Assembly: GCF_964204645.1 (NCBI RefSeq)
Contig: NC_134031.1
Location: forward strand, 4,278,001 to 4,342,000
From: Tubulanus polymorphus
Taxonomy: Eukaryota; Animalia; Nemertea
Length of the DNA stretch: 64,000 bases
Reading direction: 5' to 3'
In this document: piece by piece, positions 1 to 64,000 of the stretch
Layout: every line of letters starts with the position of its first letter
Numbering within the stretch: the stretch's first letter is position 1
Program-made: the position numbers and the translations under genes
The notes under the pieces: model-generated
What the model was told of the DNA's origin: nothing
Database searches by the model: none
Seen by the model: the letters and a program-made list of their open reading frames with translations, nothing else

Positions 1-50
1 GAAGCATAAAAATCGGGTTATGAACTGATAGAACCGAGTCCAGAACTTAC

Positions 51-3000
51 CGTAACATTGGATGGCTCGTAATCAGCAGGAATGTTTTGCAGGAAGAACC
101 GGAACGCTTGCCAGATCTTGTTACAGAAATTACGATTATATACGGCGTGATCGACGTTGAAATTTATGTTCTGATCTGCAACAAGCGAAAACCTCTATGA
201 GAACGCTGGCAAATACCGAGACTGATTAACGAAGTAACCGAGGGGCAAAATGAAACGTACTTTTGAAGTTGTAAGAACACAAAGTGAATCGCAGTGCATC
301 CGCACCACATTGCTTGATCCCGTGTGGAAACTGTCTCTTCTGGCCGGCCATCGCTTTATCGATCTCAGACGGCGGCAAATTACTTTTCTCTAGTTCAGCA
401 TTCAGTACCTGATGGGAGGAAATATCGATTCAATTTTAAATGAAAGTTCACTCAGATCTCAGGTAACGCTGGTGGCGAATGAACTGTGCCTAGTCCCAGC
501 GCGTATTCTATGTATTTTTACCTTCAAACGAACTCCTTGTATCACATGTATCGGATTTATAACGTTCCCGAGAGATTTACTCATTTTACGCCCATAAACA
601 TCTCTCAGTAATCCGTGTAATAGCACCTGAAAATATTTATTAATCACATGTTCGCATCACAGAAGTTCCAAGAAACAGTCAGCCCATGGACTATCTGCCA
701 GCATCAATTATTGAATTTCAGCAAAATGCAAAATTTGGTTGATTTTCAATTGTAATTATTGATTCTCATCCGCAATAGACTGTAAAACGCACCTTTTTAA
801 ATGGCAACGAACCGTGCAGTTCTTGACACAACATGACCATACGCGCGACCCAGAAAAACAAAATGTCACTACCAGTTTCCAGTATATTAGTCGGATAATA
901 CTGCTGTAGATCATCGGTCTATTGAAAGTTAAACGGTAATCCAGTTAAAGAACAGTTTAAGATACTTCGAAAATGCAGAAAACTATGAAATATACAAACC
1001 GAATCCGGCCAGCCAAGCATCGACAGAGGAAAAATAGCTGATGAAAACCACGTATCTAAAACATCTTCATCTGAAATCAGTATTACACGTGTCAAATGCG
1101 CTTAACTTTTCGCTAATTAGACAATTATCAGATATATTTACCTTGAATAAGTTGAAGTTGATCTGATGCTAAACCGGTCAAGTTTGCAGCTTTCAGCGTT
1201 GCCTCTTCTAATGATTTACCACTAACCCATAGATCAACCCCATTTTCCTGTAACAAAATATCCGATTAAAAGACTAATTCATTGTTAAATTAGCAGAAAT
1301 AGGTGAGAATTCTTAGTTACCTTGATCCGTTTACCAGTCGCGTCCATAACTCTATAAGCCGGTATCTGGTGTCCCCACCACAACTGGCGACTGATACACC
1401 AGTCCTGTTTGGCTTTCAACCACTCGTTCCAGATGTTCTCGTGGTGGTCGGGAATGAGCTGCAACTCGCACGAGTTCACAACGTCCCGAGCTCGGTCCAT
1501 CGACATCGAACAATCGACAAACCACTGCTCCCGCAACACCGGTTCGATGATATCTCCGGATCGACTGAAACATTAAAATTCTCACTTATAAATTATCTCG
1601 AGGTTTGCTCGTTAATCTACCAGGCACTAAATGATAGTTTATAAATTGCAAGCAACAAGCCTAACCAAATAGCAACTGAATAACAAAGATAAAGATCATC
1701 AGAGTTCTATAGCCAATTTAACAACTAAAGATCGATCTTAAGATTCATGAGCACTTTTGGACTGAAGTCTTCGCGCCCAGCTGTACAAATCCTTAAGTTG
1801 TCAGATTGGCTACGGACCCGAGGGCCTAGTTTACTAACCTACAGATTGGTAACGTCATGCTATGATCTTCTGCACCGACGTACAAACCGAGTTCTTTCAG
1901 AGCGTTTTGTATTTTCGCTCGAGCGTCGAAACGTTTAACTCCCTATCAAAACACGACAACAAAACATCGACAGTTGAGTCACTTTTCTTAAAACCAAATC
2001 AGGGTGGCCACTTTTATTTTACATTTTCCCGACATGCGAGTTATTTTCCCTGACTTGATCTGCTCAGAAACCAATCAACTAACACAGTAAAATACCTAAG
2101 ACATAGACAGAAACTTATTAATTTAACGCACGATCTAGCAATCTCAACAAATTTTCCTGACTTTTCCCTGATTTTCAGCATTATTTTTGTTTACAAAATC
2201 CCACAAACTTTTTTAAAGAAAAGAAATTTCCCTGACTTTCCCTGAATTCCAGGTGAAGTGGCCATCTTGAAAATGTGAGCCTGAGAATGAGAATGTCAAG
2301 AGTTAATACCTGGAATTGTGGGCAGACGTCATTGATCAACCCTGCGTCGTCCAGTATCGACACAACTGGTAAACCGTGACGTCTGGCGACTTCGTAATCG
2401 ACGTGACTGTGACCGGGAGTCAATTTCACGACTCCCGTTCCGAACAATCGGTCGACGAAATCGTCGAAAACGATCGGCAGTTTACGATCACAGAACGGGT
2501 GCTGCAACTCTCGACCACGCAGGTGACTGTAACGATTATCATCGGGATGCACGGCGACCGCCGTATCGCCCAGCATCGTCTCCAAACGCGTCGTCGCCAC
2601 GACGACCAGTTCATCTGCAATAAACACAATTTATAAAATAATTTCCAGTCAATGTTTCGTGGATAAACCGGGCATAGCTTGTAGCGGAAAGGTTAAGGCA
2701 AGTTAGGACTTTTCAGCATTTACGGTGTGGGTTTCCGGAATAAATATATTGAATTGTGCCCATGATAGACGTTGTAACAGCTTATTATGATTTTATCAAA
2801 CCATAACAATCACCTATATACAAAGGACTTAAGTCATCCATGCACTAGAACGTATTAATTGCCCAGAAGTGATGTGTGCTTGGCATTTGATCATTTCATC
2901 AACACTTTTACCACCACAATTACAAATGCTGTGAGAAAGATTTAAATTTTCAGATGGCTCGTGTAAAGCAAAAAGTAGCACTTTTCCGCTCTTATTGACA

Positions 3001-6000
3001 CTTTTATGGAAAGTAAAAGCACAAAGGAGAACCCTAAAATTTTTTTTTCTTCAAAAAGTAGCACTAAATAGCACTTAGTAGACTTGCTGCAAACTGTCGA
3101 GTTTTAGTGTTTTGAAAGCAATAACCAAGTTTTAAAATTGAACCAGACCTGAATCGATGACTTTGTACGCGAATGATGTGAGAGTGCCGAATTCTATTTT
3201 GTTGGTGTATCCGGGCACTTCGAGTTTCGTCCTGTTGTTTACGACTAGATCATCAACCTTGAAAACAATGAATCCTAACATATTAAAACCTTTAAATCAT
3301 TATAAAATGAGAAAGCATCAGACCCGACCTTGGTATTTATCAACCTTTTAAGTCATTTTCACCACAATGTGACATCTAAAACAGTAGTTTAATTGAAAAT
3401 GAACTAGAATTTATTCAGTTTTAATGATTTTGTTCATATTTGAGATCTTAAAGAGTAGTCACTACTCTCAAATAGTAGTGGTAGTCAGGTCTGTGGTGTT
3501 CTAGCGTGGTAGTAATACTAAAACCTAAGACGGCATTTACAGAATTTTCATAATTGCACAATTGAATGAATTTACCATTGGACTAGGTTCAGTGTATAAA
3601 ATCATGCCAATGAAGCTTCACAGTTCTCTATTTACACTGCATCTCATTTAATGACTAATATCAAAAATTCATGAATTTTTGCTAATATTCAGCTCTATGG
3701 ATCTTAACCCAAGATTATAGGCCTATTGTGCGTACATACCTCGATATCAGAAATAGCTGACTTCAGAGAACACGACCAGTTGACTAGTCGATTGCTACGA
3801 TAAATCAATCCTCGTTCGTGCAAACGAACAAACGCTTCGACAACTGCCGACGAATGTTTCTAAAAAGCAAGACATTCGAATAACTATCTAATTCGTGCTA
3901 GAATAGAATATGTATCGAGGTTCATATCACTAATAAACAAGTATTTACCGGATCCATAGTGAAACAATCGCGATCCCAGTCCAACGACGAACCGAGTTTT
4001 CTCATCTGAGCATAAATATGATCGCCTTTCCTGAATAAGGTCGAAGAAATAAGACAATTAAGATCGACCCAAAACTATGTACATGTAAACAGGGTTGCCA
4101 ATGCTATCAGAAGTTGAGTTTTTTTCTTGTAACATTCCTTAGAAATGTGAAAGAAATTGTTCAAATTAATCAGTGATCAATTAGAAGACCTTGGACAGTA
4201 ACGTCTCCTCCACATCAAATTTCTTCAAGAAATACTGATTAAATACTGATGTAGGAACTCTAGTCTTGAGTCAAAATTATAGTAACAAAGCACTCGTAGT
4301 CAGGAAAAGTTGGCACTTCTGAGCATTGGGACCACCAGTATAAACCAGACCAGTGTTTTTGAGAATCCGCAAAGTAGGTTTACCACATAAAATCCCTCAA
4401 AATTCACTGACTCTTACGGTTTACTAACACGAGTCTTTTGTCACATGTATCAACTAAAATCAAAGCATTGAATAGGAATCATAAATGCTTAATGGGCGAC
4501 TAAAATAAGAAACGCGCGTTTGACGTACTGATTTTTCCACTGCCACACCTGATCGATAAACTGTCGTCTGCCGATATCGTGCCGTGTTAAACCGGTCTGT
4601 TTCATCAATTGTTTCTCGACGACGACTTGCGTGGCGATGCCGGCGTGATCGCACCCGGGATTCCACAGTACACGATCACCGCACATTCGACGCCTGAATG
4701 AGAAAGAAAAAGCCACAAAAACATTAACGAATAAACAGGAGAGATGGCACCATGAGTTCATTCCACAGGATTTTTATGGGTTTCATTTTCCATAACTTTA
4801 CCATACCCACATTAGGGATCATTCATTTATTACGTACGCAGGAAATTTGATTTTTTAAACCCCCCCCCTCTGTACGCAAAATTGGCCATTTTTTCATATA
4901 GGCCTAACATTAAGCATTACAGTACGCAATTGCACTGACCCCTACCCTAATGCTTACGAAATAAATGAATGATCCCTTATAAATTTTCCATACCCTAAGT
5001 TCACATCGCCAACCTAGAACAGGCAATGTAAGCTTATAAGCTTATTCTAAGTTAATAAGTGCCAATTATCAATTCCATCGATACAAGTGTTTTCATAGGT
5101 TTGTTATAGAATGTGTAGTAAGACATTCAGGCAAATAGCGTAAAATTCAAAATAGAAAGACAATTTTATTTTGAGAGCATTTTCTGATTTTCCATGCCTT
5201 TTCAATAGCCAAAGAAAAAAATTCCCATTTTTCAAGACCCGTAAGAACCCCGATTCCACCACTTCTAAAAATATATCTCACCATCTGACTATCGCGTCTT
5301 GAATAGAACTCGTGAGTGCGTGGCCGAGGTGAAGGTCACCGGTAACGTTAGGCGGAGGAAGACAGACGGTAAATCGAGCTGGACCGGGATTCACTTCCGG
5401 TTTAAAGAATCCTTTTTGTTCCCACCAATCGTACCAAGCGGCTTCGACGTACTGTGGACTGTAACGTTTGTGCAACGGACTGGAAATGTCTGAAATTTAA
5501 AAATAGAGTTGATGTCAACCACTTCAGCCTAATTCAGATCAGTTAAATCTAAATTTCAATCTTATCAGGATATTATCTCAGGTCCTCCTACAAGCTTATA
5601 TAAAATATGATGACCGGTAAAATGATAAAATCTCAGAGTTAGGCCTTATTTTGAGTTAATAAGTGAACCCATAATTGAGGATGAGGTCGAGTTCAAACAT
5701 CAGAATGTTAGAAAAATAAATCTATTTAATCATCAGTTGTGGATTAAATATTAGATTTTGATAAGACTCATCAAAATATGAATGATGTCTAATCTGGATT
5801 TCGCATAAAATGATTAATTTCAATGGTCCCAAATCACCCGCATTAAGCGGATTCAAGCCTTATTTATCATTGCGGTTCTATCAGTTGTTGTTATCGAGGA
5901 GCGCCTTACCTTTTTTATCGCCTGGAATTCTTTCTGCTGCGCTGTACTGTGCATCGTATACGGCTTCAGTTGAAGTGGCAGCCTGAAGGGCGAAAGGAAA

Positions 6001-6567
6001 AATGTAAAATGATTAAAATCTTAAAAAATTATATTTCTTTATCGCAGAAAATCTTTACTGCCTGCATCTCATTAGAATGCTACATCTCAGTAGGATGACT
6101 GCTTCATCGCATGCAATGATTGAGAAGTAAAGTAGCCAGTAGGCGAGTAGGTCTACCTTTTCTTTCATTTTTTGTTCATGCGCCAAACGCTTCGCCTTCT
6201 TCCTTTCCAGTTTTTCCTTCTGTTTCTTCCTGTTGTATTCAACGCGATCCAGTCGATCATCAGCGGCCCCCGACGACAGGGAGTTCGGCGTCGTGGTTTC
6301 ATCGTCAGCCGCTGCACTCCCCTGGGTCTGGGCTTGCCGCTGTTGTTGTTGGCCTCCTCCTCCTCGTTGTTGAACATTGTCTACGTTTGAAGATAAAAAA
6401 CGCTGAGAAAACGAATAGAACGGACTGGATAGATGCGTTTTATTGGCAACGCCTAGTTTATTCACGCTGTATACTAGATGCGAGGACCGCTGAAGCCGGG
6501 AATATTGCGTTAAACGACAAAAACTCGGAGCTTTTAATTTGCAAATCGATCTCATGTGCGCCGCCAT
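51..6567 (-). CDS. VARS2: Valyl-tRNA synthetase, mitochondrial type (5' part; continues beyond the left edge)
   Basis: GT-AG exons read by hand: 6157-6567, 5910-5982, 5282-5489, 4529-4693, 3949-4030, 3740-3859, 3149-3257, 2310-2614, 1839-1942, 1321-1564, 1142-1247, 1000-1070, 793-918, 522-626, 261-408, 51-175. Motifs: [15 protein letters not shown] (HIGH), [52 protein letters not shown] and an Arg/Ser-rich, acid-free N-terminus favour VARS2 over VARS1. Confidence 0.93.
2000..2269. mobile_element. CAGGGTGGCCAC-TIR MITE (degenerate)
   Basis: TIR plus internal TTTCCCTGA subrepeats; same family as copies at 34581, 41953 and 45032. Confidence 0.7.
4815..4976. mobile_element. PIF/Harbinger-like MITE
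   Basis: TIR GGGATCATTCATTTATT with TTA TSD; related copies at 24846-24968 and 36441-36602. Confidence 0.8.
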
Positions 6568-6968
6568 AATACGATTAACATATAGCTGGGTTATTAGGGA
6601 CCATCTTAAAATCGTCGGAATTTATTCAATTCACTCTTTATTGATCCATTTGGAATGGTTTGCCAGTTATTGCTTGATTCAAATATTAACCTTGTTACTA
6701 GAATTAAACTATTCATTTCGATTTGTCATCACTCTATCCATATATAATCAACATTTCTTGACATTTTGGTGTCCTTTGACTAAACTTAAATCTTGAGAGG
6801 CCCCCTCTAACAGTTACGCGTGATTGATTGAAGAAATAATTGAAATTATTTCAGAATCTCTTCATTATATTTTTCGGAATACAAATTAATCGGTTGATTT
6901 TATTCTATACGATATAAAATCGTGGTTTGAAAAATTACGAAATAAAATTACAGCTATTTCCAGCCAAG
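6568..6968. promoter_or_regulatory. Probable bidirectional promoter for VARS2 and C9orf78
   Basis: Divergent ATGs only ~400 bp apart; a YY1-like CAAGATGGCG overlaps the C9orf78 start. Confidence 0.65.
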
Positions 6969-9455
6969 ATGGCGTCCACGAAAAAGAAACAGTTTCGGAA
7001 ACGAAGACAAGAGTCTTCTAGCAGCGAAGATGAGGAAGAAATGGGCGATCGACCTATGTAAATATGATCTTTTTCATTGTGCCTTTGATTTGGTTAAATT
7101 TTCACGTCGCTGAATCGTTTGGAATTTCACGGTTTTACCGTTTTGAACAGTTTTTTTTAGAAGAAACCTACTTCCGACGAGAGGTGGCAGCACCGGATGG
7201 TGACATATTTCAGTCATCTGTCAAAATTTGATACCCGTCCATGTCTTGATATTCTATTTACAGCCCGAAAGATTCGATTACAAATGATATAAAAGCGTTG
7301 CAGAAATTGAGAAAACGACCAAATGGCGTGAATGTTATTGGTTTGGCATTAGGCAAAAAATTACCAGATAATGAACCAAGGCTGGTGGTAGGCGTTAAAT
7401 CTGTTGTTTTATGTAACATAATAAAAAGAAAATACTGAATTCTGAAATGTGAAAATCTATGTGATTTTAGAACGATCCATTTAAGATGGACACTGGTGGA
7501 ATAGTAGATATGAAAGCGTTGAAAGAACAGTAAGCCTGATTCGTTTATTTGAGAAATTTAAGAAATCTGGTCAAACCTTGCTTACCATGAGCAGAATCCC
7601 TGCAGTGTTTGTGTACAAAATGTAATTATTCTTTAAAATGATTTACCTGATAATTCGTTGTGATTTCAGGGGTAAACTAGCAGATCCTGAGAGTATCGGA
7701 ACCTCCTTCGCGGCAGAGACTAACAGAAGAGATGAGGATGCTGATATGTAAGTCCGAAGTAAAACAAATCGTAAAATGGTTCGGTTTCTTAATTAATATT
7801 TGTCGTATTGACGAAGCAACTCTCTATGTATTCAATTATAGGTTGAAATATGTCGAGAAAGAATTAGCAAAGAAGAAGGGTTTAGTCTCGAAAGATGAGT
7901 CTCCAGAAAAGAAAAGGTTCGCATTTGTTGACAATATTCTTTAACATCTCTTTCATGATAGTATGATGAGAGTTTTATTTAAGAAGATGAATTAACATAA
8001 CATCGATTATAAGTTTAAAACCCACCAAAGTTTGAAAGATTGAAAGCAAATTTTATTTGTCAAAAATTAAAATCCAAAGACACGACAATTTGGGTTTGAA
8101 TTCTTGATAATTGATATTAGCTTTGAATCTTTTAAACTTTGTATATTATAACTTATTAACTATTCTCCACGTCAGAAGTCAAGTGGCTAAACGGCTACAG
8201 GGCCCAATGAAACGCCTTTATTACCACTGCTATCATATATACCTGGTATTTTTTTTCTTCAGCGTAAAAACTGTGAACGACGTATTGTTCGATGTTCCCG
8301 AACATTTACGAGCGACGACCATGAAACGCACCGAGGATATGTTGTCGAATCAAATGTTATCCGGAATACCAGAAGTTGATCTCGGAATTGAGTAAGTCAT
8401 TGAAAAAATAGTAGTCATGATTTATTGTCATAATTCCATGTAAGATATGCTCTTCGGCTTATACATAATGAGAAGCATGAATTGAAAAATGGTAAAACAA
8501 ACAGACATTATAAATAAGAATATTCAAGAATGAGCTATGGTAAAAGCGAGTGTTTTAATTTGAGATTTAAAAGCATCTAAGGATGGAATAAAATGTAATT
8601 GGTAAGGTATCGTATCTCATTCCAAAATGACACAATAGTAACGGCGACGAACTGCTAGTGATAGAACCTGCTGCAAGGTTAAGCCAAATTTTGTAGCGAT
8701 CTGTTTATTTTCGTCACAAGATGAAGAAATGTGTCTATTTTATAGCGCTAAAATACGTAACATCGAACAGACCGAAGACGCCAAACAGAAATTGATTGAA
8801 CTGAAAATGAAGAGAAACAATGAGAAAGTGTCCGCGTTTGTGCCGACTAATATGGCCGTGAACTTCGTACAACACAACAGATGTAAGTAAATCCATCGCA
8901 ACTGAATCGTCTCTTACCGGGAAACTTGGAAGACAAATCTTAGAACAATCGCAATAGAATATCAATCAAATTTCCATCGGATAATAGATTATCACTGATG
9001 TCAAATGAACGTCACTGGTCCCTATTTTGCTGTATTCGCTACAACCTTTTTTGTGCATTTAAAAATCTAATTTTAACCTCAGCTCATTCATTATTGTTTA
9101 AGAGCTTATGAAGTGATTCTATTTTGAATCTGCATGATAAATCAGTTTTCTATGGTAGCCGCTCAATGAGCTAAAATTTGTATTATTTCAGTCAATATCG
9201 ATGATAATAATCCCATATTGAAGAAAGAAGAGCCACCAAAACCGAAAATGCCACGCGTTGGAGATGCGGAATCAATATTTGGTAGGTTACGTAATATTGT
9301 GAGCAATTTGAATAGCTTTTTTGTCAAGTCGGCACCTGTGTCCTCAAGTTTTCGATTCGATTCCAGATCAAGAAGGCAGCAAGAAAAAAGACGGCGAAAA
9401 AGCGACGGATGATTATCATTACGAGCGTTTCAAGAAACAAATGAGAAGATATTGA
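6969..9455 (+). CDS. C9orf78: Splicing factor C9orf78 / telomere length and silencing protein 1 homolog
   Basis: Exons 6969-7057, 7264-7387, 7471-7529, 7670-7747, 7842-7916, 8263-8391, 8746-8882, 9192-9281, 9367-9455 join in frame. Motifs: LQKLRKRPNGV, DPFKMDTGG, FAAETNRRDEDADM, EDMLSNQMLSGIPEVDLGI, FVPTNMAVNFVQHNRF, EKATDDYHYERFKK. Confidence 0.95.
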
Positions 9456-10256
9456 ATCTGATCCGAATTCGACGTATTTAATCGTGCATTATCGCGTCAA
9501 TCGAGTGTAAAGGCTTGATTGTTTGTTTGTCGGAGTAGGGCAGATACCGTTGCTTTGGCATTACCGCCTTGGTCAGGGCTAAAGCTCGGCTCGTTTGTAC
9601 TCGGAAAAGCTGAACTTCGATATATTCGTATCGATACATTATTGTGTTCATGAAAGCAAGGCAGCGTGTCAGACAGTGAAGGTTGTAAATATTGTAAATA
9701 AATTTCGGAAATAATAGATCTGCTAGATGTACTTATTTTGCGATTTTTGATTCTAAATGGCCGGTAGCCGCAGGACTGAATTTACCCCATTTCTGGAAGT
9801 TGTTGGTGTGGTCGTGGTACTACAAGCCACGCGTTATATAGTACTCATTTCAAGTCCACGTTTCAATTAGTCTTTGAAGCGATCCAGTCCATATCGTGTA
9901 ACCTCATTACTCGCATATCCAGCATCTGGAGCCATTTCCACAGTCTCAGGTTGAGACTTAATTTATACAGACATCATAATGAGTTTTCTTTACAAAGACT
10001 TCCCTGATTCGAGAGTATATTCCGGAAGAATATAGAAGAGATGACCACACCTCCGAATGATTGAAGCAGAAAAAGTTCTTTTTTACATTTTCAAAATTTT
10101 TTTTTATTCTAAAAGGCTAAATGAGTACATAATTTATTAGATACAAACGTAGTGTATTAGATATACAGGAGTTGTGACCACTGAATGAGCGTTTATGTAA
10201 ATGAGATACAACCGACTTAACGAATTCAATACAGCCAGCGGTCGATATCATCCTAG

Positions 10257-10339
10257 ACCCAGTTCCACAGTTGTTCGTTTAGTTCATTTGAGTTTTCTAA
10301 TATCTAAGAATTTTAATCCACGTAAGTGGAGCCAGGTCT
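10257..10339. mobile_element. Short MITE (CCAGTTCCAC ... GTGGARC termini)
   Basis: Imperfect terminal inverted repeats; related copy at ~59496-59595. Confidence 0.45.
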
Positions 10340-11293
10340 TGGTTTAATAAGACTCGCTGCTTTGACTCGGTCGGTGTACTCGGCATAGATCTGGTTGTGC
10401 CGTTCTAAATAATACACAATACAAAATAAATATCATATATGTACAGCAAAATACAAACAAAAAATCGTACAAAATTAATAAATTATCAAATATTTTTACA
10501 TAATTTGTTTACAATAAATGTAAATATTTAAATATACATGGAGTAAACTACAAGCTACATGATGACGTAAATAAGTATACAATCTTAAATTCACAGAATG
10601 AATAACTGGCTTCGAAATTACAAGCACTGCAAAAATAACACCACGCACACTCAACATTTTTTTGAAGTTTTAAGTTAATTACATGTTTTTACTTTCGTGG
10701 TAGATTTCATTTGCGTTCCCGTTTAGGAGATCTGAGAAGGGCTTTCGTCTGCGCTACGACTAAAAAGCAAGGGCAATTTTGTTTCGGACATAATCAGACA
10801 TAATAGATGGTTCCCCGATGAATCTCCTCTACGAAGAGTCCCATGATACGAGCAGTTATCTCGTAGGCTAGAATGAACAAGGGGGAGACCTGTCTGATAT
10901 AATTCGTTGCAATTGATTAATACTGACTTAATAATCATGCTATATATATATAATATCTAGACTAGTACTGTCACTAATTAATTATTGGATACATGTATTT
11001 ACATACCTACATACAAGGCGAACGAATTCTCCAGAATTACGTTGTTTTGGATCTAAATCAATTCAACCCCTTTGATGTAGATTATTACTTCTTTTTCGAT
11101 CGTAATAGACGTAGCTAGGGTCATGCAGGTCACACGTATTTTGTCCACACGCGTCGTTTTGGCCGTCAGATGACCATCAACAGTGTCTTTTGCTTCAAGG
11201 CACACGACGGTCAACCTGACTGTCTGTGACGTCATGCGAGTGAACTCGTACGCTAGTCCAGACGACTCCAACAACGATTTTATTTTCTAAAAC

Positions 11294-12600
11294 TTTTCAA
11301 ACTTAACAATTTTTTTATAGATTTAGTAAACTTTTCAAGATGTTAACGATTTATTTCTATAGATCTTTATAGAATTTCTAATGGTGTCAACCTTTCCAAA
11401 CGAATCCATTATGCCGTTTCAGACGGACAGGATTCGAAATTTAAACTTTGAATCGATATATTTTTCTATAGTATTTTCAAACTTAACAATTCAATTATAA
11501 TTTAATATGGATATAAACTTAATAATGTTTTAACGAGTTATTCGGCGGAATTTCTCCCACCAAACAACGATTCATAAACTATGAATTAATATCTTTTTCT
11601 ATAGTATTTTCAAACTTAACAATTCAATTATAATTTAATATAGATATTAACTTTTAAATGTTTTAACGAGTTATTCGGCGGAATTTCTCCCACCAAACAA
11701 CGATTTATTAACTATGAATTAATATTTTTTTCTATAGTATTTTCAAACTTAACAACTACAGTCAAATCCCGCTTAATCGGGATCGGCTTAATCCAGATTT
11801 TATGATATAATTTAATTTGAATATAAACTCTCGAAGTAATTAACAATGTTTTGAAAGATATTCGTCGGAATTTCTCCCGCCGAATAACCTTTCAAAAATA
11901 AACTCTATACTATGTTTATAATTTCTTGATAATAAAATTGTTCAAACTTAACAAATATATCTCTATTTTAAAGATCTATATATTTCAACAACTTAGAAAT
12001 GGTATTTGATAGGGCTAATCAAAAGATGATTCGAAACTATCAAGTTCCATTTACGGAGCTTAAACTCTAAGCTATATTTTTTTCATAGAATATTCAAACT
12101 TAACAATTTTCAACTATATCTTTATATTCAATCTTTAGAATTTATGAACATTTAACGAGCTTTGAAACGGTATTCGAAATTGTCAAAATGACTCGTCATA
12201 ATAACAATTTTCGAATATCATTTCAAAAATAGACTTTATATATGTTTAGATTTTTATATATTATTTCTTTTAAAATTTTAAAACTTAACAATTGTTTTAT
12301 CATAATCTCTATTTGATTATACTCTAAAAATCTCAACAACTATAGTATATCTTAAGAATGGACGCCGGAAAAAGCGATCTACACACCTCTTTTCAATCGG
12401 ATATCATCTTAAAACTACTGAATTATAATCTTTAAATATATGTATTTTTTTTTCTTCTAAAATTCCAAAACTTAACAACATTTTCAGAGAAAATTTAGTA
12501 ATAACTTCAATCAACAACGTTTGAAAACAACAATCGAATCGCCGGGTGTTTGTTTCATCGAAAGAAACATCCAGCAGACATATTCAACAGTCTTTCGAAC
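11294..12600 (-). repeat. Array of 8 units, each a conserved (TT)CAAACTTAACAA motif plus a variable hairpin
   Basis: Motif at ~11298, 11478, 11611, 11744, 11943, 12095, 12280, 12467 (spacing 133-199 bp), with one hairpin per unit. Units 2 and 3 are near-identical 133-bp duplicates. Confidence 0.85.
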
Positions 12601-12720
12601 TTTAACTATATTATCGTTTTATGGTATTTTGATATTTTTCTCTAAGTTATTCATATACGATTTAGAAAAACATATCAACGTTTCAAGTATCTTTTACTTC
12701 TTAAATATATACATATTATC

Positions 12721-13570
12721 AGGACGGATATAAGATCGGACGGAAGGTCTTCTTTGGACGGATTAACTGGACGGGTTGGTTACCTACACTGCAATAGGTA
12801 TCTATTCATTCTACCTTCGAAGAATCCATATCAACCAATAAGAAAGAACATTTGAAATTTGCAAGTAACACCCTTCTTTCTATAGCTGAATGAATCCTTA
12901 AAATAATTGAAATGAATAAACATTTATTCTATGTACGTGGACGGAATAAGATAAATAGGACGGAAATCTAGCACCAATCGATACAACTAACTATATACAT
13001 AATATCTACAGATATTCTTATCACAGAATAGCGCGTTGGACGGATTACGATAAGTCGGGTTTTTCCGGAAGAATCCTGGCCGGACGCTTTCGGAAGATTC
13101 CGGGCAGTGTCGTAGCTTTGAGTGGGCGGAACGCGTAAGGGCTCGTTATGTCCGGATCACGAGAGAGAGGCTCTCGAGTTCCGAACTCGGAAGTTATTCA
13201 TTTCCGTGGGCAGTGATTAAGCTTCTTTCGCGGACGGATCTATTGAAGGGTAATTTGGATGGCAGTTTTTTTCTAAAAAATTTTTTTTGAAATACCCAAA
13301 TTTGTCTAAAAGATTCCAATCATCTTGAAATTTGGGAATTTGAATATTGGACGACCATGCAAAATTAGAACGAGATTATTCAACTGGGTATTTCAATGGC
13401 AGTTTTTGAGTTAAAAGTATAATTTTTCATGAAATAACCCTCAATGGCAGTGATTGGGCTATAGATATATAAGATAAGTCGACTGAGCACTTATCGGCGA
13501 CCTTGGTAGGTGAACCCACCGGAAACACCTAATCGTAACTCAGCGAGATAAGGACGGGCAAGTAAGGGCA
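12721..13570 (-). promoter_or_regulatory. Cluster of miR-184- and miR-34-complementary sites (on a minus-strand RNA)
   Basis: 7x GGACGGA plus 2x GGACGG and 5x GGCAGT(G), all in the same orientation; several also match the miRNA 3' halves. Confidence 0.6.
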
Positions 13571-16418
13571 AAGCCTTCAATACACCACGAGTAATCGAAA
13601 AGTGAATTGCTCGGCTAGAAGTTTTTTTGAAGTAATATTTTTTTTCAGTTTTTTAAAGTTGATTTTGCCCAGTATTGTATTCATATACAAATGTTACGAT
13701 TTGGTAATTGCCCTCTAAATCTGCCTAAATTAATTAGAGATTAACGGTAATAGTTTTTCTACAAAAGACTGGATTCGCCTAAACGGGAAGCATATAAAAT
13801 CTCACCACGATTTTGTTTCGTTTAAAAAACCACCTTTTACCGTATATAACTAATGAAATAATCAATCATTTCAAACTAAACCTGAGCATTGGAGTAAATA
13901 TTGAATACATAGACAAATTAATTACTAATACGTATTTACAATTGCATAAGTACAGCTGCGCAGCTTTCTACAGGCAAAATAACCAACGTTATGGTATTTC
14001 AGATCTGCGAAAGATATGATGTTTTGTTAGGTCTACTAAATGCGCACCGTTGATATAACATTGATATGAATGATATATTGGCGCGCCGAGGTTACACACG
14101 ACATAAAAAAAAAACTAGCAATTGTACTTCGCTTACGCGCAGGCATGAGCCCCCGGAGGTTGAGTTTGTTTTTCAATGTGGATAAAATCATTTATCTTTT
14201 GAAAACCTCTGACCGGGCCCAGTCACATTGCAAACTAATTAAAAACTATCTATCTAACAGTATTTACATATTTTCAGGCCAAGTAAAATAGGATTTTTGC
14301 GAATGATTTACACTCTAATAGAAAGCGTGATAGAATTATTATTTATCGTGATTATAGATTATTCGATATTAATATATGTTTTTCACCACCATTATCCAGG
14401 GCAAGTTTCATTAGCACCTCTGCGATAATAAATTAATATAACGCCTTTATACAAAAGCCATAATGTGTATAGCGAAATTAGAGGTGGTTTCTGAAATTGT
14501 ACCCGAAATTTAATACGTGAATGTTTGCATGACAATAACATATTGTCGTAGACGGGGAAGGGAATTTAGCCGATGGTTTCCTGAGGAAATTTGTCCCGCT
14601 TTTACACACGGTTGAAGGATTCTAGTTACCATGGGCCGAATCGACCTATTGATGCGCTATATTTGATGATGAAGTGTCCACGAATCGTCGCGTGTCAGCG
14701 CACTTTATACCGCGAGAGCTTCAATACAATGGCTGTTTACATGACAAAGATGTATATGAGTTTATACCGTACCGATACTTGAGAAGGTGTAACTATGGGA
14801 ATTGCGAATCGGGGTCGACATAATGACTTGACTCAGCTCGTCGTCTGCCGTCGTCGCCGGGCGCACTTCCTGGTTTTTATTCGGAGGAATATCATTCTCT
14901 CGCCAAATATCCGTGCTTGGTGGAGACGATTTTTTCGATAGTCGTTATTTCGGTTTTTCAGATCAATTCAAAAGAAGGCGACGAGTTTCGTTATGAAAAA
15001 TCTGTAAAGATAACACGTAGAATCGTTATATTTATGTTAAAAGAATGTGACGGAATTCTTCGTTTTCATCCGAAAAAAATATTTACGTAGATTATTTCAA
15101 AATGTTAATTAACAACAATTAATCGACCATTCCCTACGATTGATAATCAATCATGGACTCGTAATTCGAATATTCGTGGGAAATATCTAAGAACAAACAA
15201 TGACAGTCAATAGAAAAACGGGTTTCTTTTAGAAACGAATCATGATTTTGATTTTTGAGCTCAACGTCGTAAATAACGGAACGTATATTGTGATCTCGTC
15301 CGTTCTAGACAAAACCGATCCTTAATGGAACGAAATATTTCTGTTATTGTAAGGTAAACTCCCTATAAAGCATTTCCCATTCATGAAATTACGCCGGCCT
15401 ACAACATAAATCAAACATAATGTTGAATGAACCATGGTAACCGGTGCCCGACTCGCTGCCCAAACTTGAATCACACGTCGCATTCCAAACACTTGAAATT
15501 GTTGAACATGAATAGTACACTATGCCTCAGCAAAAACTCGGACAATTTCTAAGAATATTCAAAATGAAGTGTTTTTACTAGAGCTCTGGGGACAAACGAC
15601 GACATCGACCCTAATCGTGGGGCTCTCAATTTTCCTTTAGTTTTAATTGCACGCTTTATTCAAACTATTTGGAATAAAGTCTATGTTATTTCTTACAAGA
15701 GATGCATTCCGCGATATAAAGGTGCTCAAGCAGAATTAAATTCATCACTATCCTTCGAACATTTCTTTCTAGTTTATCAAGTGATACTATTATCTCTAAT
15801 GAAATTAAAATCATCGGAAACATTTTTGACTATACAACATTCTTTATACTGATTCATACTTTTATGAAAAGTGCACTTTTGATAGAAGTTCAAACGTACC
15901 TTCGGTTTGAATAAAAAATGGTAATAGTTCTTTTTTCGGGAGATGCGAAATCGAACGTCCGTCGGAGCGCATCAGTTGATATTGATTTTGAAAGAGCTTC
16001 GTTAGTAAATCTCAGTACCTGAAACGAAATATATCAAAATCAATTAAGTTGTTGTTCTTTAATCAAGTTCTAAGCTTCTTAGAACCCAGCGTTGAAAATA
16101 AAATGGACAGGATTGACAAATATTCCATCTAAATTGAATTACCGTGCAAAATTAATTTAATCGAAAGTTTATGTTACTTTAACATATAAGAACTGACATT
16201 TACATTTTCGTAAAGGGAATAATTTCCCGTTTGTTATCAGTAAAACAGTTGATATGTACATACCTGGCAAAAACTGAGGTGTTGGTTAGGATCCGGGTTG
16301 AAAACGGCTCCTGTCCCCCGGCAGGTTGATGGACCTGTCACGGGAGACAGGCGAGCCGGCCGTCTGCGCTCGCGACTGGAACGAGTCGTTGTGACACTTA
16401 GACACAGTAGGTCATCAC

Positions 16419-16572
16419 TATTTATATGGGACAGCAACCAAACAGGTTCTGAGCACGCATATTCGAAGTGAGGACTTGTTGCCAAGGGCTTTTGTTGGGT
16501 TAGCGAGAATCCGCAGGGCGCATTGAAAAGGCACGCGTGCTCGGGCGGGAGAGTCTTTAGAATGGTGATTGG
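16419..16572 (-). promoter_or_regulatory. Pol II core promoter (TATAAATA, GC box, CCAAT)
   Basis: Minus-strand TATAAATA at 16426-16419, GGGCGGG at 16543-16549, CCAAT at 16572-16568; splice donor ~160 nt downstream of the TATA. Confidence 0.65.
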
Positions 16573-17785
16573 TAATCGCGTAGATTCGTGCTCCTCGGTA
16601 AATTAAACAGTAAATTAACAACTGCTTTAATTACATTCACCCGTTATGCACATCACGAATGTTTACAATACTCAGCGTTAATTACGCCTTTACGAAAAAA
16701 CTTGCTTCAATCATCCAGCGTTTGCCTGAACAGAGCCCAGAATAGAAAATTAAGATTTGCGGAATCGTTAAGATACGTACGTATAGGATTTTGCCAAAAA
16801 ATCTTAAATCTGTGTTTTCTTAAATTCTCCATTTTCTGCGAGGAAAACCTCACGGAAAAATCGGTGAAAAAAGTTACTAATATACATATGTGAATTATCT
16901 CGGTGAGAAACGAACTCGCAGCAAATTTTGAAAACACATCTTATGTCCCCAGAACGTTTTAATGGTTCAGCTAAAATATATCGCGCCTGTATGAAAATAA
17001 CGAACGCAGTTTATACGAAGATGAAAATATACGCGCACACTAGCGGCTGTTCACGGACATGTATGGAGGGGTCAAAATTGTGCAATTTTTGAGTGGACGC
17101 CTACATTTATAATCGTCAAACGTAACTAGATTTCTCTGCAACGAATGACATCAGTTCATCTATTGTTATAGTATCTACTGAAGACGGGTTAAGGACACTG
17201 TTTGACGGCTGAAGGTTCTCTGTAGTTTTGGAAAAATCCGCTGCCGTTGAACCTATTCGTATTTGGTTCTAACTAGTAGCTGAATTTCGTCGTAAAGAGG
17301 TTCTACTGTACAGATATATACACATGAACCTGACGGCAAAAGTTCGGTTCTAAAGGTAATGATCTTCAGTGACCAGGTTTCGTTGTTCTCATATCAACCT
17401 CATTCCGCGTACTTATTTTCCGCGTCGCCGTTTCGTTGGATGCAAGACCAACAACACATGATTCACATTTTGAAAACTTTTTTATTTCACTCTTACAAAA
17501 TATAGACATTCGAATAAACAATAAACCCAGAAGATATAAAAAACCATATCCCTTAAGCGAGAGATAATGTATATCATTCAATAAATAACTGTATAAATAA
17601 CTGTATAGAAAACCACAACCCGAAGATGACAATTCAAGCAAAATACTAACAAAATACTGAGGTTCACGCATTCTCAATAGTATAAGCAAATAAACAAACT
17701 TCACATTCTCTTTTTTGTTACAAACTTTTAGTACTTGGATTTCTTTAAGCAAGTTTTCTTTTATATATATTCATAACAAGATTCA

Positions 17786-19589
17786 TCATTTGGATTTCTT
17801 GAGTAAAATGTGAAAAAGCGCTGCCAAACCCGCAGCCAAAATGGCCAACAAGGATGAAACGATAAAAACTAATTGCGTGCAATCATTTCCGTAACAATCA
17901 AAATTAGGTAACAATGGTGAGGTAGTTACATTGGAATAAGAGGTCATATTCGCGTAACTAGTTACCACATGTGAATCATAGACTTTACCGTAAATCAACA
18001 CGGTAACGTACAAAACAATAAATTCGACCATTTTCCCAACCCCGAAATGTAACCCCAAATGATCGTTACCGTAGACCTCGGCAAGAATAACGGGAACGAG
18101 GGTATAAGTAATACTGATAGCCGAGCCTAGTAAAATATTACTTATGATTACAGCAGCTAACGAACGCACGAAAAAAACCAGTACGATAAAGCCTAGTGCA
18201 CACATTGTGTAAGCGAACATAACGAATACATCTCTCGCTACACGTTTGAACAGGTAATCGGAAAGTGGACCGATCAAAACACGCATTACGAGTCCCGATA
18301 GGGTGTTAATCAGCACGATAACAGACACGTATTGGACGAGATGCACGGATTTCAACGTAGGTCCGATGTTGGTTACAAACATGGCCATCAGTCCGCCGAT
18401 TATGGAGAACCCCCACACAAGTGCGTGATAACTCGGATATCCTAATACGCTCAGAAAACCGCAAGCCGTCGATTTATTCGTATACGCCTGTTCAGCGGGA
18501 TGGTGCATCGGGCGTACGCGGACTTCCTCGCCGTCGTCGCTGCTATCGGAAGGAGAAACATCGGGAGAACCGGGAATTACACCCGCAGAACCCGGAATAA
18601 CATCGCGTGAACCGGTTTTATCGACTGGCGAACCGATACCGCCCTCATTATCCGTTAATCTTATGTGTTCATCGTTCGTTTCGTCGGGCGGTAACTCGTG
18701 AAAAAATAGCAACGACAAAATTCCCGTCACAGCCCCGAGTATCCACATCAATAAGATATAACCTTGCAGATCTTGTTTCGCTTCGTGTTTCAGGTGTCCA
18801 CGAACGTAGGCGCCGTTGTAGACGGCGGTGAAAACGAACAAACTCAACTGAAACATCGTGTCCATCACAGCAACGACTTTGGCGTTGTGACGGTTCGGAA
18901 AATTCCGGATGTTCGTTAACAACGCGGTTGTGTAGAGGTACGAAAAACCGTGGGCTGAAAAAAAAAGCGAAGATATCTTTGAAAGTATGCAGCATATGAA
19001 CACGGATGTCTTTATAAACGAATAGATGGTTTTTTCTATTTACGCAAACTTGTCAACAATAGGGAAATTCTGTTACCCGGTAATCAAATTTTCACGGAGT
19101 CAAAGACAGGAGCCAACCAGGATGATTTTAACATTGAAGCTTTTATCGAAACTTACTGATTTAGTTCATCCAATAGGTATTGTATTGAAATTATATATTC
19201 TATTAACTGCTTTAGGTTTACTTTAAACGTATCAGCATATACAGATCAAAATCCAGAGTAAACTGAACATTCATCGTAGATGTAAAATTCATTCATTCAC
19301 CGCATCGCACACATTGTGCAGCACATAATCAGTGAAATAAACAACACAAATCGATTATTACGATAGGGCCTACTTCACTTACCTAAAATACAGAAATAAA
19401 ATGCCATCAAGCCGTAGTGCTGCGAATAAAATACTTTCGCGGAGAATGTTGAATAGACAAGTCCGTATCCTAAGGTAACCAGTATGAGACCGATAGCAGA
19501 GGTAATCGTTGGCCCAGTTTTATCGAATATAAAACCAGAAAAAATTTGTGCACCCAATCCAAACATCTGAGCAGTAGATATCATTTCAA
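17786..19589 (-). CDS. Major facilitator superfamily transporter, MCH1/nodulin-like; first exon not located
   Basis: Exons 19383-19589 and 17786-18954. About 11 hydrophobic helices, MFS motif A variants GFIFDKTGP and GPLSDYLFKR, family-typical C-terminal CYGNDC. Confidence 0.8.
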
Positions 19590-19948
19590 CTGAAATGAAA
19601 AAGCAGCTATACTTATATCCATCACCATTATACAACAACATACAAGGAACGATGGTACGGCAATTGGTAATTCTATTTCAAAGGGAAGCAGAGGGAGCAT
19701 TTCATTTGGATTTCAGTATTCTTAATTCGCGGGATAAAGACCAGCCAGGGAGTATGAAACTATCATACACATTCCATTTATTCGTCATTAAGATTTAATC
19801 TAAATAGTGTTGCACTTCTTTATCAAATTGGTAGTGAAGCCCTATTAACGGTCCTAATTATAGCCTGCAATGTACGACACATCAATTAACAATGATGTAA
19901 GCCTAAGGATGTTAGAGCGCATTCTGTGGTGATACTCACGGCCTTGAA

Positions 19949-21098
19949 TAGTTAGTTACCTAATCGTTGGTGGTAAGCTTTTTATAATCGGATGGGCTTA
20001 TACCAACGTTAGGGATGACAAGGACCAAAACATGGTTGAAAAAAGTAACACTTAAATATAAACACAAAAATATACTTTCTATTCACTTCAGTCCACAATT
20101 AATGGCTTTATTTACAAACTAAAACAGGTACCTTTCGAAATAATCCAATTCTATGTATGTTTCGAGTGATTAATCAACATTATTTTGAGAAATTAATTAA
20201 TTTCTCCACAAATTTTGCCATTGGCCGCCATTTCTCTGTATTGCACATGTGGCATGATAAGACAAAGGGAACCTACAAGGATTTATATAAAACTTCCAAG
20301 ACGAAACTAAAATTTTTATTTTTGATGGTTTTCCAACTTATATTTCAAATCTTCGTGTTTTCCAAGATAAATAATGAAATAATAAATTTTGGTAAAAGAA
20401 AAATGGGAATAAGTGTTGATTTCTTAATTTTTCAATTTCGTCCTTACGCTTCGTGAGTTTGTGCTGTTGTCCTGGCCTCAGTCCACAGGTGCCAGCACCT
20501 CCAGTAATTTTCAAAATGGCAGCTGTTGACTGGACGGAAATTTACTCTCACTTTACGGCCGATTTGCACATGGATTAAGATCGTCAGGTGAGGTGTTCAG
20601 TGGCGGATCCAGAGGCATAATATGACTACTGCATTTCGGCAACCGAGTGCCGAAGGCACGAGATGTGCTTTACGAGTGACGAAGGCATGACCTGCCTTCG
20701 GGGGGGTGTGGGGGTCCCCCCCCCAGAAAATTTTGAAAAATTTAAAGGGCTGAGATGACATTTCCTAGGTTTTGGAAGAGAAAAATCCTGTTTTAATATG
20801 GGTACTTTTTTCCAAGGAATCAGCTAAGTCAAAAAGGAAAAATATTGACTACCGCATTAGCGGCAAGTGCGGTAGGCTAAATCCGCCACTGGTGTTATAG
20901 GACAAACTACGAATCTGTTGTACGTCGATTATAGCAAAAATTAGACGGATATCTTAAGAGACAATGAAATGCCAGGCAAATTACTCGTCAGTCAAATTGG
21001 CTGACGAAGATTGCATACAAAAATGACCTTCCCATTCCTGACTGTGGTTTGTGAAAATATCCGATCGTGAAACTAAACCACAGACAGGTTACTGACTA
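19949..21098 (-). mobile_element. Long (1.15 kb) form of a 9-bp-TSD MITE family (Mutator-like)
   Basis: Ends TAGTTAGTTACC / GGTTACTGACTA; TSD GGCCTTGAA at 19940-19948 and 21099-21107; ends match the ~122-bp copies at 24592, 37262 and 37403. Confidence 0.8.
20598..20891. mobile_element. MITE nested in the long 9-bp-TSD element
   Basis: TIR CAGTGGCGGAT / ATCCGCCACTG, flanked by GTGTT on both sides. Confidence 0.75.
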
Positions 21099-21196
21099 GG
21101 CCTTGAATAGACCCATCCCTATGTAAAAACTTTTAATGATCTTCAAGGACTGTTATGAACCCCGCTATTGTACTATTCGGATATGGTGTCCTATCC

Positions 21197-21275
21197 TGTG
21201 GCATGGTGGATAAGGTGTTTGACTCACAACTGAGATGAGAGGTTGAGGCCAAGGGTTCGAATCCTAGTGAAACCA
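21197..21275 (+). mobile_element. tRNA-derived SINE-like head
   Basis: A-box-like TGGCATGGTGG and B-box GGTTCGAATCC (21254-21264); no intact cloverleaf. Confidence 0.5.
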
Positions 21276-22069
21276 TGCATTCAGACAGGACACATATCAG
21301 TGCCGGTCGACTCACTGATTCAACAACAAAATTCCGTAAAAATCTTCAGCATGTTGAAGTTGGCCAGTAATACGTAGAACTAGAACTAGAACTGGTGACC
21401 AATCAATAAATTTTGAATTGAATTAGAATTGTGACGGAGTTTAACGTTAATTACCATTCGTTTGAGTCATACTGAACGTCTTTTTCAGCGCCTGGCTATA
21501 GACGCCGAATACAAAAACACTTCCAGATATAAGTTTTACTATACAGCCCACGGTAAGACCGGTATACCGAAGAATCTTGCGATATTTCGGATTTTTCTTC
21601 AGGTAGGCCGCCATCTTATATCTCCACGCGACCGTGACCTTGTAGTATTTTTAGACGCTGCCTTAACCGCGTCGCCATTTCCTCGATCCTACCACCACGC
21701 ACCGGCATTTTTTCACTGAGCTGGTTTTCAGAGGTTTGTATACGCGAAATTCAGTAATTAATACTCTTAATTAGTAAATTAATCGATTTATTGTATTTAG
21801 GGATGTTTGCAGGGTTTTCTTCAGGCGCTTGGACCTCGATATTAGCCGTCATCGAAACTAATCAATTTTTATTCTTTTTTCTCTTTTTTAGCCTTTCATC
21901 ATGGAAAGGTAGCATCCTTGTTTTATATTTTTTTCTTTTTTTTATATTTTTTTTGCCCGTCCTTGATCAGACGACGTTGAAGGACTGACTGTGTGTGCGC
22001 GTACGTGCGAAAAGCTTCCGATCTCATCATCGCCGCCTCCGAGACTTGAGTGAGCCGCCACCGAGAAAG

Positions 22070-23107
22070 ATGAGTCTGCACAACGAAAACTGCAACTTAA
22101 TCGTGAACTACCTTCCTCAAACGTTGACCGACGACGAGTTCAAGTCGATGTTTAGCACGATCGGACTCGTGAAAAGTAGCAAAATAATCCGCGATAAGAT
22201 TACCGCGTACAGCTACGGGTTCGGATTCGTCGAGTTCGTCAAGCCGGAAGACGCCCAAAAAGCGATATGCACGCTCAGCGGTCTTCAGTTACAGAACAAA
22301 ACGATTAAAGTCGCGTTCGCGCGTCCGCCCGGCGAGGACACGAAAAACACTAATCTCTACATCCGTGGACTTCCGCATTGCATGACTCAGCAAGGTTTGG
22401 AAGAAGAGTTCCGTTCGTACGGCGGAATCGTCCAGTGTAAAGTGCTGACGAACGAATCGGGCCAGTCGAAAGGCGTCGGATTCGTCTTGTTCGAAAAGAA
22501 AGATTCCGCGGAGATCGCGTTGAAAGAAATGAACGGCAAAACGTTGATGGGCGCCGCCGAACCGCTACATATCAAATTCGCCGAAGACAACGCCAAGAAG
22601 GTCAGAGCGCCATCTATGCCGTATCATCATCACCATCCTTACCAGCCGATTCCGCGCGCGCCGTACGGTTGCGGAAGCGGGTACAACAGCGGCCCGCCCG
22701 GTCCCGTTCGCAACCAAGGCAACCGTTTCAATCGGTTCAACCCGATGTCGAATAGCTACAACGGTTCGAACGGCGCCGGCTCGATGGCGACGCCGGGCAT
22801 CGTCGCGCCGCCAATGAACGCGCCGAATTCGACGAACGCCGAAGGCCACGTTTTGTACGTTTACAACGTCGGTACGCACCCCGACGATCACATGATCTGG
22901 TCGTTGTTCGGCACGTACGGAATGGTGTTGAAAGTGAACATTATTCGCGACCACACGAAAGGCATCTGTAAAAATTACGGATTCGTCACGATGGCCAACT
23001 ATAACGACGCGTGCGAGGCGATCAACGCATTGAACGGCACGTACTGTCTCGGTAATCACCCGTATCCGTTGCAAGTGTCTTTCAAAACGACCAAGGCGGA
23101 AAATTAA
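22070..23107 (+). CDS. ELAV/Sex-lethal-family RNA-binding protein, three RRMs, intronless CDS (345 aa)
   Basis: RRM1 NLIVNYLPQ...SYGFGFVEF, linker FARPPGEDTKNTNLYI, RRM2 KGVGFVLF, hinge RFNRFNPM, RRM3 LYVYNV...KNYGFVTM...LQVSFKT. First in-frame ATG at 22070. Confidence 0.92.
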   Translation: MSLHNENCNLIVNYLPQTLTDDEFKSMFSTIGLVKSSKIIRDKITAYSYGFGFVEFVKPEDAQKAICTLSGLQLQNKTIKVAFARPPGEDTKNTNLYIRGLPHCMTQQGLEEEFRSYGGIVQCKVLTNESGQSKGVGFVLFEKKDSAEIALKEMNGKTLMGAAEPLHIKFAEDNAKKVRAPSMPYHHHHPYQPIPRAPYGCGSGYNSGPPGPVRNQGNRFNRFNPMSNSYNGSNGAGSMATPGIVAPPMNAPNSTNAEGHVLYVYNVGTHPDDHMIWSLFGTYGMVLKVNIIRDHTKGICKNYGFVTMANYNDACEAINALNGTYCLGNHPYPLQVSFKTTKAEN

Positions 23108-24591
23108 AAATGCCGCGAACGCACTCTCTCTCTCACTCTCTCCGTACGTGTAAAACTCTGTTGTCGATTTCCGTGGTACGAAGAGAAACTTAATTGAACG
23201 ATACGTGAAGGCTGACGTCGACGCGACGACGCGTAAAAGTTTTATTTTAAAGACGAACGATTATTACTCGATAGATCTGTTTTATGCAATATATTTAACC
23301 GTAGTTACGTACGGCGGAAAATAACATTTAACATATAGGAATACGCTTGGACAGTCGGTAATAGTTGTGGTTAAATCTTAAACGTGTTTACTGACGGCAT
23401 CGGCCCTCAGTTGGGGAGGGGCTCATTGTTCTCCACATGCTGGAATTTTAAGGGGCCGCATTGAACGTTAAGCGTATGACATCTGTTGAACTAGCGAGGC
23501 TTTCGATCACCCAAAAAATGCAGAAAATCTAAGCTTAATGTGGTGTAATCTTCCATTTTTCACATTAGCTCGATATACTTGATAGCAATTATCAGCATTG
23601 ATAGAATATTGACATCTACTCTGGTAGGGGCAGAAGATATTTTATATGGGTTGGTTGGTTTTCAAAGAAGTGGGTGAAAGAGGTGGCCACCCCTCTAAAA
23701 CCTGTTGTGGAGAACACTGGGTCCATTATTAATTTGATTAGTACAAAGTTGAATGGAGTCGACTGCAGATACAGTACACGGTCTAATAATTTGATCGGTA
23801 CCAAGTTTTTAAAATCCTATGGTAAGATCGTATTTTTAACTAATCGGGCCCCACTGCTTCGGAATTCTCGACGCATAAGTAATTTTCAACGGACATCCAT
23901 CTCGGAATAAAATGTGTTAACTAAAATCTAGTAGAGGTTTATATGCTGAATGTTGTAAGCCGATATATTTCAGTGCATTTAAATCAGAAATTGCTCATTC
24001 GACCTGTCCTTCTGTTCGCGATTAATTTTAGTTCATAAAAAGAAATACATTTTCGAGACGTAACGAATAGGCGATACGTGTAAAAACCTATTCGTGCATT
24101 TTATTTCTGTTATTTACGAAAAACCGTACAATTTAGATGTGACCGAAATATCAGTTCTCGGCAAGTCTCGGCTGTTTTATTTGATGGTATCATTTGTTAT
24201 ACATATTCAAGTAGGATTATTATCGTATTAAGCTTTTGTGTAATACAGAAATTAAAAGCTTCATTGTAAGTACGTAATGTATACGGTTTTTAGTTGAATG
24301 ATATTTGTACAGTTGGTAAGTGACCAATGTCATCCAGGCCTGTTATGTCTCCACTCTGCATTGAATATTAATCATAAAACAACTAACTGATTGTAAAAAA
24401 TCAATCCTGTGTGTGAATGCGAAGACTTGTTGAAAGAAATAAAACTATGTTGACGAGTTACATTTGAATTTGTGTTGATTCGTGAAGCGAGTAAAGGCTT
24501 TGAAGGAGCGACAAGTGCCTGGCTTTGTCTGATGAAAAGCTATACCCCACAGATCGGTCTTACCGGGTTGGTAGTCGGTTACCAGATTGGT

Positions 24592-24716
24592 TAGTCAGTA
24601 ACCTGTCTGTGGTTTAGTTTCACGATCAGATTTTTTCACAAACCACATATATATACCATTGGTATAAGCCCATCCGATTATAAAAAGCTTACTACCAACG
24701 ATTAGGTAACTAACTA
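24592..24716 (+). mobile_element. 9-bp-TSD MITE, short form
   Basis: TAGTCAGTAACC...GGTAACTAACTA; TSD CAGATTGGT. Confidence 0.85.
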
Positions 24717-24845
24717 CAGATTGGTATACCGGGAAAAGCTACATCCCACAGATTGGTCATTCCTCGGTATAAGTAAGTCTGAAGAATTGTTGGAGAAACA
24801 TCCGTCTGGGTCTGTCCGAAGAACTTAATCTGATCTAATAGCTAT

Positions 24846-24968
24846 GGGATCATTCATTTATTACGTACGCATTAGGGGAGGGGGGTAAGTGCAATTACGT
24901 ATTGTAATGCTCAATGTATATGGTTGAAAAAGTCAAATTTCATGCGTACGTAATAAAGGAATGACCCC
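24846..24968. mobile_element. PIF/Harbinger-like MITE
   Basis: Same TIR family as 4815-4976. Confidence 0.7.
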
Positions 24969-25951
24969 ATACCGGAATCGAATCAGATTCTGATTGGTCA
25001 TTCCTCGATATAAGTTTTCAAGGAGTTAATTCGGTAACTGCCTAATAAGGTAGAGAAAAATCCTGCACCCCTCTGTATCAATTAAGGCATATAGTTTACT
25101 ATACAACTTCAAACACTTCTAATTGCCTATTTTTCAAAACTGAAGTTTGAGTTTTGGGCATTTTGCTCAAATTTGAGTTACAAGCACCTTAAAAAACACA
25201 TTATGTTAAGGAATCAAGGAATCGTAGGGATCCTGCATAAACTAGATCAAGTCGTCTCTTGTTTATGTGTCCGTCCCCTACGACTTGCTTTTCCAATTCA
25301 AAGTATTTATGCCATCATTTGGATAAGTCTTCAACATAATGATAGTCCCAACGTATTGATGACTAAAACAAATTAATAAGAAATCCAAGCGATTTAGCCT
25401 CATAGAGGATACACAAGGAAATAGAATGCTGTTGATTATTGAAAATCAAGATTATGAGCCGAAACCTGCCGACATTTCCCTAAAGAAACGTTTTTCCATA
25501 TAAGAACCAGGACATGACAATAGATGAAAATTGAACGCTACCTAAATCATGGGCTAAAAACTACAAGCTACTGTACCATACAAAACAACTTGATAATTTA
25601 TTTACATTCAGAAATAAGTGTTTTACAACATAACTACAGGCCTATGAAAAAAAAGTGAGATATACCAAGGCACAATACAACATATACATATTTACCCAGG
25701 ATACTTTATATTGGAAATTGCGATACACTTGTTTAAATAAAATATATATTACCGTGTACACTATGTAGTCTAGGAGAGACCATTTTAAATTATTGCAATT
25801 TATACAAGAAAAGAAACAAATTTGAGTGTGTTACATTGATTGAAATTTATGAGTATTTGGAGGGTGCCTACACGAAGGTGGTTATTTGCTCGGTGATAGA
25901 ATTTTATCCAAAAAAAGATTATATCTGTGCAGTTTGTTCAAATTGCTACCT

Positions 25952-26485
<534 letters not shown>

Positions 26486-27062
26486 TCAACACCTCAAATT
26501 GCTGATTCTGATTTGCTGCAGTTGGAGTTGTGCAATATTTTGTTTACTTCTTGACTTAAAACTAAATTAAAGAAAAAATTGATAATTTATTAATTTTTGA
26601 CACTAAGCGTTTGTTGGCAAAAAACAGTGATAAGTTTAACATTAAAAACAATGGCCTGATAAAATGAACTGGTAGCCTACCTGCAGCAAACTAGGCCTGT
26701 AACAGTTTTGAGGTAAGGACCCTAATCTAATTCAGTACGTTCGTTTATCACTAGGAGGCAGCACTCGGTAAACAGTAAAAAACGGAATTGGATTGAAACT
26801 AAATCTCAGAAACACTGAATTTGAAGATTTTCTGAACTTGAATTTTGTAGAAAAGTATGGTTATTACGCCTAGATTACTATTGAGTTTACTCCATTTTGT
26901 ATTTCCTCGATTACAAATTTCAGAATTTTTCCTGCCCTAAGCCAAATCCGTGTTTTACTGCAATTCGGTTGAATTTCAAGGTCGTTGAGCTACCCAATTG
27001 ACAAAATTTATTTTCTCCAAAATTCTTTCTTCCTTTCTCTAAATTAATCGATCTCAGTAGAA

Positions 27063-30000
27063 ATGCCACTCGAAAATGCGTCCGAAAACATTTTCACGTA
27101 TAGTGACATAAAAATCCTTCCAGATCCACAGCAAGAATATCCAACATCATTGCACGATTCGAAAATACCTCTAATAATCGATAATGGTTTGTTTTCCAAT
27201 CCATACATTTCAATCATTTTGTCTAACAACATGTCTAACTTGGTCTGAAGTCATCTTGTGATTCCGGTGACCCATAAGATTATGGAAGTGGATATATCTG
27301 CATCTAATATATATATACATCTGCATAATATACACTTCAATATCTCGGTCAATGGTAAATTCAATAAGTTCTGTTTGTCAATCAGGTTCTTATCAGTGTC
27401 GCGTCGGCTGGGCATCGGATGATAAACCCAGGATGGTTTTCAAAAATGTGGTCGCTAAGCTAAGAGGCAAAAAGGTATGATACAATGAATAAACCGCTAG
27501 AACTAGGCATACAGCAAATGCTACCCGATTAACTAATTTAATGTTTCTAGGATGAGATACAAGTCGGTAATGATATCGTCAATATGGAAGTCGTTCGCTG
27601 GCAGTTGAAATCTCAGTTTGATCGGAATATTGTCACACAATACGACGTGCAGGTAGTTTTCCAATAGGGCGCACACATTACAACAATCCATCGTATCACT
27701 AATACTTTGCATAAATTTTCATATCATGCGGAGGCGATTTCATTGTATCGTCACTTGATCACGGCAAAATCAAACATATTTTTGATACGTTCATGCGCAA
27801 TTTATGTTCACTGAACGAAAACAAATTGTAAATTGCTGATATTCTGAAAAGAAATTAACAGTAGCCGATCGGAATGCATGAAGTGAACTAATTATAGTCC
27901 TTGTAAAAGAATCCAGTTGGAGGCACTCTAAGTTGTCGAACCTCTTTCTACTTATCTTTCACCATTTTGTTCAAACAGGAGCAGGTATTTGATCATATGT
28001 TCAGTAGACTCGGTATAAACACTGCTGGATGTGTGGATCATCCGATAGTGATGACAGAACCGGTCGCAAATCCGAATGTATGTCGACAACGTGAGTACCT
28101 ATAGTCATTCAATAATCCTTCACCAGGGGCTGTCCGATTTGAACCGTATGGACAATCTTGTAAAGCAGTTTTGTTTAATATTCATTACAGAAATGTCGGA
28201 GTTACTTTTTGAATGCTATCATATTCCGGAATTAGTTTACGGTATTGATGCCCTGTATAGTTTGTATAACAACTCACCGGATACAAGTAAGTTTTCACTC
28301 GCCGTATGCATCTTAATTGAAAGGCCACATTATTGTATCATTTAAGAAAAAAGATACAAGATTCTTAAAGTTAGGCTAAATAAGATAATACTTCGTTTCT
28401 TATAATCAGCCAGGTCATTTTGTAAGTTGTGATAAGATTAGTAATCAGTTTATTTTTATCAGTTTAAGATTTTTATAAATGTTGGTCCTACATAATTGGA
28501 AGGACATCTCCAAGCCTAAAGGCTGTACTAAAAAAGGGATTTCCATAGCTACCGCGTCTGTTATGGTTAGCTTGGATGTAATTTTAAAAGAAGTAATGTA
28601 CAGGGTAGATAGTCGGCCAGTCGGGTCAACTTTTAAGCTCAGCAGAAGTGAGAAACAAGGTATCAATTTTTTCCTTTACCATTCTCGATTTATAAAATTG
28701 AGACAAATTTTTTATTTTTAGGAAACGGATTGGTAATTTCATGCGGTTACCATTCTACGTATATCATGCCGTATTTAAACGGTCGCCTAGATACGAGCGG
28801 CTGCAGACGTATCAATGTCGGAGGTATAAACATTGATGGATATATGCAGAGATTGTTACAGTTGAAATATCCGGCACATTTAACCCATCTCACCCTTGGC
28901 AAAACAGAGGTATGATCATTACTGATTATGTGCTTATTTTGTTCAAATTTTGAATAATATCATGAACTGAACCTAGATCTGAATTGGACAATTTGCTTAT
29001 TATGCCAAATTATAGAATTCGTACCTTTGGCGGATGATCTTTCACATATCTTGTTCCCAACCGTTCGAATGCTTTCCCCAAAAACATTTGTCATGAACCC
29101 AATTTGGAAGAATTCAAAAGATTCCTAAAAACATACCTGTTTACTGGATTACTTTAAAGCGCTTTTGAACATTTATTCAGCGATATTGGCGCTATATAGA
29201 TATTATTTCTTCATCGTCAGCTATTGCTTAATTTTAGGAATATGTTAGGACACATTGTCGTTTTGCCAAGGATTACTTGGAAGAGTTAGACAAATGGGCG
29301 GAACTCGATTTCTATGAGGACAATGTTCACAAAATTCAACTGCCAATCGTTCCGAGTCAAGTAAGTTTTGTTTCTCGCCTGTCAAATCTCAACGACTGAT
29401 CAGTTTCACTTCCTTCAGAAATCATGTTGGGAAAAGTGTGTTTTTTCAGCTGGGACTTTCTAATGTCAACCCGGAACAACAGAAACAAAAGAAAGAAGAA
29501 CAAACTAAACGCCTGCAGGAGATGATTGCAAAAAGAAGACAAGAAAAGGTCAGATTGATTTGTAATCAGTTCGACTGTTGGCCATATTGGATAAAATACA
29601 ACCCTGTTCCTGTTCCTCAGAGTTTCTGAAGCATAGCCTTCACCCTTTTCATTAAAAGAGTAACGATGCCTATCTAATATAGTTAAATATTTCCATCAGC
29701 CGACGAGTATTGATAGTGTTACTCTATTTTTTTCTTATTCAAGCTTGCTAGCGAGGAAAAACAGCTTGAAGAATTATTGAATGTGCAAGAACTAGAAGAA
29801 ACTGATGTCAGAGCTTACAAGGTATAGGCCTAGCATACAGTTCATATCGAACTCGTGTCCTTCGTAATCAGTTAAAATGCACGCACCCTCTATAGAAAAT
29901 CTCTTGAATAAATACTGGTAAATCATTTAATGTTGCAGTGAATTATTTTAACGATTTTGCAGCACGCATTCGCCGATTTAGAAATCGAAAATCGCGAAGA

Positions 30001-32369
30001 ATTGCAGGCAGCCATTGATCATTTGAGTTTGTCAGTTCAGCGTCTGAAAGCACGGATACAAGGCGTTGATATAGCAGTCGAACCGTCTGAGGTAAATTTT
30101 GACGCGCAATCTTCGTTGATTTCTGTTATCTTTCCTCAAACTGTCCGATAATCGTATGTTTACAGAAACAAAAGCCGGTATTTGATTTGTTGTCAGTCTC
30201 TGATGATTCACTAACCGCGGAGGAGAAACTCGCCAAGAAGAGACAGCGAATATTAAAGTGCGCTTACGAAGGCAAAATGAGAGCCAAACAGAAACAAGAA
30301 GAGGAGAAACTAAAGGTAAATTTGGTATAGCAAGCACAGCAGTAGTTCATTAAAACTTTCAGTGCTGACTAATTAATACCCTATAGTGCTGGAGATAATT
30401 TGAAAAAAAAAAGATTCCACCCCAATGTGTTTAATATGGGTCATACCACTATAGTGCGTCTACACTACGATGCGGTGTATCCATAGTAACTAATATTCAA
30501 CTATGGTTGACAAGTGCTACTATCTTTCAATTAAGATGAAAACTAATTACTGATTACATTAATACACCGTGTGTGGTGTACCAGCAAAGTCAATCACGGA
30601 TGTATACACCGCACTGCGGTAAAGATGCATTGAAGGGGTTAAACACTTTTCGAAAGTATTTCATATTTCGTTCTCGTGTTCATCGTTGCAGGCCGAGAAA
30701 GAACGAACGCATTTGATGAAGAAAAAAGAAACAAATTTCAAAGGTTGGCTCAAAGAAGTCCGACAAAGACGAGGGAAATTACTGGAAACGAGAAATCGAC
30801 GAAAACAAAAACGATCGGACATGTCGAAACGACGGACGTACGCGTCTCAACAACGAATGAAAATCATTTCACAACTCGCTCGGGGTAACTGCGAACGTTT
30901 AATCATATTGAAATGTTTGTCACGGACCTGCTCGGTCGGCATGGCATTTATGGTCATTGTATTGTCACAGCACTTATGTGTTTTCTATCCATGAAAAACC
31001 AGTCATTAAGAATTCACAACCATGGTTTTATAATGCTAAATCGCTAGACATGAATATCTCCTTAGGAAATAATAAAGTTCACTTCAAATTAGTGAATAAT
31101 TGAGAAATATTCGACTGATATAATGACTAATAGTGGCTCTTTTACTTTAAGCGAGTAAAAATGAAGATGATTTCGGGAAGAATGATGATGACTGGCAGGT
31201 GTATAGAGATATTGTAAGTGTTGCTGCCCCATCCTTCCCCTGAGCATTGGAAATATAGTGGCCAATATAAGCCAAAAACAAATATAACAGTAGACCCTCG
31301 TTTAAGTCTGATCCGACCAGCTTCCTGGATAAACTTACACTTATCTGGTGCTTTATACAAGGTTTGCGATGTATATGAACCAATCATCAACAAATTTCCA
31401 CAACTGTATCTAAATTTTGTTTCTTTTCACTGAGTAACTCAAGTAGGATCCCGTAACTAATTGATTATTATTGTAGAATTTGCGAGACGATGACAGCGAC
31501 TCAGATATGGAACAAGATAAACTGGAAGAACTCGAAAAACTACTGGAAGAGAATGATCCCGAATTCCAAAAGTAAGTTAGTTCATCAATCGTGAGAAACA
31601 CTGAAAACATACGCTTTATCAGAACTTCAATACCTTAAATGTTTATGACTTTTACAGAGAGATGAAGGCGAACAGCTCGGGGCAGTACGATATAGCCGAA
31701 TATTATAGGTTACATCTGGCAGTAGAACAAATAAGGTATTCATAATTCATTCTTCCACCCCTCGGCGTATATATCGGTACATAAGTCTTACCGTCTCAAT
31801 GTTTTAGAGCTCCGGAACTTCTGTTTCAACCATCGCTGCTCGGTTTTGAACAGGCCGGTTTAACGGATACGATATCACACGTACTGAAAAAATACGGCAG
31901 CGACGACGTTCAGAAATTGGTTGATGTGAGTTCGTCTTCATCTGATATTTCAACTTCATCCAAATCGTACGCAGAAATCTTATGACTTCCATAATTTCGT
32001 TTTCAGTTCGTCTATGTCACTGGATCTTGCGCAAGTTTCCCAGATCTGAAAGACCGCCTCGAAGTTGAACTATTGGCAAGTCGTCCTTATCAATCAAGTT
32101 TTAGCATTTATACCGCAGGTAGATATTAACGTGAATATTGATTTCTAAAGCTTGAGGCTTTTCTTTTCATAAAGTTGAAAATCTGCGTGTATATTTCAGA
32201 TAATCCGGTGCTAGATGCCTGGTTAGGAGCCAGGAAGCTTGCCTGTTCACCGATATTCAAAGATTGCGTAATCACCAGAGCAGACTATCAAGAGAAAGGC
32301 GGTGAATACTTGAAGGAACATTCGCGCTCGAATCAATTCTTCCCATCGATACCCGTCAACAATACTTAA
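27063..32369 (+). CDS. ACTR5: Actin-related protein 5 (INO80 complex)
   Basis: About 18 GT-AG exons from ATG 27063 to TAA 32369. Motifs: [98 protein letters not shown]. Confidence 0.95.
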
Positions 32370-33494
32370 TAAAATCATTATGACATCAAATATTGCATTT
32401 CATTGTCATATCTTGCGTCATAGCTCAACTAGTGAAGACGTGACGATTAGTGTCTGCTTTGAGAACAAGCAAGCATTTTTGAAGAAAAGTGAACTCAGTC
32501 AGTTACAATCCAAAGTTTTCTGGCCCGTAGCCAGCCATAAAAGTGAAACTTTGTATAGGTCATGGTTTATGGTGTTCAGTAAACCTGTCTGCTGTTCAAA
32601 ATTGCCCTGAAGTGACGCGTGCTTGGCTTATGAATTTTTGGTCACTCCTACAGTGAAACCTCGTATATAACCATTTTTCGGTTATTACAAGCCAAAGTTC
32701 ATTTGAACGAAATTCCTCTGTTGCATCAACGCCCGTTGTTTGAATCAGATGTCCTGGGAGTGCCCCCCCCCATCAAATCACAGGAACGCAGAAATGTTTT
32801 GAATCAATGAGGATGGACGCTACTGGACCGGGTTTGTTCAACCTAAATAAATCTGGATACAAATGCAAGATACAGTAGAGATTCTTTTTCGCCTCCTTTT
32901 TGGTTTCAGAGAAATGGCTCCGCCCAAAATCATTAACCGCATCATTTGTGTGCGATATTCAGACTTACAAAACATCCCTCAATTGCTGACGAGATCATTG
33001 TTGGTTCACAAGCCACTTCATAAATCCAAGGCAGATATAACACAAATAGATAAATTTGACATTATAAAGATTTCCTTTTATTCTTATCACACTATATTTT
33101 TACAAATTATTTGACATTTCAAATTTCTCACCCGATTATTAGTTACATCACCGAAATGTACATTATGATTTCTCAGAGTTTTAAAATATAGAAACAATCT
33201 TTTTGCTGCTAGTGATTCAAGTTACCCGTGAACGTTACTCGTCCCACCTAAGCCAACAGTATTTTAGAAATGAAATGAATGCTTACTATGAATTCATTAT
33301 CATTTGTACGCGTGTATCCAAACTTCAAAATTCAAATTGGTAATAAAGAGAACGTATAGCTCTAAATGTTTCGGAATAACTGGACAGACCATTCACCGAC
33401 CGAGACAATCCGGTCCCCGAAATGGGAATCTAAATGCATCAAGTATTGTACCAATTAATTTCTTTCAAACTATGATAAAACCCGGTTCACGACC

Positions 33495-35866
33495 TCAGAA
33501 ACCTGGTATAACTCGACCTCGTTTTTTGGCCGTGTCGATTTTCCGTTTCAGATTCTGATCTTTTCTCGCGCGGATGTTTTTCGTGCGTTTATCTTGTTTC
33601 TCTTTCATGCGTTTTTCCGTCGCCGACGTTCGCTCTTCCCATTTCTTTTTCCGCGTGTTCTTCATTTTCTCCTTGCGTTTCAACGCGCGTTTTAACATTT
33701 CCGGATCGTCTTTCACTTTCAAGCCTTCCGCCTTTTGCAACGCTTTCTCCCACTGATTTTTCTTTTCGAGTTTCTCCGCTTTTTCGGCCGCGTCGGAATT
33801 TTTCAAATCCTCAACGGTTTTTCGTTTCTTTTCGACTTTTTCTAACAACGTTTTGTAGTCTTTTCCCGATAGACTACTTTTCTTTTCTTTCTCGCCCGCA
33901 TCTCTAAAATCGAACTTACTGAACACCATTTTCTGTTGGTTGTAAATCGGTTTGACAGCCGTTCCGTTTACAAGTTTTTTATTACCCCCGGGAGACCCTA
34001 AAACATCAGTCAAAGCGCTACCTTTCACTTTACTTTTTTGTTTCTCTATTTTACGCTTTATTTTATTTTTCAGTTTGCTTTGTTTTCGCTTAAGTCGCTT
34101 CATTTCAACGGTTTCACTGTTGGATTTTCTTTTACCTGAAAAGGAATCGAGACAAAACTAAATATCATCGAAGCGCCCCACATTGCATATATGCTAAACA
34201 GAACAACGAATCAGTACATACTTTTCAGTTCCTGTAGTCTTTCGTGTAACTTCTGTCTGGCCTCGTCTAACGATGTCGAAACTACAGCTCGAGGTAGGGC
34301 TGTAGATTTTTTATTCGTTTTATTCTTCTGTTTTTTATTCTTTAGTTTAGTGACTGTAAAGACAGCAGAAAAGAAACCTCATGAGCTATAATCGCTAGAA
34401 AAGAGTTGGGGGAATGGGGGAAACTAAAATGGATTTAGTGCATTCTATAAGGAGGACCTCCGCTGTCGACTGTGCCAAATACATTGGATTTTAAAGTGTA
34501 TTTGTACATCGTATTTGTATGACAAACCTGTCGACACTATATGAGGTAGAGAACGGTTTTACCTCAACAGCTTAACTGCGCAGAGTGACCACTTTTATTT
34601 GATTTGCTAATCTCCAGACTATTCCCTGACATTTAAGTTGTTTTCCCTAACTTGATCTGCTAAGAATCCAATCAATTAATACAGTCAAATACGTAAAAAA
34701 ATAGAAGGAAACTGTTTGATTTATGCACAATCAAACTATCTTAACAATATTCCCCCATTTTACCCTGATCTTTTAGCTTTTTTTTAAACCAAATTCTCTG
34801 TTTTGAAGAAAAGAAAATTTGATTTCCAGATAAGTGGCCACCCTGCTGCGGTAGTTTGGGGTTAAATTAGTTCATTTTAAAAATAATTCAACAATGTCGT
34901 CACTGAAACCGATTCCAGGAACGAGTTTCTCATTCGCAGCTTTAACATTCTGTTTTAATAACTTACAATTATCGCCATCATTATCCGGTTCATCGACTTC
35001 CATGTCTTCACCATTAGAGTCACTATCAACAGCGTTATTCACATCCGATACTAATTGCGAAATACAGGTTTTATTATTCGGGTCGTATTTCATTCGTTTC
35101 AGTTGCGATTTCGCCGAAGTCGGTTCCTTTTTCGCCTTCTTCGCATTTGGCATGGTTTCTGTAACGACATTCGTAACAAGATGTCACTTTTCTTGCATGT
35201 AAAATCAGGCTCCCGACACATTTAGTCGTTCCTGGATATAACGGGTTTTAAAGGAGAAAATTTCAATTTCGAGAAATTGTCCGCACCACCTTCATATCCC
35301 AATTGCTGAAGACTCCTCCAAAATTGGTCCTGTTTATCCGTTATCTACTGCACAACTTCAAACTAGACAAACATTCTTACAGGTAATAGCCTATTTCTCA
35401 AAATTGAAGGAGTTGAAAGGAGTTTGAGGCATTTTGCTCAAATTTAAGGAGTTTGAAGCACCTTTAAAAGCATTTTCAGTTTTAAACTGAAATTACTTTT
35501 AAAGGTGCTGACTTTAGAACAAGTGCTTTTAATGAATCAAGGAGCCATAGGGACCCAGTAAATAGTCTAAGGTGAATGCATTTGTTTGATGAGATATGAT
35601 TATGATTGACATTAACAAGCAAATGTTTACACGAATATTGTCTATGACAGATATGAAGAAATTCATCAGCAAATCATATTTCATTGTTGTGATTTAGTTT
35701 TCTAAATCATACCATCCTTTAGCTTGGCTTTTTTCATTTTTTTCTCCTGAAACGCTGCTCGCGCGTCGCTTGAAAAATAATTTTCCGGCGGAATCATGTC
35801 GACCATCTTGGTGAAAAAATTGCTGTCGACTTTCATTGCCGATCGTTTATCACCGTTGCCAGCCAT
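33495..35866 (-). CDS. SURF6: Surfeit locus protein 6 (nucleolar, Rrp14 family)
   Basis: Exons 35713-35866, 34967-35158, 34222-34353, 33495-34135. Motifs: MVFSKFDF, WEKALQKAEGLKVKDDPEMLKRALKRKEK, KKKWEER, KKRGRVIPGF; N-terminal Rrp14-like DMIPPENY. Confidence 0.93.
34581..34845. mobile_element. CAGGGTGGCCAC-TIR MITE, 5-bp TSD
   Basis: CTGCG flanks both ends. Confidence 0.75.
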
Positions 35867-36440
35867 TTTCTGTATATGCGAGCACTGGCACCTGAAAATG
35901 GAATGAAAATGAAAATATCGCGCCAACCCTTGTGGCTGAGTTTTTACATTATTCAACTCATCCGTGCCAGCTACCTTCGTTGCGAGGCAATCAAACCCTG
36001 GCAAGTGAGGATGTTTTTCTCCTCGTCATTCTTCTTTTATATTTTTTCAGAATTTTTTTGCAGTAAAAATTGTTAAATTCTCGTTAAAATTTTTAAAATG
36101 GCCAAATCGAAATATACTAGTGATTGTTCGGATCTTTTTTCCTTGTTGGAAGGTCCACAAAATATTCTATTTATGAGAACGATTTTATCTGAATTGATAG
36201 ATAAATTATCAATAAATCTACAAATTAACAAGTCAAATGATTACTAAAAGATTAGGCTAAAAAAATGATACCTTGTTTCTGCTGTGATGATAAAAATATG
36301 AATTAATTGGAAATATATTGGGGAAAATCTTTATTTATAACCAGGTGGAACGGTGGTCAAAATTGCCATCTTAAGTATTATTTTTAAACTACGATATTTG
36401 AATTGGCGAATCAAAATGAAGTATTGACATTTTTTAGTAT

Positions 36441-36602
36441 GGGATCATTCATTGATTACGTACGCATAAAATTTGAATTTGTCAACCCCTCCTCCCCCTC
36501 TGTACGCAAAATCGGCCATTTTTTCATATATATTAAGCATTACAGTACGCAATTGCACTGACCCCCACTCCCCTAATGCGTACGCAATAAATGAATGACC
36601 CC
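36441..36602. mobile_element. PIF/Harbinger-like MITE
   Basis: Same TIR family as 4815-4976; TAT TSD. Confidence 0.8.
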
Positions 36603-37261
36603 TATCCCAATCAGATTCAGATGCCAAGTCAGCCACTTCTTTCCTCGCAGAGGCGGAGTTTATACAGACTACAAAATTAACACGTTGCCTTCAATTCGGT
36701 TCTTTTTTTGCGCAATTTCTCGTCGAATCTACGAACCTTTAAATAACTAAGACGATTTAATGGGTGTTTTGTCTTTATCATAAAACATTTCGGAGAGATG
36801 ACCGCAAATAGAATTGCATTTTCAAAGAATTTAGTAGCTATATCGTTTCATCCATTCCATGCTTTCAAAACGTGCTAAATAGCGCAACAAACTTATGATT
36901 AATCAGTTGAAAACAAATTCCAATTAACTCTATTGAGAAAATTTAGCGTTCACTTTCGAGAGTGAATGGTTTGCAAAAAAGTATAGTTTATGTACCATTC
37001 CACGTTGTATACGGTGTTCATTTCGAAGAATTTTCTTCCATAACAAACATTTGCCCTTTCCAAGAATTTTAGTCCTTGTAGTACAGGCGCACTCGGCGTG
37101 GGATCCGAGCTGAATGATAATTAAAACTATGGTTAACGCCATTGCGTTAATTATTTGATGAGCTTACAAATTTCCAAGAAACTCTCTTAACAAGAGTTCA
37201 GTATTTACACTTTGACAGCATACGTGTTGATATTAACTATCAAATCAGGCATAGCTGGTCT

Positions 37262-37524
37262 AAGTTAGTTAACCTAATCGTTGGTGGTACGCTTTTTATA
37301 ATCGGATGGGCTTATTCCAACGTGGTATGTGGTTTGTGAAAATATCCGATCGTGAAACTAAACCACAGACTGGTTACTGACTAAGCTGGTCTGTCAGTTC
37401 CTTAGTCAGTAACCTGTCTGTGGTTTAGTTTCACGATCGGATATTTTCACAAACCACATACCGTACCACGTTGGTATAAGCCCATCCAATTATAAAAAGC
37501 TAACCACCAACGATTAGGTAACTA
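37262..37524. mobile_element. Two adjacent inverted copies of the 9-bp-TSD MITE
   Basis: 37262-37383 (TSD AGCTGGTCT) and 37403-37524 (TSD TCAGTTCCT). Confidence 0.85.
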
Positions 37525-40500
37525 TCAGTTCCTGAACCTGAAACCAGACACTTGATCCATGACACAAAGAATATCTAAAACTGAACAAAGAGAATGGAAA
37601 CAATTAACTACTAGTTTTTTTGGGCTATTTTATGATTTTTTTATTATTATGCACACGATATGTATACAAATTGTGTACATACACACACAACTTTCGGTGT
37701 CATTTACATAATATATTTATATAATAAAGCAAATATACAGTCAGTTTACAACCGAAGACAACAAAACCATTGTATAATAATTATAGTACAACGAGAACAA
37801 AGAGCAGTGTTGTGTGAACCCTCACCATCTTTAGTTCTAAAGTACAGACACATTTATAGGCATTGAACGTACTCTTTTTAAAGCCAAGCCAATCGGAGCG
37901 CGGTAACTAATGTTGCGCTTATTACGAAGATGATATATCTATTACCGAACATTATTTATAATAACGCGGGTGCATCCAATTTTGCAGTTCTGAAATGAGC
38001 TGATTTGAACGTCGTAATTTTTACAACAAGCCTAGAAAAAACGAAAGATTTGGCAAGTTAACAGCCCTACTGTTAGACAGCAGTGACTTCAATTACACAA
38101 TTAACAACTTTCAGTATACAGTACACCTCGCCTTACTAATGGACTTTTCAGTAAATTTATCAAAACTGAAAGCATTTTAATTTTCTGATGTATTTGCCTA
38201 TCCTTTAATTCAGACTTTGTTTCATACCAATTCTGCCCGTTCCAGTTTGTCCGAGTTAGCAGGCTAGGTTAACTGTACTCGACTCCATTCGCTACCTTTT
38301 AAAAAATAACCACTTAATGAACATGTACCGGTATATGACATCCTGTGAAAAACAGTATATATTTAAGCCCTAACCCATTTCATGTCGCTCGGATACAACT
38401 CGTGAGTGAAATGCCACAACTCCTTTCAGGAGTATTCTTATTTTCAAAACGTCTATTTTTCTCTTATCAAACTACACAATTCAACAAGCAATAACGAATT
38501 TCAATGAGCACCATACTTCCTAACAATTTAAATGTTAAGGAAAAAGATCAATATTAAATTCATCTGTCTATGTTTACCGGTAAGTTAAAAAGTACGCCCG
38601 ACTTTTTAACGAAAACTAGCATATGAGACATAGTCCTGTTTTTTTAATAATAAAATGTATATACCATTCAATAACTATAAACGTTTATAATATTGATGCC
38701 GATGTTTACGATGTCTCAGATTTAGTCTTTCCCGGGCATCCAAACGGCTACATAAGTAACATTTTTATCACATAATACAAATCAACGAAATCCAAATATA
38801 CAAAACGTTGCATAAGTTTAAGCAGCCTATGTATCAAAACTGAAATTTGGCAAATAAAATAGATATCAAATCTTGTCCTCTTTCAGTGCTTTTTTGATAG
38901 TAGACAAAAACACTCATTATGTTTACAATAAATTATGTACCCTGGTAGGTATGTACTTATTGATAGCAGGCCGTAAAATCGAAACTTTATTTCTGGCAAA
39001 CCTACGTGAAAAGGTTTGTGATACCTGAACTATTTTGGTGGTTTCAGTTACTAAAAATAGAATTATTAAATGAAGAACATAATCTCATATATACCTACTG
39101 GTATTCATTCCTCAAGACTGTGATACGATATCTGTTTCTGTAACAAACGTAAGACAGCGGCGGATCTAGGGTCTGATTCAAGGAGGGTTGCCCCTACAAT
39201 TGGGCACATCATGAAGGGCAGCCCGAAGGAAAGCTCATTGTGAAATATTTAAAACTTATTTTTGGAAATACAGAGAACAAGCTTATGAATCTAAATGTTT
39301 TGAGGTATCGGTTTGATATTTTCAATTTTCCGTAGAATTTCAGCGCGCCCCCTGCACCCTCCCCTTGGATCTGCCCCTGTCGGAGACAAGCCTTACTTAT
39401 AATCATTAATTGGTCATTAATACATTGGCACCATGATAAGTTATAAAAATAACTACAAACTACAAATTACGAGCTAACAAAGCAAAATAAAATCCATTCT
39501 TTCATACACGAAGACACTGTGAAAATGACGATGAATTCACGAAATATATCTTCAACAAAAACATCAATCGACGGGCAAATACTGTTAACAGTTGCAGGTG
39601 AAGAAAAGCAGTTCGATTGAATGCATTTCTCGTTCAAAAATACGAACTTCTACCAGTGGTATCGATGATAATTTCAGGACGACTCTACTCTAGAGTAATT
39701 TCATTCAAAGATCGCGATAATTCTGATAATAATCAATAATAGCGCAAATAAGGCTAAATTTCTAACAATTAAATCACTTGATAACTACTTAACAGTAACC
39801 GGAATGGATGGATTTTGAATCCTCTTTTTTTTTTCTTTCTTTTTAATACCATGAATATGAATAACAGTTCAATAATTTGAATAATGATTGGCACTATGAT
39901 GAAAATGTACATATATTTTATGTAAAAAAGCGTTTAAGAAAATATGCGTAATTTTTTTTCTTCACTTCTCCAACGAGTGAACAACGTTTTGAGCTATACA
40001 AAATGAAATGAAAATTTCAAAACAAGCTAACTAGTAAATGCTAGACTAGTGAGTACTTACAGTACTTCCGATACACACACGCTAAACTAGTACCAGATTT
40101 ACACATATCATGATGAATTCGATCCAACGCGTTCAATCCTCTGAACAACCGAAATTTAAAGAGAGCTATATCCTCTGATCGTGAAGTAAATATGAGTAAC
40201 CAAATACTAAATACTAATGGATTTAATCCATCAATTCGTAAAAAGAAAAATTGATTGCGGATCGGGAAAAGGAGTTATTGTATATCCATTTAACCGTATT
40301 CACTTTTCAGTTGAAGCCCTCCACCCTCATTTAGTTAGAATAACAACAATATTTTAAGACAATGTCGATGACACAACGAAAAAGATTAATTACATTAATT
40401 ACGATAAAAAAATTTCTTTTTAGCGGGGGTGGCAAAACTGATTTGTCTGTGTATCCACATAGTCCTGTTACAACAAACCCCCATATACAGTGAATGCATC

Positions 40501-40909
40501 AACCAAGATTTGAGTCTAACAATTAAATCGTCATTTCATAGCAAAAGCTTTCACAGACAAATGCATCATTGTAAAATCAATTTCAACAAGGCCACCAATT
40601 TTTCAAGGATATATTTCCAGATCAGTTATCACACGAAAAATGAGACAGATTTTTGTAGTTCAACACTTAATACATCAACACTTAATCCCAAGGTTTATTT
40701 TGACTCCTAGGGGCAAATTTTAGCACAGTAGTACGATCGCATTGTGTCGCGATTAAAACACCAAAACAAATCCAACCAAAATAACACTTCCGGTCGAGGC
40801 CGACGCGTAAATGATATTCGATTAAAAATAATAGTTTCATAAACCTTGATATCACTTTTTTCGATAAACGCAAAGATACATAGCGAATTGATCTAACTCA
40901 AAACCAGCA

Positions 40910-47266
<6,357 letters not shown>

Positions 47267-49797
47267 CTAGAAACGAAAAAAAAAAAAAAACGATTTTCAT
47301 AAAATCGCCAATATTCGACGCCCGCCGAAACGTCATGTACCCGCGTATAATGGAATAAGATGAAATAAGACGAAAGTTTCGGACAGGTTCCATATTGTCG
47401 CCGCGAATTTACTTCAATTTCGTCAAAAACATAGTATAGTAAGAAAAGAATTGTCATTAGGCTGCATTTGCTACAGTTCCAATGCCACTATCAAATCACA
47501 TAATATGTACACATTTCTGAGAAGTTGAAATCATCATCCTTACATCAAGACGTTCATCATCGTATCTCTCTTAATTAAACTGAGTAAACTGAGATTCTGA
47601 GCAGGTAAAACAGAGTTCATTCGCTTACAACAGCATTATATTACACGTCATCATGGAATTGAACTGTCCGTCAACATGTCTGCGTGATAAATTGATAATT
47701 CATTTTATTCGATATACCTACAACACCTCCGCCATTTTTTTAAAATTTTATCACTTAACCGATTCATTGTAGGCCCGATCATACTACATAGTTTGTTTCA
47801 GTAATAGGTAACTAGAGAGTAAGAGAGCTAACTTGAAAGTTTATTGATGCCTTGAAAATTGTCGGCTAAGAAAAAATTTATTTTGGATTTGAATACTAAT
47901 TGGCAAATTAGACCGCCAACCAGTCGAGCTGCAATATTGATGACATAGGTAGGGTACACAATTCGTTATAAAACCGTGAAAATTGAAAATCAAAATCATG
48001 AAATATATTCAATAACAAAATGAAAGCCAAAATTCGCAGTTTTAATTGCTATTTTGAAATGCCAATATTGACGACGTATTGCACATTGACTCATGCAGAA
48101 CCCTTTAATAAACAACTCATATCCAGTACTAATCAATATATACATTATTATTATGCATGTAGTTAATATGGTGTCAAAAAATGTATACACGGAAGATGCA
48201 TCTTAAAGCTAAGGGGGCAAATTGAAGACGCCTTAAATGGTGAATATCGATGTTCACCGCGACATAGATTTCGAGGAATCTGAAAAGAAAATCTGTTTCC
48301 TAGTACTGACAATTCGTGCCGAAACGAGGTCTGTGTATTAAGCTGCAGGCTGCTCATCTGTCAATCGATACCGATGAACTCAACCTTGGATCAATATTAG
48401 CCCGATTTATTTGGAAGCGTCTGTTTTTCCTGGTATTTTCAATGGCCGGGTCACCCAGAGGCTGAATGCCGGCAAGGTTGCTTAGTAACTGGGACAACTG
48501 AATTTCATCACTCACACTAAATAGGCATTGGTATAAACACTATATGTATATGCAGCGTATGATAAAAGAAGCAACAGTAGCTGATCTAACAAAAATGTCA
48601 GTACAGTGAAAGGCAATCAAATGTTTTAGTTTAAAAAGGGTCACGACAAAAAGGCTGGAAACCAATGTACGATTGATATTGATTGGTCGATTTGATGATT
48701 ATCAAAGTACATAATACATAAACTCATACGGTAACTGATTATACGCATTATACATGACAATCATCAGGACCTCGGAAATCATAATATGATTGTCAAGCCG
48801 AGGCCCTGGAATAATAAAATCACAAATACATATGAAAAAAGAAAAATCTAAGAATGACGGAACATGTTTAGAGTTCAGATAGTGAGAAGGGCATAAAATT
48901 TGGACCGAATCGCAGTCTGAAATGATGGTCTTGTGATTGACTAATAAGAGGTATCGGAAAAGAGATGATTCGAGTAGAATAGAAAAGCTCCCGCATAAAT
49001 ATTAGAAGAAATCATTATGAATTAGAAATGGTCCCTAAAACACTTTACACGGGTATAAGCATCTTGATAATTTCGACACATTTCTGGTAGTTCGCCCATG
49101 ATTTTAAACGTGTGGATCGACAGTAGTTCGATGAGTACCGGTATTAATTTTTGAGATTGAATTCAAAACTTTTAAGGGATGAACAATAAGCGTGACAAGG
49201 AAGTAAGTACCAGTAGCTGATCTACAAAAAAACATCAGTGTAATGAAACTCAAATTTATCAGTTTTATAAGGTCATGACTAAAAGACAATTGCTTGCGCT
49301 CAAAACCAATTTTTTCTAGATAAACAAACAGCGCTGATAACACATGGATCGAGTTCAGCTCAACGGTTCACTGTTCTAAGATACATAGAACTCTAACCTC
49401 GTTCAACTAAAAAAAAAATCATCATAAAACCGATTACTATTGAGCTACGTGACAATCGAATCCTAGACGAACAATTAAGATAATTGTTCATAGATCAAAT
49501 CTAAGTGTAAGCTAGACACAAGCTAGAAATAGAGCTTAAAAAAATTTCATCAAATCTCGCCTTTAAAATCCGACATCGAGAAAATTACGGTTCATAAACA
49601 ACTCATAATGACAGTATAAAACGAGCAAAGGTCAAATAGCCATATTAATCAACGTTTGTCAACTACGTGTTAAACTATGCTTACCGAATCTAATAAGTAT
49701 TCAACTTAGTATCCGTTAGCTTACTGCTTAAAAAAAGTGACAAATTCTTTTCTTCTCCGTGGTGGTTGTTGTGTGCGTGTATGCGATTAACTTCCAG

Positions 49798-49803
<6 letters not shown>

Positions 49804-49830
<27 letters not shown>
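49804..49830. repeat. (GA)n tract in the probable upstream promoter region of the zinc-finger gene
   Basis: Perfect AG repeat; nearby (CAAC)n and (CT)n tracts. Confidence 0.85.
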
Positions 49831-50648
49831 CTACACCAGTAGTCTATGACCTCCAAGTATCTCTTCTATTGCGTCTATATATTGATTTTCCTACCCACGC
49901 TCTATGCGAACTCATTTACCAACAAACGCGCTCACCACCAACTCGCCAACCAACCAACTAACCAACCAACCGTGCACGCGAAACATTTTTAGAAATAATT
50001 CCTCGAATCGCATTTATTAATTCCCGATCAACCTTCAAGCTTTTAAGAACACAACTTTGACAATATATACATATTCACTATATAGACTAGTTTCCAGGCA
50101 TAAATACAATATAGATTTTTTCCACACGCGCAAGAGACACGAGAAGGCTCGAGAATGAGTACACGCTGTATATGCGACTAACTGTGCAATAAAAGCAGAA
50201 AAATGAGGCCTGCGCGACCTTCACCTCTACCGATCGACGTTTATTTATAATTCTGGTGCACTCGACTCACAAACCACGCTCTTTCTCTCTCTCTCTCTTT
50301 TCTATCAGATGTTTAGTATAAAATATTAAGTCAAGGTGACCCGGTTTTATAGGTTACGGGACTATACCAAAACAACCTGATTTACAGTAACCGTGTCGCC
50401 AGGTTTACCGGGGCAAACCTTTTAATGGTACTAGAAATAAAACTGTGTCATCAATAATCATATATATTCAATACCTGATGATATACAGACGCGATAAAGG
50501 TCAAGGCTGTCATGTGTCTCAAAATGAATTGAAATACAGACCCCGAGATCCAGATATCAGTTCACGTAGATCGATGATTCAATGGTGAAACTGGACCCAG
50601 TACTGCAGTAATGAGTTAAAATAGTTTATTTCAACTCTAGTAAAATGT

Positions 50649-51875
50649 AACTAGGGGTCCAGGGACACCATGGAAAGTGGTTTCAAATGCTCAACAATCT
50701 AACAATTTCAATATTAACCCCCTGGTGACCATATACAAAAACCAATGATCTTGAAACTCACCACAATCATAGAATATGTCAGCAGCTATGATTTTTTCAA
50801 TTGATTGTGATAACAAAATATGCCTCGTCACCAATTTAATATGGAAATACTAAGTTATTCTACTATTCAACGCCCCCTAATAACCATATGCAAAACCCAA
50901 TGACCTTGAAACTCACCACAATCATAGAACATATCATGAACTACAACTTTGCAATTGATCATGGTAACAAAATATGCTTAGGTACCAATCTAATAAGGAA
51001 ATACTAAGTTATTCTACTATTCAACACCCCTGGTGACCACATAGAATCACAATTTACTTAAAACTCACCAGAATCATAGAGGATGTCATGAGCTACAACT
51101 TTGCAATTGATTGTGGTAACAAACTATGCATAGGTACGAATATAATATAGAAATACTAAGTTATTGTATTATTCAATGCCCCTGGTGGCCATATACAAAA
51201 ACCAATGACCTTGAAACTCACCAAAATCATAGAACAGGTTATGGGCAACAACTTTCTTATTGATTATGGTTACAAATTATGTTTAGGTATCAATATAATA
51301 TGGAAAAACTTTTTCCCACCTACGAATGAGCACTGATGACACCAAGATTGCTGCCAATTGCGCCACAATTGGCTGATCAAAAATGCTGGTCTCAGGTATA
51401 AAATATCGCTTTTCAAAGAATACCCATCACAAATTGCAATGAGAAATGGCAAACAAGTAGGAAGCTACAGGACTCAGAATTCGGGCCAAATTTGACATTT
51501 TTGGACACTAAAAAGGTCATAGGACGACCATCTTGAGTCCGATCGACCCAATTTTTCTTATGCTGATGGGCCCTTGGGGGATTCAAATATATACGAAAGA
51601 TCAAGGTAATTGATCGAAGAGTCTTCAAAATTTCCCTCAAAAATGTGTAAAAAGTGCTGATTTTGGCGAACAACAATGGCTGCCAGTCGGCCATCTTTAT
51701 TCTGACAGGGCCAGTTTTTGGGCTGAAGATGTGTCTAGGGTAGATACATAGGCCTATGTAACCAAATATCAAGACATTATATTGAAGCGTCTTCAAAACT
51801 TCCCAAAATAACTGGATTCCGTCTACGGCCGGACGAACAGACGGACGAAAAGTGAACGCAATAGCCCGCTGTGAC
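50649..51875 (+). mobile_element. Non-autonomous Helitron/Helentron-like element with an internal ~153-bp tandem array
   Basis: Four units at ~50719, 50873, 51026 and 51179; GGAC/GACG microsatellite and GAACGCAATAG end. Related copies at ~52200-53290 and ~60975-61615. Confidence 0.6.
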
Positions 51876-54184
51876 CATGCCATGGACCGATCTATATGGA
51901 ATAAAAGCCACTTGCCCGGGGGCAAGCATCTGAAATTTCACTTGCCCCTTCAAAAATCTACTTGCCGTACATATGCTGTCTGACTGGTGGCACAATCATC
52001 CGTTGTATCAATTGGGAAAAAAGCTTTGAGATATAAATACGCACTAGCCCGGCAGACAAGTGAAAATGACTAACCAACTTGCCCGAAATGAGAATATACT
52101 TGTCCCGGGCAATCGCAGAAGCGCTTTGATCACACCCTGCATGCCCCACTTAGTGGAATGCCTGACAATCTGGAAATTTCAATATTCAACATACCTTGAT
52201 GAACAAATACAGTTTGAGGTTTAACTCCCTAGAATCATAGAACATCTGTCATGACCACCAGCAATTTGGTTATTGATTGTGAAAAGGCCTATAGGTACCA
52301 CTGTATAATGGAAATACTGAGTCTTATATTCTGTTATTCAACGCCCCCTGGTGAAGAAACCAATGACCTCGAAACTCAGTCACCACAATATATAAAACAT
52401 GTCATGAGCTGCAACTTTGAAATTGATTGCCACTATTAAATATCCATTCAGTACCAATATGAATGGACAAATTAAATATGATCCAATATTCAGCACCCCT
52501 GGTGGCGAGAACAAAAAATCCCAATTCCATGTGAAGAGGAATCCTATGACAGCACTGACAATTATCAAATATCAAGTATGAAGACTAATAGTATGAAGAC
52601 TAAAGTTAATACTGATGAGACTATTAGATGGCTGCCAATTGTGTAACAATTGACTGATCGAAAAACCTGCGTGATAACCAAAGTATACCCACCATGAATT
52701 TCAAATAAAAAATAGCATTCCATTATGAAACTGGTCTTGGAAATCAGGCCAAAAATAACCTTCTCGAGATGGCCATCTCGAATCTGACCCAATTTTCTTA
52801 TGCTGATTGGCCCTAAGGGGGATACATACATACATCAGTATATATTATCAAAGATGAAGATGATTTATTACAATATCTTCAAACTCTCCCTCGAGAACTT
52901 TAACAAGAGCTCCGAGGGGCAACATAGCCAGCCTGTAGTATTCGCTTTATCATTAAGTGATGCAATTTGGGTTGAAACTGAGCAATTTGATTTACACAGT
53001 ACAATCATAACACAAACAGCCGGTTGACAGGAACAAATATTCAAGATCAATTTATTCTTTTCCTTCATTTCGATGATTTGTATGATTTACGTGGAATAAA
53101 ATTGAATTGAATTGGATGAGATGTTTTTTACTGAATAGAATTTTGATGAAAAACAAGACCGCAGCCATCTAGATTCTGATTAGGCCAATCAAGACAATGT
53201 ATTGTATCTTCGAAATTAACAAAATGGATCCAGTCTATGGACGGATGACGGACAAAAAATGAACGCAATAGGCCACTAATGGGCTAAAAATCTGAAGAAT
53301 AATCTGGAACCTAGAAATGAATTCTGCTATCAGTGTTAACGATTGTATCCTTAACGACAGTACGCACTGCTCAGTTGTGGCAACAGCTTTGTTGTCAGCG
53401 CTATGATACGCTTCTTCTAGGTACTTGATACAATCCAAAGAAACCTCCGAAATCAAATTCTACCTATTTCACTGAGCTAATAGATAATGCACCATCCGTA
53501 CAAGGCTAAGATTCAATCGAAATTACAATACCATATACGGGTATGGTTCTTGTCTGATATTGTTTCATATACATCAATGCATCTACTAGATGTAAGCATC
53601 GAAATCCTTTAAAATACCCATACTGAGAATGTAGGTGAAATGGTATCAGGACAATTGCCCCCTGGACAACTGCCCCCCCCAAATTAAATCTGTTTAATCT
53701 TAAAGTATCACAGATATTTATTTCTAATTAATCAGACGAAGCGAACCAATTCTAGCTAATTAGCACTGATTTAAAGTGTTCGATTGGCACTAAAACTAAT
53801 TCCAATAAATTAGCCAAAGTTAACTAATGCACTAATAAGTGGACTAATTAAGTTTCCTTTAATTTTTTGGTAAGTGAATTATAATAACACAAGGACTGAT
53901 TTAAAGTTTTTTATCTGCACACAACATCAGTAATTCTATATATTATAAATCTATATTCATAAACAAATGAATTTCTAAGTAAAGTATTTAGGTGGTGTTA
54001 ATCCAAATCAAAAAGTATTTTATTCGGGGGAGGCAATTGTCCGGGGGCAATCTTCCTAGAATCAGATGAGATAACTAACATAACAAGTGGTACAACGGGT
54101 GGGCCTGTATCTGACATCCTGTTAATACAGGATTGATTCATTGAGAGACAACTTTGATCTAGATATTGAGGATAATATACTCTA

Positions 54185-55102
54185 CCTTATCTTTCTTCGA
54201 ATATCTCGCTTTGGATTTTTTGTCAAACTCCGATTCTGAAACGTCCGAAAAAAATCCATAAGTTGAGCCGGGTAATAGCGTTTTACAGTGAAGGAATCGT
54301 AATAATCTGTGGGTTATTGTAAGGTTAAGTACCACTCATCCGTGACGACTGAAGGAACTGCAAAAACTGTAAAATCTATTCATTTTCTCAACATATAAAT
54401 TAGATAATAATCTGAAAATATTTTTTAGATTTTGCAGTCACCTCATTCCAGCAGTTAACTTGATCAACAGTTCACCGACATTTTTCGATGACAGAAATCA
54501 ACTAGACCTACCTTTAACTTCGGCTACAGATAACTCGTCGACCTTCCCTCCATTGCCTAAATCATATCCATCATCTTTACTGAGTTTTATCGACGTACAA
54601 TCGTTCGTATTTCTAGAATCGTTTTTCGATCTCGATTCTTCGTTTTCGTCGACAGTTTCCGCCGAAGTTGCTTGGCGATCGCCGATTTCCGTCGAGGCGA
54701 CGTGTTCCGCAGTGTTTCCGTATTTCGCAACGCCATCTTCGACATCCGACGACTGATTTTCAGACGCGACGTATACATTTTTCTGGTTGTCGTCAGCAGC
54801 AGTAAGATCATCGACCGACTTCATCACAACGACGAAGTCGGCTTTAAGTTCGTAATTCTATGTCAAACCGGAATCGTAGTCCTTTGATGCGAATGCGTGC
54901 AATGGCGCCATGCTTCGTGAATGTAGTTCATTATCTGGGATTGCGCGAAGCTTACCAGTGAATCATCAACTTTAAAATCACAGATATTTCACACCGATTC
55001 GACGACGATAAATATTCGACATTATTCGTATCCTCGATGACGACGGACTCCGGGCAATGGAGGGAGGTGTTTATCGTAACAGGATTACAGCGGTTACAAC
55101 CT
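54185..55102 (-). pseudogene. Decayed spliced coding-like segment of unknown family
   Basis: Exon-like CpG-rich composition with acceptors at ~55103 and ~54358 and donors at ~54440 and ~54185; protein-like stretches are broken by stops and frameshifts. Confidence 0.35.
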
Positions 55103-56030
55103 TCTACAAATAGAAAATCATTCGACATCATTTCATTTGTACTCTTAATAACAGATTGATTTCCATGATCCGACAGCATACAGCAGATGGTAGGCTGCTG
55201 CCAGCCTAGTACCCTGCATGTATTGTAGTCATAGATATGGTTCTGAGGCCTACATGAAATCAAATTTATTCAAAATTCCCAAGTTTCTCTTAAGTATTTT
55301 AATGGGTAATTTTTCGATTTTCCAAAATGGATACGAGGCCTTCATTAAAATGAAAAATATCATCATGATACAGGGACGTCAACATAGCAAGAGTGACTGG
55401 TTGGTATTCAAGACAAATTGCTGAAAAACACACCCTTAACAATTCTGTGTGAAGTGTAAAATAAATTTTCAAAATACTTCCACGATCACAGGAAAATTTA
55501 TCAACTATTTCCAAACTAGGGAATATCATTTCAAGTTTTATCCAATTCCCCAGTATTGTGGCAACCATGCATAGGCACCACTAAGTACGCTAGGCAGGCA
55601 TGGATTCAGACGGTAGTACCGTAGGGATCAATCCCAAAAGTAGATAAGGGCACACTTTAACAGGAGGAGGCTGAGGATTTTCCACAAAGTCACACCATTC
55701 ATCAGAATTTCATCTTTATTGCCCGGAAAATACATTGCAATGCTGTAAAGTTTCTAGAAAACGCTTCACATCAGGACTTCATTTGCGCAATGCTTGGAAA
55801 TTCCACCAAAAAGCAGTTTATTTTCTAAATTTTCTGGATTCCCCTCATTTTTCATGGATTATGCCCTTCTTTATCTCAAAAATTGTCCTTGGATCCACCC
55901 ATGCTAGGCCAATATAATAACTAGTACGCCGTGGCTACGGTTACAGGAGTCCGTAAACGGAGTGCGATAGCTGCGGTTACGGGAGTTGGTTAGCGCATGC
56001 GCAATACACTAGAATTCTGACTTGCAATAT

Positions 56031-56095
56031 TGGGATTCAAAACCAAAGCAAAAATTTCTAGCAATAGTCCAGTGCTTTACCAACTGAGCCACAGC
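56031..56095 (-). mobile_element. tRNA-derived SINE-like fragment within a repeat
   Basis: Minus strand GTGGCTCAGTTGGTAAAGC ... GGTTTTGAATCCC. Confidence 0.45.
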
Positions 56096-59000
56096 ACACA
56101 ACTGGGAGTCTCGATCGAAAGTTAATCTATATACAGCCTCACCTTACCCTAACCCTATTCCTTCACGCATGCGCGTACGTAGATATAATAGTGCAGACTC
56201 CCGGAAACAACGTAGAGAGTTTGTAACTAATAACCTTGCGCATTTTACTATTTTACTTCCGGGCCTAAATTCACACTATAATCAGTCGTTAAAATGTGAT
56301 AATTAATGTTTGCTCTACTAGCCTGCTGGTGGTAAGTGATTTGACCCCGGTATCTAAGGTACAATTTTGTTATGTAGCACTGAGGATATGGGGTCAAAAA
56401 CTATATTCCGTTTAACCCCAATCCCGCCTGGCACTGACCCAGGGGTTTGTCACGATAGAAACCATAGATTCAATACACTACAGTAGGCTACCCGAGGTAC
56501 TACCTATGAGAAGAAATAAATGGTACCTAAGATGCTGTACGAATCTTAAACATCCCCAACAGCTATCGTGACAAGCCCCTGTTGGCTGTGGTTAATTGTT
56601 GTTTGCGGTGGTCCCCGAACCGGACTAGGTGATGCTCGATGATGGTTCGCGAACTCCTGCCTGTCACTGTCACTGTCAGTCAGTGTCGTGTGTTAAGTAG
56701 GTAATAAAGGAGGTTGGTAAAAATAGGCCTGCGCTTTTTGCGTTTTACAATAAATTTTCAATCAAACTCATAAATAAATGTATCAAAACAATTTTGCGTT
56801 GTTTGCCAAGCTTGGCTTAATTTCAAATAAATACAAATCAAATCAGATTTTTTTCTAAAATTAAAAAGTAGACGGCTCACTCAACTACTTAGCCCTACTG
56901 TCACTGACTATATCGATAACAGCTCCTATTAAAATGTGGTACTAGTATAGCCAGCTTCTATATACGTATGACTACATCTACTGAGCAGACTTTATATTGC
57001 CGACTTTTCGGCATATTTTGCGGCTTCACTGGCTCCTTTTTCGATACAGGGCCATAAAAATATATTTCATTACGGCAGTACGCAATACGACATAGCCCGA
57101 CACTAGGTTCGAATCCCGAATTGTTTCTGGACGATAATTTTCAGCATAGACTGGGAGGTTCGAATCCCGAATTGTTTCTGAACGAGAAACGAGATTCGAA
57201 TCGCGATTACTTTTGCCATGTCTTTATTCTATTGAATCAAGTTAATTTTCTAATTTTCTATTTAACCATTATTAACTGTGAAACAGTATGCGTCACTACA
57301 TGTTCAAGAATTGACATGGAGGAGTACTGAAGATATAAATGAAATCATGTATCATTAAGTGATGGTGGTATCTCAATCTGCACTAATAGCCTTTAGATCA
57401 TTGTTGCCCCTCAGGAGGCAGGGGGGATTTGAACGACACCTATATCTCCTCAGTATAAATCTCCCTTGTTTGATAAAATGACAAAAAAGTCAACAAGAAA
57501 CTGTTAATTTTAGTTCAAAACAATTTTTATTCTTTATATATCTCATGATTCATATAAATGCATCAGTACTATGTATACATATACATATATATTTTGTTTA
57601 TTACTATTTATCTTTATACAAATACAGGTAGATAGATACCTGTTCGGTTGCCATGGTGGTTATATTTAAATTACTACGATTCTAAAACGACTCAGCACCA
57701 TTTCAATGGAAAGTTTTAAAAAGTCTAAAAAAACATGCCCGAAATAAAAAGTTCTCATCTCATTTGTGAATCCATCAGTTTAAGTAGTACGAAATGATAA
57801 TTAGGAATCAGAAATTTTCAATAAGACAAAATAAGAGAAATGTACGAGAAGTAGATGAATATTATTTCGTTATGATTTCGGTAATACTTGTAAAACTCAG
57901 ATCAGGGGATCCAATATGAAATTGACTGTTCTATAAATAGTTAAGGGAAACTGAAGTAGAAAATTAGATATTTCTGACTGACGAATGTAGAACAAACACC
58001 AATGTAGCTAGTAAGTCTCCCGGATCGGCCCATGATTCTACAGGTTTCCAAGAGAATCTCGCATTGACGATTTATCTTTGATTTAATTTTTCTTGCCGGA
58101 TTCAGTACGGTATATCAAACAGTCCAACACTATTATTGAATTGCATAGAACAAGCACAAATGGTTCATTTCAGCTAACGGTAAAAAAATACTTGCCATAA
58201 AACATACAGATGATTTTACTGTCCAATCAATTACTTCATACGCAAAATTTCACGGAGGATTTTCAACCCTACTTGCCAGGCACAGCGAACGAGTTTGTTT
58301 GATGTCGAAGTTTGATGTTAAAGTAATGTAATCCTCGATGAAAGCAAGCGGCAATTTCAATATGAAATCATTTTCATTTTCTAGACCTCTGATCCGTACG
58401 AAACGAAATGGCAAACCGAAAATAATGTAACAACATTCTCAAGTTTGTTGGCATTTAAATTATTCTATGATAATTAAGTCATTACATAGTCTGAGTAAAT
58501 GCAAGTAGTAATATATAGGACTGGTAATTTTTGTATTTGATACTGGCCATTGTAGAGAGAATAGATGACTGATATTTAGGGTAACATAAGCCGCAATCGC
58601 ACGGTGACGATTTGGCCCGGATTGGGCACTAGTCAAATTCGACCCATTCACACGTAAACCACTCACTCGATACTAATTAAACAATTTGCTTATCAAGCAA
58701 AGTTGCAATTTACACACAATTATTTGACCCGTGCTAAAATTTTACTCGGGCCTGGGTCCAACCTTTTTAGTCGGGCGAAATTTGGCACACGCGTGAACAG
58801 TCGTTCTGGGCCAAAAACACTCGTGTGATCGCGGCTGTTACCTCACTAAAAATTCTTGCCGAGTCTTCATCAACATTCATACACGCTTCATAAAATTTTA
58901 GACCCAGTAACGAAATGAGCGTGTAATAATCGGATAAATCATAATCAAATTTTCACCCAAGAATCGTGTATCGTATCTTATATTCTTCTAAATTCAAATT

Positions 59001-59822
59001 TTCGTTCTCGTAACAAATCTCTTCAGGATATGTACTCATATATCACACGTCATGCGGTCATTAAATAATCATCGTTTTTGTAATCAATCTTTTTCGTAAA
59101 ACAACAGTTAAAGCTACACTTTACACAACGAACAAAATCGTTTTTCCATCATTCGCTTTAGGAAAATAATATAATCTTCAGTCTATATTCAGTGTATTTA
59201 CATACATTTACATGTAAAATCATTTCAGCAGCTTATATATATGTGTGTATATAATATGTATACCGTATATGATATTATCGATGTTACCCCTAAACTGGCC
59301 GTTAAAGCCTGAACTCGACAACTTAGCTCTACTTTTTTTTTCAATGAAATTGCACATACAGGCATCGTTGAATAGATCGGTTCGTATTGTATAATATATA
59401 ACAGCTTAAAAGCTTTGCGACAGCTTTTTCTTTCTACGTTACGGGATTAACAGACGTGTTTATCATATGGCACAATGAAACAGAGAAATCGATTAGGCCA
59501 GTTCCACATTTTGAGTGGTGCTACATTAGACAACAGATTCGATCATCGGAAATGAGCTATGTCGACTTGGCGGTCACAGCGCGGAACTGGGTACTTTAGA
59601 TAATCAATAGAGGTTCAAATATATGCGCTTAATTCAGATAAGTTTAATCCAGATTATGACCCAATCCAGATAATATTTCAACCTATATATAAATGTTTGA
59701 AGTTTGATGATCTCTTATGAATCGGATGAACTTCATCGGTCCCAAATGATCTGAATTAAGCGGTGAGTTCTATTAAATGCATATACCATTTAAAATCATT
59801 AACACCTCATTAAAAAGAATTA

Positions 59823-60381
59823 CAGTCAACTCTCGGTTATCCCCCATTCCCGGCTACCGCCGAGTAAAAGCTTTGTGCCGAATTAATTAATGCTTTTTAG
59901 CTTCCGATTTTTCATATCCGAAAATCCGTACTCTTCTCAATTTATTGAAAAAATCTTACAATGTTTGTACATTTAGGTTCGATTATCTGCCATCAAAAAT
60001 ATTCAATGCATGTAGATTACAAATTTACTAATCGGCAACAATAGGTCAATGTATATTATTACACTGATACTGTTGTTTGTAAATCAACTCCGGACGTTGT
60101 CCTCCAACTCATCCCCCATGTGAACATCTATGTTAGACTACAGGGACTACTGGTATTAAAATCTCATCACAGGGTACAATTGATAAATATGGATATTTCA
60201 GATGATAGAAAACTTTTCACTTCTTTTCATAAAAGGCAGAGTTTAACAAAACAGTTCATGAGTTTATAGAAAACAGCTTGTTGATAATACGATAAAAAAA
60301 TGGTCGCTTAATTTCAGGGTCTTGCACAAAACGAAAATTTCCGAAACTCGTTTATAGTGGCAGATAACCGGGAGTTGATTG
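59823..60381. mobile_element. Tc1/mariner-type MITE
   Basis: TA|CAGTCAACTCTCGGTTATC ... GATAACCGGGAGTTGATTG|TA. Confidence 0.75.
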
Positions 60382-60658
60382 TAGCTTGCGCAATGAGAGA
60401 ATACATCATACATTCAATCCTGTATCGATAGTACACATATCTATTACTATTTTTAAAGACATTTCATTTTGTTTCCGATCAGATCTTCAGTTAATATCAC
60501 ACCAAAAACCATAATCATACATTAAATGGAGCACAATGTGTATTAAAACTGGGCAAGGTTCTTCTATAAGTCTATAGAGAACCAAAATGGCCTTATACTG
60601 GGCTTGAAGACTTGACTGTACGACTAGCTCAGGTGGACGATCCCTTGCACGTGGTCGT

Positions 60659-63600
60659 CTACTTATTCAGCGAACCGTGGTACTGCCCCGAACAAGCTGA
60701 ATATTTTACACCGTTACACGGTGTTATGTTATATTGATGTTTCAATTGTCCGAGCGAATCGAGCAGACGATTGTTAGCCGCATCGAGAGCGTGTAATCGG
60801 CGATCCTGGTTCTGTATTATACGCTCTTTCTGACCGACGATTCCGTGCAGTTCTTGTTGTTCCTTGCACAACTCCTCTTCAACCGTGATCAATCTGCGAT
60901 AATCAAAACATCAAAATCAGTAAGAATTTTTCATAATCAACCAGTACTACAAGGCCAACTGCCCATCGTATTAAACTCAGAGTCCAAGGACACCATGTCT
61001 GAAATGCTTGACAATCCAACAATTTCAACATTCAGTGCCTCCTGGTGAACATACAGAGAAACCGATGACCTCGCAAGAATCATAAAACATGTAACGAGCT
61101 ACAATTGCGCAATTGAATGCGGTAACAAAATACGCGGAGATGTAAAAATGGCAATACTATTGATAACTTATATAGCCCTCTGGTGAAGGAATGCTAATGA
61201 TGCTAACTGGTGGTGAAAATAATACACTCACTGGGTAATTCCAATTCTTTGTGAAGAAATGCGTCATTGACAGTGCTATCAATTATAGAATATTTAGATT
61301 CAAGTTAAACATGTTGATATTTTCCTAAAAACCCATCCCCGATATATGAAACTAAGATGGCCAATGACTGCATAACAATCGACTGATACAAAAACCCGTC
61401 TGATATGTTAAGATCTCTTCCCAATGTATACCAAGCACAAATGTCAATGTATACAACAAACTTTAAAGCTAAATGACCTCTATTGGAACAAAAAAGGTCA
61501 CCAGACAGCCATCTTATTTTCGATTAAACCAATTTTCCTCAATAACAGACAAACGAATGTACAATTGGTGAAAGTAAACGCAATAGCCTGCTGGGGCTTT
61601 CCCCAAGTGATCTAATCACATGAGGAGTTAGAGACCATCATATCTCGTGTGACATCCAGTAGTTGATTAATGAACCGTGATGGAATAAGCATGAGTCATA
61701 TTCTATAATAATAAACGGCTGAATTACAAAGCTTAACTATTCAGAGACATAGCAACTGTAGTACATGATTTCTTCAAGCTAAACTCGCTATACATGTATT
61801 TAAGAGTAACAAACAAAAAATCCTCAATCATTAAAACAGTGAATGAAACATGCAGCGAATCACACAGGAAACTAAAAAGGTTTAATGCTTGAATGGACAT
61901 ATCTGAAGCAAAGTTTTAGTTCCATGCGGTTGAATCATTATTGAATTTTTAAGAGTTTTTTTATAAGAGTTGCGAAGTTCAAATCTCGAGTCAGAATAAA
62001 TCGATCATCGAAAATGCCCATGCTATGTAGAAATAAGCAACTGTTGAACTACGGTGAGTCGTTGGGTGGGGGTTAGTGAACAACATGAAGCTTGTATATA
62101 GTTGTGTAGATAAATACCGTGTATATCGCTGTTAGTAGTGAACCAAGCATCTCTCTGGTGTTAAATCAACGTTTGATACCTTTGTATGATGCCTTTCATT
62201 TGTCCGTCTTTCTCTGTCGGTTTGATCGACAGTTCGTTGTTTTCGAGTTTGTGTTGCCACTGTCGGATCAAGTGTTCCTGGTTCGATTCTTTCTGGTGCA
62301 GTTTTTCCTCGGCCTCGCGTAGACGTGCCTGAGTTTCGGCGAGTTGCTTCGATAGTTTGTCGATCTCGCTTTCGTACTGAAATCAGACAATCGCGCCAAT
62401 GATTAACGACGGGATAGAACGATTCGTTTAGGCTGAAAATGCAGCTTCGTTACACAAACGAGTAATTAAATGGAAAATGGAAATTTTTTTTTCACAAAAA
62501 CCTAGGATATAGTAGAATAACCACACTCAAACGTGGAGAATAAATGATATAATAAATACCCACTACGTACAGATTAGAAATTTTGAAAACCAAGAATTTA
62601 TTGAATCAAAATTCTTTAAGACACAACATTTCGAACTGTCACTAGAGATCATCATCAGGTGCGTGAACAATGATCTCAAATGACCTATAAAGTCAAATGA
62701 TAAAGACAATTGTATGTAGGTTACGTGGTTACATGAAGCTGTATTCAGGTGGTGTTAATCCAGATTAAAAAGGTTTTTATCATTCTGGGGGGGGGGGGGG
62801 CAATTGTCCTAGAATCCTCAAATGAGAGTACAAAATGTTGTGTCATCTTAAAACTTTTTGATTCAATTAATTCTTGGTTTTAAAACTTTTAAATCTGTAC
62901 ATAGTGGGTTTTTATCGCACGAGCCTATGATATGTACGTATTTCTAACATGCAGGGGACAAAAAACTATAGGCTATGACCATGTCCACTCTCGAGATTCT
63001 GTACACATGAATGAAAAAGCGTTTGATGAAAAAAGTAAACTAAGACCATATAAGGGCGCTGAGATCGGTAGAATATAATAGCACCCTGACAATCGGTACT
63101 TACAGGATGTTTTTTATATCGCGTAAGCTTCGTTTAAAACACAAGCACTCATTGAGTTACGATACGAAAATAAATCACGACTTCGAATTTTTCAATATTA
63201 TACACGATCTATTAAATATTCACCTCTACTTTGCTGAGTTCTTGCGCTTGTAGTTTATGTTGTACGGAGCGCACGCCCATTCGGATCGATCCCGTCGGTA
63301 TCGGCAGCGAAGCTCTACGCTGACTGTTCGCCGGGTTATATCTCGGGCTGTCCGGCGGCGTCGACCATCCTGGAGAAATGTCCCAATTCGCGCCGGAGTG
63401 CGACGTCGTCGATATCACCGTATCGGTCGCCGTACGCCGCATGTGACTAACCGGCGCGCTTTGTTGCGACGAATTGCTTTTCGAAACGGAAAAATCGGCG
63501 CTACGCGAAATGTTTTTATCTTGGTTAGCCATCCACGACGATTTGGAAGTCTGTCCCGGCGACGGGGGCGAGGTTAACGTCGGCGACGCAAGCGTCAAAC

Positions 63601-64000
63601 TCGCCGATCGGTAACAACCGGGCGACGACGAAAGCGAAGACGAACGATAGTGTCGCGCTTTACCGCTAGGCGGCATCAGTAAGCATTCATCGCTGCGAGA
63701 CGATCCGGTGAATCGCGGCACGTTCAAATCAACCGGTTTGATGACCGGCGAACGCGGCGGAACTTTGCGTTCGCGGCGTTGTAACGAACCGTCCTCGCTG
63801 CTCGTCGAGCCCGAACTCACCGACGAGACTTTCTTCGAACGTCCGACGCTATTATTGTGACTAGAACTGTTGGCTGGATGATGATGATGATGATGAGGTT
63901 GAGGATGATGTTGATGATGTCTATAAACGGGGTTAGCGAACGATAACGGCTGCCGCGGCGTCGGGGTTATTTCCGGTACGGCTGCCGAATCGACCGGCGA
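60659..64000 (-). CDS. RasGAP of the SynGAP/DAB2IP/RASAL2 (raskol) family, 3' exons
   Basis: Exons 63224->64000, 62179-62376, 60659-60893. C-terminal coiled coil KDGQMKGIIQRLITVEEEL...QKERIIQNQDRRLHALDAANNRLLDSLGQLK. Confidence 0.88.
62557..62910. mobile_element. Inverted-repeat Penelope-like remnant with a degenerate hammerhead (62621-62662, minus)
   Basis: ~75-bp inverted arms at 62557-62631 and 62832-62910; minus strand CUGAUGA...GAAAUGUUGUG. Confidence 0.55.

Follow-up and report, generated by a model that had tools for sequence, protein, structure and literature searches.

The window analysed was a 64,000-nt stretch of the genome of the nemertean Tubulanus polymorphus. Between a C9orf78/Hep_59 gene and a gene for an MFS transporter, it contains a three-exon long non-coding RNA (lncRNA) of ~5.1 kb, transcribed from the minus strand (Table 1).

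Table 1. Features of the lncRNA locus. Positions are those of the window.
Feature	Position	Strand	Details
Core promoter	16420–16576	-	TATAAAT 16426–16420; GC box CCGCCC 16548–16543; CCAAT 16572–16568; pattern scan
Exon 1	16264–16395	-	5′ end predicted from TATA position; RNA from ~16376
Intron 1	16019–16263	-	245 nt, GT..AG; joint 16015→16261 (cut +3); checked in sequence
Exon 2	15900–16018	-	119 nt; RNA contig
Intron 2	15002–15899	-	898 nt, GT..AG; joint 15001→15900
Exon 3 (long terminal exon)	10115–15001	-	~4.9 kb; RNA contigs to ~10238; 3′ end predicted, AATAAA 10138–10133
Extended miR-190 site	14062–14084	-	carried by X2 record 6, which spans both splice junctions
miR-34 site cluster, five sites	13102–13453	-	7mer-m8 at 13102 and 13208; 8mer at 13445; 7mer-A1 at 13260 and 13397
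miR-184 site cluster, nine sites, one orientation	12721–13576	-	seed-match listing; plus-strand positions opposite miRNA nt 1: 12721, 12737, 12755, 12768, 12938, 12957, 13037, 13231, 13551
Pumilio-type elements (UGUAHAUA), six	10438–14268	-	first bases 14268, 13940, 12999, 12713, 11003, 10445
Array of eight units	11159–12478	-	133–199 nt each; repeat comparison
Dispersed-repeat fragment	11756–11801		inserted in array unit 5; at least 18 copies in the genome; 18 other places, 78–96% identity
G+C-richer segment, marginally stable fold	11045–11275	-	MFE -70 kcal/mol, z -2.75; 1 of 200 shuffles as stable

A spliced minus-strand transcript

An RNA-derived contig of 1864 nt (record 6 of run X2) aligned to the window in three blocks, 13369–15001, 15900–16018 and 16264–16300, and continued for another ~76 nt, to ~16376. 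The two segments that it skipped are bounded by CT..AC on the plus strand, that is, by GT..AG on the minus strand; inspection of the sequence placed the exon 1 donor, CAG followed by GT, at 16264/16263. The three spliced exons and the minus-strand polarity that the initial annotation had read from splice signals were thus present in RNA. Both introns were empty in X2; in intron 2, its depth was 0 over 15101–15700, a region where the DNA-like run X3 has contigs. The proposed TATA box, GC box and CCAAT box were all found on the minus strand, and the RNA contig ended roughly 45–50 nt downstream of the TATA box; transcription probably starts ~30 nt downstream of it.

Beyond record 6, exon 3 was covered by X2 contigs at 12615–13367, 11594–12609 and 10301–11490 (plus 63 nt), with breaks at 13368, 12610–12614 and 11491–11593 and an uneven depth of 30–306. 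Contigs of X5, a run from a second study, covered 10301–11293 and 12680–14850, which is exon 3 territory only. The transcript therefore extends beyond the ~14 kb point: the contig that bears the junctions reaches 13369, and the abutting ones ~10238. Record 6 alone holds the splice junctions, the miR-190 site, two miR-34 sites and one miR-184 site, in agreement with the earlier proposal that all modules belong to one RNA. The abutting contigs, separated by the breaks given above, suggest that this may also hold for the remaining modules. Internal AATAAA signals were found within the transcript model by a poly(A) signal scan, and none of the RNA-run contigs over the locus contained a back-splice joint.

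The transcript is single-copy and has no credible coding capacity

The longest ORF starting with ATG in the joined model encodes 71 aa and lies ~4 kb from the 5′ end; exons 1 and 2 contain no ORF of at least 30 aa. Exon 2 contains the first ATG of the transcript, which opens a frame of only 27 codons that ends in exon 3. No Pfam family was significant for any of the ORFs, and an Rfam search gave no match at E ≤1. The interval, previously described as ORF-less, is thus transcribed and spliced, with its strand set by the splice sites, and lacks credible coding capacity, as expected of an lncRNA.

The exons might instead belong to the upstream MFS gene, as an alternative 3′ end or UTR, or to an unrecognized protein or micropeptide gene, as its UTR; the miRNA sites would then be ordinary 3′-UTR sites. 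The RNA and the MFS gene are on the same strand, the MFS stop codon lies at 17786, and the true 5′ end is beyond what the contigs can show; the 27-codon ORF could be taken for a micropeptide. However, an AATAAA belonging to the MFS gene itself lies at 17486, and the RNA contig stops ~1 kb past that signal, close to a TATA box accompanied by a GC box and CCAAT. An MFS isoform extending into these exons would have its stop codon upstream of two exon junctions, making it a substrate for nonsense-mediated decay (NMD). Indirectly, X2 contains only ~0.59 of the words of 9000–18900, nearly all from the lncRNA contigs; the MFS exon is therefore poorly covered and the lncRNA deeply. Since, in addition, no ORF has a Pfam match, a UTR origin of these exons is very improbable.

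A genome search indicated that the interval is single-copy except for a 45-nt piece at 11756–11801. This dispersed-repeat fragment provides one of the two hairpins of array unit 5, and the loose contig ends at 11768 and 11801 come from other copies of it. The possibility that the 10–14 kb segment is a multicopy transposon, satellite or viral insert was rejected, as no copies other than those of the 45-nt piece were found elsewhere.

Clusters of miR-184 and miR-34 sites

The nine miR-184 sites of exon 3 comprise three 8mers, four 7mer-m8, one 7mer-A1 and one 6mer. The 7mer-m8 match, TCCGTCC, occurs seven times in exon 3 against 0.21–0.37 expected (P = 2.6e-9 at 0.21); it ranks second in enrichment among the 7-mers of this exon and, the array motif apart, first. 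The five miR-34 sites (three CACTGCC and two 7mer-A1) compare with 0.22 expected (P = 3.4e-6). Word statistics that made no reference to miRNAs ranked CCGTCC as the top 6-mer of 12600–13600 and ACTGCC as the second independent one. When a panel of 53 conserved seeds was scored, only miR-184 (P = 6e-9) and miR-34 (P = 3e-6) stood out. Both clusters listed in the initial annotation therefore exceed chance, and its reading of their polarity was borne out: all 14 sites are in the orientation of the RNA, and the plus strand has no site for either miRNA. The genome encodes both miRNAs, miR-184 in four hairpins and miR-34 in one, located on C6. Each is thus matched by more than one seed site beyond chance on the transcribed strand, an arrangement consistent with a decoy.

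Pairing to the 3′ halves of the two miRNAs was no better at these sites than with shuffled 3′ halves. Most sites in CDR1as/ciRS-7 and sponge lncRNAs likewise lack extensive 3′ pairing. CDR1as and linear sponges such as linc-MD1 are, like the present lncRNA, non-coding RNAs with dense, same-orientation seed matches to a conserved miRNA family. In contrast to CDR1as, the RNA described here is linear and spliced and has far fewer sites (CDR1as has ~70), with two families side by side. It shares no sequence homology with these vertebrate RNAs, comes from another phylum and has a function that is predicted from sequence.

Several sites arose by local duplication: the two-site module at 12721/12737, for instance, is repeated at 12938/12957, and repeat family D12 contains three of the miR-34 sites. 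The site counts consequently overstate the number of independent events. This raises the question of whether the locus is real but functionless intergenic transcription, the word clusters having arisen when short units with chance seed-like words were tandemly duplicated. The locus does contain duplicated site modules and repeat families, GGACGGA runs elsewhere in the genome derive from (GGAC)n microsatellites, and the probability that a duplicated 18-nt unit carries a match to some conserved seed is estimated at roughly 8%. Against this, the sites match three different miRNA families, the sequence between them does not resemble microsatellites and has diverged while the seeds were retained, and all 14 seed sites share the orientation of the RNA. 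Polymorphism over the cluster is also low: differences between run and reference were ~5-fold rarer in 12680–13627 (2 in ~900 nt, X5) than in flanking exon 3 (~1.0–1.3%), and none of the polymorphic differences falls on a site. Together with the evidence from the miR-190 site and the array given below, these observations make functionless transcription quite unlikely.

The segment 13040–13240 is G+C-rich and contains GC-box-like and ETS-like words, so that it may have a role at the DNA level.

A single extended miR-190 site

The miR-190-complementary site noted earlier was found as a single extended site with the pairing geometry of a trigger of target-directed miRNA degradation (TDMD). An A lies opposite nt 1 of the miRNA, nt 2–7 are paired, nt 8–9 are mismatched, and ~13 bp of 3′ pairing follow. 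The duplex of the 3′ part has an energy of -14.4 kcal/mol. Full shuffling of the miRNA gave as good a value in 0.07% of cases, and shuffling of its 3′ half in 0.6%. Pairing of the kind associated with TDMD thus exceeds chance at the miR-190 site (P = 0.0007–0.006) and does not do so at the miR-184 and miR-34 sites. Two miR-190 hairpins are present in the genome, on C12. The site is an independent, unrepeated event (P below 0.01), which again argues against by-products of duplication.

Known TDMD triggers include Cyrano for miR-7 and Drosophila Marge (CR43432) for the miR-310 family. The miR-190 site shares with Cyrano, Marge and Kah the seed pairing, the central mismatches and the long 3′ helix; it differs in that its seed match is only a 6mer plus A1, in that the accompanying miR-184 and miR-34 sites lack significant 3′ pairing, and in that ZSWIM8/Dora-dependent decay of miR-190 is here a prediction. 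Sites for different miRNA families on one transcript are also found in Kah, a ‘trigger cluster’ for miR-9b and miR-279 (bioRxiv 10.1101/2024.12.11.627053).

A motif–hairpin array and Pumilio-type elements

Downstream of the miRNA sites, the repeat comparison confirmed an array of eight units. Each unit opens with the RNA word UUGUUAAGUUU, which never varies, and continues through A/U-rich sequence into a hairpin of ~14–29 bp whose sequence differs between units. The 11-nt motif (TTGTTAAGTTT in the DNA) occurs in all eight units, its 11 columns being invariant in an alignment with a mean identity of 50%. The 14-mer of the array occurs 24 times in the genome (268 Mb), six times here and 18 times as isolated singletons. 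For seven of the eight units the minus strand gives the better fold, and six have z ≤ -2; the predicted folds leave the conserved core unpaired and place variable sequence in the hairpins. This pattern indicates that the 11-mer is under constraint, and its persistence in units whose identity has elsewhere fallen to 50% is a further point against functionless transcription. When the array was considered as a pri-miRNA host, the hairpin arms were found to be unconserved between units, Rfam provided no match at the threshold given above, and one hairpin of ~29 bp was present in unit 7.

Six UGUAHAUA elements were counted on the transcript against 1.07–1.20 expected (~5-fold, P about 1.5e-3), and one on the plus strand; the Pumilio sites proposed previously are therefore present at a modest enrichment. 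None of the six falls within the eight array units, and a NORAD-type Pumilio platform was rejected on this ground. NORAD and the present RNA have in common a long unspliced terminal exon, tandem diverged units made of a short conserved motif and a hairpin, and an enrichment in UGUAHAUA. However, the elements here are few, the unit motif is not a Pumilio element and there is no homology; given the modest enrichment and the position of the elements outside the units, the analogy is a loose one. Arrays of the Xist A-repeat type also have ~8 short invariant cores in divergent U/A-rich spacers with local hairpins, but they differ from the present array, whose core is predicted to be single-stranded and whose hairpins vary, and their context is unrelated.

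Of the two large folded domains described initially, 11045–11275 was upheld marginally, while 10715–10945 was not unusually stable (z -0.53).

A candidate platform for miRNA control

Taken together, the data are best accounted for by an lncRNA that serves as a platform of miRNA sites, a decoy for miR-184 and miR-34 and a decay trigger for miR-190; we give this reading, whose functional part is deduced from the sites, a probability of about one half. The TATA promoter would drive the lncRNA, and complexes of AGO with miR-184, miR-34 and miR-190 would bind the sites in its terminal exon. The two clusters would titrate their miRNAs, the miR-190 site would trigger TDMD, and the motif–hairpin array, with the Pumilio-type elements, would probably recruit further RNA-binding proteins. 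That the lncRNA is a hub in the full sense, titrating miR-184 and miR-34, destroying miR-190 and docking an RNA-binding protein on its array units, is unlikely. The MFS locus of Lineus longissimus, the sole relative compared, has no such site cluster; with 29% protein identity, it is probably not orthologous.

The direction of control might also be the reverse. The lncRNA could be a heavily targeted transcript that is cleared from cells expressing miR-184, miR-34 and miR-190, its own function lying elsewhere, in the array, the Pumilio-type elements or the act of transcription. The site statistics cited for the platform also underlie this explanation; most of the sites are plain seed sites lacking significant 3′ pairing, like ordinary repressive targets, and the invariant 11-mers point to a separate function. 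Nevertheless, 14 sites for two families in 850 nt, plus a TDMD-like site, are far denser than target regulation needs. Moreover, the RNA was present in two samples from whole animals or large fragments at depths comparable to or above those of the coding neighbours, indicating that it is not efficiently cleared. We regard mere targeting as somewhat unlikely.

Control of miRNAs by endogenous RNAs is known from vertebrates, Drosophila, herpesviruses and plants, examples being CDR1as, Cyrano, NREP, Marge and Kah. In the literature searched, no paper connected TDMD or ZSWIM8 with molluscs, annelids or nemerteans. The locus provides a concrete, expressed, single-copy candidate for a miRNA decoy or decay trigger in a ribbon worm, along with an unexplained element, the array of conserved 11-nt motifs and hairpins. 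As the sequences of miR-184, miR-34 and miR-190 are almost unchanged across Bilateria, the candidate is directly testable, even in heterologous cells. If the lncRNA does act as a hub, it would give Lophotrochozoa their first described miRNA decoy or TDMD trigger, and lncRNAs of the trigger type would have arisen convergently in all three bilaterian superclades.

Structure and expression of the minus-strand transcript

The candidate lncRNA, which lies between the Hep_59/C9orf78 and MFS genes, is a real, non-coding and locus-specific transcript. Logan contigs from four sequencing runs were compared with positions 10301-16300. One contig of run X2 (1864 nt) joined 13369-15001, 15900-16018 and 16264-16300, plus ~76 nt beyond, and omitted 15002-15899 and 16019-16263. 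On the plus strand the omitted pieces have the ends CT..AC, that is, GT..AG on the minus strand; the donors read CAG/GTATGT and AAG/GTACGT, and the acceptors ...TTCAG/G and ...TTTACAG/A. X2 depth in the introns was nil (zero over 15101-15700, a region where the patchy, DNA-like run X3 has contigs), and X2 behaves like RNA. The three spliced minus-strand exons proposed in the initial annotation were thus recovered from a contig crossing both junctions.

Downstream on the minus strand, further X2 contigs nearly abut one another (12615-13367, 11594-12609, and 10301-11490 with 63 nt more, which reaches ~10238). Breaks of 1-5 nt occur at 13368 and 12610-12614, and the one at 11491-11593 falls in 133-nt tandem copies that are 92% identical; all three are as expected of de Bruijn contigs. 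Run X5, from a separate study (2014; 19 Mb of contigs in all), covered 10301-11293 and 12680-14850 and left the introns empty, which fits a transcriptome; one was published for Tubulanus polymorphus in 2014 (PMC4986456). Run X6, guessed to be RNA, had no contigs on the compared stretch and is evidence neither way. The exon-bearing X2 contigs and the X5 coverage therefore provide RNA support, from two studies, for all three exons, for their strand and for an exon 3 that continues across each of its modules; contigs of this kind do not fix exact ends, the strand of junction-less pieces or continuity in one molecule. X2 depth varied strongly, from 31 over 11726-12609 and 60 on the contig with the junctions to 141 over 12615-13367 and 306 over 10301-11490. 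The 3′-most kb was thus covered 5-fold more deeply than the spliced 5′ part, which could reflect 3′ bias, a stable 3′ fragment, or an internal start that gives a shorter isoform. The transcript also contains AATAAA and ATTAAA signals internally.

The predicted TATA/GC/CCAAT promoter held up, all three words being found on the minus strand. A start near 16395, ~1.07 kb past the MFS poly(A) signal, fits an X2 RNA contig that ends at ~16376, ~45-50 nt beyond the TATA box. The 3′-end signal is likely the AATAAA at 10138-10133, and the model comprises exons of ~132, 119 and 4890 nt (~5.1 kb).

Open reading frames crossing exon junctions were computed on locally joined exons, while database searches used exons and ORFs separately. 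Exons 1 and 2 of the joined model contained no ATG ORF of 30 aa or more, and the longest in the lncRNA (71 aa) lies near its 3′ end. Pfam gave no significant match for ten ORFs from both strands, and Rfam none at E ≤1 over 9000-18000, in agreement with the description of the interval as ORF-less. In exon 2, the first ATG begins a putative 27-codon ORF that runs over the exon 2/3 junction into 15001. A terminal coding exon was considered for the open frame 10316-10432, which follows an AG, and ruled out, the RNA being continuous across it with no splice joint there. That the exons belong to a UTR or to a micropeptide gene is highly improbable.

Coordinates of the features at the lncRNA locus and of the cognate miRNA genes
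Feature	Position	Strand	Remark
Hep_59/C9orf78 gene	ORF pieces up to 9412	+	flanks lncRNA locus
MFS_1 transporter gene	stop 17786; AATAAA 17486	-	flanks lncRNA locus, opposite side
CCAAT	16572-16568	-	promoter word scan
CCGCCC	16548-16543	-	promoter word scan
TATAAAT	16426-16420	-	promoter word scan
miR-190 site	14062-14084	-	pairing with genome's own miR-190
miR-34 sites (n=5)	13102, 13208, 13260, 13397, 13445	-	seed matches
miR-184 sites (n=9)	opposite plus positions 12721, 12737, 12755, 12768, 12938, 12957, 13037, 13231, 13551	-	seed matches
miR-184 two-hairpin cluster	C12:1911059, 1911989		L012/L013
miR-184 two-hairpin cluster	C7:15051132, 15051870		L014/L015
miR-190 tandem pair, 479 nt apart	C12:524043, 524522		L024/L025

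Genomic context and copy number

In the assembly that contains the window as C7:4278001-4342000 (268 Mb, 77 contigs), the last exon of the MFS gene showed 100% identity to XP_074654983.1 of T. polymorphus, a palaeonemertean ribbon worm. The miR-1992 family is known only from Lophotrochozoa, and exact matches to it were present in the genome, in two copies (C1:25379119 and C1:25379396). Sequence matches to a variant with one mismatch form four tandem copies at C7:4272952-4273862, ~4.1-5.0 kb ahead of the window start. At 21995-23107 (plus strand), ~5.5 kb from the promoter of the lncRNA, lies a gene for an RNA-binding protein that resembles ELAV/Hu or TIA; its single-exon ORF encodes 370 aa with three RRM_1 domains (E 2.7e-54). 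The sole relative reached via the MFS protein, Lineus longissimus, was uninformative: the 10-kb flank downstream of its MFS locus (29% protein identity) contained neither Hep_59 nor the site cluster. The lncRNA locus may already figure in the NCBI genome annotation as an unnamed ncRNA.

The initial annotation had envisaged that the 10-14 kb segment might be a dispersed transposon. Both halves of the interval proved to be single-copy genome-wide, bar a 45-nt dispersed-repeat fragment at 11756-11801, and the 14-mer of the repeat array occurred 24 times in 268 Mb, six of them at the locus and 18 as scattered singletons, which speaks against a transposon or satellite. The ~45-nt repeat forms a small hairpin and has at least 18 copies of 78-96% identity; other copies are transcribed, as contigs of X2 and X3 with loose ends at 11768 and 11801 show. 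The reversed 14-mer, AAGTTTGAATTGTT, occurs ~484 times, against 24 for the forward one, and is therefore part of some abundant repeat family unrelated to the lncRNA locus.

Sites for miR-184 and miR-34

Leaving aside the array-motif words, the most over-represented 7-mer of exon 3, read on the RNA strand in an unbiased count, was TCCGTCC, the 7mer-m8 match of miR-184 (seven against 0.21 expected, P 2.6e-9). Within 12600-13600 the top two independent 6-mers were CCGTCC (nine against 0.08 expected) and ACTGCC (five against 0.12), which match the seeds of miR-184 and miR-34, respectively. Only these two miRNAs stood out in a test panel of 53 conserved seeds, which is a lead and not a database (miR-184, eight canonical sites, P 6e-9; miR-34, five sites, P 3e-6), and the plus strand contained zero sites for either in this test. 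The two clusters of the initial annotation are thus seed matches beyond chance and on the RNA strand only, with P values that overstate independence, several of the sites having arisen by copying: the pairs of sites 12721/12737 and 12938/12957 are duplicate modules, and three miR-34 sites fall in the repeat family D12.

The site clusters might be a neutral by-product of such local duplication, a reading that we consider distinctly unlikely; low polymorphism offers weak, independent evidence for constraint on them. In X5, ~1.0-1.3% of covered positions differed from the reference over 10543-11293 and 13628-14850. Over 12680-13627 (~900 covered bases) there were only two differences, one at 12798 and the other the loss of 1 nt at 13537, against ~10 expected (Poisson P ~0.002); X5 coverage excludes the miR-190 site. 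Differences in X2 and X3 (e.g. at 13186) likewise miss all the sites.

Additional 3′-supplementary pairing at these sites was not robust. For miR-184, shuffling the flanks gave P 0.005 but shuffling the 3′ half of the miRNA 0.15-0.32, and for miR-34 the latter test was not significant (P 0.85-0.9). From their sequence, the sites are best described as putative seed-type sites. The cluster as a whole was not unusually structured (z -0.55). That the plus strand carries the decayed remains of a miR-184 gene cluster was ruled out: the sites are 13-19 nt apart at their closest and lack complementary arms, the genuine hairpins of T. polymorphus being spaced by 740-930 nt. An origin from a (GGAC)n microsatellite, which accounts for most GGACGGA triplets elsewhere in the genome, was rejected as well, the spacers being unrelated to GGAC. 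Positions 13040-13240 form a G+C-richer island in exon 3, with palindromic CGGAAG/CTTCCG words (four against 0.12 expected) and GGGCGG; the island might act at the DNA level (internal promoter, enhancer) or contribute to the structure of the lncRNA.

Cognate miRNA genes and the miR-190 site

All cognate miRNA hairpins were good: four for miR-184 (two of canonical sequence on C12, and a pair on C7 whose nt 9 is A, a G-to-A change in the mature sequence of that cluster), one for miR-34 on C6 (mir-34 model, 48.7 bits) and two for miR-190 on C12. The 3′ half of T. polymorphus miR-190, ...ATAATTGG, differs from the Drosophila form. The miR-190-complementary site of the initial annotation shows extended predicted pairing: an A opposite nt 1, nt 2-7 paired, nt 8-9 mismatched and 13 bp more to the 3′ end (-14.4 kcal/mol). 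Equally good sites were obtained with 0.07% of shuffled miRNAs and 0.6% of 3′-half shuffles. The site sits on the splice-junction X2 contig, and its predicted geometry is that of TDMD triggers.

Repeat array, Pumilio elements and folds

The motif-plus-hairpin array (11159-12478) was borne out. Each of its eight units (133-199 nt) opens on the RNA with UUGUUAAGUUU; 11 alignment columns are invariant in all eight, against a mean column identity of 50%. Every unit has a hairpin of ~14-29 bp at a similar offset, and in unit 5 the dispersed-repeat fragment provides one of two. The minus strand folds better in seven of the eight units, mainly via G:U pairs, and six reach z ≤-2 (60 mononucleotide shuffles per unit). 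The motif differs from Pumilio elements, and it could be matched neither to a miRNA seed nor to a protein motif already known. Six UGUAHAUA elements occur on the RNA strand (1.1-1.2 expected, P ~1.5e-3) and one on the plus strand. None of the six lies inside an array unit, so the proposed analogy with NORAD, whose Pumilio elements sit in its repeat units, fails in this respect. As for the two large folded domains, 11045-11275 was marginal only (z -2.75) and 10715-10945 was ordinary (z -0.53).

Possible function

Chance is very unlikely to account for the seed-match excess for two ancient miRNAs together with the miR-190 site and its extended pairing. The competing readings differ in the direction of regulation. 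We give a probability of about one half to the lncRNA acting as a decoy for miR-184 and miR-34 and as a TDMD trigger for miR-190; that it is merely a strongly repressed miRNA target seems rather unlikely. By mechanism, a decoy and trigger would come closest to CDR1as and linc-MD1, which have clustered seed sites in common with the lncRNA, and close also to Cyrano, Marge and the Drosophila Kah trigger cluster, which has triggers for two families on one transcript (bioRxiv 10.1101/2024.12.11.627053). None of the five has sequence in common with it. Within the literature covered, the search returned no TDMD trigger for miR-184 and no paper tying TDMD or ZSWIM8 to lophotrochozoans. The locus is a candidate miRNA-binding lncRNA in a phylum without known precedent for one; it is expressed, and the candidate is open to direct test.

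What the first reader, a model, noticed from the sequence alone, without database searches (positions are those of the whole stretch)
11294..12600. Repeat-spacer-like array: near-invariant 12-14-nt motif separating sequence-variable RNA hairpins
Eight copies of (TT)CAAACTTAACAA (minus: UUGUUAAGUUUG) at 133-199 bp spacing. Each unit holds one hairpin: 11401-11436, 11537-11568, 11670-11701, 11849-11897, 11997-12052, 12161-12227, 12352-12412, 12519-12600. Hairpins are usually preceded by TTAACGA/TCAACAA, followed by AAACT, and end 42-55 nt from the next motif. Most hairpin sequences are unrelated, yet pairing is kept. Units 2 and 3 on the minus strand form GUUGUUUGGUGGGA-GAAA-UUCCGCCGAAUAAC, 14 bp with four G-U pairs and a GAAA tetraloop. 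Unit 4 converts several of those wobbles to Watson-Crick pairs, which suggests selection on minus-strand RNA structure. Possible roles: a protein-binding scaffold like NORAD units, a polycistronic small-RNA precursor, or motif-driven mini transcription units. A plain satellite would not conserve structure while losing sequence.
Basis: partly seen in the sequence, partly recalled or inferred. Interest (0 to 1): 0.85.

Follow-up and report, generated by a model that had tools for sequence, protein, structure and literature searches.

The report
Hairpin array with Brat-type binding sites
A ribbon worm carries a one-off run of eight RNA hairpins, each flanked by two short sequences that match the binding site of the stem-cell and embryo regulator Brat, so it may be a natural RNA docking platform or decoy for that protein, though neither its expression nor the binding has been shown.

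Summary
The array is real and no second copy was found in the Tubulanus polymorphus genome. It has eight invariant 11-nt motifs whose 5' flanks are only 31-37% identical, and eight hairpins that fold better on the minus strand (z -2.0 to -6.4; 23 G-U pairs against 8). All 16 sites fit the published Brat consensus WYGUUD, and the invariant motif begins with UUGUUAA, Brat's top in-vitro 7-mer. The worm's Brat RNA-binding domain is 91% identical to the fly's, with the three tested contact residues kept. The array lies 120 nt downstream of miR-184/miR-34 site clusters on a probable non-coding transcript. Best reading (0.45): a NORAD-like multivalent module for Brat. Rivals: cis-repression element, Boule, small-RNA precursor, DNA element. 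No Rfam match and no paper on a Brat decoy were found. Earlier scan notes cover the same host RNA and a Pumilio-site repeat elsewhere in this genome; none names Brat.

The parts
11270..12620 (-). Whole array: eight diverged tandem units. On the RNA each reads: site A, A-rich tract, AGUUU-like element, hairpin, site B, AU-rich linker, next site A
12468..12478 (-). Site A, invariant UUGUUAAGUUU (first of 8)
12281..12291 (-). Site A
12096..12106 (-). Site A
11944..11954 (-). Site A
11745..11755 (-). Site A, directly beside the MITE remnant
11612..11622 (-). Site A
11479..11489 (-). Site A
11299..11309 (-). Site A (last of 8)
12511..12517 (-). Site B, unit 8 (UUGUUGA)
12333..12339 (-). Site B, unit 7 (UUGUUGA)
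12152..12158 (-). Site B, unit 6 (UCGUUAA)
11985..11991 (-). Site B, unit 5 (UUGUUGA)
11840..11846 (-). Site B, unit 4 (UUGUUAA)
11663..11669 (-). Site B, unit 3 (UCGUUAA)
11530..11536 (-). Site B, unit 2 (UCGUUAA)
11343..11349 (-). Site B, unit 1 (UCGUUAA); 52 nt from hairpin 1, after a second small hairpin
12519..12600 (-). Hairpin 8 (32 bp in the MFE fold, 5 G-U; outer part poorly defined)
12352..12412 (-). Hairpin 7 (24 bp, 5 G-U)
12161..12227 (-). Hairpin 6 (29 bp, z -6.4; reference for the shared outer stem)
11997..12052 (-). Hairpin 5 (22 bp; folds about equally on both strands)
11849..11897 (-). Hairpin 4 (21 bp, GAAA loop)
11670..11701 (-). Hairpin 3 (14 bp, 4 G-U, GAAA loop)
11537..11568 (-). 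Hairpin 2, identical to hairpin 3
11401..11436 (-). Hairpin 1 (no detectable sequence link to the others)
11442..11755 (.). Most recent duplication: 133-nt period, 2.4 copies, 93% matches
11756..11801 (+). 45-nt end of a dispersed MITE (about 170 nt when whole, ends TA-CAGT, at least 18 other copies); the rest of the element is lost
12722..13452 (-). Context: clustered seed matches to miR-184 (8 sites, 12722-13238) and miR-34 (5 sites, 13103-13452); seeds recalled from memory
   Evidence: lead from s1-511876 and s1-511913
10100..16450 (-). Context: probable host transcript. Donors at 16263 and 15899, acceptor at 14005, AATAAA at 10108, six Pumilio elements between 13940 and 10445, no ATG ORF over 71 codons in 9500-14005. 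Predicted from sequence only

Best explanation
The array is an RNA module on the minus-strand, probably non-coding transcript that also carries miR-184, miR-34 and Pumilio sites. It grew by tandem duplication of a unit of about 150 nt. Selection kept two short single-stranded protein sites per unit and a hairpin between them, while the linkers drifted. The sites fit the RNA motif of the TRIM-NHL repressor Brat, so one RNA could dock up to 16 Brat molecules and act as a decoy or assembly platform, as NORAD does for Pumilio. Folding of each hairpin sets the sites about 40-80 single-stranded nt apart and may recruit a length-tolerant double-stranded-RNA binder. Shown here: repeats, conservation contrast, folding, strand bias, motif fit, conserved Brat orthologue. 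Inferred: transcription into mature RNA, Brat binding, decoy function, role of the hairpins.
For: Site A is 100% identical among independent units against 31-37% in its 5' flank; site B is 84% against 30-43%. There are 16 U(U/C)GUU(A/G)A sites against 0.6 per 1250 nt in background. With unit 2 and the MITE removed, WYGUUD occurs 24 times against 9.7 in shuffles, and UUGUUAA 8 times against 0.6. Published Brat site: WYGUUD (PMC5785226); RNAcompete consensus UUGUUAA (PMC9070667); core UGUUA flanked by U (PMC4460960). All 16 sites fit, and site B varies only at the Y and D positions; the DAZL motif fits 9 of 16. The Tubulanus Brat NHL domain is 255/281 identical to PDB 4zlr; R875, F916 and N933, needed for binding in the fly (PMC13245067), are identical. 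Minus-strand folds hold 23 G-U pairs against 8 on the plus strand (p 0.005). All 8 differences between units 2 and 3 avoid the hairpin and both sites (p 0.02). Six Pumilio elements lie in the host against 1.3 expected. No consensus donor lies between the miRNA-site cluster and the array.
Against: Brat reads 6-7 nt and does not explain the invariant GUUU tail of site A or the AGUUU elements (15 against 4 expected). An AU-rich 11-mer has a fair chance (my estimate 5-30%) of holding the top 7-mer of some known RNA-binding protein, and site B may descend from site A. Counts in a tandem array are inflated by common descent. Predicted accessibility is only about twice background; some A sites, and the B sites of units 5, 7 and 8, may be paired. 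The brat gene's own downstream 7 kb shows no site cluster, so there is no internal positive control. No similar array was found near C9orf78 or ELAV2 orthologues in four other spiralians. Compensatory changes between units are few and depend on a hand-set register.
Confidence: 0.45

Rival explanations
1. Same Brat-type sites, but acting in cis: the array is a strong repression or decay element in the long 3' region of its own RNA (a target, perhaps an mRNA for a small peptide), not a decoy.
For: miRNA, Pumilio and Brat sites together are typical of repressed 3' UTRs (PMC5785226), and eight Brat sites repress a reporter (PMC13245067). A short ORF of about 40 codons could span the predicted 14773/14004 junction (read; not joined or searched).
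Against: 16 regularly placed sites plus hairpins exceed what repression needs. No ORF over 71 codons lies in 9500-14005. The repeat architecture parallels NORAD, which resists decay by its ligand (PMC4947167).
Confidence: 0.15
2. A protein-binding module for another GUU-reading protein, such as Boule (DAZ family) or an ELAV protein, or an unknown factor that reads all 11 nt of site A.
For: GUU triplets are doubled (53 against 27). Site A holds two GUU cores and fits UGUU(U/A), the DAZL motif; Boule is pan-metazoan (PMC7445011). An ELAV2 gene lies 10 kb away.
Against: UGUU(U/A) fits only 1 of 8 B sites. ELAV proteins prefer longer U runs (own knowledge). I did not look for Boule in this genome.
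Confidence: 0.15
3. A polycistronic small-RNA precursor (young miRNA or hairpin endo-siRNA cluster) in which a conserved lower stem and flanking motifs guide processing of variable upper stems.
For: The outer stems are the conserved part and the apical parts vary. With flanks, units 6-8 can reach 38-45 paired positions. The G-U-rich folding is one-stranded.
Against: Units 2/3 have 14 bp and unit 4 has 21 bp, yet their flanking sites are intact. The long extensions are weak AU pairings. There is no Rfam miRNA match, no shared seed, and several loops are only 3-5 nt.
Confidence: 0.12
4. A DNA-level feature: an old minisatellite or transposon-derived repeat, with the motif kept by chance, by conversion, or as a transcription-factor site (plus strand has Sox-like AACAAT).
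For: Tandem origin is plain, a MITE end sits in unit 4, and ordinary satellites elsewhere in the genome also contain UUGUUAA.
Against: Neutral decay would not leave 11 invariant nt beside flanks at random identity or favour G-U on one strand. The unit matches no transposon; only the 45-nt insert recurs.
Confidence: 0.1
5. Eight mini transcription units, each driven by the motif as an upstream promoter element (as for snRNAs, Y/sbRNAs or nematode 21U-RNAs) or ended by it as a 3' box.
For: The motif lies a fairly fixed 42-55 nt upstream of each hairpin on the minus strand.
Against: None of 62 genomic copies of the 14-nt motif lies near a U2 or U6 gene (exact matches only). The motif is at chance level genome-wide. 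No T-run terminator follows the hairpins on the minus strand.
Confidence: 0.03

Closest known systems
NORAD lncRNA (mammals; PMC4947167)
   Same: Units from old tandem duplication; short protein sites and hairpins kept while linkers drift; about 16-17 sites for a translational repressor; Pumilio elements in the same RNA.
   Different: The repeated site is Brat-type, not a Pumilio element (0 PREs inside the array). Units are 133-199 nt, not about 300. Hairpins are longer and vary in length. No sequence relation; binding, abundance and conservation are unshown.
Brat binding site / hunchback Nanos response element (Drosophila; PMC4460960, PMC5785226)
   Same: All 16 sites fit WYGUUD, and nine are the top 7-mer; the orthologous protein keeps the contact residues.
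   Different: Known sites are scattered in mRNA 3' UTRs and, in the NRE, adjacent to a Pumilio site. Here they are arrayed two per unit around hairpins, and the Pumilio elements lie outside the array.
miRNA clusters and Drosophila hairpin-RNA (endo-siRNA) tandem loci (own knowledge)
   Same: Tandem hairpins with G-U pairs on one strand of a non-coding transcript.
   Different: Stems of 14-32 bp, no shared mature arm, and invariant single-stranded flanks instead of conserved arms.
roX-box/stem-loop repeats and Xist A-repeat (own knowledge, not tested)
   Same: Repeated short motif plus hairpin forming a multivalent protein platform in a lncRNA.
   Different: Those are nuclear dosage-compensation RNAs; there is no motif identity or Rfam match here.
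CRISPR repeat-spacer arrays
   Same: Only the look of a constant motif alternating with variable segments.
   Different: Animal locus, 11-nt motif, paralogous rather than acquired spacers, variable length, no cas genes.

Membership tests
NORAD-type protein-decoy lncRNA | Repeated units from tandem duplication with conserved short sites and hairpins | tested here: met
NORAD-type protein-decoy lncRNA | Many consensus sites for one RNA-binding protein, far above chance | tested here: met
   16 Brat-type sites against 0.6 per 1250 nt
NORAD (the gene family itself) | Pumilio elements at the core of each unit | tested here: not met
   0 PREs in the array; 6 elsewhere in the host
NORAD-type protein-decoy lncRNA | Array present in an abundant, cytoplasmic, non-coding RNA | tested here: inconclusive
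   No long ORF and no donor before the array; reads unavailable
NORAD-type protein-decoy lncRNA | Protein binds, and loss of the RNA increases repression of its targets | not testable with these tools
   Needs CLIP or pull-down and knockdown
NORAD-type protein-decoy lncRNA | Conserved across related species | tested here: inconclusive
   No array near neighbour-gene orthologues in Lineus, Liolophura, Lamellibrachia, Pomacea, but gene order is mostly not kept and no close relative was reachable
Brat binding site (BBS) | Sequence WYGUUD | tested here: met
   16 of 16
Brat binding site (BBS) | Brat orthologue with R875, F916, N933 in the same genome | tested here: met
Brat binding site (BBS) | Site single-stranded | tested here: inconclusive
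   Median unpaired probability 0.13-0.24 against 0.05-0.16 overall
miRNA cluster | Stem of about 35 bp in every unit | tested here: not met
   14 bp in units 2/3 and 21-32 bp in the others without flanks; weak extensions in 4-8
miRNA cluster | Match to a known family, or mature/star reads | tested here: inconclusive
   No Rfam match; small-RNA reads unavailable
snRNA-type mini genes | Same element beside U2/U6 genes | tested here: not met
   (exact 14-mer only)
Transposon internal repeat or satellite | Unit recurs elsewhere in the genome | tested here: not met
   Only the 45-nt MITE end recurs
CRISPR array | Unrelated spacers of constant length | tested here: not met
   Paralogous hairpins, 133-199-nt spacing

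The most novel reading that the evidence does not exclude
A natural lncRNA decoy for a TRIM-NHL repressor: one invertebrate RNA that titrates Brat through 16 hairpin-spaced sites and, through neighbouring modules, miR-184, miR-34 and Pumilio. It would be a NORAD-like design evolved independently for a different protein.
Probability: 0.35. Interest if true: 0.8.

Novelty: new variant of a known kind. Interest (0 to 1): 0.62.

Why it matters
NORAD was described as the first lncRNA with many conserved sites that regulates an RNA-binding protein's targets (PMC4947167). My search of the library found no RNA decoy for Brat or another TRIM-NHL protein (one keyword search in an incomplete library). 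Brat controls neural stem-cell differentiation and maternal mRNA clearance, and its RNA binding is essential in flies (PMC13245067, PMC4460960). A natural Brat decoy would show that this lncRNA design arose more than once and would give a way to find such RNAs in non-model animals by motif-plus-hairpin periodicity. It is directly testable with the fly protein, whose NHL domain is 91% identical.

Tried and rejected

Later genome searches were run without fetching loci, and loci L060-L079, sent in the same batch, were not used. The background is therefore the window plus about 85 kb of loci already in hand, a non-random sample.

Spliced models: these were not joined. C9orf78 was searched by one exon, and the possible small ORF was not searched.

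Led nowhere: Rfam, tRNA scan, bacterial promoter scan (73, not applicable), Lineus MFS and own MFS contig look-ups, synteny loci, MAFFT alignment of hairpins (68, misaligned), automatic arm anchoring (65, wrong for units 5 and 7), paper search for the motif.

Considered and dropped: miRNA seed site (no conserved seed recalled fits, and the invariant part would face positions 9-13); U12 branch point or micro-introns (no consensus); snRNA 3' box (wrong spacing, not near U2); integron attC or CRISPR (animal locus); LIN-41/TRIM71 tri-loop and Smaug elements (loops not conserved); Musashi, Mei-P26, ARE and CPE motifs (not enriched); the zinc-finger gene at 43-46 kb as a hunchback control (no sign of being hunchback).

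Full report
Source and setting. The window is C7:4278001-4342000 of a 268-Mb animal genome. Its MFS gene is 100% identical to a Tubulanus polymorphus protein, a palaeonemertean ribbon worm. The array lies between a plus-strand C9orf78-like gene (about 6970-9455) and a minus-strand MFS gene (17786-19003), with ELAV2 at 22070-23107. The minus strand between 16450 and 10100 has two good donors, an acceptor at 14005, a poly(A) signal at 10108 and no ATG ORF above 71 codons in 9500-14005. It holds eight miR-184 and five miR-34 seed matches at 12722-13452 (seeds from memory, lead from s1-511876 and s1-511913) and six Pumilio elements against 1.3 expected. The array begins about 120 nt after the last miR-184 site, with no consensus donor between them.

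The observation. Eight exact copies of the 11-mer stand at the stated places. Genome-wide the 11-mer is at chance level (496 hits). Searches for pairs, for the two-site combination and for the 14-mer found no second array, and a DNA search found only a 45-nt piece elsewhere. That piece is one end of a dispersed MITE sitting next to the motif in unit 4, and it explains the 199-nt spacing. All eight hairpins beat shuffles on the minus strand, while only five do on the plus strand. Minus-strand folds contain 23 G-U pairs against 8 (p 0.005), so the structure looks selected as RNA on that strand, though a G+U-rich strand bias could contribute.

The hairpins are not unrelated spacers. Hairpins 2-8 form a chain of sequence similarity, mainly in the outer 17 bp, and only hairpin 1 is unlinked. 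In a hand-set register against unit 6, unit 5 has C-G to U-A, unit 7 has U-A to C-G, and several U-G pairs become U-A or the reverse, but other changes break pairs. Covariation is therefore suggestive, not established. Loops are not conserved.

What is conserved. Among independent units site A is 100% identical, its 5' flank 31-37% and its A-rich 3' flank 54-62%. Site B is 84% identical against 30-43%. The eight differences between the young copies 2 and 3 all miss the hairpin and both sites (p 0.02). Short islands of invariance in scrambled linkers are what protein-binding sites look like, and are not what a decaying satellite gives.

Which protein. The published Brat site is WYGUUD (PMC5785226), and the RNAcompete consensus of the Brat NHL domain is UUGUUAA (PMC9070667; PMC4460960). 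Site A starts with UUGUUAA in all eight units. All eight B sites fit WYGUUD and vary only at the two degenerate positions, whereas the DAZL motif UGUU(U/A) (PMC7445011) fits one. The genome has a Brat orthologue on C5 whose NHL domain is 255/281 identical to the fly crystal construct. R875, F916 and N933, each required for binding (PMC13245067), are unchanged. Limits: Brat does not explain the GUUU tail or the AGUUU elements; a chance match to some protein's motif is not negligible; C at position 2 is reported as lower affinity; predicted accessibility is modest; and the brat gene's own downstream region has no site cluster.

Mechanism. Most likely the folded array presents up to 16 Brat sites about 40-80 single-stranded nt apart, separated by stems that act as spacers or bind a shape-reading partner, on an RNA that also holds miRNA and Pumilio sites. 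It would then titrate or assemble repressors as NORAD does for Pumilio (PMC4947167). I put this at 0.45; the same sites acting in cis at 0.15; another GUU-reading protein at 0.15; small-RNA precursor at 0.12; DNA-level or neutral repeat at 0.10; mini genes at 0.03. Taken together, some protein-binding RNA module has about 0.75.

Comparison with what is known. There is no Rfam match even at E 5. By architecture it works like NORAD, but it is not a NORAD member: there are no Pumilio elements in the units and no homology. It fails the tests for CRISPR, snRNA-type genes, a transposon repeat and a uniform miRNA cluster, though units 5-8 alone could still be processed. No array was seen near neighbour-gene orthologues in four distant spiralians, which says little because gene order differs. 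One keyword search found no Brat decoy in the literature. Earlier scan notes describe the same host RNA and another Pumilio-rich repeat RNA in this genome; a word search found none naming Brat.

Noticed in passing
window 11756-11801; L002-L010: End of a MITE family of about 170 nt with TA-CAGT ends, at least 18 other copies in the genome; the remnant folds into its own small hairpin and abuts site A without changing it.
   Followed up: partly
window 14821-13926, minus: A possible ORF of about 40 codons across the predicted 14773/14004 junction of the host transcript; the donor is weak; not joined or searched.
   Followed up: no
window 11053-11274 and 10690-10890, minus: GC-richer blocks after the array with an ORF of 60-73 codons and weak splice-like ends; exon status unknown.
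   Followed up: partly
window 34747-43517, minus: Twelve U(U/C)GUU(A/G)A sites over 8.8 kb downstream of a C2H2 zinc-finger gene, about three times background; possibly a long 3' UTR under Brat control.
   Followed up: partly
window 21995-23107, plus: Intronless three-RRM ELAV2-type gene; it is also intronless in Lineus and Liolophura, and lies on the same chromosome as C9orf78 in Liolophura.
   Followed up: partly
window 50712-51310: Unrelated 152-nt tandem repeat, 3.9 copies, 80% matches; also a (TA)n tract at 44676-44834 inside the zinc-finger gene region.
   Followed up: no
G000:C5:4177738-4180821 (L015): Brat orthologue whose NHL domain is 91% identical to Drosophila, in one long open frame of 787 codons.
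   Followed up: yes
L056:23417-24700 minus (Liolophura); L058:8805-10000 plus (Lamellibrachia): Eleven Pumilio-element matches within 1.3 kb near the C9orf78 gene in each of two distant species; may be simple TA-rich repeats; not inspected.
   Followed up: no
L059:21035-25922 (Pomacea): An MFS_1 gene lies next to C9orf78 here too, but in the other orientation; orthology untested.
   Followed up: no
G000:C7:13975223-14013011; C9:11049268-11056704: Tandem arrays of U2 genes (1.8-kb period) and U6 genes (about 1.1-kb period).
   Followed up: no

What the first reader, a model, noticed from the sequence alone, without database searches (positions are those of the whole stretch)
12721..13570. About ten same-orientation sites complementary to miR-184, many with 3'-supplementary pairing
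GGACGGA, nucleotides 2-8 of miR-184 (UGGACGGAGAACUGAUAAGGGC, recalled), occurs 7 times in ~520 bp: 12722, 12738, 12756, 12939, 12958, 13038, 13232, three of them as the 8-mer TGGACGGA. GGACGG also occurs at 12769 and 13552. Far less than one copy is expected by chance. The flanks differ but repeatedly mimic the miRNA 3' half: TGGACGGA-TTAC-GATAAG (13037), TGGACGGA-ATAA-GATAA (12938), TGGACGGA-TT-AACTG (12755), GGACGGG-CAAG-TAAGGGC (13552), TGGGCGGA-ACGCG-TAAGGGC (13123). On a minus-strand RNA these are seed plus central bulge plus 3' pairing sites, the geometry of sponges and target-directed miRNA decay triggers.
Basis: partly seen in the sequence, partly recalled or inferred. Interest (0 to 1): 0.9.

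Follow-up and report, generated by a model that had tools for sequence, protein, structure and literature searches.

The report
miR-184 binding-site cluster on a lncRNA
A spliced non-coding RNA of the ribbon worm Tubulanus polymorphus carries nine closely spaced docking sites for the microRNA miR-184 (plus five for miR-34), so it most likely acts as a natural decoy for these microRNAs, but nobody has yet measured binding.

Summary
GGACGGA occurs 7 times and GGACGG 9 times on the + strand of 12722-13557. Dinucleotide shuffles of the stretch give 0.29 GGACGG on average and never more than 3.

The genome is Tubulanus polymorphus, a nemertean. It encodes the recalled miR-184 exactly, in two hairpins on contig C12. 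Seven more hairpins on C7 share nt 2-8 and nt 13-20.

RNA-derived contigs show a minus-strand, GT..AG-spliced, TATA-preceded transcript of about 5 kb. It has no ORF above 71 aa, and its last exon contains the cluster. The sites therefore lie on a real RNA in the pairing orientation.

Six of nine sites also match at least 5 contiguous nt of the miR-184 3' half at a workable offset, against about 0.9 expected (P<=0.002). An energy-based test is weaker (P 0.01-0.11).

Five miR-34 seed matches interleave on the same strand. Of 50 conserved seeds tested, only these two are enriched.

The stretch is single copy, is not a mobile element and is not a set of hairpins.

No site reaches TDMD-grade 3' pairing. 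The best reading is a decoy lncRNA, or a lncRNA controlled by miR-184. Binding, miRNA expression and conservation remain untested.

The scan's first readers also noted another miR-184 site cluster 0.5 Mb away (s1-511868).

The parts
12721..12790 (-). Block of four miR-184 seed matches 13-18 nt apart. On the + strand, nt 2 of the miRNA-like word lies at 12722 (7mer-m8 plus nt 15-19), 12738 (7mer-m8; nt 2-10 for the C7 variants), 12756 (8mer plus nt 10-14) and 12769 (7mer-A1).
12938..12985 (-). Two miR-184 sites: 12939 (8mer plus nt 15-19, or nt 14-18) and 12958 (7mer-m8; nt 2-10 for one C7 variant).
13037..13054 (-). The best canonical site: an 8mer seed match, a 4-nt target loop, then pairing to miR-184 nt 14-19.
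13123..13142 (-). Seed-mismatched site (nt 4) with a 7-nt match to the miRNA 3' end, nt 16-22.
13231..13252 (-). 7mer-m8 site plus nt 17-21.
13551..13569 (-). 6mer seed match plus a 7-nt match to the miRNA 3' end, nt 16-22.
13102..13452 (-). Five interleaved miR-34 seed matches (GGCAGT on + at 13103, 13209, 13261, 13398 and 13446; three are GGCAGTG).
   Evidence: the miR-34 hairpin of this genome is shown
16261..16395 (-). Exon 1 of the host transcript. The contig reaches 16376, and the start near 16395 is inferred from the TATA box.
16419..16427 (-). TATAAATA-type box on the minus strand, about 25-45 nt upstream of the contig end.
   Evidence: inference
15900..16015 (-). Exon 2.
   Evidence: joints; splice consensus
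10115..15001 (-). Long last exon that holds the site cluster. RNA contigs cover it down to about 10238. The end is inferred from AATAAA signals at 10133 and 10103.

Best explanation
The stretch is a dense cluster of real binding sites for the miR-184 family, interleaved with miR-34 sites. It lies in the middle of the long last exon of a spliced, apparently non-coding minus-strand RNA of about 5 kb in Tubulanus polymorphus. Argonaute loaded with miR-184 would dock by seed pairing (nt 2-8). At most sites it would also dock by a short second helix to the 3' block that all nine miR-184 paralogues share (nt 13-22), looping out the central nucleotides in which the paralogues differ. With nine sites in 850 nt, several of them 13-25 nt apart, one RNA molecule can hold many miRNA complexes. 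I take the main effect to be titration: a decoy or sponge that buffers the expanded miR-184 family and miR-34. Shown here: the motifs and their enrichment, the cognate miRNA genes, the transcript and its strand, the lack of a long ORF, and 3' complementarity above chance. Inferred: AGO binding, co-expression, and whether the miRNA or the lncRNA is the regulated party. I put about 0.85 on these being genuine miRNA sites and about 0.45 on the net role being a decoy.
For: Motif counts and shuffles support enrichment. The exact miR-184 is present in the same genome, with an Rfam mir-184 hit, and nine hairpins fold well. A minus-strand spliced RNA covers the cluster, the introns have no depth, and a second study's contigs cover it too. 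The splice consensus is canonical and there is no ORF above 71 aa. Of 50 conserved seeds, only miR-184 (7 vs 0 on the other strand) and miR-34 (3 vs 0) are enriched; the other 48 give 2 vs 3. The 3' pairing statistic gives P<=0.002, and five of the six sites with a run of at least 5 nt match within the family-invariant block nt 14-22. The region is single copy. A review cited here states that only about 5% of conserved target sites have 3'-supplementary pairing (PMC9880601), so 6 of 9 is unusual.
Against: There are no small-RNA data, AGO-CLIP data or stoichiometry. The energy-based test of 3' pairing is only marginal. Conservation cannot be tested, because the nearest protein relative found for the neighbouring gene (Lineus longissimus) is only 29% identical. 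A trace of a roughly 285-bp internal duplication means that not all sites are independent events. Strand rests on splice dinucleotides, since contigs carry no strand information. Sponge effects generally need high transcript abundance, which contig depth cannot establish.
Confidence: 0.45

Rival explanations
1. The sites are real, but the lncRNA is the regulated party. miR-184 and miR-34 clear or restrict this transcript in cells that express them, as for a heavily targeted 3' UTR, with no meaningful effect on the miRNAs.
For: It rests on the same evidence as the best explanation. Closely spaced sites are the arrangement known to give cooperative repression (established knowledge). Nothing here shows the high abundance that titration requires.
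Against: Repression by deadenylation and decay is a costly way to control a non-coding RNA. 3'-supplementary pairing at most sites, and two sites that pair to the extreme 3' end, look tuned for affinity to the miRNA rather than needed for simple repression.
Confidence: 0.3
2. The RNA is a TDMD trigger. One or more sites induce ZSWIM8-dependent destruction of miR-184, as Cyrano does for miR-7.
For: There is a central loop plus 3' pairing at several sites. Sites 13123 and 13552 pair with nt 16-22, including the 3' terminus. Another locus 0.5 Mb away has an 8mer plus 9-nt 3' pairing.
Against: Known triggers combine an intact seed with near-complete 3' pairing (PMC9880601). Here the intact-seed sites have only 5-6 3' pairs, and the two 7-pair sites have a 6mer or a mismatched seed.
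Confidence: 0.1
3. This is not a miRNA feature. It is a cluster of DNA-level sites for a transcription factor, or a product of local duplication or decayed simple repeat, or the relic of an antisense copy of a mir-184 hairpin cluster.
For: (GGAC)n-type microsatellites are common in this genome and account for nearly all other triple clusters of the motif. A faint 285-bp duplication is visible. The same chromosome carries a 7-hairpin mir-184 cluster.
Against: The spacers are unique sequence, not simple repeat. All 9 copies have one orientation, matching the transcript. A second independent motif equals the miR-34 seed. The flanks resemble the miR-184 3' half, which a DNA-binding motif would not require. 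There is no significant homology to the mir-184 clusters beyond the mature-like pieces. The region is single copy. Rfam finds no hairpin, and the 13-18-nt spacing excludes hairpin units.
Confidence: 0.1

Closest known systems
CDR1as / ciRS-7 (vertebrate miR-7 sponge RNA)
   Same: It is a non-coding RNA with many same-orientation seed matches for one conserved miRNA. The sites are bulged rather than sliceable, and it also has a site for a second miRNA (established knowledge; PMC9880601).
   Different: CDR1as is circular and has more than 60 sites. Here the RNA is a linear spliced transcript with 9-10 sites, no back-splice joint was seen, and there is no sequence relationship.
Cyrano, NREP/libra, herpesvirus HSUR1 and Drosophila Marge (TDMD triggers)
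   Same: They share the layout of seed match, central loop and 3' pairing on a non-coding or UTR sequence.
   Different: Those triggers use a single site with near-complete 3' pairing. Here there are many sites with only 5-7 3' pairs each.
Multi-site miRNA targets such as lin-14 (lin-4), lin-41 and HMGA2 (let-7)
   Same: They carry seven or so sites for one miRNA within about 1-3 kb, some bulged and with 3' pairing (recalled, established knowledge).
   Different: Those sites lie in the 3' UTRs of protein-coding mRNAs. Here no ORF above 71 aa precedes the sites, and the density is higher (7 sites in 520 nt).
Plant IPS1-type target mimics
   Same: It is a non-coding RNA whose bulged site sequesters a miRNA without being cut.
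   Different: It comes from plants, has a single site with a bulge at the cleavage position, and pairs extensively.

Membership tests
miRNA decoy / sponge lncRNA | The sites lie on a transcribed RNA in the orientation complementary to the miRNA. | tested here: met
   A spliced contig has CT..AC gaps, which are minus-strand GT..AG introns. It adjoins, with a one-base gap at a polymorphic position (13368), the contig that covers 12615-13367. The introns have zero depth, and the splice consensus is canonical.
miRNA decoy / sponge lncRNA | There are multiple seed matches beyond chance. | tested here: met
   9 GGACGG observed against 0.29 in shuffles, with a maximum of 3 in 2000.
miRNA decoy / sponge lncRNA | The cognate miRNA is encoded by the same organism. 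| tested here: met
   The exact 21-mer occurs twice on C12. There is an Rfam RF00657 hit at 67 bits. Nine hairpins fold with the mature sequence in the 3' arm.
miRNA decoy / sponge lncRNA | The host RNA is non-coding. | tested here: met
   The longest ATG ORF in the spliced model is 71 aa, and it lies far 3'. The open frame across exons 1-3 has no Met. A small ORF, or further 5' exons, cannot be excluded.
miRNA decoy / sponge lncRNA | AGO occupancy and an abundance comparable to the miRNA's target pool. | not testable with these tools
   Only contigs were available, and contig depth is not a measure of expression. No small-RNA or CLIP data exist.
TDMD trigger | An intact seed match together with extensive, near-complete pairing to the miRNA 3' region. 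| tested here: not met
   The best intact-seed site is an 8mer plus nt 14-19 (6 pairs). The 7-pair 3'-end matches accompany a 6mer seed or a seed mismatched at nt 4.
TDMD trigger | ZSWIM8-dependent loss of the miRNA. | not testable with these tools
   This needs genetics or knockdown.
mir-184 precursor genes | A hairpin with the mature sequence in the 3' arm, or a covariance-model match. | tested here: not met
   There are no Rfam hits in the window at the gathering threshold, nor at E<=1 in 10000-16600. No full-length match exists with up to 3 mismatches. Seeds lie 13-18 nt apart.
Mobile element / iteron array | Multiple genomic copies, terminal repeats or element genes. | tested here: not met
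   There is only a self match for 12700-13600. In 10100-16450 only a 45-nt piece at 11756-11801 is dispersed. There are no long ORFs.

The most novel reading that the evidence does not exclude
This RNA is a dedicated, linear, multi-miRNA decoy. It evolved to bind every member of a lineage-specific nine-gene miR-184 family by pairing only to the parts they share (the seed and the invariant 3' block) and skipping the variable centre. Together with the second site cluster 0.5 Mb away and the near-perfect sites beside mir-184 itself, it forms a miR-184 buffering or turnover network in a spiralian. That would be the first natural sponge system of this kind outside vertebrates and viruses.
Probability: 0.25. 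Interest if true: 0.75.

Novelty: new member of a known kind. Interest (0 to 1): 0.55.

Why it matters
Convincing natural miRNA sponges are few, and most ceRNA claims rest on one or two weak sites. Here a single-copy lncRNA has nine same-sense sites for one deeply conserved miRNA, and 3' pairing at most of them. It also has a second site set for miR-34, and the cognate miRNA family has expanded from the single copy I recall as usual in animals to nine hairpins. This makes it a clean candidate for asking three questions: whether site-dense decoys exist in invertebrates, whether they co-evolve with miRNA gene dosage, and whether seed-plus-3'-block pairing is a way to capture a whole paralogue family. 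It is still a computational candidate in a non-model animal.

Tried and rejected
(1) Plus-strand mir-184-like hairpins: rejected. Rfam finds nothing, there is no full-length match, and the seeds are too close together.

(2) Mobile element or iteron: rejected. The stretch is single copy.

(3) Decayed (GGAC)n microsatellite: such repeats explain almost all other triple clusters in the genome, but the spacers here are unique sequence.

(4) Relic of a duplicated mir-184 cluster read antisense: blastn against both clusters gave nothing better than E=0.27. This is neither supported nor excluded.

(5) miR-34 3' pairing: not above chance.

(6) Is the upstream array motif TCAAACTTAACAA a site for a third miRNA? 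It has 43 genomic copies. The 37 copies outside this locus were fetched and folded, and none sits in a miRNA-like hairpin.

(7) Coding potential of the transcript: none found.

(8) Conservation: not testable. The only other nemertean hit for the neighbouring MFS gene is 29% identical.

(9) Literature: no paper on Tubulanus microRNAs or on an invertebrate miR-184 sponge.

(10) Polymorphism: none of 14 variants seen in 12600-13700 falls in a miR-184 site footprint, against about 2.6 expected (P about 0.05). This is suggestive only.

(11) The bacterial promoter scan is irrelevant for this eukaryote.

Full report
OBSERVATION. GGACGGA lies on the + strand at 12722, 12738, 12756, 12939, 12958, 13038 and 13232. 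Three of these are TGGACGGA, and GGACGG recurs at 12769 and 13552. No copy lies on the opposite strand between 10 and 16.7 kb. GGACGG and GGACGGA are the most frequent 6-mer and 7-mer of 12600-13700. Dinucleotide shuffles of that stretch give 0.29 GGACGG on average and never more than 3 in 2000, against 9 observed. From local composition, 0.014 GGACGGA are expected in 520 nt.

ORGANISM AND THE miRNA. The genome has 268 Mb in 77 contigs. The neighbouring MFS-transporter exon (17786-19003, minus strand) is 100% identical to an NCBI protein of Tubulanus polymorphus, a palaeonemertean ribbon worm. Two copies lie 930 bp apart on contig C12, and one of them scores 67 bits against Rfam mir-184. Both fold as hairpins with the mature sequence in the 3' arm. 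A further cluster of seven such hairpins lies within about 2 kb at C7:15.05 Mb. The nine paralogues share nt 2-8 and nt 13-20 and differ at nt 9-12. A mir-34 hairpin is present on C6.

THE RNA. Contigs of public run X1 laid on 10600-16600 include one that joins 13369-15001, 15900-16015 and 16261-16376. Both skipped pieces begin with CT and end with AC, which is GT..AG on the minus strand. The extended splice sites are canonical (GTATGT and GTACGT donors; pyrimidine-rich CAG acceptors). X1 has no depth in either intron, so it is RNA. Its other contigs cover 12615-13367 (the cluster), 11726-12609 and 10600-11490, and the last runs on to about 10238. The contig breaks coincide with polymorphic positions or with a 133-nt tandem repeat. 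A second study's run (X3, 2014) also covers the cluster and not the introns. X2 behaves as genomic DNA. A TATAAATA box on the minus strand at 16419-16427 sits just upstream of the contig end, and AATAAA signals lie at 10133 and 10103. The model is therefore a three-exon, roughly 5.1-kb minus-strand transcript. Its longest ATG ORF is 71 aa and lies far downstream, so I treat it as a lncRNA. The cluster lies about 1.7-2.5 kb from its 5' end.

SPECIFICITY. I counted 7-mer seed matches for 50 recalled conserved bilaterian and spiralian miRNA families on both strands of 12600-13700. miR-184 gives 7 against 0 and miR-34 gives 3 against 0 (6-mers: 9 and 5 against 0). The other 48 together give 2 against 3. 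GGCAGT occurs 5 times against 0.09 in shuffles. Two different enriched words thus both equal the seeds of deeply conserved miRNAs, both in the orientation of the transcript. That is very hard to reconcile with a DNA-level motif.

3' PAIRING. For each of the nine GGACGG sites I took the longest contiguous identity between the 24 nt after the seed and miR-184 nt 9-22, allowing a loop asymmetry of up to 6. Six sites reach at least 5 nt. Their matched nucleotides are nt 15-19, 10-14, 15-19, 14-19, 17-21 and 16-22. The seed-mismatched site at 13123 adds another 16-22 match. Expectation is 0.8-1.0 such sites, whether the miRNA 3' half is permuted, random positions of the exon are used, or the flanks are shuffled (P<=0.002). 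The summed run length gives P 0.003-0.012. A duplex-energy statistic against seed-preserving shuffles of nt 9-22 is weaker: z from -1.2 to -2.4, with 1-11% of shuffles as good, depending on the paralogue. The 3' complementarity is therefore real but modest. Five of the six matched segments fall in the block that all nine paralogues share. Three sites extend the seed helix to nt 9-10 only for the C7 variants. A review states that about 5% of conserved sites have 3'-supplementary pairing (PMC9880601). The miR-34 sites show no significant 3' pairing.

ALTERNATIVES.
- Mobile element or iteron: the stretch is single copy. In 10100-16450 only a 45-nt piece at 11756-11801 is dispersed.
- Microsatellite decay: other triple clusters of the motif in the genome are almost all (GGAC)n-like repeats, but here the spacers are unique.
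- Hairpin genes: Rfam finds nothing, and the 13-18-nt spacing excludes hairpin units.
- Relic of a mir-184 cluster: there is no significant similarity beyond the mature-like pieces.
- Internal duplication: a faint unit of about 285 bp (12690-12975 against 12976-13260) makes sites 12756/13038 and 12939/13232 possible paralogues. The rest of the unit has diverged to near randomness while the seed matches persist. This fits selection, but it also means the sites are not nine independent events.

MECHANISM. Shown: motifs, cognate genes, transcript, strand and 3' complementarity. Inferred: AGO-miR-184 complexes occupy the sites, and several can bind side by side, because four seeds lie within 55 nt and miR-34 and miR-184 seeds lie 20-23 nt apart at 13103/13124 and 13209/13232. 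Because pairing avoids the variable centre, one site type serves all paralogues. I favour titration, that is a decoy (0.45), over the lncRNA simply being repressed by the miRNAs (0.30). TDMD is less likely (0.10), because no intact-seed site has more than 6 3' pairs. Non-miRNA explanations retain about 0.10.

COMPARISON. Functionally this resembles CDR1as (many bulged sites for one miRNA), multi-site targets such as lin-14 or HMGA2, and plant target mimics. It is not homologous to any of them. It is linear and spliced, and it is paired with an expanded miRNA family. It meets the testable criteria of a decoy lncRNA and fails the pairing criterion of a TDMD trigger.

OTHER NOTES OF THE SCAN. First readers had flagged the host lncRNA (s1-511869), the miR-34 sites (s1-511913) and the upstream hairpin array (s1-511893). 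They also flagged another miR-184 site cluster 0.5 Mb upstream (s1-511868). I looked at that cluster: two words on the minus strand of C7:3.77 Mb read TGGACGGA, then a 4-nt loop, then a 9-nt or a 6-nt match from nt 12 on. It shares no detectable DNA similarity with this locus. A follow-up agent reported near-perfect miR-184 sites beside the C12 mir-184 genes (s1-487506); I did not test this.

LIMITS. There are no small-RNA, CLIP or stranded read data. There is no close relative for a conservation test. Contig depth cannot be read as abundance. None of 14 polymorphisms in 12600-13700 hits a miR-184 footprint, against about 2.6 expected, which is only suggestive.

Noticed in passing
G000:C7:15050879-15052828 (L020:4880-6829) and G000:C12:1911058-1912008 (L002): The mir-184 family is expanded to nine well-folding hairpins: a 7-hairpin cluster on C7 and a pair on C12. 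The mature arms share nt 2-8 and nt 13-20 but differ at nt 9-12. From memory, miR-184 is a single gene in most animals.
   Followed up: partly
window 13102-13452: Five miR-34 seed matches (GGCAGT) lie on the same strand as the miR-184 sites and interleave with them, 20-23 nt from miR-184 sites at 13103/13124 and 13209/13232. They are enriched (5 vs 0.09 in shuffles), but their 3' pairing is not above chance.
   Followed up: yes
window 11294-12600: An array of eight AACTTAACAA motifs separates units of 133-199 nt, each holding a stem-loop. In 6 of 7 units the minus-strand RNA folds better than the plus strand, and in three of them by 10-14 kcal/mol, because G:U pairs exist only on the minus strand. 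This is the same strand as the transcript. None of the 37 other genomic copies of the motif lies in a miRNA-like hairpin.
   Followed up: partly
window 11756-11801: A 45-nt piece matches at least 18 other places in the genome at 78-96% identity, so it is a short dispersed repeat inside the lncRNA exon. It causes loose contig ends in the read lay.
   Followed up: no
G000:C7:3772661-3773017 (L058 minus strand 2661 and 3017): Two words read TGGACGGA, then a 4-nt loop, then CTGATAAGG or CTGATA. This gives seed plus up to 9 3' pairs to miR-184, which is closer to TDMD geometry than anything in my stretch. The locus lies 0.5 Mb away on the same chromosome and is the subject of note s1-511868.
   Followed up: partly
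window 12970 and 13020: Single 8-mer words identical to the recalled 5' ends of miR-29 (TAGCACCA) and miR-2 (TATCACAG) lie on the + strand inside the cluster. One copy of each is within chance.
   Followed up: partly
window 17786-19003 (-), 21995-23107 (+), 25952-26476 (-), 33495-34103 (-), 43386-46110 (-): Neighbouring coding exons are an MFS transporter (LOC141908719), a three-RRM ELAV-like protein in one 370-aa ORF, a UPF0220-family (PF05255) protein, SURF6 and two C2H2 zinc-finger ORFs.
   Followed up: partly
L002 minus strand 2384 (G000:C12, 66 nt downstream of mir-184): A 13-nt sense copy of miR-184 nt 2-14 (GGACGGAGAACTG) lies just after the hairpin. It is probably a partial duplicate.
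   Followed up: no

Follow-up and report, generated by a model that had tools for sequence, protein, structure and literature searches.

The window analysed here, a stretch of 64,000 nucleotides from the palaeonemertean Tubulanus polymorphus, corresponds to C7:4,278,001-4,342,000 of a 268-Mb, 77-contig assembly. A ValRS gene, recognized by its exon translations, occupies positions 1285-6567 on the minus strand, with its first exon starting at 6567; judging from the translation of that exon, we read it as the mitochondrial form. Head to head with it lies a Hep_59-family gene (C9orf78-like) on the plus strand (7732-9412). The minus strand also carries a 405-aa ORF for an MFS transporter (17786-19003), which shows 100% identity with a T. 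polymorphus protein at NCBI (LOC141908719), and the last exon of this gene ends with its stop at 17786. About 300 nt past the stop, an AAUAAA signal followed by a GU-rich element (17440-17486, minus strand), both read from the sequence, probably serves the MFS gene as its proximal poly(A) site. Between this gene and the convergent Hep_59 gene we found no further gene, and none of the seven ORFs tested (64-128 aa, within 10-17.7 kb; five minus-strand, two plus-strand) has a Pfam match, in a test that coding exons shorter than 50 aa could escape.

This gene-free interval contains the block that is the subject of our analysis (12721-13575, minus strand), which combines five seed matches to miR-34 with nine seed matches to miR-184. 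Two Pumilio-type motifs (UGUAUAUA, minus strand, at 12999 and 12713) are also assigned to it.

Seed matches to miR-34 and miR-184

A preliminary description of this DNA had placed the miR-34 seed motif GGCAGTG at positions 13103, 13209 and 13446 of the plus strand and the related TGGCAGT at 13260 and 13397. A motif search returns all five, together with a third TGGCAGT start at 13445 that falls within the 8mer site, and the sole further copy of GGCAGTG in the 64 kb is located at 4538 on the reverse strand. Because the plus strand reads in the microRNA sense, the complementary sites (CACUGCC or ACUGCCA) would be found on RNA made from the minus strand. The miR-184 seed motif GGACGG is present on the plus strand at 12722, 12738, 12756, 12769, 12939, 12958, 13038, 13232 and 13552. 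The earlier claim that the miR-34 motifs are oriented like the GGACGG(A) motifs (12722-13552) holds without exception (14/14 in the same direction). The two families had also been described as interleaved, which is accurate for 13103-13260 but not for the rest of the block: a minus-strand transcript would present first a single miR-184 site and then three miR-34 sites, followed by another miR-184 site, a pair of miR-34 sites and finally seven miR-184 sites, the closest motif copies being 13-19 nt apart.

All five miR-34 sites are canonical seed sites, in which pairing to nt 2-7 is accompanied by a match to nt 8 or by an A opposite nt 1; one is an 8mer, two are 7mer-m8 and two are 7mer-A1. Site 1 (13102-13123, minus strand; motif at 13103) is of the 7mer-m8 type; its pairing covers nt 2-9 and, in register, nt 13-17 (TAGCT), with one base fewer in the loop between them. 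Its predicted duplex has an energy of -23.6 kcal/mol and its 3' score is 4.5 (P=0.006, random flank), while its accessibility is low, at the 23rd percentile. Site 2 (13208-13229, minus strand; motif at 13209) is also a 7mer-m8, with additional pairing to nt 14-17 (AGCT), a duplex energy of -17.6 kcal/mol, a 3' score of 3.5 (P=0.044) and an accessibility at the 68th percentile. Its distance from the miR-184 site at 13232 is 23 nt, and site 3 (13260-13281, minus strand), a 7mer-A1 in U/A-rich surroundings (-12.3 kcal/mol, 87th percentile of accessibility), is separated from that miR-184 site by 28 nt. The last two sites, 48 nt apart, are a 7mer-A1 at 13397-13418 (minus strand; -15.4 kcal/mol, 83rd percentile) and the 8mer at 13445-13466 (minus strand; -18.8 kcal/mol, 78th percentile). 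Duplex prediction gave no central pairing for any of the five sites. Considering both families, 12 of the 14 sites, including four of the five for miR-34, are above the regional median of predicted accessibility in the minus-strand RNA.

When the five miR-34 sites are aligned with their flanks, only the six-mer GGCAGT is invariant, which is the pattern expected of seed sites and not of a duplicated unit. It is important to note that pairs of sites have 4-5 flanking bases in common beyond the seed (TCAATGGCAGT, ATGGCAGTTTTT, GGCAGTGATT), so that the five sites may represent about three independent events, or small duplications. On the plus strand of the window outside the block, two of the five GGCAGT copies are 7-mers or better, compared with five of five inside it; from base composition, we estimate a probability of approximately 0.02 that all five would reach this quality by chance.

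Two of the sites had been noted to extend into the 3' half of miR-34. Both extensions are present (CG and then TAGCT at 13103; ATTA and then AGCT at 13209), but the argument built on them gains only modest support, since a significant 3' score is accompanied by unremarkable energies. The in-register score of the five sites, obtained with a register-aware, TargetScan-like procedure, totals 15.0 (p=0.0055 against random flanks), whereas in unconstrained duplex energy with miR-34, shuffled or random flanks do just as well (p=0.55). The best individual score is that of the site at 13103 (4.5), and the other miR-34 sites score at most 3.5. Scored against the 3' half of miR-184, the same flanks reach 10.0, compared with 15.0 for miR-34. 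The miR-184 sites yielded p=0.015 in the register-aware test.

We considered whether the block could be a TDMD trigger for miR-34 and rejected this, as the pairing of the 3' half goes no further than nt 17, which falls short of extensive pairing of the 3' end. Among the miR-184 sites, the one at 13551-13575 combines a 6-mer seed with a 7-nt match (TAAGGGC) to nt 16-22 across a shortened central loop; by its predicted pairing, this site, with its motif at 13552, has a TDMD-like geometry that the other sites do not have.

Elsewhere in the window, two GGCAGTACG...ATAGCC stretches on the plus strand, at 31681 and 57074, show unusually good pairing with miR-34 (duplexes of -22.8 and -17.7 kcal/mol, respectively). 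They are isolated and are probably due to chance.

Cognate microRNA genes and enrichment over background

The genome encodes both microRNAs. The Rfam mir-34 model identifies a single locus, C6:3489859-3489934(-), with 48.7 bits, just under the cut-off of 53.4; its predicted fold is a clean hairpin (-41.9 kcal/mol, z -4.25). The 22-nt mature sequence of its 5' arm is identical to the miR-34 sequence used in the preliminary description. The motifs in the block are therefore seed matches to the worm's own miR-34, as encoded by this hairpin. The mir-184 family has grown to nine hairpins (C7:15050823-15052837 and C12:1911047-1912058), of which two canonical copies are on C12 and seven clustered paralogues are on C7. 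The mature arms of the C7 paralogues vary at nt 9-13 and keep the seed and the ATAAGG tail. Genes for mir-29 and mir-7, with canonical 5' ends, are present as well.

The preliminary description had proposed a scan of the block with the seeds of conserved families. We scanned 12700-13600 with 57 such families, of which four (miR-34, miR-184, miR-29 and miR-7) had their 5' ends compared with the genome's own genes, and compared the counts with 1000 dinucleotide shuffles. Only miR-184 and miR-34 are enriched, and both only in the sense orientation. For miR-34 there are 5 copies of GGCAGT against 0.05 expected, a number that 0/1000 shuffles produced, and for miR-184 there are 9 six-mers against 0.34 expected. 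Two additional families had been listed as weaker evidence in the same block. The miR-29 8-mer (TAGCACCA, at 12969) exists but is not enriched (p=0.06), and the two GGAAGA motifs of miR-7, at 13067 and 13092, exist but are bare 6-mers at chance level (p=0.09). Consequently, we do not consider miR-29 and miR-7 as further partners of the block, although both genes are in the genome. We also discarded an apparent enrichment of miR-183/263 (ATGGCA, three copies), which is a by-product of the overlap with ATGGCAGT at the miR-34 sites and includes no 7-mer match.

An analysis of 6-mer frequencies points to the same two motifs. The most over-represented 6-mers in 12700-13500 are GGACGG, with 8 copies inside and 4 elsewhere in the window, and GGCAGT, with 5 inside and 5 elsewhere, and these are the only rare non-coding 6-mers in the whole window with at least 5 copies in 360 nt. 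With a GGCAGT frequency of 1.6e-4 per strand-base in a sample of the genome, the Poisson probability of at least 5 copies in 360 nt is about 5e-9. This value has to be read against a background that is heavy-tailed. We combined a 200-kb sample with the window to obtain 264 kb (528 kb of strand-sequence) and found 35 strand-specific isolated clusters of rare 6-mers, defined by at least 5 copies and a flank identity below 0.4, or one per 15-20 kb, which far exceeds the Poisson prediction. Pairs and triples of GGCAGTG are likewise frequent genome-wide, almost all of them in satellites (for triples, in a search with a three-site pattern). Clustering alone is thus weak evidence, and the strength of the case comes from the coincidence of two seeds.

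The motif cluster itself is real and non-random. The earlier argument that a second conserved family makes coincidence less likely agrees with our rough estimate: the chance that the miR-184 cluster is accompanied by another, equally oriented seed cluster is about 1e-3. This value is the product 0.066 x 0.014 and covers a second isolated cluster within approximately 500 nt that corresponds to one of the 57 seeds in the same orientation; as a rough estimate, it would fall further once the quality of the sites is counted.

The block is single-copy according to a genome search. Within the 268-Mb genome, the pattern of two miR-184 seeds followed by a miR-34 seed recurs only in one (GGAC)n-headed repeat family and in one GA-rich repeat, and is otherwise unique. 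An origin of the block in a repeat or transposon was rejected on the basis of its single copy, a flank identity of 0.37 and the fact that only a 6-mer is invariant. A decayed (GGAC)n microsatellite was also rejected as the source of the miR-184 motifs, as that repeat is an unrelated element elsewhere in the genome. The family in question is dispersed, at C1:8069711-8069959 and about ten other places, and consists of a (GGAC)n head and a conserved core of approximately 60 nt starting with AAAAGTGAACGCAATAGCC; it yields spurious runs of miR-184 seeds across the genome.

These data bear directly on the possibility that the block has no function and arose by coincidence or through small local duplications in intergenic DNA outside any stable RNA, which we regard as plausible though unlikely. 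It is a reading that draws on the abundance of isolated clusters (35 with at least 5 copies per 528 kb of strand-sequence), on the 4-5 bases that pairs of sites share beyond the seed and on the unremarkable duplex energies, and the scanning of many windows means that rare coincidences get picked up. On the other hand, both 6-mers are the seeds of deeply conserved, genome-encoded microRNAs in the same orientation (approximately 4e-4 to 1e-3), all five miR-34 sites are 7- or 8-mers, in-register 3' pairing is detected for miR-34 (p=0.0055) and for miR-184 (0.015), accessibility is biased upward, the composite pattern has no second occurrence in 268 Mb apart from repeats, and other RNA-level motif arrays are present on the same strand. 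If the block proves to be untranscribed, it would serve as a calibration case for the chance frequency of seed clusters.

A further seed cluster was observed in another part of the window. Five copies of CCCTGA, the miR-125/lin-4 seed (nt 2-7) in sense orientation, are present at 41996-42270 on the plus strand (UCAGGG on minus-strand RNA), and three of the five are inside a degenerate repeat of about 20 nt. Read along the minus strand, this cluster follows the stop of a C2H2 zinc-finger ORF (43386-44666) by ~1.1-1.4 kb, and it may represent miR-125 sites in the 3' UTR of that zinc-finger gene.

A putative host transcript and its alternatives

Our preferred reading, which we hold with moderate confidence, is that the motifs function as miR-34 response elements in a transcript of the minus strand that is independent and apparently non-coding. 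A predicted TATA box (TATAAATA) is located at 16419-16426 (minus strand), from which we infer a transcription start about 30 nt downstream, near 16390-16396. Consensus splice donors would close a first exon at 16264 (CAG|GTATGT) and a second at 15900 (AAG|GTACGT), the predicted intron between them (16263-16019) ending in TTTCAG and the predicted exon 2 covering 16018-15900, all on the minus strand. After a UGUA-rich, AU-rich stretch, two AAUAAA signals (10103-10138, minus strand; at 10138 and 10108) are the probable 3' end of the transcript, which would converge tail to tail on the Hep_59 gene. All of these promoter, splice and poly(A) signals are matches to consensus sequences within DNA that is AT-rich, and together they would fit a separate Pol II transcript of approximately 6 kb, made from the minus strand, with the block in its body and presumably retained in an exon.

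The same strand also carries protein-type motifs, whose uneven distribution between the strands speaks for a minus-strand RNA. In the interval 9-17.8 kb, the Brat-type motif UUGUUAA is found 11 times on the minus strand and 0 times on the plus strand, and the Pumilio-type UGUAHAUA 8 times and 4 times, respectively. The minus-strand UUGUUAA copies are located at 11309-12478, 16621 and 15115, and nine of them are in a hairpin array adjoining the microRNA block.

The elements could also be real and belong to a protein-coding 3' UTR, either that of a long MFS isoform with a distal poly(A) site or that of an overlooked small-ORF gene that starts near 16 kb; we consider this plausible though unlikely. 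The MFS gene is on the same strand and directly upstream, its last exon ends at 17786 and no other gene separates it from the convergent Hep_59 gene, and an ATG in the predicted exon 2 has a frame that is open to the exon end. It is also general knowledge that multi-site 3' UTRs (lin-14, hbl-1, HMGA2, hid) and long neural 3' UTR extensions exist. However, a good AAUAAA and GU-rich element is available ~300 nt past the MFS stop, the block is 4.3-5 kb away from that stop, the TATA box and the consensus splice sites lie between the two, and 0/7 tested ORFs (64-128 aa, 10-17.7 kb) match Pfam. If the block were part of a distal MFS 3' UTR, it would represent ordinary multi-site repression of an mRNA, with an unusually dense target and no non-coding decoy.

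It appears very unlikely that the motifs are strand-specific sites for an RNA-binding protein, on the RNA of either strand, or for a DNA-binding factor, with an accidental identity to the seeds. That the copies have only a 6-8-nt core in common, and that other short protein-type motif arrays are nearby, would suit such a factor, but two accidental identities with conserved seeds would be required, the in-register matches to nt 13-17 of miR-34 and to the 3' half of miR-184 would be unexplained, and DNA-binding factors usually have sites in either orientation, in contrast to the 14/14 that point one way here.

Finally, the idea that precursor genes of mir-34 and mir-184, decayed or novel, reside on the plus strand, and that we would be detecting remnants of their mature arms, takes up the microRNA sense of the plus-strand motifs and the expansion of the mir-184 family to 9 hairpins, but it is effectively refuted by model searches and motif spacing: no mir-34 or mir-184 model match was obtained in 12400-13800 at E<=10 or in the window at the gathering score, the whole-genome searches with both models did not return the locus, and copies only 13-19 nt apart are too close for hairpins.

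Returning to the response elements on a separate minus-strand transcript, the five motifs would act as seed-type binding sites for the worm's own miR-34-5p and, together with the nine miR-184 sites, would form a composite microRNA-binding module of about 850 nt. The host would most likely be an independent, spliced, apparently non-coding Pol II transcript, with its TATA box at ~16.4 kb and its poly(A) signals at ~10.1 kb, which would also carry the Pumilio-type and Brat-type motif arrays of the same strand. Docking of miR-34-loaded Argonaute would rely on nt 2-8, and at two sites the pairing of nt 13-17 would strengthen the contact; with no central pairing, the RNA would be bound and not sliced. 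A spacing of 23-48 nt between sites favours cooperative action, and several neighbouring sites in the block are spaced in this way. The direction of regulation could then be of two kinds. Cells expressing miR-34 and miR-184 may clear the host RNA; alone or together with clearance, an abundant host RNA may act as a decoy, holding both microRNAs off their other targets.

A bolder and rather doubtful extension is that a single minus-strand lncRNA of ~6 kb is a modular hub decoy, in which the two-microRNA block, with its five miR-34 and nine miR-184 sites and the TDMD-like geometry of one of the latter, is combined with the Pumilio- and Brat-type arrays. If true, such a molecule would act at the same time on two ancient microRNAs, by buffering or destroying them, and on two translational repressors, by titrating them, as a lophotrochozoan composite of roles that in mammals are split among CDR1as, Cyrano and NORAD.

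Comparison with known microRNA-binding RNAs

The block is best read as a set of miR-34 response elements that would form, with the miR-184 sites, a docking module for two microRNAs, and RNAs of this kind, multi-site targets or decoys, are already known. Target 3' UTRs with multiple sites include C. elegans lin-14 (seven lin-4 sites), hbl-1 (let-7 and lin-4), Drosophila hid (bantam) and HMGA2 (let-7). The block resembles them in having many seed sites in a short stretch, two families per RNA and some 3' supplementary pairing, and its density, 14 sites in about 850 nt, is comparable to that of hbl-1; it differs in that the predicted host RNA has no assignable coding sequence.

Natural sponges are represented by CDR1as/ciRS-7, with roughly 70 sites for miR-7, and by linc-MD1, for miR-133 and miR-135. 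Repeated, non-sliceable seed sites on an apparently non-coding, predicted RNA would be a common trait, and the use of two families is as in linc-MD1. Compared with CDR1as, the five plus nine sites of the block are far fewer than roughly 70.

Triggers of TDMD include Cyrano (miR-7), NREP (miR-29b), HSUR1 (miR-27) and Drosophila Marge (miR-310 family). The combination of a seed, a central mismatch and 3' pairing is shared with site 1 (nt 2-9 and 13-17), and the miR-184 site at 13552 would pair with nt 2-7 and with nt 16-22. Unlike in these triggers, the 3' pairing of miR-34 ends at nt 17, short of the 3' end. With NORAD, a lncRNA that acts as a Pumilio decoy, the putative host RNA would share the Pumilio- and Brat-type arrays on the same strand. 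The difference is that NORAD is not known for clusters of microRNA sites, and here the protein-motif arrays are modules adjacent to such a cluster.

We know of no description of a joint cluster of miR-34 and miR-184 sites, and our literature searches returned nothing relevant on nemertean microRNA targets or on such a joint cluster. To our knowledge, there is also no earlier example from the Spiralia of an RNA densely occupied by sites for two microRNAs. Should transcription and binding occur, the block would be part of a rare invertebrate RNA that engages two deeply conserved microRNAs at high density. With its Pumilio- and Brat-type arrays, the putative host RNA could show how microRNAs and RNA-binding proteins exert control on one scaffold and, again provided that it is transcribed and bound, it would offer a handle on the joint roles of miR-34 and miR-184 outside insects and vertebrates.
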